Origin: Candidatus Saccharimonadota bacterium
Lineage (GTDB): Bacteria > Patescibacteriota > Gracilibacteria > BD1-5 > UBA6164
Length of the DNA: 32,000 nt
Direction: 5' to 3'
Assembly (NCBI GenBank): GCA_965229705.1
Contig: OZ245922.1
Span: 240,001 to 272,000, forward strand
The notes under the pieces are model-generated. The model was not told the origin of the DNA, did no database searches, and saw only the letters and a program-made list of their open reading frames with translations. Shown here one piece after another: positions 1 through 32,000 of this stretch. The translations under genes were made by a program, and so were the position numbers. Positions within the stretch are counted from its first letter, which is position 1. Each line of letters starts with the position of its first letter.

Positions 1-23
1 CTGCTTGTATAAGCAGATTTTTT
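1..23 (+). terminator. rho-independent terminator-like hairpin (truncated by the window edge)
   Basis: CTGCTT-GTAT-AAGCAG followed by ATTTTTTG. Lies 17 nt beyond the stop of the minus-strand SPFH gene, so it may act in both directions. Confidence 0.5.
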
Positions 24-39
24 GTAATATTCAGAAAAA

Positions 40-1008
40 TTATTTCATCAGATCACTTCCTGCAATGAGTTTGTCTCCCTTTGAGAGAGACCTTCCCTCA
101 AGATCTTCATTGAGGTAAATAACCTTTGAGTTTCCATCACCGCCAACATTTCCGAGCGTCTCAATTCGTGAAGAATCAAGAAGGAACTGAAGGACTTTTT
201 CAGCGTTAAGAGAATCATCAGTTTGTTTAATCATATCAACAGCATCTTTAAATCCTTCTGCAATCTTTGTTCGTTGCCCTGCCATACCTTCTCAGAGAAG
301 TATTTTTGATTCTTTTTCGGCTTCTGCTTGTTTTACCTGCATGATCTTCTCAGCCTCTCACTGGTTCATTGCTGCCTCCTTGAGTTTTTGCGTTTCTACT
401 ACCTTATTCATGGCTTCCATAACGGTATTTTGGAGTTTTACATCACGCACTTGAATAGAGTCGAGCTTATATCCAAAACCTGCAAGTCTCGCCCTCAATC
501 TCTCTTCTATCTCACTTCATATTTCTTCCCGTTTTGCAAATATCTGCTTATGCGTAAACGATACGATCATTCCACGAAGTTGTTCATCTATCGTAGACTT
601 CATCATCGTGCGCGGGTCATCAATAGAGTAGACAGACTTATAAATAGTTCCTGCTTGCGTATTATCACTATCATCTTCGACATAGTAGATAACATTGAGA
701 CCAATATAGGCAGTAACATTGTCACTTGTTACCCCCTCGACCTCAACAGGGAAGTTTCTTCTGTAGAGCACCTGATTACGAGTTGTTTCCAAAAAAGGAA
801 TAATAAAGTTGAGTCCTTGCCTCAGGATACGATCAAACTTTCCAAGAAACTCAACGGTACGCACCGTATTTGGAGAAACAATACGAACAGATAGGGCAAT
901 CAGTATAAGGTCTATAACAATACCTGTATACAATCCACTGAGACCTCATGCTGATAGAGCTATAAGAGGGATAATAATAATCAAAGCAGGAACAATAAAT
1001 CGAAGCAT
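40..1008 (-). CDS. SPFH/band-7 (stomatin/prohibitin-like) membrane protein
   Basis: Track fragments 40..285 and 517..933 share one frame and join through in-frame TGA codons read as Gly. The ORF extends to the ATG at 1006-1008 (MLRFIVPALIIIIPLIAL, an N-terminal TM helix). An SPFH core and a Glu/Ala/Lys coiled coil (EAEKIMQVKQAEAEKESK) follow. TAA at 40-42. Confidence 0.8.
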
Positions 1009-1175
1009 AAATTTATGGAGTTAAAAATGTAAGATACACAGGAAAGTATATAAAAATTTTATGCAAAATAAAAAATATTTTTATACTCCACACACTAAAG
1101 ATATGTCATATAACTTACACATATACTATGAAGTACCTTTTTCATTTCATTATTTTTCTTTGATGTCTTTGCAGT

Positions 1176-2036
1176 ATGAGTCATACATTCGCTCTCCAAC
1201 AAGACCCAGACTATATATTTGTATCTGAAGAAACAAATGGTGAGAAAACACAGCTCATAGTTCCAGAAGATATTGACTGGACACAAAGGTTTATCCTCAC
1301 AGAAATGAAAGAACTCAGAGGAGACATCATAGGATACAAGAAAGAAATCGAATCAATGTTGCATCAAAAAGAACTTGCACTCGTAGACAGAGCACTTTCC
1401 TATAGTGCAAACACGGTAAATTTCTTTTTTGTGGTACTTACTATTGCCATTATGGCTATCTGACTATTTGGGTGGAAGACCGTTCGTGACCTCAAAGAAA
1501 ATCTTTCTATCAGATTTGAAAAAGAGGTGGAGAAACGCATAGGTGCGGAACAAAAAAAGCTTGAAGCATTTATGCTCAAATTTGAAGACGACCAACTCAA
1601 ACAGTCACAAGCTATCCTTGAAAATCAGGCATTTCTCCAAAAAAAACAAGAGGCAGCATATTATTGGAGTCAGTATAATAGAGAAGAAAACTCCGCGCAA
1701 AAAATCGACCTGCTTGAGAGTATTTCTTCGATTGGTATCCAAGAAGATGAGATACTCATTTTGATAGAAAAATCCTCTATTTATATAGAACTAGAGCTTT
1801 GGGAAAAAGCTCTTGAATCCTCAGAAAAAGGTCTGGAAATATCATCAGAAAACACGGCTCTACTATATACAAAAGCAAAATCCTTGATGATGTTGGAAAA
1901 CACAGAAGATGCCCGTACAGTACTGATAAATATTCTGTGACTCAACCCAGCTATGAAGCAGGAAATTATAGAAGATGAGTTATTTCATCCTCTTATTCCA
2001 GAACTCAACGAATATATTGATAAACAAGAGCTCTAA
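1176..2036 (+). CDS. hypothetical single-pass membrane protein with coiled-coil/TPR-like C-terminal half
   Basis: Fragments 1176..1463 and 1527..1940 are in the same frame. They are joined by TGA 1461-1463 and extended through TGA 1938-1940 to TAA 2034-2036. Central TM segment FFFVVLTIAIMAIGLFGW. No family recognised. Confidence 0.6.
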
Positions 2037-2039
2037 ACT

Positions 2040-2273
2040 ATGCACCAAGAAATCCTCATACAACTCAAAGAACACTTTGGAGAACAAGTAGAAATTGACT
2101 TTCATGACGAACGCTGAGATGGAAAACATTTTTTTCTCGATATATGTTCAGAAAAATTTATCTGAAAATCGCGTATAGAACAGTCTAAAATGGTGTATGA
2201 GCTTCTTGATGAGTATATGAAAACGGGGTATATCCACGCGCTCAGAATGAAGTGCCGTACTCCTGAAGGATAA
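2040..2273 (+). CDS. bolA: BolA family protein
   Basis: 77-aa ORF absent from the track because codon 26 is TGA (HDERGDGKHF). BolA-like pattern GDGxHF...SxKFxGKSRIEQxKMVYxLL...IHALRMK. ATG 2040, TAA 2271-2273. Confidence 0.8.
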
Positions 2274-2356
2274 TCCTTCAACTCTTCGGGTAGATGTTTT
2301 TGATAAAGGAAACTCTGCAAAGCAGTAAAGGATTTTTATTTCTTAAACAGTATTTT

Positions 2357-2680
2357 ATGATCAATTCAGAAACACAACAAAAGATACAATCACTCCTCTC
2401 TCAGTATCGAGTGATGCTCTGCATGAAAGGAACTCCAGAAGAACCTCAGTGTGGATTTTCTGCAAATGCGGTAGCAATACTTGTAGAGTCTGGTATATAC
2501 TTTGAAAGTTTTGATGTATATAGTGATGAAGACATGAGACAAGCTCTCAAAGAATATTCTTCTTGGCCTACATTTCCACAGCTTTATATAGATTGAGAAC
2601 TTATAGGAGGAGTTGATATTATGACAGAAATGTACGAATCTTGAGAACTAAATACTTTGAAAGAGGAAAAAAATTTATAG
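2357..2680 (+). CDS. grxD: monothiol glutaredoxin (Grx4/GrxD family, CGFS active site)
   Basis: [21 protein letters not shown] and [19 protein letters not shown], with the conserved Gly encoded by TGA 2594-2596. A second TGA sits in MYES-G-EL. TAG at 2678-2680. Confidence 0.9.
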
Positions 2681-2743
2681 GAAAATATGGCTATAGAAAG
2701 GTGTTTTTGCATGATGAGGATCATGAAATTTGACTTTTTATGA

Positions 2744-2774
2744 AAAATATTTGACATTTAAAAAAATATATGAG
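2744..2774 (+). promoter_or_regulatory. promoter-like motif AAATATTTGACA-N12-TATGAG upstream of ppk2
   Basis: TTGACA at 2751-2756 preceded by AAAAATAT; TATGAG at 2769-2774. The same architecture occurs at 4773-4803. Confidence 0.35.
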
Positions 2775-2777
2775 ATG

Positions 2778-2808
2778 ATTGAGAAGTAATTTATTTCTCA
2801 ATTTTTTC
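2778..2808 (+). promoter_or_regulatory. terminator-like hairpin in the ppk2 5' leader
   Basis: ATTGAGAA-(9 nt)-TTCTCAAT followed by TTTTTC, ending 3 nt before ATG 2811 and downstream of the TTGACA motif at 2751. Confidence 0.4.
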
Positions 2809-2810
2809 TT

Positions 2811-3980
2811 ATGACCGCTCTTTTTTACCAGATCATCAATAATATTGAAAAAATATCAGATGATAATTATACAGAATTTAAGCAAAAACTTGTTGACCTT
2901 CTGCAAGGTTTTGAACAACACTCTGATGTGGATAATATCAAAGTGCTTCGCAATAAGCTTGAGATGCTCTTAGATGACTATCTCAAAGACAAGAAACAAC
3001 ACAAGGCTATTCGCTCACATCTCAAAGACCTCCAAAAGTTTCTTCATGAAATTGATGATATCTTACACGAGCTGGAGCATGAAGATGAGACAAGATCACT
3101 CATCGATGTTATCAAAAAAGTAGAAGGAAAATATAAATCACTTTCACAGGTAGATGTATCAAAAAGAGATAAGTACAAAGAAGTTGCTATCAAGAAAAAT
3201 ATCATTTCTTATGAAAAAGAAATTATTAAGCTTCAGCTTGAGCTTGTAAAACTCCAAAGATATATTCAAGAAACTGGGCAAAAAGTATTAATTATTTTTG
3301 AGTGACGCGATGCAGCGGGGAAGTGAGGAAACATTAAGCGATTTTTAGAGTATCTTAATCCTCGAGCAGCAAGAGTTGTTGCACTACAAAAGCCAAATGA
3401 CGAAGAAAAAACTCAGTGGTATTTTCAAAGGTATGTGAAACATCTTCCAAACGGAGGAGAAATGGTATTTTTTGATAGGTCTTGGTATAATAGACTCGGA
3501 GTTGAACCGGTGATGGGTTTTGTAAATAAGCGAAATTATGAAAAATTTCTTAGTGATGTTCCAAAATTTGAAGAAATGCTGGAAGATGCTGGTATCAAAG
3601 TAATAAAAATCTATTATTCTGTATCAAAATCAGAGCAGGCAAAGAGATTTGAAGAGAGAAAATATAATCCTCTCAAGCAGTACAAGCTTTCTCCGATTGA
3701 TCAGTTTTCTCAACAACTATGGAAAAAGTATACTCTTGCCGAGTATCATAACTTTAAAAATACTTCGACAGATATATGTCCGTGGACGATTATTAACTCT
3801 GATGATAAAAAAGCTTCACGAATCAACTCTATCAAATATGTTTTATCACTTTTTAATTATCCAGAAAAAATTTCTGAAAAAGAACTAGAATACGATCCAG
3901 AAATAGTTATAAGTGCCAAACAAAAAGTAAATATTCTCAAAGATGAAATCGAAAAAGGAGCTGATCTTTTTGCGGAATAA
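2811..3980 (+). CDS. ppk2: polyphosphate kinase 2 (PPK2) with ~125-aa N-terminal coiled-coil extension
   Basis: Fragments 2811..3305 and 3435..3980 share a frame. The junction reads LIIFE-G-RDAAGK-G-GNIKR (both Gly are TGA), which is the PPK2 Walker A. Then NPR..VVAL.KP...E..QWYFQRY..HLP..GEMVFFDRSWYNR.GVE.VMGF. Confidence 0.9.
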
Positions 3981-3994
3981 TAGGGCACAAAAGA

Positions 3995-4025
3995 GGGACA
4001 GCAGAAATGCTGTCCCTTATTTTTG
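3995..4025 (+). terminator. rho-independent terminator after ppk2 (possibly bidirectional)
   Basis: GGGACAGC-AGAAAT-GCTGTCCC (8-bp GC-rich stem) followed by TTATTTTTG. The complement is followed by TCTTTTG. Confidence 0.8.
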
Positions 4026-4304
4026 TGGAGATTTTCTCCTAAATATTTGTTTCCCATGTTTCTTAGCTCTAATAAGGGATTTGTTTCGAAATCTCTTATA
4101 TTTCTTGAGCAGTTTTCTCACATGGAGGTCTGGGATTTTAGGAAGCTTTTTTGATATATCATTTGTAAGAAACTCTAGGGTTGTTTACACTTTTGGATAA
4201 TCTGTACAGCAGAATATTTTAGAAGTTAAACATTAAAGAAACTTTCATATACACTTTTTAATAATTTTATAAATAAAGTCAAGTTTCATTTCTTACAATT
4301 TACT

Positions 4305-4772
4305 CTACCTCTCCAAACTTCCCATATACGCAACTGCTATTGCATCAGCAGCATCGTCAGGTTTTGGGATCTCAGAAAGTCAAAAAATCATTTGAATGGC
4401 TCTTTGGAGTTGCAGCTTACTAGCTCTTCCATTACTTGTGATAGCTTTTTTTATTTGCAAGGGAGTATACTCATAGAGAGCAATTCATCTCTTAGCTGCC
4501 TCATAGCATACCACTCAACGAGCATGAGCAACAGCGATACCAGTAGTGATGTTTGTGTTAAAAAACAATTTTTCCACTGAAAGCCTCTCAACCTGGTATT
4601 TTTCAATAATTCCAGATATATCATACCCTATTTCCACCAGTTTATGCTCAAGAGACATTTTTGCAGGAGTTTCTACTACTCAATAGTCAATAAGCTCTAT
4701 TTTATGAGGATTTTTTTGTATTACAGCATATCAAATAGTCGTTGTTCATGGATCTATTCATAATATTATCAT
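4305..4772 (-). CDS. ruvC: crossover junction endodeoxyribonuclease RuvC
   Basis: Not in the track because it contains many TGA codons. Code-25 translation: MIILGIDPGTTTIGYAVIQ...VEKLFFNTNITTGIAVAHARGVV...YTPLQIKKAITSNGRASKLQLQ..IPKPDDAADAIAVAY. ATG 4770-4772, TAG 4305-4307. Confidence 0.9.
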
Positions 4773-4803
4773 AAAATATTTGACAATAGTATATTTATAT
4801 GAA
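4773..4803 (+). promoter_or_regulatory. promoter-like motif AAATATTTGACA-N12-TATGAA in the ruvC/49-aa-ORF divergent region
   Basis: TTGACA at 4780-4785 preceded by AAAATAT; TATGAA at 4798-4803; AATAAT follows at 17-nt spacing. Confidence 0.35.
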
Positions 4804-4876
4804 ATAATATATTTATGAAGGAAACTTCATACGTGTACATATTATTTCTGGGATTATATACTAATGATATATTTCC

Positions 4877-5026
4877 ATGAAAAAAAGTAAAATAATTGTT
4901 TCAGCAGCAGTACTTGATACTATCGCTGATTCAAAAGTTATACCAGATGGAGAAAAGCTTAATTTTCTCAAATATGTGTGATACCTCACTCATAGCGAGC
5001 AAGCAGAGCTTTGCCATCTCATATAA
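4877..5026 (+). CDS. hypothetical small protein (49 aa)
   Basis: ATG 4877 to TAA 5024-5026 with one internal TGA (KYV-G-YL). A strong hairpin plus T-tract follows immediately and a TTGACA motif lies upstream. No family recognised. Confidence 0.4.
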
Positions 5027-5031
5027 GTAAG

Positions 5032-5060
5032 ATCCTAGCTGTGGTGGGCTAGGATTTTTT
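5032..5060 (+). terminator. rho-independent terminator after the 49-aa ORF
   Basis: ATCCTAGC-(8 nt)-GCTAGGAT followed by TTTTT. The T-tract overlaps the stop codon of the convergent wecB. Confidence 0.75.
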
Positions 5061-6429
5061 ACTTCCAGTGAAAATATTTCTCAAGTCCAAGTCGCTCATC
5101 ATCATACTGAAACAGTTTTCCTTGAGAGTGAACCTTATCCAAAACAGCATCTACGATTTTTACCGCAACATTTTCTCCATAAATATTTTCTTTTTTCATG
5201 TTTGGATTTGCTATAGCTCATTCTACTATATCTGCGATAAGTTCTGAGTTTACAGGAGGGGCTATGATGTTACATCCGTGAAAAATAGTCTCTGATCTAT
5301 CTGACCCAAAGCGTAGCGTCACGCAGGGAGTTCCAACAATATTTGCTTCTTCTTGGAGAGAACCTGAGTCTGTAACAACCGCTCATGCCTGAGAAATCAT
5401 ATCTATCACTTCATGATGGTGTGCAAGTGCTTTTCCATATGTCAAAGTTTCAGGGTATCTGCGTACCATTTCATCAAGCTCATTTCGCAGTCAAAAGGTA
5501 TCTATAGCAGTCTCACTTGCGTAAAGTCCGAGAAAACATACAGAAACTCCTCTTTTTAGGAGTTCTTTGATCGCGTAAAATATCGCAAGAAAACGCTCTT
5601 TTTTTTCACAATTTTCTCTTCTATGAATCGTAATAAAGAGAAAATCTTTTCACTTCATATGTGGGAATATCTCAAATACTTGAGATTCTGAGAGTCTTTT
5701 TTGAGAGATTTTTACTGCGTCTACGACAGTATTTCCCACTACTTGCATATTTTCTTTTGGAAATCATTCTGATAAGAGAGTAGATTCATAGATGGCATGA
5801 GGAAGAGCGTAGTATCCAGCAGAGGGCTCTATACCTCGAGTATCAAACTGTTCTGGGTATGGTTCTATACTTCAGAGTTCATAGAGAGAGGGATCTTGAA
5901 GACGAGTAAAATACTCTTCCCAGTCAAAGGTCTCTGGATTGTAGTTTTGGAAGAGTTGGTGATAAAATTCTGCTTTTGGGGTAAATGTCCTTATACCAGC
6001 CTCAACATGTACAACAGCGCATTTGTTGAGAAATGCAGCTTTATCTGCAGTGGTGGCAGTCATAGTATCTCCATGAACATAGGGAATTACTATTTTTCAG
6101 TACTCTTCGATGAGTTTACAGAGGGTATTTCAGAGTCTTTCAACTACCATGGCATATTTCTCATGGAGTTTTCCTGATATATTCAGATTGATATCTACCT
6201 GCATTCAAAACTCTTGCAGAACACCATAAGAGAGATTGTAATCATAGTGCTGGCCTGTATGTATTAGCAGGACAAATTCTTTTCTCTTTTTGAGTTCGAG
6301 ATAGAGGGGGGCTTGCTTGATGATATCTGGTTTAGTCGCAATCATGATGATATGCACATACTTTTTTTGAGATTTTTGTATTTCTTGCCAGAGATTTTTT
6401 CTAAAGTCTATTTTGTTTTTGGGTAACAT
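5059..6429 (-). CDS. wecB: UDP-N-acetylglucosamine 2-epimerase (non-hydrolysing, WecB/MnaA-like)
   Basis: Fragments 6205..6429 and 5872..6063 are in frame with the 5059 stop (1371 nt). N-terminus IATKPDIIKQAPLYLELKKR, HGDT, AVVHVEAGIRT, PYPEQFDTR, VVTDSGSLQEEA. Several TGA codons read as Gly. Confidence 0.85.
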
Positions 6430-6610
6430 TTTTTTGTTTTATAAGTTATTTTCAAAAAGTGTAGGGAAAATAAGAGGAAAGCAAACTTTGTTATTTTTTA
6501 ATACTTTTTTAATGATATAGCATATATATGAGATATTTTCAAGCAATAATATTTGCAATATCTATAATATGTATATATTTTGTGTATATATTGTAGTAAA
6601 ACATATTTAA

Positions 6611-7690
6611 ATGATAGACAAAGAGAAACGCTGTAGTGTGTACTTGCATTGGTGTGGGTTTTCGCATTTGGAACTTCATGCTCTCTATGAACTGGGAAAG
6701 AGTTTTCAAGAACTTTTTGATGAGCTTTCTCTCAAGCTTCTTTCCTACTATGTAAAAAATGAAAAGAGGCGTGAAGAGATATGGGAGCGTTTTCAAAAAA
6801 AAGATACAAAAAAGCTTGATGAGGTCATGCAAACGCTTGCAGTTGAGGTGGTGTGTTATCCTGACCCGCACTACCCCGAGTCTCTCAAGCACATCTCTCA
6901 TAGCCCTTTTATCCTGTATATACGATGAAGTATACCAAGTACAGATATGTTTGCTGTTGTTGGAGCGAGAAAGATTTCAAGTTATGGAAAACGCGCTATT
7001 GAGAAAATTATCCCAGATATTGCAGAGGTTTTTCCGATTGTATCATGATGAGCCAGTGGCTGCGATAGTGAGGCTCACAAAGCCTGTCTTGAGAGTGGAA
7101 ATCCTACCGTAGTTGTTATGGGAACAGGCATCAATAAATGCTATCCAGTATGAAACGCACAACTCTTTGAGAAGATTATACACGCAGGAGGAGCTATTAT
7201 CAGCTCGTTTCGTATTGGAGAGCCAGGTAATCCTTATAATTTTCCTATTAGAAATGAGATAGTTGTCGGACTTTCTCGTTGAGTACTCGTGGTCGAAGCA
7301 GAGGGAAAATCGTGAAGTCTCATCACTGCAAAACTTACTCTTGATTATGGAAAAGATCTTTTTGCTGTTCCATGAGATATGTTTTCTCAAAAGTCTTTGG
7401 GAACTAATACTCTCATCAAAAATGGAGAAGCAAAACTTGTCTCACAGAGCCAAGATATTCTCGAAGAGTATTGTATAGATGTAAAAAAAAGTCAGAAAAA
7501 AGATATCATCTCAACACTCTCAGCAGATGAAAAAGAGATATATACCTGTCTGCAATCATGAGGACAAAACTTTGATGAGATATGTGATTCTTTATGAGTT
7601 GAGACGCATATACTTCTCTCACGTCTGTCTCTTATGGAAATAAAGTGATGCGTGAAAAAAGATTTGGCAGGAAAATATTTTATAAACTAA
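6611..7690 (+). CDS. dprA: DNA processing protein DprA (Smf)
   Basis: Fragments 6611..6928 and 7379..7561 share a frame. Code-25 reading gives VVGARKISSYGKRA...IVS-G-GASGCDSEAH...VVVMGTGINKCYP...FPIRNEIVVGLSR-G-VLVVEAEGKS-G-SLITA...LFAVP-G-D. TAA 7688-7690. Confidence 0.9.
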
Positions 7691-7738
7691 GAAAATAGGT
7701 ATACTTTTTATATTATCATTTTTACCGTTTATTTTCCA

Positions 7739-8518
7739 GTGTTACTCAAAATAGAAATCATCTTACTTTTCGTAAGTTGCCTGTATATTATCTACTTTAC
7801 CCTTGATAGATTAGGAAGTTTTTTGTGGTGAAAACATCAACGCAAGCTCAGAAAATATGCTCGAGCATGAGAGAGTGAACAGTATGGAGAGACGGATATA
7901 AAAACTCCAGAATCAGACATCCAAGAAGAAGATGTATCTGCAAGCTCAGATACAAAGCATACAGCCAGAATACGAGAAATCATCAAGCGCTGCGAAGTGC
8001 ATATCTCACGAAACTCTATTGAGCTTGCGAAAAATCTTATTGTGCAAGGCTTATCGCTTGATAAAAATCATACAAAACTCAACCTGCTACTGGCAGATGT
8101 ATATGAAAAACAAGAGAAATACCAAAACGCAGAGTATATATATAGAGACATGCTTGATGAGTCTCCAGATGATACTTATATATTGTGAAGACTTGGGAAT
8201 ATATACTATATCAGAGGAAAGATAGAAAAATCTCTTTCTTGCTATCAGCGTGCTCTGAAAAAAGACAAAAACAATATTGAGATCCTCGATATACTCGCGC
8301 ATCTTTTGGCAGAACACTGAGACTATGATGCCTGCGTTACAACTGCCTGTGCATTTCTCAAGCAAAAACCACGAGACGGAGAAAAACTCTCTTTGAAATG
8401 ATATGCTCTTGAAAAACTCTGAAAACCATCAGAAGCTCTCACGAATTATAGGCTCGTTTTAGAGGTTGATCCATATAATAAAGAGATACTTTCAAGAGTA
8501 AAAAAACTTGAGTCATAA
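7739..8518 (+). CDS. membrane-anchored TPR-repeat protein
   Basis: The frame of track ORF 7997..8188 extends in code 25 from GTG 7739 to TAA 8516-8518. There is no in-frame ATG after the upstream stop at 7688-7690. N-terminal TM helix LLKIEIILLFVSCLYIIYFTL, then TPR-like repeats (AEYIYRDML, KSLSCYQRALKKD, EALTNYRLVLEVDP). The start codon is uncertain. Confidence 0.6.
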
Positions 8519-8620
8519 GCAGTCTCTGAGAAACAAAAAATTTCTAATCCTCTCTGGATCTATCGAGCCATCTCTCCTTTGAAAAAGGAGAAAAAAAAGA
8601 AGTTTCTCAGAACTTCCTTA
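8517..8620 (+). repeat. R1: ~100-bp inverted-repeat-bounded intergenic element (MITE-like or structured RNA)
   Basis: About 90% identical to 30869..30973. Ends TCTGAGAAAC (8525-8534) and GTTTCTCAGA (8602-8611) are perfect inverted repeats inside a ~19-bp imperfect TIR. Internal hairpins at 8556-8569 and 8573-8591. The 5' end abuts the TAA of the TPR gene. Confidence 0.8.
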
Positions 8621-8726
8621 ACAAGTTTTTTACACCCGAGGAAGTTTTTGACAGAAAAAAAAAGATGCAGTTGAGATGTCTGTATTTTTTTTTACTCTCA
8701 GTGCATATTTTATACCTTTTTACAAT

Positions 8727-10061
8727 ATGCTCAAGATACCTCCTCACAGTCTCGAAGCAGAACAATCAGTTTTAGGAAGTCTTTTGATAGATAAAGATGG
8801 CTTCATACTCGTTGGAGATCTTTTGTCGTCAGAAGATTTTTATGAAGATGCAAACGCGAAAATATATGATGTGATGTTTGAGCTCTTTCGTCTCAATAAA
8901 CCTATTGATCTCATCACGGTAAAAGAAAAACTCGATGATAAAAAGCTCTTAGACATGATTTGAGGTATTAGCTATCTCACAGATCTCACAGAGATTGTCC
9001 CAAGTTCAACAAATATTTTTGAGTATGCGCAAATTGTGAAAAATAAGGCAGTTCTCAGAAAATTGATCAAGTCTGGAAATGAGATTGTTTCACTGTGATA
9101 CCAAGAAGACGAACCTCTGAATGATTTACTGGAAAAGGGAGAGAAATCTATATTTAATGTTACGCAAACCTTTATTAAAAATAAACTCGTTCATATCAAC
9201 GATATTCTGACTCAGCGTTATGAGGAGTTTGCCGAGATACACGAAAACCCTGACCTCATAAAGGATCATAGACTTCAGACATGATACGGTTCGATGGATA
9301 ATAAACTTACAGGTCTCAAGGGAGGAGATATGATTATTGTTGCGGCTCGTCCGTCTATGGGAAAAACCGCTTTAGCAATGAACTTGGCGCAAAACATAGG
9401 CTTTAAGAAAAAGTCAGTTGCGATCTTTAGTCTTGAGATGAGTAAGGAGCAATTGACAGATAGAATGATAGCAAGCGCCATGGGTATTGATAGCTGGAAA
9501 CTGCAGAAATGAGAGCTCGAAGATAGTGAGTTTGCAAAGATAGGTGAAGCGATGGAAAAACTCTCTGAGGCAGATATTTATATCGATGACAGTGCAGGGG
9601 GAAATCTGGTTGATCTCAAGAGTAAGGCTCGCCGTCTCAAGATAGAGTCGGGGTTAGACCTGATTATCGTTGATTATCTTCAACTCATGACCAATGGAAA
9701 CTCACTCAATCGTGTGCAGGAGGTATCAGAAATATCTCGTGGTATCAAGTCTTTGGCTCGTGAGCTTGATGTTCCGATCATTGCGCTTTCTCAGCTTTCG
9801 CGCGCGGTGGAGGGGCGTCCTGACAAGCGTCCCGTACTCTCTGACCTGAGAGAGTCTGGTTCTATAGAGCAAGATGCGGATATTGTGATGATGATGTATC
9901 GAGAAGAGTACTATGATGAGTTTTCTGACAAAAAAGGAGTAACCGATATCTTTATCCGAAAAAATCGTAACGGTCCCACAGGTTCTGTGCAACTGATGTT
10001 TCAGAAAAATAATCAAAAATTCATTGAGCTCGAGACTCATATGCAACCAGAGGTTTTTTAA
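8727..10061 (+). CDS. dnaB: replicative DNA helicase DnaB
   Basis: Fragments 8676..8963, 9294..9512 and 9552..10061 share a frame. PPHSLEAEQSVLGSLL, GGDMIIVAARPSMGKTALAMN (Walker A), LIIVDYLQLM, SRGIKSLARELDVPIIALSQLSR, LSDLRESGSIEQDADIV. Start placed at ATG 8727; ATG 8676 is an alternative. Confidence 0.92.
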
Positions 10062-10183
10062 GGAACTTTTTACACAAAATTTATTATCCATTTTCCAATA
10101 CTTTTTTTGTCAACCTGCTTTTTTTGCTCTCCATAAGAAAATACTCTATCATAGGGGTACATATATTTTTTAATGATATACCT

Positions 10184-10387
10184 ATGACTTGGAAAGACGC
10201 ATTTTTCGACGCAGTAGAACACGAGAAACAACCTATGAATCAGGCAACATATTGGATTATATTTCTTTCTTGTAGTTTGATTTTTGTATTTCTGGTAGTA
10301 TCACAAGCAGCGCAACAGTCATCAGCTCTGATAGCACAAAATCCAGAGATTGTTGAATGATCTTGGCTCATAAACGGAGTTCTTTAA
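10184..10387 (+). CDS. hypothetical small membrane protein (67 aa)
   Basis: ATG 10184 (MTWKDAFF...), one TM helix (YWIIFLSCSLIFVFLVV), TGA 10358-10360 read as Gly, TAA 10385-10387. Confidence 0.45.
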
Positions 10388-10390
10388 AAA

Positions 10391-10622
10391 AAACTTTGAG
10401 AAATGAGGTACTCTCGTATATAAGAGACCGGTCTCGAAAACGTAGAAATCAATCCGTTCTGGTTCTATCGAACCATATCTCCTTTCAAAAAAAGAGACAA
10501 ATCTATCTTCCCCTCCCTTACTAAGGGAGGGGCTAGGGGAGGGGTGTATATTTTAGAGATGACTTGCTAGAGTCAGAGTAGATGAGAGATTCTTTGTACT
10601 TCTCAGAAATTCTCTGAGGAAG
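10391..10622 (+). repeat. R2: long composite member of the same element family in the valS leader
   Basis: Left end CTTTGAGAAAT (10394-10404). Palindrome module (10424-10435), hairpin module GGTTCTATCGAACC..TCTCCTTTCAAAAAAAGAGA (10461-10497), GC-rich hairpin/G-tract (10510-10544) and a degenerate right end CTTCTCAGAAA (10599-10609). Confidence 0.6.
10510..10544 (+). other. GC-rich hairpin overlapping a four-G-tract (G-quadruplex-type) motif
   Basis: CCCCTCCCTT (10510-10519), loop ACT, AAGGGAGGGG (10523-10532): a 10-bp stem. GGGAGGGGCTAGGGGAGGGG (10525-10544) has four G-runs of at least 3 separated by 1-3 nt. Confidence 0.7.
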
Positions 10623-10651
10623 AAAAATATAAAAGATTTTTGAAAAAATGG

Positions 10652-10688
10652 CTTTACAGATATATTTTTTGTAAAGTTATTTTTTTTA
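10652..10688 (+). promoter_or_regulatory. weak terminator-like hairpin just upstream of the valS start
   Basis: CTTTACA-(11 nt)-TGTAAAG followed by TTATTTTTTTT, ending 13 nt before ATG 10701. The stem is AU-rich and therefore weak. Confidence 0.25.
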
Positions 10689-10700
10689 TCATACAAACAC

Positions 10701-13358
10701 ATGTCCGAATTTCCAAAGAAATATCATCCACAAAGCTTTGAGCAAGATATTTACGCATCCTGGGAGGAAAAAAAACTCTTTCAACCACAAGATAGAGGTA
10801 CAGGGAAGAGCTATTATATTCCTATGCCTCCACCAAATGTGACAGCAGCACTGCATGTATGACATTCTTCGATGCTGGCACTTCAAGATATTATGATACG
10901 CTACCATCGAATGCTTGGTGATGAAACACTCTATCTTCCTGGAACAGACCATGCAAGTATCTCAACACAAGTAAAAGTAGAAGAAAAACTTTCTCAAGAA
11001 GGAAGAGATAAATCTCAAATGACACGAGAACAGTTTCTCGATGAGTGCTGGAAATGGAATACTCTTTATGGATGAAAAATCCAAGACCAATTCCGAACTA
11101 TGTGAGCAAGCTGCGACTGGACAAAAGAAAAATTTACCATGGATCCCGATATGAATCAGCGAGTCATAGATGCTTTTAATCTCCTCTATGAGAGAGGTCT
11201 CATATATCAGTGAGAGTATATGGTCAACTATGATCCCGTGTTGAAAACCGTTGTTTCTGACCAAGAAGTCATATACAAAGAAGAACAAGGCAAACTCTAC
11301 TATATTACCTACTTTGTATCATGAAGTGACAGTGAAGTTACGGTTGCAACAACCAGGCCTGAAACAATGCTCGGCGATGTAGCTGTTGCAGTAAACCCTA
11401 AAGATAAACGCTACAGAAAACTTTTAAGATCAGGAAAGAAACTCATTCTCCCAATAGTCAATATAGAAATTCCTCTCGTTGCTGATGAGATGTGTGATAT
11501 GGAGTTTGGTACCTGAGCCGTCAAGATCACTCCAGCTCACGATGCCAACGACTTTCAACTTGCCAAGAGACACAACTTGCCACTGAATAGAATTGTTCTC
11601 GGAAAAGATGGAAGAATGACGGATATAGCAGGAATATTTTCGGGTCAGGATTTTCTTACGGCAAGACAAAATATTGTAGAACTCCTCAAAAGTAAATGAA
11701 ATCTTCTCTCGGTAGAAAATCATGTCGCAAGAGTAGGTTATGGTGAGAGAACAGGAGCAAAGATAGAAACAATCATCTCAAAACAATGGTTTATCAGTAT
11801 TTCTCCTATAGCAAAAAAAGTTATTTCTGGATACAAGAAAAAAGAGTACCAAATCCTTCCAAAAAAATACAATAAAATATTTGAAGACTGGCTTTTTCAT
11901 ATGAGAGATTGGTGTATCTCCCGACAACTGCAATGGGGACAGAGGATACCTGTATGGTATACCCGGCAGTGAGATATTATCGTCGCGAGAAATCTCGAAG
12001 AAGCTCAAAAAAAGGCAGGCGTATGAGTTGCTCTCTCACAAGATGAAGATGTACTTGATACTTGGTTTTCGAGCGCTTTGTGGCCTTTTTCTACTCTTGG
12101 ATATGAGATATACGACGAAAAACAAAATGAGTTATTTCATAAGTTTTATCCGGCAAATGTATTAGAAACAGGATATGATATTATATTCTTTTGGGTGATA
12201 CGAATGCTGCTGTTTGGGTATGAATTTACCTGAAAAACACCATTTCATACCGTGTACCTTCACGGACTGGTCCGTGATAGTAAAGGGAGAAAGATGAGCA
12301 AATCCTTAGGAAATGGAGTTGATCCTATCGATATGGTACAAAAATATGGGACAGACGCACTCCGAATGACACTGGTTATCGGTACAAGTCCGTGAAATGA
12401 TGTAAAGTTTGATGAAGAAAATGTGGAGAATAATATGATCTTTATCAACAAGCTCTGGAATGCCTGTCGATTTGTTCACGTGAGTAGCGATATCAAAAAA
12501 TTTTCTCTTGATACTACAGAAAAAAAACTCATACAACACTATGATACATTGATGCTTCATGAGAGATGGATACTCTCAAAACTGATGAGTCTTACTCATA
12601 CTGTAAGTGAGTCAATGGAGGGGTATAGTTTTTCAGAGGCAGGTGTCGAGTTGTATCGCTTTACAAAAAATAGTTTTTGCGACTATTACATTGAGGAGTT
12701 TAAACTCACAAAGGATACATCAAAGTATGGACAAGATGTGATACTCTACGCTATACATATACTTCTTCGCTTATGGCATCCCTACATTCCCTTTGTGACA
12801 GAAGAATTGTACCAAAAGCTTGGTTTTACATGAGATCTGATTGTTGCTCCGTGGCCAAAGGTCGTTATAGAGCAAGATAAAGAAGTCGAAAAAGCTCATA
12901 TGCTTCTCACAGAAATCGTTCATGAGGTACGAAAACTCCGAGCAGAAAACAATGTTATGCCAAACAAAACTATCGAGCTCAAGATATACGCAAAAAATAA
13001 AAATGCAGAGATACTGAGATCATGTATAGATGTTATCTCAGGTATTGTAAAGTCTGAGAATACCAAACTGATTGATAAAAAAATATCAGATCCATCGTAT
13101 GTGTATAGTGTAGTAAGGTCGGGAGTTGAAGTGTATGTTGACACATCGAATGCTGTTGATGTAGATGCGGAAAAACAGCGTCTCAAAGAACAAATTATAG
13201 ATACAAAAGAATATATTTCACTTCTGGATAAGAAACTTCTCAATGAGTCTTTTGTCCGAAATGCTCCTCAAGATCTCGTGCGTAGTGAAATGCTGAAAAA
13301 AGAAAAAGCAAAATACAAACTCGAAAAACTTGAAGAAAAAATTCAAAGCTTTGAATAG
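10701..13358 (+). CDS. valS: valine--tRNA ligase
   Basis: Fragments 10872.., 12423.. and 12900..13358 all share the frame of ATG 10701. [15 protein letters not shown] is the HIGH motif, with its Gly encoded by TGA. Also [32 protein letters not shown] (KMSKS) and a C-terminal coiled coil. Confidence 0.95.
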
Positions 13359-13456
13359 AATCTATCATTTACGAAGAAGTGAATAGCTATCTAAATAGAA
13401 GATAGCAGGAAATATTATAGAGGATTGATTACTCTGGGCTTTTATAAAAATATGTT

Positions 13457-14551
13457 ATGAAAATAGGTATTGTCTGACTTCCAAATGTTGGAAAATCAAC
13501 GCTCTTCAATGCGCTGACAAAAAATTATGCAGCAGATGCGCAAAACTTTCCATTTTGTACTATTGAACCAAATGTTGGTATCGTGAATGTGCACGATGAA
13601 AGACTGGAAAAAATCCAAAAAGCAGTCCAAGGAGCAAAGGTCATTCCTGCGAGCTGTGAGTTCACTGATATTGCCTGAATCGTGAAATGAGCCAGTGAAT
13701 GAGAGTGAATGGGGAATAAATTTCTTGCTAATATACGAGAAGCAAGTGCTATCTTGCAAGTAGTACGAGTTTTTGAGAACAATGATATTACTCATGTTCA
13801 TGGGGAGCTGAATCCCAAAAATGATATCGAGGTTATCAATGCTGAGCTCATACTTGCAGATATCGAAACTCTAACAAAAAGAATTGCTGGAGAGTCAAAA
13901 AAAGCTCGATGAGATAAGGATATTGCCGCAAAGGTGGCAACGCTCCAAAAGACTCTTGCAGAGCTTGAGTCGGGAAAACTTGCATGAGACCTCAGTCTGA
14001 GTGATGATGAGCGACTCCATCTCCAAGACTCTCATCTCCTCACAAATAAGCAGTTTATATATGCCTGTAATGTGAGTGAGGATATGATGGACGCGAGTGA
14101 GCAGGAACTCAAAAAATATATGTGATTCAATACTGATACTGAACTCAAAGGGAGAGTCGTGCCGATTTGCGCGAAACTCGAAGAAGATATGATAGAGATG
14201 TCGGGGGAAGAGAGGAAGGCGTTTCTGGATGATCTGGGTCTTGTTTCCACCGGTTTAGATAGACTCATACAAGCCAGTTATGATGCTCTTGGCCTTCAGT
14301 ACTACTTTACTGCTGGAGAGCAAGAGGTTCGAGCGTGGACAGTAAAGAGATGAGCAACTGCTTCCGAGGCAGCATGAGTGATACATACAGATTTTGAAAA
14401 GTGATTTATCAAAGCTGATGTCGCTCTTTGGTCTGATATTGTGGAGTTTTGATGATGGTCTTGAGCGCGAGAAAATGGAAAAGTAAGACTAGAGGGAAAA
14501 GACTATATTGTTCAGGATGGAGATGTCATCCTCTTTAAGTTTCAGAGTTAG
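13457..14551 (+). CDS. ychF: ribosome-binding ATPase YchF
   Basis: [21 protein letters not shown] (P-loop Gly is TGA), [47 protein letters not shown]. Fragments 13709.. and 14159.. are in frame. TAG 14549-14551. Confidence 0.93.
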
Positions 14552-14697
14552 GAGAATGTAGAAAAACTTCGTATTTCATCGTCAAAATCTAATATTGTCT
14601 TCAAACAAGTACAGTGAATACGCTTATTTCATCCAAATTGATTTTTCCTTGAATTACTTGTTTTTACACATTTTCTATTTTTCTATGCTTCCCTAGA
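14552..14697 (+). repeat. copy A of a ~145-nt structured intergenic element (candidate ncRNA or 3'-UTR element)
   Basis: Aligns without gaps to 21704..21849, roughly 85-90% identical by eye. Begins immediately after the ychF TAG. Nested inverted repeats 14557-14566/14678-14687 and 14584-14597/14634-14645. Confidence 0.8.
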
Positions 14698-14750
14698 GCC
14701 CACTTTTTTTTACAAACCTCCTATTGCTTGCAAAACTTTGCAAGAAAAAA

Positions 14751-15677
14751 TCATTCACTATACCTACTTGGATCAATACGGAGACAGTTTTTTGCTATTT
14801 CCTTTGTATAGCACTTTTGTTCAAAGCGAACTCTTGGCGATGATAGGAGAAAATAAGGATTTTTTGGAATATCTATTTTTTTCAGATACAGCTCAGGATG
14901 CTTCATAAGTATATCATCTACTACTTCTTCATTTTCTTCTGGGGCAAGCGTACAAGTTGTATAAAGCATTTCTCAGCCAGACTTGAGAAGTCTCGAGAGA
15001 CTCTGGCATATATCTTTTTGTCGATGAGAGTTTTGTTGTACATGTTCCAGAGACCAAGATGCAAGAAATTTTGTGTTATGCAGACTGAGTCATCACTCTC
15101 CACTACAAGGAGCATCTATCAAAATTATATCATAGAAAGCATGGTTTTTTTGAGCAAACTTTTGCGCTGTTTGTTGTAGAGGTTTTACATTTTTGGCTCA
15201 GAGCTTGAGGAGGTTGTATCAGAGTTTTTTATAGCGTATGGGATGAGGTTCGAGAGCGTGTATTTCTGCACTTGGAAACAGCATAGAAAGCAGTGAAGTT
15301 TTTCCTCACGGTGCTGCGCAGGCATCAAGAATCTTGAGATTTGCATCTGGATACTTGGTAAATATATGTGCTGGAAGTTGGCTAGAGAGTCATTGGAGAT
15401 ATATTTTTCACTGCTTGTATATATCGAGATTCCAGAGCGTTTTCTCTCAAACATCTTCCTGCAAAATATATGCATATCTTGGGAAAGATATTTTTGTGAA
15501 AGGTATATGATGCTTCTCAAGTGCTTGTTCTACTTCTTCAGCTGATGATGTGAGTGTATTGACCCGAAAACTTACTGGTCTTTGAGCTTGCTCAAAAACT
15601 TGTTGCAAACGACTCATCTCTTTTTGAGAGTAGATCTCAACCAGTCGAGACGCAAGATCTGGAGGAAGTATGTTCAT
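14751..15677 (-). CDS. rRNA (cytosine-C5)-methyltransferase, NOL1/NOP2/Sun (RsmB/RsmF-like) family
   Basis: Fragments 15447..15677 and 14751..14969 are in frame (927 nt). Code-25 reading gives KIYLQ-G-LSSQLPA...KILDACAAP-G-GKTS...ILIDAPCSGE...MLYTTCTLAPEENEEVV. It lacks the N-terminal NusB-like domain of full-length RsmB. Confidence 0.88.
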
Positions 15678-16324
15678 AGTCGTTTTTTGTAAAAAGAAAT
15701 TTTTTCAGTGACAAATATATATCTATCATAGTCAGGATAATGCTTGTGCCAAAGGATATCTTGTACTTTTGCGAGATAGTAGGATATACTTCACTGTTCA
15801 TGAAGCATTCGGTAGATAGTGAATATGAGTATTCACTGCACTAGTATTTCGTTGATGACTCAACTAATAGATCATACAGTGAGGTTATATATGAGAAACA
15901 TTTGCGACATACAAATCATGGCAATTCTGAGAGGGACTTTTTCTAAGAAGAAAAAGGCGTAGGCTCATAGAAGAGAGGCAATAATCGGTATAGATGATAG
16001 TAGGGAGTCAACGGTGAAGTATCAAACAAATAGAGTTAATGCGACAATTCAGATAAAAGCTTTCATATCTTTTTCATACTTTGTGGAGACAATGATTCTG
16101 ATAACCCATATAATAACGGATGCAAGAGCAGAGTAGACTCATAAGAGATAAAAATGTGCTCACCAGAAAAATGCTGAGAGGAGCATGAGTTTTTTTACTA
16201 GAGCATCATCTTTTTGGAACATAGCTATCATGATGATAAACATCGCTACAAAACCTGATATTTGGGTTATAGGGTCCCTCATAATATATCCCCAGAGTGA
16301 GAAGATGTATTCAGAAATAAACAT
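15572..16324 (-). CDS. ygjV: YgjV-family inner membrane protein (C-terminal extent uncertain)
   Basis: Checked codon by codon from ATG 16322-16324. FQKDDALVKKLMLLSAFFW-G-AHFYLL-G-VYSALASVIIWVIRII and PLRIAMICMSQMFLIYNLTV-G-SIS-G-VINEI resemble E. coli YgjV. The first TAA/TAG in frame is at 15572-15574. An in-frame TGA at 15674-15676 coincides with the ATG of the next gene. Confidence 0.7.
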
Positions 16325-16377
16325 AAAAAAATACTTATATATAATCTATAAAGTATTTAATCATTATTTTATAATAA

Positions 16378-16390
16378 AGTCAAATATTTT
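16378..16390 (-). promoter_or_regulatory. AAAATATTTGACT motif upstream of ygjV
   Basis: Minus strand reads CACAAAATATTTGACTTTATTATAAAATAATGATTAAATA, about 55 nt upstream of ATG 16324 and just downstream of the dedA terminator. Confidence 0.3.
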
Positions 16391-16404
16391 GTGATTTTCT
16401 TTTA

Positions 16405-16440
16405 GAAAAAATAACCCCGAGGTATAAAAACCCCAGGGTT
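16405..16440 (-). terminator. rho-independent terminator after dedA
   Basis: Minus strand reads AACCCTGGGG-TTTTTATA-CCTCGGGGTT (10 bp including G.U pairs) followed by ATTTTTTC, 17 nt after the dedA stop. Confidence 0.7.
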
Positions 16441-16456
16441 CATATTTAGAGCCTGT

Positions 16457-17206
16457 TTACCTTTTCGCATATTTCTCCTCCATCTCTCTATTTTTTTCCT
16501 GCCAATACTCTTGCAACTTTTCTTTTTTATACAGCCAAAAATATCACAAAATAGTTATCAGTATAGCAGTAAAAACCCATCATATATACTTGATAATCGT
16601 TTCATAGTACTCTGCAAAAAATATTCCTACTACGATAAAAGTCGTTGCCCAAAGTGTTGAGGCGATGACATTTGAGATCCAAAACTTATATGTACTAAAC
16701 CCCATACTCCCAGCAATAAATGGGAGAAAAGCTCGAAAATGTGGATGAAACTTTGAGAGAATGATTCCCCATAATCCCCAAGTTTCTACTCACTTTTTGA
16801 GGTATTTGAGCTCAGTTTGTTCTATCCCGACCCAAATACCATATTCTTGAAAAAATCCTTCTCCATAATATTTTCATAAAAAATATCATACCGCATTTGA
16901 TATTGCAGAACCAACAATAGCAAAACTCAAAACTCAGAGAAATTGTCATAATCATAGTCAGCCATAAAATCCTCCAACAGACATCATAACGAGCTGACCA
17001 GGAATAATAGTTCCAATAATAGGAAGGGATTCAGCAAGAGCAGAAATAAACGCCAGGAGGTAGTTCCATTTTTCAAGAGATTCGATTTGCGTCTTTATCC
17101 ACTCAATAATAGGCAGAAAGATATCAGGATAAAACATCGTAACAATCAAAAATCCAAACATCAAGCACAAAAGACCGATAATCAGAAAGTGAATAATATT
17201 TTTCAT
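16457..17206 (-). CDS. dedA: DedA/VTT-domain family membrane protein
   Basis: Fragment 16958..17206 continues in frame through several TGA codons to TAA 16457-16459 (750 nt). ALAESLPIIGTIIPGQ...YFLGKYYG...SKFHPHFRAFLPFIAGSMG is typical of DedA. Confidence 0.85.
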
Positions 17207-17325
17207 AGTTTTTTATGATGAAAATTGAGTCGAAAAAAATTATATATGAGAGTCTATTTTTACAAGTTTATTTTGATTTACCCTAAAAAACACTTACTAT
17301 CTTGCCATTATTTTTAAAGAGCTTT

Positions 17326-18345
17326 ATGTTATACTCCTATAGCGTTTTACCGAAGAGATATATATTTTTTTGAATATCGTGCGTCTTACTGATATTTTCA
17401 CTATTGATCATCATTTTTTGAAATATCAATCTTGGTATAGATATGACATGAGGAACACGCACACTCTACAGCTATCAAAACTATAGTCTTGATCTTCCCC
17501 TTCTTCAGAGAGAAGCGGAGATAATATCCAAACAGCAAAACGTAGATACAAATATTGTTACGCAGATTTCACTGTATCAGATTTCTGGAGAGAAGAGTTT
17601 TATAGTTGAAGCCTGATTTACCAATAAGATTTCAGAAAAAGAGTTAGAGAGGTACAAAATAGCATTTCGTGACGAGCTATCAGAGAGATTTGCAGAGATA
17701 TGAGATATCTGATATGAGAGTTATACCAATATAGGAGCAAGTTTTGGAGACTATATAAAAAATACCGCAAAACTCACACTCTTTTTAGCAATAATTGCCA
17801 TTGCCGTATATATTGCTTATGCTTTTTCGGGAGCTATATGAGGTATTTCATCAACGAGTTTTGCTCTTATCACTCTTGTGACACTCTTCCATGACGTGGG
17901 TATTTCTACGGGACTTTATATCATGACATCATACGGGTTTCCGGAGTTTCAGGTGGATACATTTTTTGTGACAGCACTCTTGACAATCCTGTGATACTCT
18001 ATTAACGATACGATAGTCGTATTTGATAGGATTCGTTCAAACTTGAAAGAGTTTGGAGGAAAGACAAAAACGCTTGATGAGATAATAGAGCTTTCTTTGA
18101 GAGAGTCCTATACTCGAAGTATATTTACGAGTTTGACGCTGGTATTTGTCCTTCTGTGTATACTATTTTTTGGTCCAGAGAGTATTGGAGGTTTTACACT
18201 GACAATGCTTTTTGGAACGCTGGTAGGTACGTATTCCTCTTTGTTTCTTGCAGCGCCACTTCTCTATGAATTTCACAAAAACAAGACCTTGAGCGTATAT
18301 ATACAGCAGGAGGAAAAATCATTTGATGATACAGTTGTTGTTTAA
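17326..18345 (+). CDS. secF: protein translocase subunit SecF
   Basis: ATG 17326 is in frame with fragment 18043..18345. INLGIDMT-G-GT, LFHDVGISTGLY...FQVDTFFVTALLTILGYSINDTIVVFDRIR, SIFTSLTLVFVLL.ILFFG...GF...LFGTLVGTYSS.FLAAPLL. Confidence 0.9.
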
Positions 18346-18351
18346 GAAAAT

Positions 18352-20106
18352 ATGGCACACAATTACCAAACATATAAAAAAGTTTTATCAAGCTATATAG
18401 AGTCTACAGGAGTTTTTCAAACTATTGGTATAGTTATTTTTTGAGTCATTGTAGCGTTTCTCTGAGTTTTGGAACCGCTGATATTTATAGAAATCATCAA
18501 GAAGATAGAGTCTTTTATGATTAGTGGAGAAATAGATATAGCGTGAACAGTAAAGATTTTTTCTTTTTGGATAGTGTATACAGTTTCTCTTATTATTTTA
18601 ATGTATTGCTATGACTATTTTTGCCTTGCGAAAACGATTATAAAAAACTACCATGATATCAGCTTAGATTACGCAAAAAAATCAATAAAGATGACTATGT
18701 GATCGTATCTTGGAAAACAAGTATGATGACTCTATAAAATACTAGATAGAGGAACAGAGAACCAGTTATTTCTTTTATATTGATCTCTTTTATGAGTACT
18801 GAGAAATATTTTTGGAATCATTTTTATAGCAGTGATTCTTTTTGTTGTTGACTGGAGAATGGCTCTATGAACTTTAGCTCTTGTTCCTGTTGTTATACTG
18901 ATAGGATATTTTATTTTTTCGCGAGTATCTCCAAAACAAATACAACTAGACGAAGTATATATACAGGGTTTTTGAATTATGTGAAATGGTTTGAGTAACT
19001 TTTGACTGACAAAGATTTTATGTATTGAAGGAGTCCTTTATGAGAAAATGAAGAAAATATTTGATGACTCTTTCCAGAAACAACTGAATATTAATAAGTG
19101 ATGGAGTTTGGGGCATGGTTATACAGCATGAGTGGTAATGATATCGAGAATTATCGTTATACTCCTATGACTCTACTTGATAATTCAATGACAAATTACA
19201 TTTTCAACAGTATTTTTATTTTTTTCATATATTTGATATATTTATTTTCCACTTGAGTTTCTTTTTAATCAGCTCAGGCAGTTTCAAAAATATATCAGCG
19301 CGATTGAAATCATGCATAATGAGTTCGATTTTTTGGATTATGAAGATCAATCATGAAAAACTATTACAAAACCGCAGTGAAATATCTCGTTTCACCAGGT
19401 TTCTTTCGGCTATCATAGCGAACAAAGTATTCTGAGAAAGGTGAGTCTTGATATTCATAAAGGTGAACAAGTCGCGCTCGTATGAAATACCGGAGCAGGG
19501 AAGAGTACTATTGTGAATCTACTTCTGAGATTTTGGGATATAGAAGCAGGAACTATTACCCTTGACGGGCAAGATATCAGAAATATCAAAAAATCATCTC
19601 TGAGAAAACATATATGAGTTGTCTCACAAGACAACAGCCTATTTAACCTCTCTATAGAAGAAAACCTCAGATTTGCCAATCCAAAAGCAACAAAGAAAGA
19701 AATAGAAACAGCCCTCAAAAATGCTCAGGCAGACTTTGTTTTTTCTCTGAAACACGGAATAAAAACAGTCATCGGAGAAAGATGACTCAAACTCTCTGGA
19801 GGAGAAAAACAGCGTATATCTATAGCGCGACTTTTTTTGAAAAATCCTGAAATACTCCTACTAGATGAAGCAACAAGTGCTCTTGATAACGCCACAGAAA
19901 AAAAGATAGAAATAGCTCTCAAAAAACTCATGAAGTGAAAAACAAGTATTATTATTGCTCATAGACTTTCAACGATTATGCATGTAGATAAGATATATGT
20001 CCTAGAAGAAGGAAGAGTCGTAGAAGTGTGAAATTATGACCAACTCATGAAACAAAAAGGAAAGTTTTATGCTCTTGCACACCCTGATAAACTTATTTTG
20101 TGATAA
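18352..20106 (+). CDS. ABC transporter, fused permease/ATPase (type I exporter, MsbA-like)
   Basis: ATG 18352, 6 nt after secF. Six-TM N-terminal half, then [16 protein letters not shown] (Walker A Gly is TLA-coded as TGA), [34 protein letters not shown]. Ends TGA-TAA (20101-20106). Confidence 0.9.
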
Positions 20107-20113
20107 CACAGTT

Positions 20114-20788
20114 ATGAACCATCTTGCAATCATCATGGACGGGAATAGACGCTGGGCAAAGTCTCGTTTTCGTCCTGCGATATTTTGACACAAAGCCTGA
20201 GCTGACAATATCGTACGTATCACAGAACTTGCATCAAAAAAAGGAATCAATTATCTCACACTCTGGGCTCTTTCTACCGAAAACCTACAAAAAAGATGAG
20301 ATGAAGAAATACAGGGTATCATCAGCATTTTGAACTCTCTTGAGAGCTATCTCGCAAAAATATGCTTGGAAGACCTCCGATTTTATGTTATTTGAGATAT
20401 TTCTCGTCTTCCACAAGCGTCACAAGACATATTAAAAAGAGTCATGGATACCACAAAGCATAACAAGGGGATTACCCTTACTCTCGCGATTATCTACGGA
20501 GGACAAGATGAGATAGTTCGGGCAACAAAGAAGATCCTCAAAGCAGGAAAAGATCCAGAGTCCCTCACTCAAGAAGAGTTTCGCAGCTACCTCGATACAG
20601 CAAGCTTGCCAGTACCAGATATGATTGTCAGAACAGGATGAGACCTAAGACACTCGGGTTTTCTTCTATATGATAGTGCTTATAGTGAGTACTATTTTAC
20701 AGAGAAAAAATGGCCAGAGTTTGATGAGTCGGAGCTCGATACAACTATAGAGACTTTTCAAGCTTCTCGGAGAAATTTTTGAAAATAA
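20114..20788 (+). CDS. uppS: di-trans,poly-cis-undecaprenyl-diphosphate synthase
   Basis: HLAIIMDGNRRWAK, F-G-HKA-G, LTLWALSTEN, MIVRTG-G-DLRHSGFLLYDSAYSEYYF....WP.F, RRNF-G-K. In frame with fragment 20444..20641. Confidence 0.92.
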
Positions 20789-20800
20789 TATTACAGCATT

Positions 20801-21703
20801 ATGAACCCAAAAAATATACCAGAATGGTATACGAGATATAGAGACTTTATTGAGAAAAGTATCACAAAACATCTAGATACCTATCTTGCTATACCTATGT
20901 CTGTACCACTGAATGATTTTAAAGAGATTATTTACTACTCCTGTCAATGAGGGAAAAAACTGCGAGCTATTTTGGCTCTTGAGTTTTATCTCCAGCTTTC
21001 TGGAAGAGATTTTTCAGATATTCGGCAAGACGATGATATTGTGAAGCTTTGTATTGCACTAGAGATGATACATGCTTTTTCTCTCATTCATGATGATCTT
21101 CCTTGTATGGACAATGATGAACTCCGTCGTGGAGAACCCACTGTTTGGAAAAAGTATGGCGAATACCAGGCAGTACTTGTTGGTGACATGCTTAATTCTC
21201 TGTGTTTTGAAATACTCTCAGATATAAAAAATCCTGAAATCTCGCAAAGAATAGCCAAACTCATATCACATAGTGTTGGGTTTTATGGAATGATAGGAGG
21301 ACAGGTAGAAGATTTGTTTTTTGAGAGAAACATCTCACATTTAGATATTGATACGCTCAAAAGTTTACATGGAAAAAAGACCGGAAAACTCATAGAGGCA
21401 TCTATTCTCTGATGAGTCATACTCTCTGGACAAATATCAAATATTGAAATATTTGGTGATTTTGGCCGTAAGCTCTGATTGGCATTTCAGGTAAAAGATG
21501 ATCTTCTTGATGTTGAGGGAACACCAGAAGAAACCGGAAAAAGTGTTTGAGGAGAAGAAAAAGGTTTTGTATATCTCTTATGAACTCTTGCAAGTAAGAA
21601 GATTCTGGCAGATATCATTGCTGAGTGCAAACTGATTGCCGGAAAACTTGGTTCTCAAAAGATAGATTTTATTGTTGAATATGTTGAGGCAAGAAAAAAA
21701 TAA
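20801..21703 (+). CDS. ispA: polyprenyl (farnesyl/geranylgeranyl) diphosphate synthase
   Basis: -G-GKKLRA, LEMIHAFSLIHDDLPCMDNDELRRG (first DDxxD), GKKTGKLI, FQVKDDLLD (second DDxxD). In frame with fragment 20972..21412. TAA 21701-21703. Confidence 0.9.
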
Positions 21704-21849
21704 GGGAAATGCGGAAAAACTTCGTATTTCGTCGTCAAAATCCAACATTGTCTTCAAACACGTACAATCAGTACGCTTATTTCAGCCAAGTTGGTTTTTC
21801 CTTGAACTACTTGTTTTTACACATTTCCTATTTTTCCGTGCTTTCTAAG
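21704..21849 (+). repeat. copy B of the ~145-nt structured intergenic element
   Basis: Begins immediately after the TAA of the polyprenyl synthase gene and ends at the tatD stop (21851). Stems 21710-21719/21831-21840 and 21737-21750/21787-21798 are maintained by compensatory changes relative to copy A. Confidence 0.8.
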
Positions 21850-21850
21850 A

Positions 21851-22663
21851 TTATGGAGAGAAACAACTTATACTATTTTTATATACTGTCTGCTTTACCT
21901 CTTCTGCTTTTTCTGTTCGGAGTTCTATAAGCTTTTCTAAAACATATTGCGTGAAGCCAGGATGATTTTCTTGTTTTCCTCTATATGGTTCAGGAGTCAG
22001 ATATGGAGCGTCTGTTTCAACCATAATATGCCTAAGAGGAATAGTGCGAGCGGTTTCTTGAATATCTTTTGCATTTTTAAAGGTGAGTATTCCCCCAAAA
22101 GCAATCTTGCATTGAGGAGCGAAGTCTATGAGTTTTTTCGCAAAAGTGAGGTTTTCACTATAACAGTGAAATACAAAATTTGCATAATTCATATTTTTGA
22201 GAATATCAAAAATATCTTCAGCAGCATTTCTATTATGGATTACCAGAGGGAGATCAAGCTTCTTGGCAAGCGTGATATGAGCGCAAAAAAAGTTTTTTTG
22301 TATGTCTATGATCTCGTTTTTACTCATACCTGATTCGTCACTGAGAGAGTTGAGCCAGTGATAGTCGAGTCCTGATTCTCAGATGGCGACAATATATTTT
22401 TTGTTTTTTTGGTACAACTGTTCTAATACCTTGAGAGTATTATCTATATTTTTATGATACTGGAGTACCTCACATGGATGAATTCCTATAACCGCTTTCA
22501 CTCATGTATTTTTTTTTGCGAGCTGTATACATGTCTCTGAGCTCTCGATATCTGTAGCAATACTATTGAGGTATGTTCATCATGATGCAAAAAAATTCTC
22601 AAGAAGTGCCTCTTGAGATGTGTGTTTTGAGAGGTAGGGGTGACAGTGGGTATCGTAGAGCAT
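21851..22663 (-). CDS. tatD: TatD family metal-dependent hydrolase/DNase
   Basis: Fragment 21851..22327 extends upstream in code 25 to ATG 22661-22663: MLYDTHCHPY, AVIGIHP, VAI-G-ESGLDYHW, LPLVIHNR, HCYS, ETDAPYL. Confidence 0.9.
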
Positions 22664-22666
22664 ATC

Positions 22667-23182
22667 CTAGAGCGAAAGAGGACGAGTTTGTAGGAAGTTT
22701 CTTTCAGTTTGTGTATCATTATAATAGGCGTTATAGATATTTATGATGGTAGGAGTTTGCTCGATTTGTATAAAGGGAAGTCTGAGAATCTCATCTCCAG
22801 ATCGAAATGCTCTCATCTGGTCATAGCTGAGTGATATACTGATGATTCATGCTTGCTCTGAGATATAGAGGGCATTTTCACGACTAGGTTTTTGTATATC
22901 AAGTACACTGCTATCAAATATAAGTGAAAAAGAAATACTCTCAATATTCTCAAGGTTTTCATATAATTTTAGGGAGATGTTATTTTCATCTCTTTCGGCT
23001 CTGATTCATGAAGTACTTTGTTCAACAATTTGTCATCACAGGATATTTGCTTGAAGATTTTCTTTGAGAGTATCACTCAAGAAAAGGGTATGAATGCAAA
23101 ACGCACATATTAGGCTGACGCTGAATATTCCTACATGAATGAGGAGTTTATGGTATCTGTATTTTGTAAAAAGATCTTTCAT
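22667..23182 (-). CDS. hypothetical membrane-anchored protein (171 aa)
   Basis: ATG 23180-23182 to TAG 22667-22669 with four TGA codons. N-terminal TM helix (LLIHVGIFSVSLICAFCIHTLF). The stop lies 3 nt before the tatD ATG. No family recognised. Confidence 0.5.
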
Positions 23183-23295
23183 AGGTAAGGAGCATGAATA
23201 TAAGAATGTCACTATTTTACTGATGAAGTATGTTATTTCTCATATTTTTTTAAAAATATTTTGACAAATATATTTTTACTAACGTAAATACATAT

Positions 23296-23415
23296 TTAAG
23301 AAATCTCTGAAAAATAGAAAAATCTTGTGTAAGAGACCGGTCTCAAGCCCTTAAAATAGATGACTCGAGACCGGTCTCGAGAAAACAAAAATGACTTTCT
23401 TAGAGCTTCCTTAAG
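23296..23415 (+). repeat. R3: family member whose core is replaced by two GAGACCGGTCTC palindromes
   Basis: Its ends TTAAGAAATCTCTGAAAAAT and CTTTCTTAGAGCTTCCTTAAG match the R1/R4 ends. The core carries palindromes at 23333-23344 and 23364-23381. Lies between uvrC and the next minus-strand gene. Confidence 0.7.
23364..23381. repeat. 18-bp perfect palindrome CTCGAGACCGGTCTCGAG
   Basis: Self-complementary over 18 bp. Its 12-bp core GAGACCGGTCTC recurs at 23333-23344 and 10424-10435, three copies in an AT-rich 32-kb window. Confidence 0.9.
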
Positions 23416-25221
23416 TTACACTAAACCATGGTCCTCAAGGTTTTCTGTAACAGATTTCCCAAGAGTAGATAACAACTCTGATCTTTGGATTTTTTTGAGA
23501 TTTTCGACATTTCAAAACTGTGTAAGAATCTTTTTACGTGTTTTTGGACCAATTCCCGGAAGAGACTCAAGAATATTTTTCTTGAGAGATTTTGATCGAG
23601 AATCTCTATTAAAACTGATAGCAAACCTATGAGCCTCATCACGCAGCATCTGCAAGAGTCGAAGCTCGGAAGAATCTTTCTCCAAGATGAGTGGTTCAGA
23701 ACGTCACGGAAGAAACAATTCTTCTTCTTTTTTCGCGATAGAGACTATTTGTAGAGTAGGAAACTCAACATTATCTGATGCAAAACTCTTTATTACCTCC
23801 ATCACTGCTCAGAGCTGTCATTTTCCTCCATCTATGAGTATTAGATCAGGAGAATTTCAGAGTTTTTCTCGTTCTTTGAGTCGTCGAGACATGATCTCTC
23901 GCATAGAAGCAAAGTCATCAATTTTTCATTCTTCTAGGCTCTTAATACGAAAACGCTTATATTTTTTGGGATTTTTTTTGCCATTTTCTACGACGCTTCG
24001 ACTGGCGACCGTATGATTTCCTGACAGGTGAGAGATATCATTACATTCAAAAACCAGAGTATCATTGATTTCTTTATATCAGAGCATATCTAAGAGCTGA
24101 CTCATAGTTTGCTTACTGGAGTTTTTGATACTGAGAGAATCTCTGTATTTTTTATGAGCGTACTCATATATATTTTTATAGCAGAGCTTGAGGAGTTCAT
24201 ACTTTGTTCAGAGTTCGGGCACTTCATAGTCTATTTCGGTGATAACTTTTTCTATAGCAAAGGGGAGGATAAAACGAAGCTGCTGTTTTTGCTGATTTTC
24301 TACCCATTTTTGTTCTACGATATGTTGCATAATCTCTTCTTTTTTATACCCTAGCTCGTTCTCTAGCTCGTAGTTTTCGTATCCACTAATCTTTCCTTGG
24401 TCTATTTCGATCACTCAGAGATAGTTTTTTTCATACTTTTCTAGTACCTGTAGGACAAAATAATTCCCTTTGACGCCATCTCGCACGAATTGTTTATTTT
24501 CCAGGTTTTCAAGCGCCTCAAGGCTGAGTTTATATTTTTGAGCTTCTTCAAATAACTGCTGCTTTGCTGTTTGATGCATCTTTTCTGTGAGTTCTTTTTT
24601 TACTCTTGAGATATTTCCTCAGAGAAAAAAAGAGATTTCTTGTATTTTTTCTGTATAGATTTTATGAATATGTTCCTCAGAACTTTTGATATTTCCAGCA
24701 AAAAGATATTCATCAAGATTATAGGATCACTTTTTTTTAAAAAAATTATGACTCCCAACACCATAACCATAGATTTTTTTTATGAGTTTGAGGATTTCTG
24801 CCACATGATTTCATGATATATAAGGACCAAAATATTTCCCAGGGGCACTCTGTATTTCGCTTGGAGACTTGCGTGTTCTGATGATTTTAGGATATTTTTC
24901 TTTTGTGATGCAGATATAGAGAAAGTTTTTTCCATCTTTGAGAAGAACATTGTATTTTGGGTGATGTTTTTTGATGAGGTCGTTTTCAAGTATGAGAGAC
25001 TCTGTTTCTGTATTGGTAATGATATATTCAATATTTGAGATATACTGCACCATCTGCTTTTTTGCAAAATTGAGTTTTTGCGTCCCAGAGAAATAGCTAC
25101 TCACTCGCGATTTGAGATTCTTGGATTTTCCGACATATATTATTTTTCCAGACGCATTAAAAAACTGGTATATTCCAGGAGAGTGGGGAAGTGATCGAAG
25201 AATATCTTTAATAGAGTTCAC
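23416..25221 (-). CDS. uvrC: excinuclease ABC subunit C (UvrC)
   Basis: N-terminal GIY-YIG domain (PGIYQFFNASGKIIYVGKSKNLKSRVSSYF). C-terminus LRDEAHRFAISFNR...LPGIGPKTRKKILTQF-G-NVENL (HhH). TAA 23416-23418. There is no in-frame ATG; candidate starts are GTG 25219-25221 (used here) and TTG 25249-25251. Confidence 0.88.
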
Positions 25222-25420
25222 TATGAGATCCAATAAGCAAAAAAATAACAATCATTTCTCACTGTTCCTCAAAAATAGCTCTTATATCTCATGAGACATT
25301 GATACTGTGATATCACTTGAGTTTTCCATGAAGTGCATGATATCATAAATGCTTTTGATAGGGATTGGATAAGAAATCTCTTAACCTCTCTCGAAAAGCA
25401 AGCTGATACTTTATAGGCAT
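25208..25420 (-). CDS. RelE/ParE-superfamily (YafQ-like) toxin of a type II toxin-antitoxin pair
   Basis: 70-aa ORF invisible to the track (four TGA codons): MPIKYQLAFRERLRDFLSNPYQKHL-G-YHALHGKLK-G-YHSINVS-G-DIRAIFEEQ-G-EMIVIFLLIGSHSELY. The H.L.G..kGy.s..v.gD.R.i.....iGsHs.ly pattern is typical of RelE/YafQ toxins. Confidence 0.7.
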
Positions 25421-25455
25421 TTTCTGGAGTTGCTTAGAGAACTTTTTTTTAAAAA

Positions 25456-25653
25456 TTACTTTTCTCATACCATGAGTGAATCAAGAAATTGAAGAGATTC
25501 TTCTAGGGTAAAAGGACCATCTGATCCAGAAGCTTGAGCTTCTTGTAATTTTTCTTTTATCAGTAAATCTCATATATACTTATAGAGACTTTCCTTTGTT
25601 GCAAACTGTGTTTGATCGAGAAAACTTTCTTCTTCAAGAGTAATGCTTACCAT
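25456..25653 (-). CDS. putative antitoxin (65 aa) of the adjacent RelE/ParE-like toxin
   Basis: ATG 25651-25653 to TAA 25456-25458. Small acidic protein (MVSITLEEESFLDQTQFATKESLYKYI-G-DLL...) located 35 nt upstream of the toxin on the same strand. The call rests on size and position only. Confidence 0.45.
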
Positions 25654-25708
25654 ATTTATGACTAAAAGAATATTAAGATAGATTTTATAAAAATAAGCAA
25701 AAAATCAA

Positions 25709-26368
25709 TTATTTTCCTCTCAAATCAAGAGTATACTCATCTATACTTTCTTCTTCATTTTCACTTATATTATCGTCTTCATCTTCATCGTACCTGTGCC
25801 TGAGACCATTTTTATCAAGATAATCTTCAACAACATTCCCGAGAGTATCCATGATCAGGTCAAACCTTTCCTTTTTCTCTTCCTGTGGGTACAAATATCC
25901 ATCTATCAGATTCATAGCTTTATAGGGACGAGAAACATTGTATATCGCCAGCTCATCTTCTCAAAAACGATACAGTACAATATCTCATTTCCCCAAAATA
26001 CTGTCCCAAATACGGTGTTTATCTATCTCAACTCATTCAATATTTTTATACGAAAGATGCGCTACTTTTGTTTTTAGGAGAGACCATTCTAGGTCGTATA
26101 TACCATCATGGGTGAGTATCCAGACATCATTGTACCAGTTTGCTATCTCATAGATAATCTTGAGACTCACACATCACAAAAATACTGATAAAATATCTCA
26201 GCTGATAATGTCACGAATCTGTCATGAAGTATGGTACAAAAAGAGAGGAAGAAAGAGACCAAAAAACACCCACAGAGTCAAATCTCAAATGATAACTACC
26301 CAGTGCTGGTGTATCACACCAATGATACTTTGTCATTCAGGAATATATCTTTTATAAAAATGTTTCAT
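25709..26368 (-). CDS. membrane protein with bacterial PH (bPH/YdbS-YdbT-like) domain and acidic C-terminal tail
   Basis: Fragment 25709..25915 extends in code 25 to ATG 26366-26368 (660 nt). Two TM helices, then NDVWILTHDGIYDLEWSLLKTKVAHLSYKNIE-G-VEIDKHRIWDSILGK-G-DIVLY, which looks like bPH_2. Confidence 0.6.
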
Positions 26369-26369
26369 C

Positions 26370-27188
26370 TTAGAGGTCTATTTCTATTTCAACAGGACAG
26401 TGGTCACTTCAGAGGATATCATCTCTGATTTTCGCCTCTTTGAGGTGAGACGTGAGACAGTGAGATATAACAAAATAATCTATCCTCCAGCCCACATTAC
26501 GAGCTCTCGCTCAGGCTCTATAACTCCACCAAGTATATTTATCTGTGAGGTCTGGATACATATAACGAAAACTATCAATAAATCATGATCAGAGATAGTT
26601 ATCCATTCATTCTCTCTCCTGTTTGGTAAATCATGGACTCATGGTATTTTGTTTTGGACGAGCAAGATCTATCTCTGTATGGGCGACATTGAGATCTCAG
26701 CAGAAGATAACAGCTTTTTTTTCTTCGAGAGATTTCATGTATTGTAAAAATGCCTTATCCCACGAATAGTATCTATATCAGAGTCGAGATAAGTCATCTT
26801 TGGAGTTTGGTGTGTAGACAGTCACAAAATAATGATTTTCAAACTCGAGCGTGATGACTCTTCATTCAGCGTTTTCCTGGAGTGTTGCATCAGCTTCTTG
26901 AATAGATTTTGTGTCTATTGCCTCTGGGAGGATACCATATTGCACGCTCAAAGCAGGTTTTTTTGAAAAAATAGCTGTCCCCGAATATCAGGGTCTTTGT
27001 GCTGGGTTCCAATACTGAAAATATGATGTTTGAGAGAGTGCTTCACTGTCTTTTTTTGTGAGTTGTTCAGGGCGTCACTTTGTCTCTTGCAGCGCTATGA
27101 TATCTGGAGACTCTCTCTCAAGCATCTCAAGAAAATCTTTTTTGAGGATGGCTCGTATACCGTTCACATTCCATGACATGTATTTCAT
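26370..27188 (-). CDS. xth: exodeoxyribonuclease III (Xth/ExoA family AP endonuclease)
   Basis: MKYMSWNVNGIRA, PDIIALQETK, -G-YSGTAIFSK, VTVYTPNS, FC-G-DLNVAH, WWSYRA-G-AR..N.GWRIDYF, -G-SDHCPVEIEI. 819 nt. The stop lies 1 nt before the next ATG. Confidence 0.92.
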
Positions 27189-27304
27189 AGAGAGTTTTGG
27201 AGAAGAAATAAAAAGTTTGTTTGAATGATATGATTTCCTGCTTGATTTACAAAAAAATCTTTATAATATTTCGCCGTAAAAATATATTTATAAAAATACG
27301 AAAA

Positions 27305-27859
27305 ATGAGTCAGCACCAAGATAAAGAAGATATAAAACAGCAAGATATTATGGAAGAGATACAAGAAGAAGTAGAGTTGATAGAGCAACAGGAAGATATC
27401 ATAGAGGAGCAAGCAGAGGAAATCGCAAAAGACGAGACAGAGATAGCAAAACTCAAGGATTTGCTCGCAAGAAATCAGGCAGATTTTGAAAACTTTAAAA
27501 AACGTACAGAAAGAGATAAAGATGATATGATGTTTTTTCTCAAGCATGATATCCTCAAAAAAATTCTTCCTCGTCTTGATGATCTGGAACGAATTATTAA
27601 AAACACTCCAAGTGAAATGCAGTCATGAGTGTTATATGAGTGAGTCATAACCCTGCAAAAAACTCTTCTCAAAGATCTCGAAAAACTCTGAGTTATACCT
27701 TTTGAGAGTATATGACACCCATCACAACCTGAAAAACATGAGGTTATGACTCAGGCTCCGGGAAAGCTCGGAGTGATCATTGATGAGTTTGAAAAGGGCT
27801 ATATGCTCAGAGAGAGAGTTCTCAGAGTTGCAAAGGTGGTTGTAGGTTCATGAGAATAA
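27305..27859 (+). CDS. grpE: nucleotide exchange factor GrpE
   Basis: ATG 27305 lies inside track ORF 27221..27628. Acidic N-terminus, LARNQADFENFKKRTERDK, ILPRLDDLERI, FESI-G-..., HEVMTQ, GYML.ERVLR.AKVVV. TAA 27857-27859. Confidence 0.9.
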
Positions 27860-27883
27860 GAGTTACATGTTCTCAGAGTCTCC

Positions 27884-29182
27884 TTAAATCTGTAAAAGAC
27901 TGATAATATAGTGTATCTTTGCCAGTGTTTTTGGGTTTTCAAATCTGTTCAGAGCTCTCACCAGAGCTATCTTTAGGTTTCTTTCACGCTCTTGTTTTGA
28001 TCATTCTCCTCTTTGTTCCTCTTTTGTAAATGTTTCTCTCAGAGATATGACAAGTGTTTCTATATTTGCTTTTTCTTGCGCACTGAGATATTGAACAATC
28101 ATATTTCCTTGATCTCACAGGCTTTCGTAGTATGTCCACATCGCTGACTTTGTTTTGTTTCAAAAATACCCAGCTCCCCAGTCATCATTATCACCGATGA
28201 GACCTATTTTTTTCTGATATCTGAGTAAATCTGGAAGAATAGTCTCATAGCTTCCATCTTGTTTTCAGTGAAATTCTCAGAGTTTTGTAAGGAGTTCTTG
28301 GAGACTTTGTATCTCTTCTCGTCATGAGTTGGGGGTGATATTGAGATCTCCGTACTCTAAGATGAGTTTATATGTGCTTAATGCTTGGGCATGAGGAGTG
28401 TTATAAAATATAGATACATCTTCCCTTTGTAATAACTCAGGAGAAGTATTGTATATTTTATTGAGCATGCTACGAGTTTTTGGTCCATACCAACCTGCTG
28501 AAACTTCCCATCGAGAAGATATAACGCCGTGTTTGAGCTGAAAATCTACAAGACTTTCTTGTATATCATCATATTTTCCACTTATGCTGCCACTATAGAG
28601 TCAAGCTAGGGTAAATATTTCTTGGAGTCTTTGAACATCTTGCTCTTTGGGAGTGAGTGGATTGACCTCAAGATCGGTAAGGTATCAGAGTTTTCACTGA
28701 TCAAAAGAGAGACTGACAGGAGTACTAGGAACAACGATTTTTCATTTGATTTTTCGTGTTCCCCATTTGAGAGCTCTTTCGAGTCCGGGATCTCCGTATC
28801 ACATCCAAATATCGATTCTGTCGTAGCTGTGTCATCTTTCTCCAGCCTTTACAATGGCTCATCATCTATCTTCTATAGTTCCCACTCAATATCCTTCAAA
28901 ATGAATTTTGGTTCAAAATGGGTAGTTTGCTGGTCATGCAAGCAGTCCAGGGAAGACACCTTTTCATGAAGCGGTTTGAACTCCTCCACCATTGAGGCGA
29001 ACATCTCATGAATATGATCCTGTTGTGTAGCGTGATTGTCCTTTGAGAGGGGAGTAGTAGGCGGTTGCGATAAAATAGGTTTCTTCTGATGAGCTGGAAT
29101 AGGTGAGAGGGGAATATGAAAAAAGTGCGATACAGATACTGAGAAGTGTGAGTCACGAAAAAATCTTGTTTTTTAAACGCAT
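27884..29182 (-). CDS. secreted 3D-domain (MltA/RlpA-like fold) protein with two peptidoglycan-binding-like repeats
   Basis: ATG 29180-29182 to TAA 27884-27886 (1299 nt, more than 20 TGA codons). Signal/TM MRLKNKIFS-G-LTLLSICIALF. ATAYYSPLKGQSRYTTGSYS-G-DVRLN..GV.TAS-G-..., NYPF-G-TKIHFEGY-G-VGTIEDR-G-GAIV....RIDIWM is the 3D domain. Then LQEIFTLA-G-LYSGSISGKYDD..ESLVDFQLKHGV and LQELLTKL-G-EFH-G-KQDGSY resemble PG_binding_1. Confidence 0.7.
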
Positions 29183-29275
29183 ATATACATGGATAGGGTA
29201 AGGAGTATTTTTACGTCTGAGATTATAAAAATTTTTCTTGAATGGCGAGCATATTCACAAAATCTTCACTGATTA

Positions 29276-30247
29276 TTAACGAATAAAATAAATAGTGTCT
29301 CCATCTTTAAAAAGCTTCATATTTCGAATCTCTTTTTTTGTTTTGTTATTTTTTCCTCGAATAAACCTCAAAACCTCCCGTATATTTGCTTCACTCAATC
29401 AGATAGTTGATGCGTTATGGGAGACGAAATAGAGATGTTTTATGACTTCTTTTTGCATAAAGTCAGAAAGTTTGAAAAAACTTGTAACTTCAAAATGCTT
29501 CTTTTCTCACAAAAACTGCATCACTTCTCAGTCAAGATGTCACTTGATTTCTTCAAAGTAGGCAAGAAGATTTCATATATTTTTTTTATATTCTGGATGT
29601 ATAGATTCAAGGCGAGGGAGTATATCATGTCTGAGAGAGTTTCTTGTATGCTCAGATGATGTGTTGCTAGAGTCTTCGAAATACATGAGATTATGTTCTT
29701 TGAGATAGGCGTAGATATCTTTTTTTTCTATTTGTAAAAGAGGTCTGAGAATACCACCAGAGAATTCTTGCATATTGATAAGTCATGTGAGCTTTGTCCC
29801 TCTGAGCATATGAAAAAAATATGTCTCAAGTCTATCATCAAAATGATGTCCTGTGATAATCTTGTCTGTATGGTAGCGGTGACATACTTCTCTGAGAAAT
29901 TGATAGCGTTTTTCACGCGCATACTCCTCAAAACTTTTACTTGGAGCGTTTCACCGATCTTTTTCAAAATCACATTGTCACACTTCTACTGGGAAATGAT
30001 GTTTTTTTCCAAGTTCTTGAAGAAATGCTTCTTCTTGCTGACATTCGGGACGAGTCTTATGGTTAAAATAGCATGCGACAATATGCTGTTTATAAGAGCT
30101 CTGCAATATATGGTAGAGCAAAAACATGCTATCTGCTCATGTAGAACACGCCAAAACAAGAGCTTCATCTTGCTGGTAGTATTTTTTGAGAAATGTTTCA
30201 ATGTCTTGCACCAGTAGCTGTGTAAGGAGATTAGATATGAAAGTCAT
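29276..30247 (-). CDS. tilS: tRNA(Ile)-lysidine synthase TilS
   Basis: ATG 30245-30247 to TAA 29276-29278 (972 nt). ALVLACST-G-ADSMFLL is the PP-loop, with its Gly encoded by TGA. Also AREKRYQFL, IITGHHFDDRLETYFFHMLRGT, ILRPLL...K.DIYAYL. In frame with fragment 29573..29773. Confidence 0.88.
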
Positions 30248-30310
30248 AATAGTAAAACTTCACTTTTTGTAAATGCTTTCGCGCTTGTTCCTGAAAAAAA
30301 AGAGAGATAA

Positions 30311-30339
30311 TTGCCAAGCAAGAAAAAATAGGTTACTAT
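30311..30339 (+). promoter_or_regulatory. sigma70-like promoter candidate TTGCCA-N17-TACTAT
   Basis: TTGCCA at 30311-30316, a 17-nt spacer, TACTAT at 30334-30339, 32 nt upstream of ATG 30371. Confidence 0.35.
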
Positions 30340-30370
30340 ACTCAGAGACTATATCTTATTTATATCTTTT

Positions 30371-30841
30371 ATGGCAAAAGAGAGCGATTTTTTTAGAACA
30401 TTGATGCGAGTGATTGTGTCAGCTTCGATTTATACCCTAATGTTATTGGTTGCGGGCTATATCTTGTATATGACACTGTTTTTGGTATACAAAGTTATAT
30501 CTGCTATCATGATCCATATTTGATACTTATGAGATTTTACAGAATCGGGATTGTCTCAGGCAAGTTCTATGAGTATTATCTTGACAGAGGAGATTTTGAG
30601 TGTGGTAACGATTATTTTAGTATTGGTAAAGTCATTTAAGATACTGATTTCCTACTCAAAACATCATCATATAGAGATCAAACCTCTTGTCGAGATTGCT
30701 ATTATTGCCTTACTGATGGAAGTGGTGTTCAACTTTGGAGCTCATTCTATGGAGATAAATTGGCTTTTCGCTGTTTTTGGTCTCGGGCTTTTAGTCATTT
30801 ATGCAGTTTTTCCATACTTTCGTAAAAAGGTGAAGGCTTAG
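30371..30841 (+). CDS. small multi-pass membrane protein (possibly PsiE-like)
   Basis: ATG 30371 is in frame with fragment 30551..30841 through two TGA codons. Four predicted TM helices. The PsiE-like assignment rests on architecture only and is tentative. Confidence 0.5.
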
Positions 30842-30868
30842 GGAAGTATCTTCCTGTATATGGGCTTT

Positions 30869-30973
30869 TTAGGAAGCTCTGAAAAACAAAAAAATTCTAA
30901 TCCTCTCTGACTCTATCGAGCCATCTCTCCTTTGAAAAAGGAGAGAAAAAGGTGTTTCTCAGAGCTTCCTTAA
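30869..30973 (+). repeat. R4: ~100-bp inverted-repeat-bounded intergenic element
   Basis: TTAGGAAGCTCTGAAAAAC at the left end versus GTTTCTCAGAGCTTCCTTAAC at the right end (17 of 19 positions complementary). Internal hairpins at 30909-30922 and TCTCTCCTT/AAGGAGAGA. Confidence 0.8.
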
Positions 30974-31054
30974 CTACATTTTGTATTTTTGTTGTTACTA
31001 TATAAGAAAAAATATTTGCTAAAAATAAATATTTTATTAAAAATACATTTTTTT

Positions 31055-32000
31055 ATGGCAAATTATCTCATATCTCCTCAGTTAGAGGATAAGATACAAA
31101 GAAGTTGATTGACAGAAAAATATCCTGAACTATCAAAAAAACCTTATCTTTGAGGTCTCCTTCAAGATCAACTTGATGCAGAGATTCTTGATAATCCATA
31201 TGGTCTATCCTCTAGTACTCAGCAATATGTTTTTAGGCTTTTAGACCAAACTTTGTATTGGAATTTTCAAACACGGTGAGATGCTACAGACCTACTTTGA
31301 GATCCTGTATTTCAAAACTATAACTCGAAAGAAGCAGATATATATGATAAATGACTTTGAACATGATGCTTTCTTCCAGATCCTGATGATGAAGATATGG
31401 AATTTGATACAGCAGAGTTATGAAAGTGGGATCAATATGGATTCTCTTCTCAGCTAGAAATGGTAATGAGTTTATCAGCTTATAGAAGTCGGGAAATACT
31501 TAAACAGAAAGAGAATCAGTATGAGTGGAGAAATAGTCAATGAATACGGAGTATTATTACTGCTTGTGTTCATGGAGACCCTAAATTTTATCAGTATGAT
31601 GAAAATTTTTCAGATCGAGTCATTTCTCCCTTTTGAAATGAGGTATGATTCAAACCACAAAAACTCGTTGGAAAAATGTGAATGGTGCATCACTCCCACG
31701 AAATAGGATTTTTTTCTACATTTCTTCGATATGCATATGAATGTGGATATATGAGGAATATTATGTGAGAAAATGGAACAAGGTTTATAGAAGCTTCTCA
31801 AGACCTCCCATCATTTACTGGTTTCTTTTGAGATGCAGGACACTCTTCGTTTTATGATTTTTGAGACTCACTTTTTCGTATGTGTACTCCTATATGATGA
31901 AGTAAGAGTATGAGAAATGTTCATACTCATTCTTTTGCTTCTATATATAGGGGAAAAGACCAAGAAGGAAAATCATTTTATGAGTTTCAAATAGGAGAAA
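31055..32000 (+). CDS. hypothetical protein, N-terminal >=315 aa (runs off the window)
   Basis: The frame of ATG 31055 has no TAA or TAG for 945 nt of AT-rich DNA but contains about 20 TGA codons. I checked every TAA/TAG in the span and all are out of frame. Translation: MANYLISPQLEDKIQRS-G-LTEKYPEL...ACVHGDPKFYQYDENFSDRVISPF-G-NEV-G-FKP...HHSHEIGFF.... Track ORF 31521..31706 is in a different frame. Confidence 0.6.

What the first reader, a model, noticed from the sequence alone, without database searches (positions are those of the whole stretch)
8517..8620. Family of ~100-bp intergenic elements bounded by ~19-bp inverted repeats (R1/R4), MITE-like or a three-way-junction RNA
8517-8620 and 30869-30973 are about 90% identical. 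Both are closed by inverted termini, best seen in R4: (TT)AGGAAGCTCTGAAAAAC ... GTTTCTCAGAGCTTCCT(TAA).
Both contain two internal hairpins:
- GGNTC-TATC-GANCC. Its third pair is A:G in R1, C:G in R4 and T:A in the related copy at 10461-10474, so C:G to T:A co-varies.
- TCTCCTT-TGAAA-AAGGAGA.
The second hairpin pairs an anti-SD-like CTCCTT with an SD-like AAGGAG, in a genome whose genes otherwise show no SD.
The flanks read TA or TTA on both sides (R3 and R4: TTA...TTA), which is compatible with a TA or TTA target duplication. The architecture recalls Correia elements or REP-type intergenic repeats, but no transposase is present in the window.
Basis: seen in the sequence. Interest (0 to 1): 0.7.

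Follow-up and report, generated by a model that had tools for sequence, protein, structure and literature searches.

The report
Miniature transposon-like repeats in Gracilibacteria
The ~100-bp repeats are small non-coding transposon-like insertions (MITEs) that landed on TA or stop-codon sites between genes of a UGA-recoded Gracilibacteria genome. They are ordinary in kind but not yet described for this lineage, and they carry a conserved double hairpin that in a related genome also occurs alone, once in frame inside a gene.

Summary
R1 (8519-8617) and R4 (30872-30969) are 88% identical, are closed by 16-17-nt inverted termini, and are flanked by TA-containing triplets.

The window is a code-25 (UGA=Gly) Gracilibacteria genome with no Shine-Dalgarno sites. 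It holds six such elements:
- Four R-type: R1, R4, R3 (23300-23410, same termini but a different interior) and a decayed R2 (~10423-10514).
- Two copies of a 142-nt family, D1 (14552-14693 and 21704-21845), with related termini.

Collinear loci from relatives lack R1, D1a and D1b. The ispA and tatD stop codons are 0-3 nt apart there, against 147 nt here. The flanks read TAA/TAA, TAG/TAG, TAA/TAA, TTA/TTA and TTAA/TTAA. Three elements sit exactly on a stop codon and regenerate it.

This is a MITE family, a new member of a known kind. No transposase is in the window, and the rest of the source genome could not be fetched.

One result was unexpected. The R interior, a variable small hairpin plus the invariant CATCTCTCCTTTGAAAAAGGAGAGAAA hairpin, occurs without the termini four times in 34.5 kb of the closest relative, once in frame inside rsmB. 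The cargo therefore looks like a separately spreading, RPE-like palindromic module. A dedicated three-way-junction RNA is not supported.

The parts
8519..8617 (+). R1, a 99-nt MITE copy. It lies between the stop codon of the TPR gene (TAA 8516-8518, the left flank repeat) and TAA 8618-8620 (the right flank repeat), upstream of the conserved CAAGTTTTTGACA motif and of dnaB (ATG 8727).
   Evidence: Absent from the same intergenic spacer in L006, L007, L013 and L014.
8519..8534 (+). R1 left terminal inverted repeat, GCAGTCTCTGAGAAAC (decayed; 3 mismatches to the consensus).
8602..8617 (+). R1 right terminal inverted repeat, GTTTCTCAGAACTTCC.
8546..8599 (+). R1 core module: AATCCTCTCTG, small hairpin P2 (8556-8569, one A:G mismatch), and hairpin P3 (8573-8591, TCTCCTTT-gaa-AAAGGAGA).
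30872..30969 (+). R4, a 98-nt MITE copy and the best preserved one. Flanked by TTA 30869-30871 and TTA 30970-30972. It starts 27 nt after the stop of the membrane-protein gene (30839-30841) and ends 85 nt before the next ATG (31055).
30872..30887 (+). R4 left terminal inverted repeat, GGAAGCTCTGAAAAAC.
30954..30969 (+). R4 right terminal inverted repeat, GTTTCTCAGAGCTTCC.
30899..30952 (+). R4 core module: P2 at 30909-30922 (GACTC-TATC-GAGCC, one A:C mismatch) and P3 at 30924-30946 (10-bp stem).
   Evidence: P3 plus its flank is 27/27 identical to L012 18162-18188.
23300..23410 (+). R3, a 111-nt element with R-type termini (GAAATCTCTGAAAAAT ... CTTTCTTAGAGCTTCC) but an unrelated interior holding two GAGACCGGTCTC palindromes. 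Flanked by TTAA 23296-23299 and TTAA 23411-23414. Its right flank repeat lies 1 nt from the uvrC stop (23416-23418, minus strand).
   Evidence: (I25).
10423..10514 (+). R2, a decayed R copy (about 64-66% identical to R1/R4). Its left end is GAGACCGGTCTCGAAAAC, P2 is perfect (10459-10472), P3 is degenerate, and the right end is ...CTCCCTTA. It lies in a spacer of 313 nt before valS, where relatives have about 80 nt. More degenerate terminus-like sequence follows up to about 10620.
14552..14693 (+). D1a, a 142-nt element of a second family. It is flanked by TAG 14549-14551 (the ychF stop codon) and TAG 14694-14696. Its termini resemble the R termini (left GGAGAATGTAGAAAAAC, counting one base of the TAG flank; outer right rc GGGAAGCATAGAAAAAT).
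   Evidence: (D1). Absent after the ychF stop in L006, L007, L013 and L014.
21704..21845 (+). D1b, the second D1 copy (86% identical to D1a). It is flanked by TAA 21701-21703 (the ispA stop codon) and TAA 21846-21848, and fills the gap between the convergent ispA and tatD stops.
   Evidence: In L008-L011 the two stop codons are 0-3 nt apart.

Best explanation
[quoted passage not shown] This is a ~100-bp non-coding DNA element bounded by 16-17-nt terminal inverted repeats (consensus GGAAGCTCTGARAAAC).

Inferred mechanism: a DDE-type transposase encoded elsewhere, not in this window, inserted the copies at TA-containing sites and duplicated 2-3 bp (TA, or TAA/TAG/TTA).

The same or closely related termini also enclose two other interiors, R3 and the 142-nt D1 family. 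This is the pattern expected when several non-autonomous elements use one transposase.

The genome is very compact, and the target contains TA. Stop codons (TAA/TAG) are therefore among the few harmless targets. Three of six copies sit exactly on a stop codon, and the duplication regenerates it.

Shown: repeat family, termini, flank repeats, empty orthologous sites, absence of coding capacity.

Inferred: the transposase class (IS630/Tc1-like if the duplication is TA; IS5/Harbinger-like if it is 3 bp). Also inferred: the copies are co-transcribed as 3'-UTR hairpins with, at most, side effects on mRNA stability.

The R interior is a conserved double-hairpin module that has its own distribution in a relative, so R is best read as 'termini + captured palindromic module'.
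For: 1. Repeat family far beyond chance. R1 and R4 are 88% identical.
2. Terminal inverted repeats: 16/17 in R4, 12/17 in R1, 11/17 in R3.
3. Empty sites:
   - The TPR-dnaB spacer is 208 nt here, against 120, 106, 15 and 124 nt in L006, L007, L013 and L014. In L007 the stop codon is followed directly by CAACTTTTCTACA, the homologue of the sequence that follows R1.
   - The ispA and tatD stops are 0-3 nt apart in L008-L011, against 147 nt here.
   - There is no D1 after the ychF stop in four relatives.
4. The flank repeats differ between copies: TAG/TAG, TAA/TAA, TTA/TTA, TTAA/TTAA and TAA/(T)TAA. This is what a target duplication predicts and what a fixed element end does not.
5. The same termini enclose unrelated interiors (R3 and D1).
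6. No ORF, no Rfam family and no tRNA. Both strands fold strongly: R4 + strand -38.4 kcal/mol (z -5.9), - strand -50.9 kcal/mol (z -7.2). This fits a DNA palindrome.
7. Decayed and truncated relatives (R2, and R1's left end) are what ageing mobile-element copies look like.
Against: - No transposase, and no full-length IS with these termini, was found. There is none in the window and none in about 250 kb of relatives' loci (gene tables).
- The rest of the source genome could not be read, so copy number is known only for 32 kb.
- The duplication length is ambiguous. Only TA is invariant, and the 3-bp readings need a 1-nt register shift in R1 and D1a.
- The relatives are distant (TatD 55-59% identical), so 'empty site' formally also fits loss in the relatives. 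That would need several independent precise losses.
- All six copies point the same way. A cut-and-paste DDE model does not predict this (about 1/16 by chance, taken within families).
- The R core exists without the termini in a relative. The termini therefore cannot explain the whole history of the sequence.
Confidence: 0.72

Rival explanations
1. The elements belong to a hairpin-recognised, single-strand-transposed class: REP/REPIN with a RAYT, or IS200/IS605-type PATEs. In this reading the enzyme recognises the P2/P3 hairpins, the termini are secondary, and insertion is strand-specific.
For: - The double-hairpin module occurs without the termini in the closest relative, four times in 34.5 kb.
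- P3 is invariant in sequence, whereas the P2 stem varies but still pairs: GTTC/GGAC, GTCC/GGAC, GTCT/AGAC, CCC/GGG, GGTTC/GAACC.
- All six window copies have one orientation.
Against: - There is no GTAG or CGTC tag next to the palindromes (sequences; family definition in PMC3733652, listed).
- No Y1/HUH transposase gene appears in any gene table.
- The R and D1 ends are inverted repeats of each other, not two like-oriented subterminal hairpins.
- The right flank triplet co-varies with the left flank (TAG/TAG against TAA/TAA), as for a true duplication.
- P2 and P3 are unlike each other, whereas IS608-type left and right hairpins are alike (own knowledge).
Confidence: 0.12
2. The element is a structured RNA, a three-way junction (P1 = termini, P2, P3). 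It would act in cis (as a 3'-UTR stabiliser or terminator, or as an SD-sequestering switch) or as a small RNA, and would be kept by selection on the RNA fold.
For: - R4 folds far better than shuffles (z -5.9).
- P2 keeps pairing with different sequences among copies, and the rsmB-borne P3 shows one compensatory T:A to C:G change.
- P3 is 27/27 identical across genomes whose TatD is only 59% identical.
- R1, R2 and R4 are sense to the flanking genes.
- In the relatives an ATG or TTG follows AGGAGAG by 0-6 nt.
Against: - There is no Rfam match at gathering score or at a relaxed threshold.
- The minus strand folds even better.
- No promoter-like or terminator-like site lies within or next to R1 or R4.
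- Contexts are heterogeneous: 3' of genes, antisense between uppS and ispA, inside a coding sequence, and in a divergent promoter region.
- The P1 termini also enclose unrelated interiors (R3, D1).
- RNAalifold on the copy alignment finds almost nothing (-0.5 kcal/mol, no compensatory pair), though that alignment is not structure-aware.
- No gene in the window uses an SD.
- Palindromic DNA can keep its symmetry without any RNA function.
Confidence: 0.1
3. The sequence is an ancestral, vertically inherited leader or terminator of the dnaB region, not an insertion.
For: It lies in a conserved syntenic spacer next to a conserved promoter-like motif.
Against: - Four relatives lack it at that spacer, while the flanking motifs are retained.
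- An 88% identical copy sits 22 kb away in an unrelated spacer.
Confidence: 0.02

Closest known systems
Correia elements (CREE) of Neisseria, and similar TA-duplicating bacterial MITEs (RUP of S. pneumoniae, ERIC/IRU of enterobacteria)
   Same: - They are 100-150-bp non-coding elements with terminal inverted repeats that fold into long hairpins.
- They are intergenic, often at gene ends, and are flanked by TA.
- For Correia no transposase is known.
- Co-transcription gives hairpins that affect mRNA processing (review PMC10969869). The TA duplication of Correia and RUP is from my own knowledge.
   Different: - There is no sequence similarity.
- The host is a code-25 CPR bacterium.
- Here three of six copies sit exactly on stop codons.
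- No promoter-like sites were found in the element, whereas Correia carries promoters and an IHF site.
- The duplication may be 3 bp rather than 2.
IS5-family / PIF-Harbinger-derived MITEs (Tourist-like; 3-bp TWA/TNA or 4-bp YTAR duplications)
   Same: - The termini begin GGAAG, like IS5 itself: GGAAGGTGCGAATAAG in E. coli IS5A, against GGAAGCTCTGAAAAAC here, 11 of 16 identical.
- The flank triplets TAA, TTA and TAG fit a 3-bp TA-containing duplication. The subgroup duplication sizes are from my own knowledge of ISfinder.
   Different: - The terminus similarity was picked post hoc and is short.
- TAG is not TWA or TNA.
- No DDE_Tnp_1-type transposase was seen.
- A 2-bp TA reading fits equally well.
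Rickettsia palindromic elements (RPE)
   Same: This comparison concerns the core module only.
- It is a short palindromic repeat that spreads to many sites.
- It can sit in frame inside a protein-coding gene without breaking it. In L012, rsmB gains about 20 codons (...HPLCSKDISPLKKERNID...).
- It has no recognisable transposase partner.
   Different: - The module is about 52-65 nt, against 100-150 nt for RPEs.
- It is unrelated in sequence and occurs in a different phylum.
- In the window it is packaged between MITE termini.
BOX elements of S. pneumoniae (modular boxA-boxB-boxC repeats)
   Same: Both have a modular build, with conserved end modules enclosing variable or exchangeable inner modules. 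Repeats cluster and nest (review PMC10969869). Compare the R2 region, 10420-10620.
   Different: There is no sequence relation. BOX has no clear target duplication, whereas the R and D1 copies do.

Membership tests
MITE (prokaryotic miniature inverted-repeat transposable element) | Small size (about 50-500 bp) and no coding capacity. | tested here: met
   The elements are 98-142 nt. There is no ORF, no tRNA and no Rfam hit.
MITE (prokaryotic miniature inverted-repeat transposable element) | Terminal inverted repeats. | tested here: met
   R4 16/17, R1 12/17, R3 11/17. D1 has inner and outer terminus-like repeats.
MITE (prokaryotic miniature inverted-repeat transposable element) | Flanking target-site duplication. 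| tested here: met
   The flanks read TAG/TAG, TAA/TAA, TTA/TTA, TTAA/TTAA and TAA/(T)TAA, and they vary between copies. The length (2 or 3 bp) is unresolved.
MITE (prokaryotic miniature inverted-repeat transposable element) | Multiple dispersed copies in the genome. | tested here: met
   There are four R-type and two D1 copies in 32 kb. The genome-wide count could not be tested because the source contig could not be fetched.
MITE (prokaryotic miniature inverted-repeat transposable element) | Presence/absence polymorphism (empty sites in related genomes). | tested here: met
   Met for R1, D1a and D1b. Inconclusive for R4 and R3, because the relatives are not collinear or not alignable there.
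MITE (prokaryotic miniature inverted-repeat transposable element) | An autonomous IS with matching termini and a transposase. | not testable with these tools
   There is none in the window or in the relatives' gene tables.
IS5-family-derived MITE | Termini like IS5-family inverted repeats, and a 3-4-bp TA-containing duplication. | tested here: inconclusive
   11 of 16 bases match the E. coli IS5 terminus. The triplets TAA, TTA and TAG fit, but TA alone fits as well.
IS630/Tc1-mariner-derived MITE (Correia/RUP-like) | A strict TA dinucleotide duplication. | tested here: inconclusive
   TA is present on both sides of all six copies, but in register only if 1-nt slack is allowed at R4 and D1a.
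REP / REPIN (RAYT-mobilised) | A 20-40-nt palindrome tagged by GTAG or CGTC at one end, with a RAYT gene in the genome. | tested here: not met
   The tag is absent from P2 and P3 in the copies. The RAYT gene cannot be tested.
Any curated RNA family (Rfam 15) | A covariance-model score at or above the gathering threshold. | tested here: not met
   There were 0 hits in the whole window. The best relaxed hits score 22 bits or less against thresholds of 39 or more.
Rickettsia palindromic element-like repeat (core module only) | A palindromic repeat tolerated in frame inside protein-coding genes. | tested here: met
   The L012 rsmB insertion of about 20 codons has no stop codon. A shorter hairpin lies in frame at one rsmB site in L010/L011, L012 and L019. 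This is a resemblance in behaviour only, not homology.

The most novel reading that the evidence does not exclude
The conserved double-hairpin module (AATCCTCTCTG, a variable small hairpin, then CATCTCTCCTTTGAAAAAGGAGAGAAA) may be a mobile or selected element in its own right in Gracilibacteria. In this reading an unknown enzyme or factor recognises it through an invariant hairpin. It can insert in frame into genes, and in this genome it has been picked up between MITE termini. A stronger version is that its SD-plus-start look-alike (AAGGAGAG, 0-6 nt, ATG), sequestered in a hairpin, acts as a portable translation-start or regulatory cassette in a lineage that otherwise lacks SD sites.
Probability: 0.2. 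Interest if true: 0.6.

Novelty: new member of a known kind. Interest (0 to 1): 0.35.

Why it matters
CPR/Patescibacteria genomes are tiny and are usually thought to carry few mobile elements. The MITE review read here does not list CPR/Patescibacteria among the hosts, and a full-text search found no paper that mentions Gracilibacteria together with miniature inverted repeats.

Six copies in 32 kb of a ~1.0-Mb genome would mean a notable repeat load, if the window is representative.

Insertion exactly onto TAA/TAG stop codons shows how TA-targeting elements can survive in a genome whose convergent genes are 0-3 nt apart. In a UGA-recoded genome, TAA and TAG are the only stop codons.

Practical points:
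- These repeats can break assemblies and mislead gene callers.
- They mark strain-level polymorphisms.
- The in-frame module insertions in rsmB of relatives are a caution for protein annotation.

Tried and rejected
1. Public scans for the core pattern TCTATCGANCCATNTCTCCTTT. Genome contigs gave one chance hit in Tateyamaria. Metagenome contigs gave four chance hits in a high-GC cspA leader. Viral contigs gave none for the core or the terminus. In hindsight the pattern included the variable P2 hairpin.
2. Fetching the source genome. TatD and the last gene of the window match P0121 and P0241 (UGA read as Trp, contig 1,006,762 bp), but the look-up of encoding contigs has no record of them.
3. R4 empty site. 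The relatives are not collinear there (L016) or carry an extra VIT1 gene and unalignable spacers (L017).
4. Plasmid BLAST of R4 and D1b gave no match.
5. DNA-uptake-sequence idea for AAGGAGAG. It occurs only 0-5 times per 15-32 kb source (window or locus).
6. Intramolecular triplex idea (upstream TCCTCTC mirrors the P3 arm). The L013 copy co-varies, but the L012 rsmB copy does not, so the idea was dropped.
7. Hammerhead and other small ribozymes, and integron attC. The core motifs (CUGANGA/GAAA; RYYYAAC/GTTRRRY) are absent on reading the sequence, and Rfam is negative.
8. A weak module hit inside VIT1 of L017 is ordinary coding sequence.
9. RNAalifold on the MAFFT copy alignment is uninformative, because P2 is out of register between long-stem and short-stem copies.

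Full report
**Context**

Under table 11 the window has no ORF longer than 218 aa. With only TAA and TAG as stops, ORFs reach 934 aa. UGA falls on conserved glycines, for example the first Gly of the YchF P-loop GIVGLPNVGKS. The DnaB of the window is 86-88% identical to proteins that NCBI names Candidatus Gracilibacteria. This is therefore a code-25 Gracilibacteria chromosome with 36% G+C.

The genes are packed tightly. They include Band_7, Grx, PPK2, RuvC, DprA, a TPR protein, DnaB, ValS, YchF, RsmB, SecF, UppS, IspA, TatD, UvrC, Xth, GrpE and TilS. The order is conserved in relatives. None of 26 start codons is preceded by an SD-like motif.

**The observation**

R1 (8519-8617) and R4 (30872-30969) align at 87/99 = 88%. 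The 22-nt core occurs three times in the window against 0.00 expected. The 20-nt terminus occurs four times at <=3 mismatches against 0.01 expected.

R4 is closed by 16/17 complementary termini (GGAAGCTCTGAAAAACA / rc GGAAGCTCTGAGAAACA). R1 reaches 12/17 because its left end has decayed.

The larger internal hairpin (TCTCCTTT-GAA-AAAGGAGA) is real, with 8 bp in R1 and 10 bp in R4. The smaller one is imperfect in both copies: GGATC/GAGCC in R1 and GACTC/GAGCC in R4. It is perfect only in the diverged copy at 10459-10472.

R4 folds at -38.4 kcal/mol (z -5.9) on the + strand and at -50.9 kcal/mol (z -7.2) on the - strand. R1 folds at -26.4 (z -2.6) and -30.8 (z -1.2) respectively. The fold is a property of a DNA palindrome, not of one transcript strand.

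**More members**

Searching with the termini revealed R3 (23300-23410). Its ends are R-type (GAAATCTCTGAAAAAT ... CTTTCTTAGAGCTTCC), but its interior is unrelated and is built around two GAGACCGGTCTC palindromes.

R2 (~10423-10514) is a 64-66% identical, decayed copy. It lies in a 313-nt spacer before valS that measures about 80 nt in relatives. More degenerate terminus-like sequence follows it, and a ~30-nt piece of the host promoter/hairpin region is duplicated around it.

A second family, D1, has two 142-nt copies that are 86% identical (14552-14693 and 21704-21845). D1 folds end to end. Its right end carries an outer repeat, rc GGGAAGCATAGAAAAAT, which resembles the R terminus GGAAGCTCTGAAAAAC. 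One kind of terminus thus encloses three unrelated interiors.

**Empty sites**

- R1. The TPR-dnaB spacer is 208 nt in the window. It is 120, 106, 15 and 124 nt in L006, L007, L013 and L014. The window sequence after R1 (CAAGTTTTTTACA...) is homologous to what follows the stop codon in those relatives, and follows it directly in L007.
- D1b. The ispA and tatD genes converge. Their stop codons are 3 nt apart in L008/L009 and adjacent in L010/L011. In the window they are 147 nt apart, and D1b plus one extra TAA accounts for the difference exactly.
- D1a. It follows the ychF stop codon, and none of four relatives has it.
- R4 and R3. The relatives are not collinear or not alignable at these sites, so they remain untested.

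**Flanks**

| Copy | Left flank | Right flank |
|---|---|---|
| D1a | TAG | TAG |
| D1b | TAA | TAA |
| R4 | TTA | TTA |
| R3 | TTAA | TTAA |
| R1 | TAA | (T)TAA |

Because the repeat differs between copies (TAG against TAA within one family), it behaves as a target duplication and not as a fixed element end. Only the TA is invariant. With six copies I cannot decide between a 2-bp and a 3-bp duplication.

R1, D1a and D1b sit exactly on the stop codon of the upstream gene, and the duplication regenerates that codon. R3 ends 1 nt from the uvrC stop. In a genome where convergent genes can be 0-3 nt apart, TAA/TAG stop codons are among the few TA sites where an insertion is harmless. This last step is inference.

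**The unexpected part**

R is little more than termini plus a ~52-nt module: AATCCTCTCTG, a small hairpin P2, then CATCTCTCCTTTGAAAAAGGAGAGAAA (P3). That module occurs without the termini in the closest relative, GCA_028112045.1 (loci L012 and L013; TatD only 59% identical). There are four full copies in 34.5 kb:

- between uppS and ispA, where the spacer is 68 nt against 4-12 nt elsewhere;
- between secF and the VTT-domain gene, about 55 nt extra;
- 13 nt before the ruvC ATG;
- in frame inside rsmB, adding about 20 codons.

P3 is 27/27 identical to R4. P2 differs in sequence between copies but still pairs: GTTC/GGAC, GTCC/GGAC, GTCT/AGAC, CCC/GGG and GGTTC/GAACC.

A shorter P3-type hairpin lies in frame at one rsmB position in L010/L011, L012 and L019. 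The L012 copy has a compensatory T:A to C:G change. The module therefore has its own history of spread and behaves like Rickettsia palindromic elements. What moves it, and why P3 is so conserved, is unexplained.

**What it is not**

- No Rfam family matches, at gathering or at relaxed thresholds.
- No tRNA or tmRNA is present.
- No promoter-like or terminator-like site lies in or beside R1 or R4.
- Nothing matches in plasmids or viral contigs.
- No transposase is present in the window or in any relative's gene table.
- It is not a DNA uptake sequence.
- RNAalifold on the copy alignment gave no support for a conserved RNA fold, although the alignment is not structure-aware.

**Mechanism and comparison**

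The best-supported reading is a family of non-autonomous DNA transposons (MITEs) mobilised in trans. Correia, RUP and ERIC elements are the closest in behaviour: size, termini, TA flanks, gene-end location and hairpin transcripts (review PMC10969869).

The termini begin GGAAG and match the E. coli IS5 terminus GGAAGGTGCGAATAAG at 11 of 16 positions. Together with TAA/TTA/TAG triplets, this is a lead towards an IS5/Harbinger-type transposase. It is not a test.

The hairpin-recognition rival (REP/RAYT or IS200/IS605-like) is kept at about 0.12, because of the terminus-less modules and the uniform orientation. It fails the GTAG/CGTC tag test. A dedicated three-way-junction RNA is kept at about 0.1.

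**Verdict**

It is a new member of a known kind and of moderate interest. The interest lies mainly in the host lineage (a recoded CPR bacterium), the stop-codon landing sites, and the separately spreading hairpin module.

Noticed in passing
whole window: The genome uses genetic code 25 (UGA = Gly). Table-11 ORFs stop at 218 aa or less, while TAA/TAG-only ORFs reach 934 aa, and UGA sits on conserved glycines. None of 26 genes has an SD motif upstream.
   Followed up: yes
window 14552-14693 and 21704-21845: There is a second MITE-like family, D1: 142 nt, 86% identical copies, each inserted exactly on the stop codon of a + strand gene (ychF TAG, ispA TAA) between convergent genes. Both copies are absent from relatives.
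   Followed up: yes
L012 18142-18192; L010 18396-18420; L011 14263-14287; L012 rsmB upstream of ILDACAAPGG; L019 20790-20825: Hairpin modules lie in frame inside rsmB of relatives. One is a ~20-codon insertion in L012. A shorter hairpin is shared by three genomes at one site (peptide ..SP..GEMK..), with a compensatory stem change in L012. The ATG after AAGGAGAG is in frame just before the SAM-binding motif.
   Followed up: partly
window 10388-10425 and 10635-10680: The valS upstream promoter/hairpin motif (TTGAAAAAATGGCTTTG...TATAT..., conserved in L006, L007, L013 and L014) is present twice in the window, on either side of the ~215-nt R2 insertion complex. This is too long for a normal target duplication.
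   Followed up: partly
window 10505-10545: A G/C-rich perfect hairpin, CCCCTCCCTTA-C-TAAGGGAGGGG, is followed by CTAGGGGAGGGG and abuts the decayed right end of R2. It may be a head-to-head junction of two element ends.
   Followed up: no
window 8621-8655: Directly after R1 the conserved motif appears twice: CAAGTTTTTTACA, then CCCGAG, then GAAGTTTTTGACA. Relatives have one copy (CAAGTTTTTGACA). This could be a footprint or a small duplication next to the insertion.
   Followed up: no
window 8655-8700; L006 8800-8850; L007 9925-9965; L014: A hairpin followed by a run of 7-10 T is conserved in position, but not in sequence, between the TTGACA-like motif and the dnaB start in all relatives. It is either the terminator of the TPR gene or a dnaB leader structure.
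   Followed up: no
window 10424-10435, 23333-23344, 23367-23378: The 12-nt perfect palindrome GAGACCGGTCTC occurs three times (0.01 expected), always at R-type left ends or inside R3. GGTCTC itself occurs 22 times in the window, against roughly 7 expected from base composition.
   Followed up: partly
window, all six elements: R1, R2, R3, R4, D1a and D1b all lie in the same orientation on the + strand, although the neighbouring genes are on both strands. The sample is too small to call significant.
   Followed up: no
L016 1110-8163: In one relative the gene orthologous to the window's last gene sits next to a serine recombinase (Resolvase), an HTH protein and an N6/N4 DNA methyltransferase. This is a probable mobile or restriction-modification island that is absent from the window.
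   Followed up: no

What the first reader, a model, noticed from the sequence alone, without database searches (positions are those of the whole stretch)
14552..14697. A ~145-nt element repeated after two unrelated genes shows compensatory base-pair changes, suggesting an undescribed structured RNA
14552-14697 aligns gap-free with 21704-21849, roughly 85-90% identical by eye. Each copy starts on the nucleotide after a stop codon (ychF TAG; polyprenyl synthase TAA).
- Outer stem: UGUAGAAAAA (14557-14566) pairs with UUUUUCUAUG (14678-14687). In copy B this is UGCGGAAAAA (21710-21719) with UUUUUCCGUG (21831-21840). Two adjacent pairs switch from U-A, A-U to C-G, G-C.
- Inner stem: AAAAUC-u-AAU-a-UUG (14584-14597) pairs with CAA-AUU-GAUUUU (14634-14645). 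In copy B, U593:A637 becomes C746:G790 and U588:A641 becomes U741.G794.
- So 7 of about 20 substitutions sit in stems and preserve pairing.
- The G.U wobbles exist only on the + strand, which implies an RNA made in the sense of the upstream genes.
- It is not protein-coding. In the only long frame copy A has TAG at codon 2, and essentially all substitutions would be non-synonymous.
I do not recognise it as any known RNA family.
Basis: seen in the sequence. Interest (0 to 1): 0.78.

Follow-up and report, generated by a model that had tools for sequence, protein, structure and literature searches.

The report
A mobile hairpin repeat (MITE)
The two copies are insertions of a small non-coding jumping element that folds into a long hairpin, which explains both the matched base changes and the position right after stop codons; it is a new family of an ordinary kind of element, not a new RNA gene.

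Summary
The repeat is real.

It is a mobile DNA insertion of the MITE type, not a demonstrated RNA gene.
- Copy B is flanked by a perfect 4-bp direct repeat (TAAG, which contains the TAA stop). Copy A has TTAG/CTAG.
- Four copies of a young family in another Gracilibacteria population have perfect, different 4-bp duplications.
- Three relatives have only 3-6 nt at the syntenic polyprenyl-synthase|tatD junction.
- A second insertion site (ftsE|VTC) is occupied in one clade and empty in three relatives.

A better hairpin pairs the 5' arm with a proximal 3' arm. It is conserved with strong covariation in 17 copies, from code-25 Gracilibacteria and from standard-code bacteria. There is no wobble-pair asymmetry between strands and no consistent orientation relative to genes. 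Rfam has no match. No transposase was found.

A second repeat family in the window shares the termini.

Verdict: a new member of a known kind, of modest interest. Why the whole hairpin and its asymmetric internal loops are so conserved is not explained.

The parts
14548..14551 (.). Left 4-bp flank of copy A (TTAG). It contains the ychF stop codon TAG (14549-14551).
   Evidence: Matches the right flank CTAG at 3 of 4 positions.
14552..14692 (+). Copy A, full mobile unit (141 nt).
   Evidence: Gap-free 86.5% identity to 21705-21845. Similarity ends at the flanking 4-mers.
14552..14675 (+). Copy A long hairpin. P1a 14552-14560 pairs with 14667-14675. G.A mismatch at 14561/14666. P1b AAAAAC 14562-14567 pairs with GTTTTT 14660-14665. 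P2 14584-14597 pairs with 14634-14645. P3 14608-14612 pairs with 14618-14622 (decayed to 3 pairs).
   Evidence: Folds, pair tables, covariation on 17 copies.
14561..14583 (+). Near-invariant 5' block GAAAAACTTCGTATTTC(N)TCGTC. It holds two TTCGT(A/C) direct repeats 10 bp apart.
   Evidence: Invariant columns in alignment A2, across code-25 and code-11 hosts.
14646..14666 (+). Conserved 3' block TCCTYGAAYTACTYGTTTTT(A/G). It faces the 5' block as an asymmetric internal loop.
14678..14692 (+). Distal arm, which is the right terminal inverted repeat of copy A (TTTTTCTATGCTTCC). It pairs with 14552-14566.
   Evidence: Its reverse complement GGAAGCATAGAAAAA resembles the termini of the second repeat family.
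14693..14696 (.). Right 4-bp flank of copy A (CTAG).
21701..21704 (.). Left target-site duplication of copy B (TAAG). It contains the polyprenyl synthase stop codon TAA (21701-21703).
21705..21845 (+). Copy B, full mobile unit (141 nt). Hairpin 21705-21828, distal arm / right terminal repeat 21831-21845.
21846..21849 (.). Right target-site duplication of copy B (TAAG), identical to 21701-21704.
   Evidence: Removing the unit plus one TAAG leaves tatD TAA - TC - TTA (polyprenyl synthase stop), a 2-nt spacer. Relatives have 3-6 nt.
13457..14551 (+). ychF (GTPase), upstream of copy A.
   Evidence: Pfam YchF-GTPase_C and MMR_HSR1.
14721..15677 (-). RsmB/F-type rRNA methyltransferase gene, convergent with ychF.
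   Evidence: Pfam Methyltr_RsmB-F.
20801..21703 (+). Polyprenyl synthase gene, upstream of copy B.
   Evidence: Pfam polyprenyl_synt.
21851..22663 (-). tatD hydrolase gene, convergent with the polyprenyl synthase gene.
   Evidence: Pfam TatD_DNase; homologues.

Best explanation
Both copies are insertions of a 141-nt non-autonomous transposable element, a miniature inverted-repeat element (MITE). It belongs to a family found in TGA=Gly Gracilibacteria and in some standard-code bacteria.

Anatomy, as shown by the sequences:
- GG/GA termini.
- A 15-bp terminal inverted repeat: 5' arm GGAAATGCGGAAAAA, right end ...TTTTTCCGTGCTTTC.
- A second, proximal copy of the right arm. With the 5' arm it closes a ~124-nt imperfect hairpin.
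- The hairpin consists of a variable 9-bp P1a, a purine-purine mismatch, an invariant AAAAAC/GTTTTT helix, a near-invariant asymmetric internal loop, a variable ~12-bp P2, and a 5-bp P3.

Mechanism, inferred:
- A transposase supplied in trans binds the conserved subterminal blocks. These include two TTCGT(A/C) repeats one helical turn apart.
- It cuts at the termini and inserts into TA-rich 4-bp targets with a 4-bp stagger.
- Repair duplicates the target.
- TAA/TAG-containing 4-mers at gene ends are among the few tolerated targets in this compact genome. The duplication regenerates the stop codon, so the element appears to start right after it.
- The 'compensatory' changes reflect co-evolution or conversion of inverted arms, or selection for a fold-back form. 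This could act on the single-stranded DNA or transcript of either strand.
- When read through as a 3' UTR the element would form a long hairpin, as known hairpin MITEs do.
For: Target-site duplications.
- Copy B has TAAG/TAAG and copy A has TTAG/CTAG.
- In the ~95%-identical Ga0209373 family the similarity ends exactly at perfect 4-bp direct repeats that differ per copy: TAAA, TATA, ATAA, TCTA.
- The chance of at least 5 of 6 perfect matches is about 1e-6, even allowing 9 boundary choices per copy.

Empty sites.
- Synteny (SecDF-ABC-UppS-polyprenyl_synt | TatD) is kept in L130, L131 and L133.
- The two convergent stops there are 3 nt (L131) and 6 nt (L133) apart. The window has 147 nt.
- At the ftsE|VTC junction, L022, L093 and L135 are occupied. 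L139, L137 and L138 are empty (95, 91 and 87% FtsE amino-acid identity to the L093 protein).

Terminal inverted repeat. Unit positions 1-15 pair with 127-141, with two double changes between A and B. Distal arms are significant in the window and Ga0209373 families and borderline in L006.

Multicopy.
- 2 copies in the window.
- 5 distinct insertion sites (4 with both ends intact) in the Ga0209373 family.
- 3 contigs of one MAG.
- 2 copies in L123.
- Three contigs end inside the element.

Non-coding. No Rfam family.

No strand signal.
- Isolated G.U on + vs on -: 4 vs 3.
- Orientation relative to genes is mixed, including antisense inside an S10/spc ribosomal-protein operon.

Decay. Individual copies decay: copy A's P3 and duplication are degraded, and L119 has a broken conserved block.

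Shared termini. A second repeat family in the window has termini GGAAGCTCTGARAAAC and TA-rich 4-mer flanks.

Literature. A MITE review lists as typical: length <500 bp, terminal inverted repeats, direct repeats in young copies that wane with time, AT-rich intergenic or 3'-UTR insertion, and stem-loop transcripts (PMC10969869).
Against: - No autonomous element or transposase with matching ends was found. The 33-nt-only hits are chance matches inside a gene. Plasmid and phage collections gave no match.
- The pattern of conservation is unusual for plain transposase binding sites in double-stranded DNA. The outermost 9 bp and P2 vary freely but stay complementary, while asymmetric internal-loop blocks are invariant across phyla.
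- The copy shared by L022 and L093 is 117/119 identical, while third codon positions of the adjacent gene are only about 82% identical (P about 2e-8 under neutrality). This could mean host-level selection.
- Duplications cannot be recognised in the older, diverged copies.
- L126 is ambiguous.
Confidence: 0.8

Rival explanations
1. The element is primarily a structured RNA (3'-UTR module, processed small RNA or terminator substitute), made in the sense of the upstream genes and kept by selection on RNA pairing.
For: - Strong covariation in P1a, P2 and P3 across 17 copies.
- Invariant asymmetric internal loops.
- Folding z-scores of -2.2 and -3.6 on the + strand.
- The L022/L093 copy is far more conserved than synonymous sites.
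- Many copies sit in 3' UTRs.
- Some MITEs are reported to give rise to small RNAs, or to be processed in mRNAs (PMC10969869).
Against: - Target-site duplications and empty sites show it arrives by insertion.
- The quoted outer stem is the terminal inverted repeat.
- There is no G.U vs A.C strand asymmetry.
- In 5 sites only the opposite strand can be co-transcribed (L102, L006, L010 and both L123 copies). In 3 sites it is the + strand.
- There is no room for a promoter of its own outside the unit.
- Copies decay.
- In L093 a canonical terminator follows the element, so the element is not the terminator there.
Confidence: 0.12
2. The element is mobilised as single-stranded DNA by a structure-specific enzyme that recognises the folded hairpin. 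Models are HUH/Y1 transposases as for IS200/IS605-derived elements, or REP elements with their RAYT transposases.
For: Variable but complementary stems with invariant asymmetric loops are what structure-specific recognition of a folded strand predicts. The hairpin spans almost the whole unit.
Against: - Per-copy variable 4-bp direct repeats. From established knowledge, IS200/IS605 and REP elements make no duplication and use a fixed tetranucleotide.
- No such enzyme gene was noted next to any copy in the ORF lists and Pfam-annotated gene tables inspected.
- The element is far longer than REP.
Confidence: 0.05
3. The element's main role is as a transcription terminator, possibly bidirectional, placed between convergent genes.
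For: - At least 7 of 17 sites lie between convergent genes.
- A T-run follows the hairpin in most copies.
- Both copies inside an operon (L123) are antisense.
Against: - The T-run is the TTTTTC box of the right terminal repeat.
- The stem is AT-rich with large internal loops.
- Sense copies between co-directional genes exist (L125, L122).
- The L093 copy is followed by the native GC-rich terminator, which is also present at the empty sites.
Confidence: 0.05

Closest known systems
Correia elements (CREE/NEMIS) of Neisseria
   Same: - Small (~100-200 bp), non-coding and multicopy.
- Terminal inverted repeats and a short TA-containing target duplication.
- The whole element can fold as a hairpin in transcripts, and RNase III cuts at the inverted repeats (PMC10969869).
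- No cognate transposase is known (my own knowledge).
   Different: - No sequence similarity.
- The duplication here is 4 bp, whereas Correia duplicates TA (my own knowledge).
- Here the right end carries two tandem copies of the terminal arm.
- Here the subterminal blocks are conserved across phyla.
- Promoter or IHF sites were not found or tested here.
ERIC / IRU repeats of Enterobacteriaceae and Vibrionaceae
   Same: - ~127-bp imperfect palindromes (size and palindromic form from my own knowledge) in transcribed intergenic regions.
- Both orientations occur.
- Conserved across genera.
- Insertion at 3' ends of genes alters mRNA stability (PMC10969869).
   Different: Unrelated sequence and different hosts. 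Clear 4-bp duplications and empty sites are shown here.
QMITE2 of Coxiella; RUP, BOX and SPRITE of Streptococcus pneumoniae
   Same: AT-rich hairpin-forming MITEs, found mostly in 3' UTRs or intergenic clusters. Several families coexist in one genome (PMC10969869). The window likewise has two families.
   Different: No sequence relation. Their RNA-level roles (small RNAs, terminator-like) are documented or proposed there; none was tested here.
IS5-group insertion sequences and their MITE derivatives
   Same: A 4-bp TA-rich target duplication and GG/GA termini. From memory of the ISfinder family table, IS5 group elements have a 4-bp direct repeat, a YTAR-type target and ends Ga/g. Observed flanks TTAG, CTAG and TTAA fit this.
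   Different: - Other observed duplications (TAAG, TAAA, TATA, ATAA, TCTA) do not fit YTAR.
- No IS5-type transposase or full-length IS with these ends was found.
- Membership is therefore not established.
REP / REPIN elements with RAYT transposases
   Same: Intergenic, multicopy, hairpin-forming, with structure conserved more than sequence.
   Different: From established knowledge, REPs are ~20-40 nt and GC-rich, make no target duplication, and are linked to a RAYT gene. None of this is seen here.

Membership tests
MITE (non-autonomous DNA transposon) | Short (<500 bp) with no transposase or other conserved coding capacity | tested here: met
   141-nt unit. Six-frame translations show no start codon or consistent frame, and indels between families break frames.
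MITE (non-autonomous DNA transposon) | Terminal inverted repeats | tested here: met
   Unit positions 1-15 pair with 127-141. In copy B, 14 of the 15 positions pair if G.T is allowed, and 11 of 15 are Watson-Crick. Distal arms are significant in the window and Ga0209373 families and borderline in L006.
MITE (non-autonomous DNA transposon) | Flanking direct repeats (target-site duplication) that differ between copies | tested here: met
   TAAG/TAAG (copy B), TTAG/CTAG (copy A), TAAA, TATA, ATAA and TCTA in four Ga0209373 copies. Chance probability about 1e-6. Not recognisable in older copies.
MITE (non-autonomous DNA transposon) | Multiple dispersed copies per genome | tested here: met
   2 copies in 32 kb of the window, 5 distinct sites in one metagenome family, 3 contigs of MAG CAYQWU, and contig breaks inside the element.
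MITE (non-autonomous DNA transposon) | Presence/absence at orthologous sites | tested here: met
   polyprenyl_synt|tatD junction: 3-6 nt in relatives vs 147 nt in the window. ftsE|VTC junction: occupied in L022, L093 and L135; empty in L139, L137 and L138.
MITE (non-autonomous DNA transposon) | A cognate autonomous IS with the same ends | tested here: inconclusive
   None among 139 fetched loci, nor in the plasmid or phage collections.
Any Rfam RNA family | Covariance-model match | tested here: not met
   0 hits at gathering thresholds in the window. Only chance-level hits at E<=10 around copy A.
Strand-specific structured RNA | Compensatory base-pair changes | tested here: met
   21 of 38 pairs change on both sides. 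Covariation score 0.338 vs 0.125 in shuffles and at most 0.152 in slid controls.
Strand-specific structured RNA | G.U pairs on one strand only, and constant orientation relative to transcription | tested here: not met
   In the arm alignments, G.U on + is 18 and A.C on + is 44. For isolated mismatches the count is 4 vs 3. Orientation is mixed.
Strand-specific structured RNA | A discrete transcript | not testable with these tools
   No expression data are available.
IS200/IS605-derived elements or REP/RAYT | No target duplication, a fixed flanking tetranucleotide, and a linked Y1 transposase | tested here: not met
   The duplicated 4-mers vary between copies. No such gene was noted next to any copy in the ORF lists and Pfam-annotated gene tables inspected.
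Integron attC site | RYYYAAC and GTTRRRY cores at the two ends, cassette arrays, and a nearby integron integrase | tested here: not met
   GAAAAAC and GTTTTT(G/A) do not fit the cores and lie 9 bp inside the ends. The flanking genes are syntenic housekeeping genes.
IS5 group (as source of the transposase) | 4-bp duplication of a YTAR target, GG/GA ends, and an IS5-type DDE transposase | tested here: inconclusive
   The duplication length and the termini fit, but only some targets fit YTAR. No transposase was found. The family criteria are recalled from memory.

The most novel reading that the evidence does not exclude
The hairpin itself is a functional single-stranded structure under selection beyond what a transposase needs. 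It could be a mobile RNA module that hosts keep in 3' UTRs or operon spacers, for example as a nuclease, processing or protein-binding site. Or it could be a fold-back DNA substrate for a not yet described, structure-dependent transposition mechanism that still makes 4-bp duplications.

Three observations leave this open:
- Stems that vary but stay complementary.
- Asymmetric loop blocks that are invariant from Gracilibacteria to standard-code bacteria.
- A hairpin that is 98% identical at one orthologous site where synonymous positions are 82% identical.
Probability: 0.2. Interest if true: 0.6.

Novelty: new member of a known kind. Interest (0 to 1): 0.32.

Why it matters
- It removes a false lead. 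The compensatory changes and stop-codon adjacency that looked like a new RNA class are signatures of a small transposon.
- It documents what appears to be an undescribed MITE family, plus a second family with related termini, in recoded (TGA=Gly) Gracilibacteria. Their mobile elements are barely studied.
- It shows the elements wedged between genes only 2-6 nt apart, with the target duplication regenerating the stop codon.
- The family breaks metagenome assemblies.
- It occurs in hosts with different genetic codes. That makes it a possible marker of gene flow between an episymbiont lineage and other bacteria.
- The unusually conserved hairpin with invariant asymmetric loops is a concrete, testable question about how hairpin-type MITEs with no known transposase are recognised.

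Tried and rejected
- Rfam at gathering and at E-value thresholds: nothing. tRNA/tmRNA: none.
- Hammerhead or hairpin-ribozyme reading of the minus-strand CUGACGA...GAAA: rejected. No helix II can be placed, the motif mixes strands, and there is no Rfam support.
- Integron attC: the cores do not fit and the context is housekeeping genes.
- Diversity-generating retroelement template/variable repeat: rejected by inspection. Both copies lie outside ORFs, no reverse-transcriptase gene turned up in the window, and the A-vs-B differences are mostly transitions.
- Coding or stop-codon readthrough extension: the frame differs between copies.
- The 17-mer scan of viral contigs gave 3 chance hits.
- L124, L127, L129 and L033 are chance matches inside a glycosyltransferase-like ORF. 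L079 and L090 are probably chance.
- Plasmid and phage BLAST: no match.
- Search for inverted pairs of the terminal motif bracketing a transposase in the held loci: none. The extra hit in L119 lies inside a cyclase-like ORF.
- Exact look-ups of the window's own proteins failed. The public record translates TGA as W, and the gene is not on record.
- The simple promoter/terminator scan was uninformative.
- Strand assignment from folding energy: the minus strand is often more stable, but only through purine-rich loops, so this is not decisive.
- No covariance model was built, because nhmmer already recovered all copies and found no further ones in the window.

Full report
**Context**

The window has 36% G+C and reads as a gene-dense genome only if TGA is a sense codon. 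All four TGA codons of the window's tatD align with glycine in a homologue. The ychF C-terminus behaves the same way when compared with the E. coli YchF sequence as I recall it. This is genetic code 25, as in Gracilibacteria.

The genes flanking the two copies are confirmed by Pfam:
- ychF (+) and an RsmB/F methyltransferase gene (-) around copy A.
- A polyprenyl synthase gene (+) and tatD (-) around copy B.

Both copies therefore lie between convergent genes.

**Observation check**

The repeat is real: 148 nt, gap-free, 86% identical. Over the 141-nt unit there are 19 differences, 16 of them transitions.

Rfam has no match at gathering or at permissive thresholds. The element is not coding.

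Three corrections:
- The range given for copy B is one base off.
- The thermodynamically and phylogenetically supported closing helix uses a proximal arm (14667-14675).
- The claim that wobble pairs exist only on the + strand does not hold.

**Relatives**

A 17-mer from the invariant block was scanned against representative genomes. A 23-mer pattern was scanned against metagenomes. After nhmmer filtering, the full-length copies were:

| Source | Copies |
|---|---|
| MAG CAYQWU (labelled Peribacteria, but uses TGA as sense) | three contigs |
| Gracilibacteria MAGs L077, L022, L093 | one each |
| Standard-code 'Delongbacteria' MAGs L006, L010 | one each |
| Standard-code shrew-gut contig L123 | two |
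| Metagenome family Ga0209373 (~95% identical) | five distinct sites |

Three contigs end inside the element, which is typical of a repeat that breaks assemblies.

**Structure**

All copies share the same architecture:
- A variable 9-bp outer helix (P1a).
- A purine-purine mismatch.
- An invariant AAAAAC/GTTTTT helix (P1b).
- Near-invariant but asymmetric internal-loop blocks: 5' CTTCGTATTTCTTCGTC, and 3' TCCTCGAACTACTC.
- A variable ~12-bp helix (P2).
- A 5-bp apical hairpin (P3).

On 17 sequences:
- 85.7% of cells pair, vs 72.8+-1.0 in shuffles.
- 21 of 38 pairs change on both sides.
- The covariation score is 0.338, vs 0.125 in shuffles and at most 0.152 in slid controls.

So the fold is conserved by compensatory change.

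**Evidence that it is mobile DNA**

In the young Ga0209373 family the similarity between copies begins and ends exactly at 4-bp direct repeats that differ per copy: TAAA, TATA, ATAA, TCTA.

In the window, copy B (21705-21845) is flanked by TAAG on both sides. The left TAAG contains the TAA stop of the polyprenyl synthase gene. Copy A (14552-14692) has TTAG/CTAG, with the TAG stop of ychF in the left copy. Chance is about 1e-6, even with generous boundary freedom.

Removing copy B and one TAAG leaves the two convergent stop codons 2 nt apart. In three syntenic relatives the same junction is 3 nt (L131), 6 nt (L133), or holds a Fic gene abutting by 3 nt (L130). No copy of the element occurs in those 87 kb.

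A second, independent test used the ftsE-like gene next to the L022/L093 copies. The ftsE|VTC junction is:
- Occupied in L022, L093 (same contig as L136) and L135.
- Empty in L139, L137 and L138 (95%, 91% and 87% FtsE amino-acid identity to the L093 protein).

At the empty sites the stop codon is followed directly by the native terminator hairpin.

Its two double changes between A and B are co-variation of the two ends.

The right end thus carries two tandem versions of the arm. The proximal one closes the hairpin. The distal one, a TTTTTC box plus the complement of the terminus, is the true end. The T-run after the hairpin is this box, not a terminator tail.

Stop-codon adjacency follows from TA-rich 4-bp targets in a genome with almost no intergenic space.

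**Strand and orientation**

- Arm alignments give 18 G.U on + against 44 A.C on + (which are G.U on -).
- Counting only isolated mismatches inside helices gives 4 against 3.
- At least 7 of the 17 sites are between convergent genes.
- Five copies lie antisense between co-directional genes. Two of these are inside the S10/spc ribosomal-protein operon of L123.
- Three copies lie in the sense orientation.

There is no support for an RNA made from one particular strand.

**Second family**

The window also holds a ~105-nt repeat at 8518-8624, 30871-30976 and 23299-23414, with fragments near 10433-10612. Its termini are GGAAGCTCTGARAAAC inverted repeats with TA-rich 4-mer flanks; the flanks are TTAA/TTAA at one copy.

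These termini closely resemble the right ends of copies A and B (reverse complement GGAAGCATAGAAAAA) and the left end of the Ga0209373 family (GGAGCCTCTGAAAAAC). This points to one type of transposase.

No transposase was found:
- None in the window, judged by synteny with annotated relatives.
- None elsewhere.

**What remains odd**

The conservation pattern looks more like a folded nucleic acid than a pair of protein-binding sites. Stems vary but stay complementary, and asymmetric loops are invariant across phyla.

The L022 and L093 copies are 117/119 identical, while third codon positions of the adjacent gene are about 82% identical (P about 2e-8). However, the two copies have different junctions on both sides. 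Independent recent insertions, or conversion from near-identical masters, are therefore as plausible as host-level selection.

Other copies clearly decay.

**Comparison with known elements**

The features match the definition of prokaryotic MITEs in a recent review (PMC10969869):
- Length under 500 bp.
- Terminal inverted repeats.
- Direct repeats in young copies that wane with age.
- AT-rich intergenic or 3'-UTR insertion.
- Stem-loop transcripts.

The element works like the hairpin-type MITEs Correia, ERIC, RUP and QMITE2. No paper in the library links MITEs to Gracilibacteria. A large MITE survey does not mention Gracilibacteria.

The 4-bp duplication and GG/GA ends are compatible with an IS5-group transposase. 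That criterion is from memory, and membership is not established.

**Verdict**

The interpretation as a new structured RNA is only partly supported.

The best explanation is a new MITE family, with confidence about 0.8. This is a new member of a known kind, of modest interest. There is a residual chance of about 0.2 that the conserved hairpin has a function of its own.

Noticed in passing
window 8518-8624, 30871-30976, 23299-23414; fragments 10433-10497 (+) and 10555-10612 (-): A second intergenic repeat family (~105 nt; the two best copies are 93% identical in the core). It has 16-20-bp terminal inverted repeats GGAAGCTCTGARAAAC and TA-rich 4-mer flanks (TTAA/TTAA at 23299-23414). Its termini resemble those of the element studied. 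Weak matches also occur in relative L130 (8358-8427, 11950-12008).
   Followed up: partly
window 21851-22663 (tatD) and protein P0001: The public protein record for this genome's TatD (on a 1.0-Mb NCBI/ENA contig) has W at all four TGA codons, where homologue P0002 has G. So the deposited annotation used code 4 (TGA=Trp), although the alignment supports code 25 (TGA=Gly). P0004 and P0007 show the same pattern.
   Followed up: partly
L123 5249-5382 and 8447-8580: In a standard-code, 32% G+C contig from a shrew-gut co-assembly, two diverged copies sit antisense inside the S10/spc ribosomal-protein operon. Judged by reading the ORF translations, they lie in the L29|S17 and L23|L2 spacers. One ends 10 nt from the L2 start, next to its Shine-Dalgarno sequence.
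   Followed up: partly
L022 3422-3640 vs L093 6985-7140: The copies at the same ftsE|VTC site have a 98.3% identical hairpin but different junctions. L022 has an 11-nt tandem duplication of the left terminus and a ~55-nt longer tail with an extra hairpin. L093 has a very short tail. Third codon positions of ftsE are only about 82% identical.
   Followed up: partly
L126 9331-9474 (minus strand): This copy diverges from its family right after the first 4-6 nt of the tail. Its left flank (TGAA) equals the first 4 nt after the proximal arm. Either the proximal arm was used as the right end, or the tail was deleted and the match is coincidence.
   Followed up: no
L087 879-1013 (minus strand) and right neighbour: The convergent neighbouring ORF ends only 4 nt after the hairpin, inside what would be the element's tail. 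So the last codons of that gene may be supplied by the insertion.
   Followed up: no
L137 403-2743: A relative with an empty ftsE|VTC site carries a reverse transcriptase (RVT_1) next to a bAvd-family gene. This is the gene pair typical of diversity-generating retroelements.
   Followed up: no
L102, L087, L088 (MAG CAYQWU, titled 'Candidatus Peribacteria'): These contigs code far better with TGA as a sense codon (for example 2646 vs 1728 aa in long ORFs). The MAG therefore behaves like a code-25 (Gracilibacteria-type) genome despite its label.
   Followed up: no

Follow-up and report, generated by a model that had tools for sequence, protein, structure and literature searches.

The spacer behind the uvrC gene in this 32,000-nt stretch of DNA (the window) holds a short repeat, R3, whose termini recur elsewhere in the window around different interiors, and the question that it raises is what kind of element R3 is and how it came by its interior. 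R3 spans 23296-23414 (119 nt), is non-coding and is identical at 109/119 positions to the consensus of the type B repeats, of which the genome has ~31 copies. The host genome (1.0 Mb, Gracilibacteria-type, 35% G+C, labelled G000 in the comparisons) reads TGA as Gly; the standard code (table 11) was rejected because its longest ORF was 217 aa vs 933 aa with TGA as sense, and code 25 was applied. The tRNA scan of the window gave no match and no Rfam family reached its gathering score there. The parts of R3 and the two adjacent genes are:

22667-23212, minus strand: gene of a 181-aa conserved hypothetical protein, downstream of R3; same order in relatives
23296-23299, unstranded: left-hand TTAA of the presumed 4-bp target-site duplication (family flanks)
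23300-23314, plus strand: left terminal inverted repeat GAAATCTCTGAAAAA (family consensus GGAAGCTCTGAGAAA); same terminus on the G090 insertion sequence
23315-23332, minus strand: type-B "R arm", reverse complement of TTACACAAGATTTTTCTA (31-copy alignment; type B only)
23333-23344, unstranded: palindrome 1, GAGACCGGTCTC, REP-like site (exact match)
23345-23366, minus strand: 22-nt spacer, the family spacer GAGTTACTTATTTCAAGGACTT in reverse complement with 5 mismatches (type B alignment)
23367-23378, unstranded: palindrome 2, GAGACCGGTCTC, pairing with palindrome 1 as a 12-bp stem (exact match, folding)
23379-23394, minus strand: type-B "L arm", reverse complement of TCATTTTTGTTTTCTC (31-copy alignment)
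23395-23410, minus strand: right terminal inverted repeat CTTTCTTAGAGCTTCC (family termini)
23411-23414, unstranded: right-hand TTAA of the presumed target-site duplication; a single nt separates it from the uvrC stop codon
23416-25272, minus strand: uvrC (code 25; Pfam UvrC_RNaseH_dom, 1.8e-42, and GIY-YIG)

The initial annotation had assigned R-family ends to R3 and placed two copies of a palindrome between them, and both points hold. TTAAGAAATCTCTGAAAAAT forms the left end from 23296 on and CTTTCTTAGAGCTTCCTTAA(G) the right end up to 23414/15, and the two palindromes are exact, with 22 nt between them. Exact GAGACCGGTCTC occurs three times in the window (the third within R2) vs 0.01 expected, a number reached in 0/100 shuffles. 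That the shared ends might be chance matches of a common oligomer, raised as an objection to the family, is excluded: the 19-mer TTAAGGAAGCTCTGAGAAA has 44 + 45 genomic matches at <=2 mismatches vs 0 for its reversed control. The palindrome core alone folds with an energy of -23 kcal/mol (z -5.4) and the whole of R3 with -45.2 kcal/mol (z -6.75).

Genome-wide, we located ~112 repeat loci (11.8 kb in total, 1.2% of the genome), the elements being 76-170 nt long and without an ORF. Type A (~60 copies) has a hairpin core and no palindrome, type B has the palindrome core (21 two-palindrome and 10 one-palindrome copies in the 31-copy alignment), and 11 copies hold a third module, the G-rich hairpin CCCTCCCTTnnnAAGGGAGGG. 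Chimeras of A and B were found at genome positions 64660, 340781, 648081 and 685064, and R2 is a further one. The members in the window other than R3 are:

8515-8621, plus strand: R1, type A, same termini, hairpin core; left end overlaps the TAA stop of a TPR gene
10384-10622, plus strand: R2, composite of type A/B modules with degenerate termini
10424-10435: single palindrome of R2, exact GAGACCGGTCTC, with type-B arm stubs
10458-10491: type-A core of R2, direct orientation
10511-10531: G-rich hairpin of R2
10555-10578: type-A core of R2, inverted orientation
30867-30973, plus strand: R4, type A, family termini

Gathering and grouping the genomic copies confirmed that the same termini enclose different interiors, namely type A, type B, the G-rich module and chimeras. 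The claim that the family is built from exchangeable modules stands across the genome in this respect, but it does not extend to a single source, as the termini are of IS5 type and the palindrome pair is of REP/RAYT type. The resemblance between R2 and R3 is likewise real: the right flank of the palindrome is GAGACCGGTCTCGAAAAC in R2 vs GAGACCGGTCTCGAGAAAAC in R3 and the left flank GTATATAA vs TTGTGTAA (R3 matching GTRTRTAA at 7/8 positions), after which R2 runs into the R1/R4-type hairpin core in both orientations. Recombination between the two palindromes had been suggested to have removed the spacer, and the genomic copies agree, as 10/10 one-palindrome copies keep the arm before palindrome 1 and the arm after palindrome 2. 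Most of them lack exactly 34 nt (one palindrome plus spacer), the palindrome module of R2 shows the same kind of loss, and this loss with both outer arms kept agrees with a deletion between the two 12-mers. In REPINs, doublets have been reported to lose their central part and so to leave single palindromes, and the one-palindrome copies here are similar. The tree, built from the arms, has the star-like shape that a burst of copying would give, and it is too star-like to separate a single from a multiple origin of the one-palindrome copies. In 40 genomes of the same genus, family and order no type B element was found, and the only matches were weak ones to type A hairpins.

The outer shell of R3 resembles a known transposon type. 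In type A and type B copies the ends, TTAA followed by GGAAGCTCTGAGAAAC, agree at 19/20 positions including TTAA with the termini of complete IS5-family insertion sequences from other genomes of the class, outside the genus of the R3 host. A 1184-bp element (G090:C102:6450-7633) located between TTAAGGAACCTCTGAAAAAC and GTTTCTCAGAGGTTCCTTAA encodes a 314-aa IS5-family transposase (NF033581, 328 bits with a cut-off of 140, plus PF01609 and DUF772), and its ends TTAAGGAACCTCTGAAAAAC and TTAAGGAACCTCTGAGAAAC compare with the host consensus TTAAGGAAGCTCTGAGAAAC. Insertion sequences of the same clade with similar termini occur in G378, G049, G300, G286 and G018, the last of which carries five copies, belongs to the same family as the host and is TGA-recoded. 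Direct 4-bp repeats flank these insertion sequences (TAAG/TAAG in G286, AATT/AATT in G018, TTAA/TTAA in G090 and G300), and one copy in the host genome has the non-palindromic direct flanks TAAA/TAAA. TTAA is present at 32/52 complete copies on each side and at 25/52 on both, and abutting elements have one TTAA in common. TTAA is self-complementary, so that at R3 itself a presumed duplication is indistinguishable from an extension of the inverted repeat. MITEs with these ends and other interiors were found in G016, G230, G241, G217 and G082. Since the termini match those of IS5-family insertion sequences with 4-bp duplications, the R family would be a set of IS5-type MITEs.

The reference insertion sequence, E. 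coli IS5, ends in GGAAGGTGCGAATAAG and duplicates a 4-bp YTAR target. R3 shares with IS5-derived MITEs inverted-repeat ends starting with GGAAG, the short, non-coding, multi-copy form and the A+T-rich 4-bp flanks, its TTAA being a YTAR word; the R family differs in its host, a 1.0-Mb Gracilibacteria-type genome with TGA as Gly, in that no cognate transposase was detected in that genome and in that one of its subfamilies has a putative REP doublet inside. Correia/NEMIS and RUP elements are also ~100-nt inverted-repeat elements that are intergenic, have an A+T-rich target and often lie beside stop codons, as R3 does, although they are linked to other IS families and duplicate TA, whereas the R family would have an IS5-type parent and a 4-bp duplication.

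The interior of R3 points to a different system. With 52 exact copies, GAGACCGGTCTC is the commonest 12-nt palindrome of the host genome, followed by A+T-only words with <=23 copies, while its reversed control gave 0 there and 0-1 per class genome. The host genome has 13 exact pairs, plus pairs with a mismatch in one copy, and the doublet folds as a 12-bp stem; as each half is a perfect palindrome, an inverted pair is indistinguishable from a direct one. The 22-nt spacer is common to the type B copies and was not found in twin palindromes outside MITEs. Among the 401 genomes sampled in the class, GAGACCGGTCTC is multi-copy in 11 further ones, and exact copies lie near a RAYT-like gene in G231 (8), G257 (7), G080 (3), G136 (3) and G100 (2), where 0.02-0.08 are expected (P 2e-4 to 8e-17). 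In other class genomes it also occurs in frame within genes, the RAYT-like gene included. The sole NCBIfam match of the RAYT-like protein is REP_Tyr_transpos (E 6.7e-16) and its sole PDB match is 4er8, TnpA-REP. RAYT homologues elsewhere are flanked by other short perfect palindromes, such as CATCCCGGGATG, AACCCGGGTT, GAGTTCGAACTC and AACCCCGGGGTT, and in each such RAYT gene an in-frame copy of its particular palindrome follows the HUH motif, the match between enzyme and palindrome being judged by eye. The RAYT-like gene is usually present once per genome, with two or three in a few.

These data suggest a RAYT-like system that is patchy across the class and whose REP-type repeat appears to be GAGACCGGTCTC. 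The palindrome can thus be read as a putative REP, which would make the twin a REPIN-like doublet, a reading that rests on the other genomes, as the host genome has no RAYT. Classical REPs are imperfect 20-40-nt palindromes with a conserved GTAG or CGTC tag (PMC3733652), whereas GAGACCGGTCTC is a perfect 12-mer with no conserved tag in its flanks across genomes; it would work like a REP without being a classical GTAG/CGTC one. An over-represented short palindrome, found mostly in hairpin-forming doublets with variable spacers and, in other class genomes, near a RAYT-like gene, is shared with the REP/REPIN-RAYT systems (E. coli TnpA-REP, PDB 4er8, PMC3479197; Pseudomonas REPINs, PMC3116915, PMC3337134; RAYT groups, PMC5581495). 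Unlike in those systems, there is no GTAG/CGTC tag here, relatives also have the palindrome in frame within genes, the RAYT is missing from the host genome and the doublet would have been multiplied as cargo of a DDE-type MITE. Our literature search found no paper linking RAYTs or REPINs to Gracilibacteria.

The host genome was searched for enzymes of either system. No family member of the IS5/IS4, IS630 or PIF transposases was found (PF01609, PF13586, PF13358 and PF13359, with nothing above the cut-offs), and the G090 transposase as query gave nothing. The piggyBac model (PF13843) had no match, which carries little weight, as it was also silent in all control genomes. No RAYT was detected, either with 14 RAYTs of the class or with a profile built from them. 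With neither enzyme found, R3 would no longer be mobile, and with no cognate transposase the family is orphaned in this genome, a statement that concerns its activity and not its origin. A different insertion sequence, of the rve type, is present in two 907-bp copies that are identical to each other, and there is one more rve locus; different ends (TGTAAGAAACTCTAGGG...) and duplications of 6-7 bp led us to reject this insertion sequence as the parent. One of its copies sits within the spacer of the type B element at genome position 361854.

We consider it likely that R3 is a composite, non-coding, non-autonomous fossil element, in which the shell of an IS5-type MITE carries a REP doublet as cargo. 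The shell, with terminal inverted repeats of ~15-16 nt (GGAAGCTCTGAGAAA(C)), would be the MITE of an IS5-family insertion sequence whose DDE transposase, acting in trans, would have recognised the ends, inserted the element at TTAA and duplicated those 4 bp. The cargo, the GAGACCGGTCTC doublet with its 22-nt spacer, would be a REPIN-like hairpin of a RAYT-like system that arrived within a single MITE copy, and the complete unit (termini, arms, palindrome, spacer, palindrome) would then have been raised to ~31 copies by the IS5-type machinery and not by a RAYT. The one-palindrome copies may have followed by subsequent deletion between both palindromes, and A/B chimeras such as R2 by fusion or deletion of neighbouring elements. 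R3 would now be neutral between the uvrC stop codon and the upstream region of the next gene.

The pattern of decay bears on this neutrality. Measured against the consensus, the termini are 76-78% identical, the arms 84-91%, the spacer 90% and the palindromes 96-97%; the family copies look like fossils, with the termini as their most decayed part and the palindromes as the best-kept one despite the AT-rich genome, and a purely neutral fossil would not predict better-kept palindromes. A MITE may have done no more than spread a palindrome pair that selection then kept for protein binding or for its hairpin structure, be it as an operator-like site, a nucleoid/topology site or a stabiliser of transcript ends. 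The conservation of the palindromes against 76-91% elsewhere in the element speaks for such selection, the more so as mutation in a 35% G+C genome should wear down G+C-rich words, and so does the strong fold of R3. The same twin 12-mer also lies between the gene of a LacI-family regulator and an ABC-transporter operon in ~45 Enterobacterales and shortly downstream of promoter-like sites in actinobacteria, contexts which imply that proteins reading GAGACCGGTCTC exist. However, no candidate binding protein was identified in the host genome and the copies show no orientation bias. Moreover, 12/12 same-genus genomes have at most a weak match to R3 (with 0 palindromes in the three counted), ten copies are down to one palindrome and several have mutated ones. 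Self-templated repair of the palindromes or a recent loss of the RAYT could also explain their conservation, and we regard selection on the pair as rather unlikely.

It is very improbable that a tyrosine (Y1) transposase moved the entire 119-nt unit with its termini as an element of the REPIN/BIME type and that the likeness to IS5 ends is coincidental. The long hairpin is as in REPINs, the mosaic combinations are BIME-like and one IS200-type Y1 protein is encoded in the host genome (genome positions 326720-327325). Nevertheless, this gene was rejected as the partner of the palindrome, as it belongs to another subfamily (NF033573), and the 1.2-1.5 kb on either side of it contain no palindrome at <=3 mismatches. 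The termini with TTAA match IS5-family insertion sequences at 19/20 positions, ~60 palindrome-free type A copies have the same termini, and Y1 transposition proceeds without target duplication, yet direct 4-bp flanks are present.

The position of R3 also raises a role in RNA. The uvrC stop codon occupies 23416-23418 on the minus strand, so uvrC is transcriptionally upstream of R3, and the 181-aa neighbour gene is also next after uvrC in 11 same-genus genomes. The spacer between uvrC and the next gene measures 233 nt here vs 44-85 nt in five same-genus genomes with identical gene order, a difference that we counted for a putative insertion at the R3 site. No precise empty site was found in the same-genus genomes, whose UvrC is only 58-70% identical, and the predicted empty-site 28-mer and the type B core pattern had 0 matches each in metagenome contigs. 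The initial annotation had also held that R3 is inverted relative to the transcription of its flanking genes. As a fact this is correct, both neighbours being on the minus strand, but there is no genome-wide signal (7 vs 7 for type B and 17 vs 11 for type A between co-directional genes), and the orientation of R3 to transcription means nothing. We hold it highly unlikely that R3 has a function as an RNA element, for instance as intrinsic terminator or attenuator of uvrC or as a small RNA, instead of being selfish DNA. R3 does follow the uvrC stop codon immediately, its transcript strand folds strongly (-45 kcal/mol, z -6.75) and a consensus scan gave one terminator-like site on the minus strand. 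Against this, no Rfam gathering-score match was obtained in the window, orientation to transcription is random across the genome, the 12-bp stem is followed by UUACACAAG with no U run, the element is missing from the equivalent spacer in relatives, and the family is star-like and decaying, without signs of structure-preserving change.

It is scarcely credible that the palindrome is a BsaI/Eco31I-type (GGTCTC) restriction-modification site pair for methylation or cleavage, for although GAGACCGGTCTC amounts to two GGTCTC sites reading outward from a common centre, GGTCTC is not avoided in the genome (430 vs 416 expected, 326 of them outside palindromes; fifth-highest of 90 hexamers with equal base composition) and the palindrome is specifically associated with RAYT genes in five genomes. 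Fill-in duplication after staggered type IIS cuts was rejected as the origin of the twin palindrome, as the spacer ends do not copy the outer flanks.

As a composite of MITE and REP doublet, R3 itself is an ordinary dead MITE in the spacer after uvrC. The IS5-type assignment is now supported by related genomes, in which complete IS5 elements bear the same ends and are flanked by direct 4-bp duplications. The cargo we identify from sequence comparison as the probable repeat of a REP/RAYT-type system that spans the Gracilibacteria class and in which each RAYT variant appears to come with its own short perfect palindrome. BIMEs in enterobacteria and BOX elements in Streptococcus pneumoniae are modular mosaic intergenic repeats. 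The R family resembles them in having few recurring modules in variable number and order, with one module varying in copy number, but here the modules would derive from two transposition systems, and the outer ends are those of a true transposon that probably duplicated its target. Two unrelated selfish systems would thus be nested, the machinery of the outer one having multiplied the inner one, and such nesting would be a concrete route to mosaic (BIME/BOX-like) intergenic repeats. It also urges caution, since common modules are not proof of a single system. The remnants occupy ~1.2% of a reduced 1.0-Mb genome. As a tentative possibility, the twin palindrome may still be functional after the loss of the RAYT. 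A DDE-type MITE would then have spread a REPIN without help from the REPIN's own transposase, and the host would keep the palindromes at the ends of genes for binding or as hairpins, which would explain why these 24 nt are the best conserved within a decaying element. If true, a minimal symbiont-type genome would document that one transposition system cross-mobilised what serves another as substrate and that domestication came afterwards.

The source genome (G000) is a single contig of 1,006,762 bp with 35% G+C, of which the window takes up C1:240001-272000. The longest ORF of the window measures 217 aa under table 11 versus 933 aa with TGA as sense, and therefore G000 is on code 25 or 4. The repeat copy R3 is located between uvrC and a 181-aa ORF, as listed here in window positions ("genome" below denotes the whole contig):

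22667-23212, minus strand: 181-aa ORF (code 25 gene calls), then tatD
23296-23299: left TTAA of R3
23300-23314: left inverted repeat of R3, GAAATCTCTGAAAAA
23333-23344 and 23367-23378: two exact copies of GAGACCGGTCTC, 22 nt apart
23395-23410: right inverted repeat of R3, CTTTCTTAGAGCTTCC
23411-23414: right TTAA of R3, one base short of the uvrC stop codon
23416-25272, minus strand: uvrC (Pfam UvrC_RNaseH, 1.8e-42, code 25)

Both the R-family ends and the twin palindrome that the initial annotation had assigned to R3 are thus present, and neither is a chance match, with the 19-nt terminus (up to two mismatches) found 89 times genome-wide against 0 for its reversed control and GAGACCGGTCTC found three times in the window against 0.01 expected. 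The gene order from uvrC to the 181-aa gene is kept in 11 same-genus genomes. The spacer between them is 233 nt in G000, 119 of which belong to R3, versus 44-85 nt in five same-genus genomes, and this comparison is the best local evidence for a probable insertion at R3. A search for an exact empty site returned none, and we infer the target duplication at R3 itself.

Collection of copies by iterated nhmmer and word searches led to 112 R-family loci, amounting to 11.8 kb or 1.2% of G000. About 60 are of type A (termini with a hairpin core, ~99-103 nt), including the window copies R1 and R4, while about 31 are of type B, 21 with two palindromes and ten with one. The type B consensus reads TTAA-GGAAGCTCTGAGAAAG-gcatttttgttttctc-PAL-gagttacttatttcaaggactt-PAL-ttacacaagatttttctatttttc-AGAGCTTCC-TTAA, PAL being GAGACCGGTCTC; R3 is its reverse complement at 109 of 119 positions and is a canonical full-length member. 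Interior chimeras of the two types occur at genome 64660, 340781, 648081 and 685064 and in R2 (10384-10622), so that the proposed modular family, with shared termini and exchangeable interiors, holds genome-wide. As first described, R2 carries a single palindrome (10424-10435) with flanks like those on the outer sides of the R3 pair. Past it, R2 has the R1/R4 core twice, direct at 10458-10491 and inverted at 10555-10578, with a G-rich hairpin (10511-10531) between the two. This hairpin, CCCTCCCTTnnnAAGGGAGGG, is a third module with 11 copies (the one in R2 and ten other sites), mostly within lengthened type A elements. The view of R2 as a deletion between two palindromes also gained support, as most one-palindrome copies lack exactly 34 nt, namely one palindrome plus the spacer, and all ten retain the arm leading into palindrome 1 as well as the one that follows palindrome 2. 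They do not cluster on the arm tree (9 changes versus a shuffled mean of 8.6), although its star-like shape leaves room for a single origin.

Two further arrangements were seen. A type B copy at genome 723935-724030 has lost one arm and carries the 22-nt spacer inverted relative to the arm retained, which would fit recombination at the palindromes, both inverted and direct repeats. Additionally, type A termini recur at exactly 1811-bp spacing (genome 497701, 499512 and 501323, within 493946-501424), a tandemly repeated gene block in which a type A element closes each unit. Concerning orientation, R3 is indeed inverted relative to its flanking transcription, but this is uninformative, with type B copies between co-directional genes divided 7 versus 7 (type A, 17 versus 11). 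Copies are modestly enriched between convergent genes, and many abut or overlap stop codons; they are depleted between divergent genes, as expected if promoter-region insertions are purged.

No IS5/IS4, IS630 or PIF-type transposase was detected in G000; the piggyBac model had no match there, but also none in control genomes. Across the 401 class genomes surveyed, the terminus has a patchy multi-copy distribution (G016, G192, G217, G241, G152, G082, G230, G350 and G379), mostly as 90-170-nt MITEs with unrelated interiors. In another genome it bounds a 1184-bp element (G090:C102:6450-7633, ends TTAAGGAACCTCTGAAAAAC ... GTTTCTCAGAGGTTCCTTAA), the sole ORF of which is an IS5-family transposase (NF033581, 328 bits with a cut-off of 140; PF01609; DUF772). 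Homologous ISs with like ends were found in G378, G049, G300, G286 and G018, the last with five copies, TGA-recoded and of the same family as G000. Their direct 4-bp flanks are TTAA/TTAA (G090, G300), AATT/AATT (G018) and TAAG/TAAG (G286); TAAG is non-palindromic, and therefore that flank is separate from the inverted repeat. TTAA flanks 32 of the 52 complete G000 copies on each side and 25 on both, at least five abutting element pairs have one common TTAA, and one type A copy is flanked by TAAA/TAAA. Because the R-family ends match those of full-length IS5-family ISs with 4-bp direct flanks, we classify the family as IS5-type MITEs, probably targeting TTAA-like sites.

The cargo has a different affiliation. 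With 52 copies, GAGACCGGTCTC is the top 12-nt perfect palindrome of G000, the next being A+T-only words. About three quarters lie within type B or chimeric MITEs; the others are solo, or twins with unrelated 3-42-nt spacers, and have no MITE arms (genome 10287, 71241, 71488, 234150/234204, 697097/697135 and 989323/989358). The same-genus genomes of the survey have no exact GAGACCGGTCTC. Elsewhere in the class it is multi-copy in 11 genomes, which represent at least five families (G257, 34 copies; G136, 29; G231, 21; G305, 13; G266, G080 and G100, 11 each; G248, 6; G384, 4; G055 and G239, 3 each), with its reversed control occurring 0-1 times in every genome surveyed. A 162-aa ORF of G080, flanked on each side by a copy, shows the motifs YHVFNRG, NHFHFLL and YIHNNP; its only NCBIfam match is "REP-associated tyrosine transposase" (RAYT; E-value = 6.7e-16, under the equivalog cut-off) and the only PDB match E. 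coli TnpA-REP (4er8). RAYT-like homologues are present in 80 of the 401 genomes. Exact copies surround the RAYT gene in G231 (eight within 1.4 kb), G257 (seven), G136 (three), G080 (three, plus one mismatched) and G100 (two, plus one mismatched), where 0.02-0.08 are expected (Poisson P 2e-4 to 8e-17). In genomes lacking GAGACCGGTCTC, RAYT homologues are ringed by different short perfect palindromes, namely AGTCCGGACT, CATCCCGGGATG, AACCCGGGTT, GAGTTCGAACTC, GCGCCCGGGCGC or AACCCCGGGGTT. Each RAYT also holds its own palindrome in frame just past the HUH motif, as ETGL (G231, G257), HPGM (G251), EPGF (G167) or ESGL (G310). As each palindrome lies around and inside its RAYT, at the same place, enzyme and repeat change together. 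The RAYT loci L113-L135 (G310, G251, G167, G048, G152, G066, G324, G236, G380 and G023) have their own 10-14-nt perfect palindrome each.

Doublets with variable spacers, and singlets where the doublet centre is lost, are part of the signature of REP/RAYT systems (PMC3116915, PMC3337134, PMC5581495). Because the RAYT clustering, variable-spacer doublets and singlets match it, we take GAGACCGGTCTC to be the probable REP of a particular RAYT variant, with the twin corresponding to a REPIN-like doublet. Classical REPs have a GTAG/CGTC tag, whereas GAGACCGGTCTC is a perfect 12-mer without one; unlike them, it also occurs in relatives in frame within housekeeping genes (leuB, ispDF, valS, argS). In Gracilibacteria-labelled MAGs, namely CAJQJI01 (L032, L038, L048, L076), CAMZKS01 (L050, L077) and JAYTKZ01 (L037), in-frame twins are found in valS, ispDF, leuB, argS, a methyltransferase and a GHMP kinase gene, with spacers of 18-20 nt, sometimes 43 nt, all different; in LeuB the twin adds ~17 residues that a solved homologue (PDB 6xxy) lacks.

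G000 also has 18 copies of another G+C-rich palindrome, ACCCCGGGGT, frequently in pairs spaced 15 nt apart (genome 201720/201735, 495796/495811, 501426/501441, 857658/857673 and 982439/982454). Its extended form, AACCCCGGGGTT, flanks the RAYT of G023, from the same family as G000, and the set appears to be another orphan family of REP-like type. Outside the class, twin GAGACCGGTCTC copies separated by 33 nt are conserved in Pantoea, Erwinia and related genera (L033 5069-5125 and ~45 other Enterobacterales loci, L022-L091). They lie between a divergently transcribed gene for a LacI-family regulator and an operon for an ABC transporter (solute-binding protein and permease), an arrangement suggestive of a tandem operator. 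In actinobacterial loci, GAGACCGGTCTC is found just downstream of a promoter-like TTGAC...TAGTCT. Both uses seem convergent and unrelated to the Gracilibacteria repeat.

Type B copies share common arms, a common 22-nt spacer (90% identical to consensus), IS5-type termini and TTAA flanks, whereas twins outside MITEs and in other genomes differ in spacer each time. In the simplest reading, one MITE copy would have picked up a palindrome doublet, and the composite would then have been amplified by an IS5-type transposase and not by a RAYT, because of these shared features. The palindromes are the best-kept part of type B (96-97%), the one trait not expected of a neutral fossil. It could stem from self-templated repair, from recent loss of the RAYT or from use of the sites by the host, the last being the main rival. 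A functional RNA or terminator would agree with the folding of R3 (-45.2 kcal/mol, z -6.75), but no Rfam family met its gathering threshold anywhere in the window, the main stem has no U run after it and the lack of an orientation bias argues against a strand-specific role. A restriction-modification site pair is disfavoured since GGTCTC is not avoided (430 observed versus 416 expected), and movement of the whole unit by a Y1 enzyme conflicts with three observations: IS5 ends, duplicated targets and type A copies that have no palindrome.

Concerning the present state of the composite MITE family, neither tblastn with 15 RAYTs of the class nor a profile built on 14 of them gave a match better than E 0.05 in G000. 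The only Y1 gene is an IS200/IS605-type ORF of 201 aa (genome 326720-327325, minus strand; L017 1216-1821; NF033573, 103 bits) without GAGACCGGTCTC within 1.2-1.5 kb on either side and with no matching hairpin ends seen beside it; its usual IS200 resemblance ends at about residue 100, and it may be damaged. With neither a RAYT nor an IS5 transposase found in G000, the R family is therefore orphaned. The termini are the most decayed part (76-78% identity to consensus) and the median terminal branch of the type B tree is 0.13. An rve-type IS of ~900 bp (transposase ~280 aa, ends TGTAAGAAACTCTAGGG..., 6-7-bp duplications) is recently active, with two 99.8% identical copies (genome 123047-123953 and 361854-362759) and a third rve locus near 941541; one copy interrupts a type B spacer, and thus this IS is younger than the MITE burst.

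Our literature search returned no paper linking RAYTs or REPINs to Gracilibacteria or CPR, and no description of GAGACCGGTCTC as a repeat. R3 belongs to a known kind of element, the MITEs; its composite make-up, with a REP doublet carried inside, is unusual. It is inactive in G000. New here are the full-length IS5 elements whose ends match, and the tie between the type B cargo and a RAYT palindrome.
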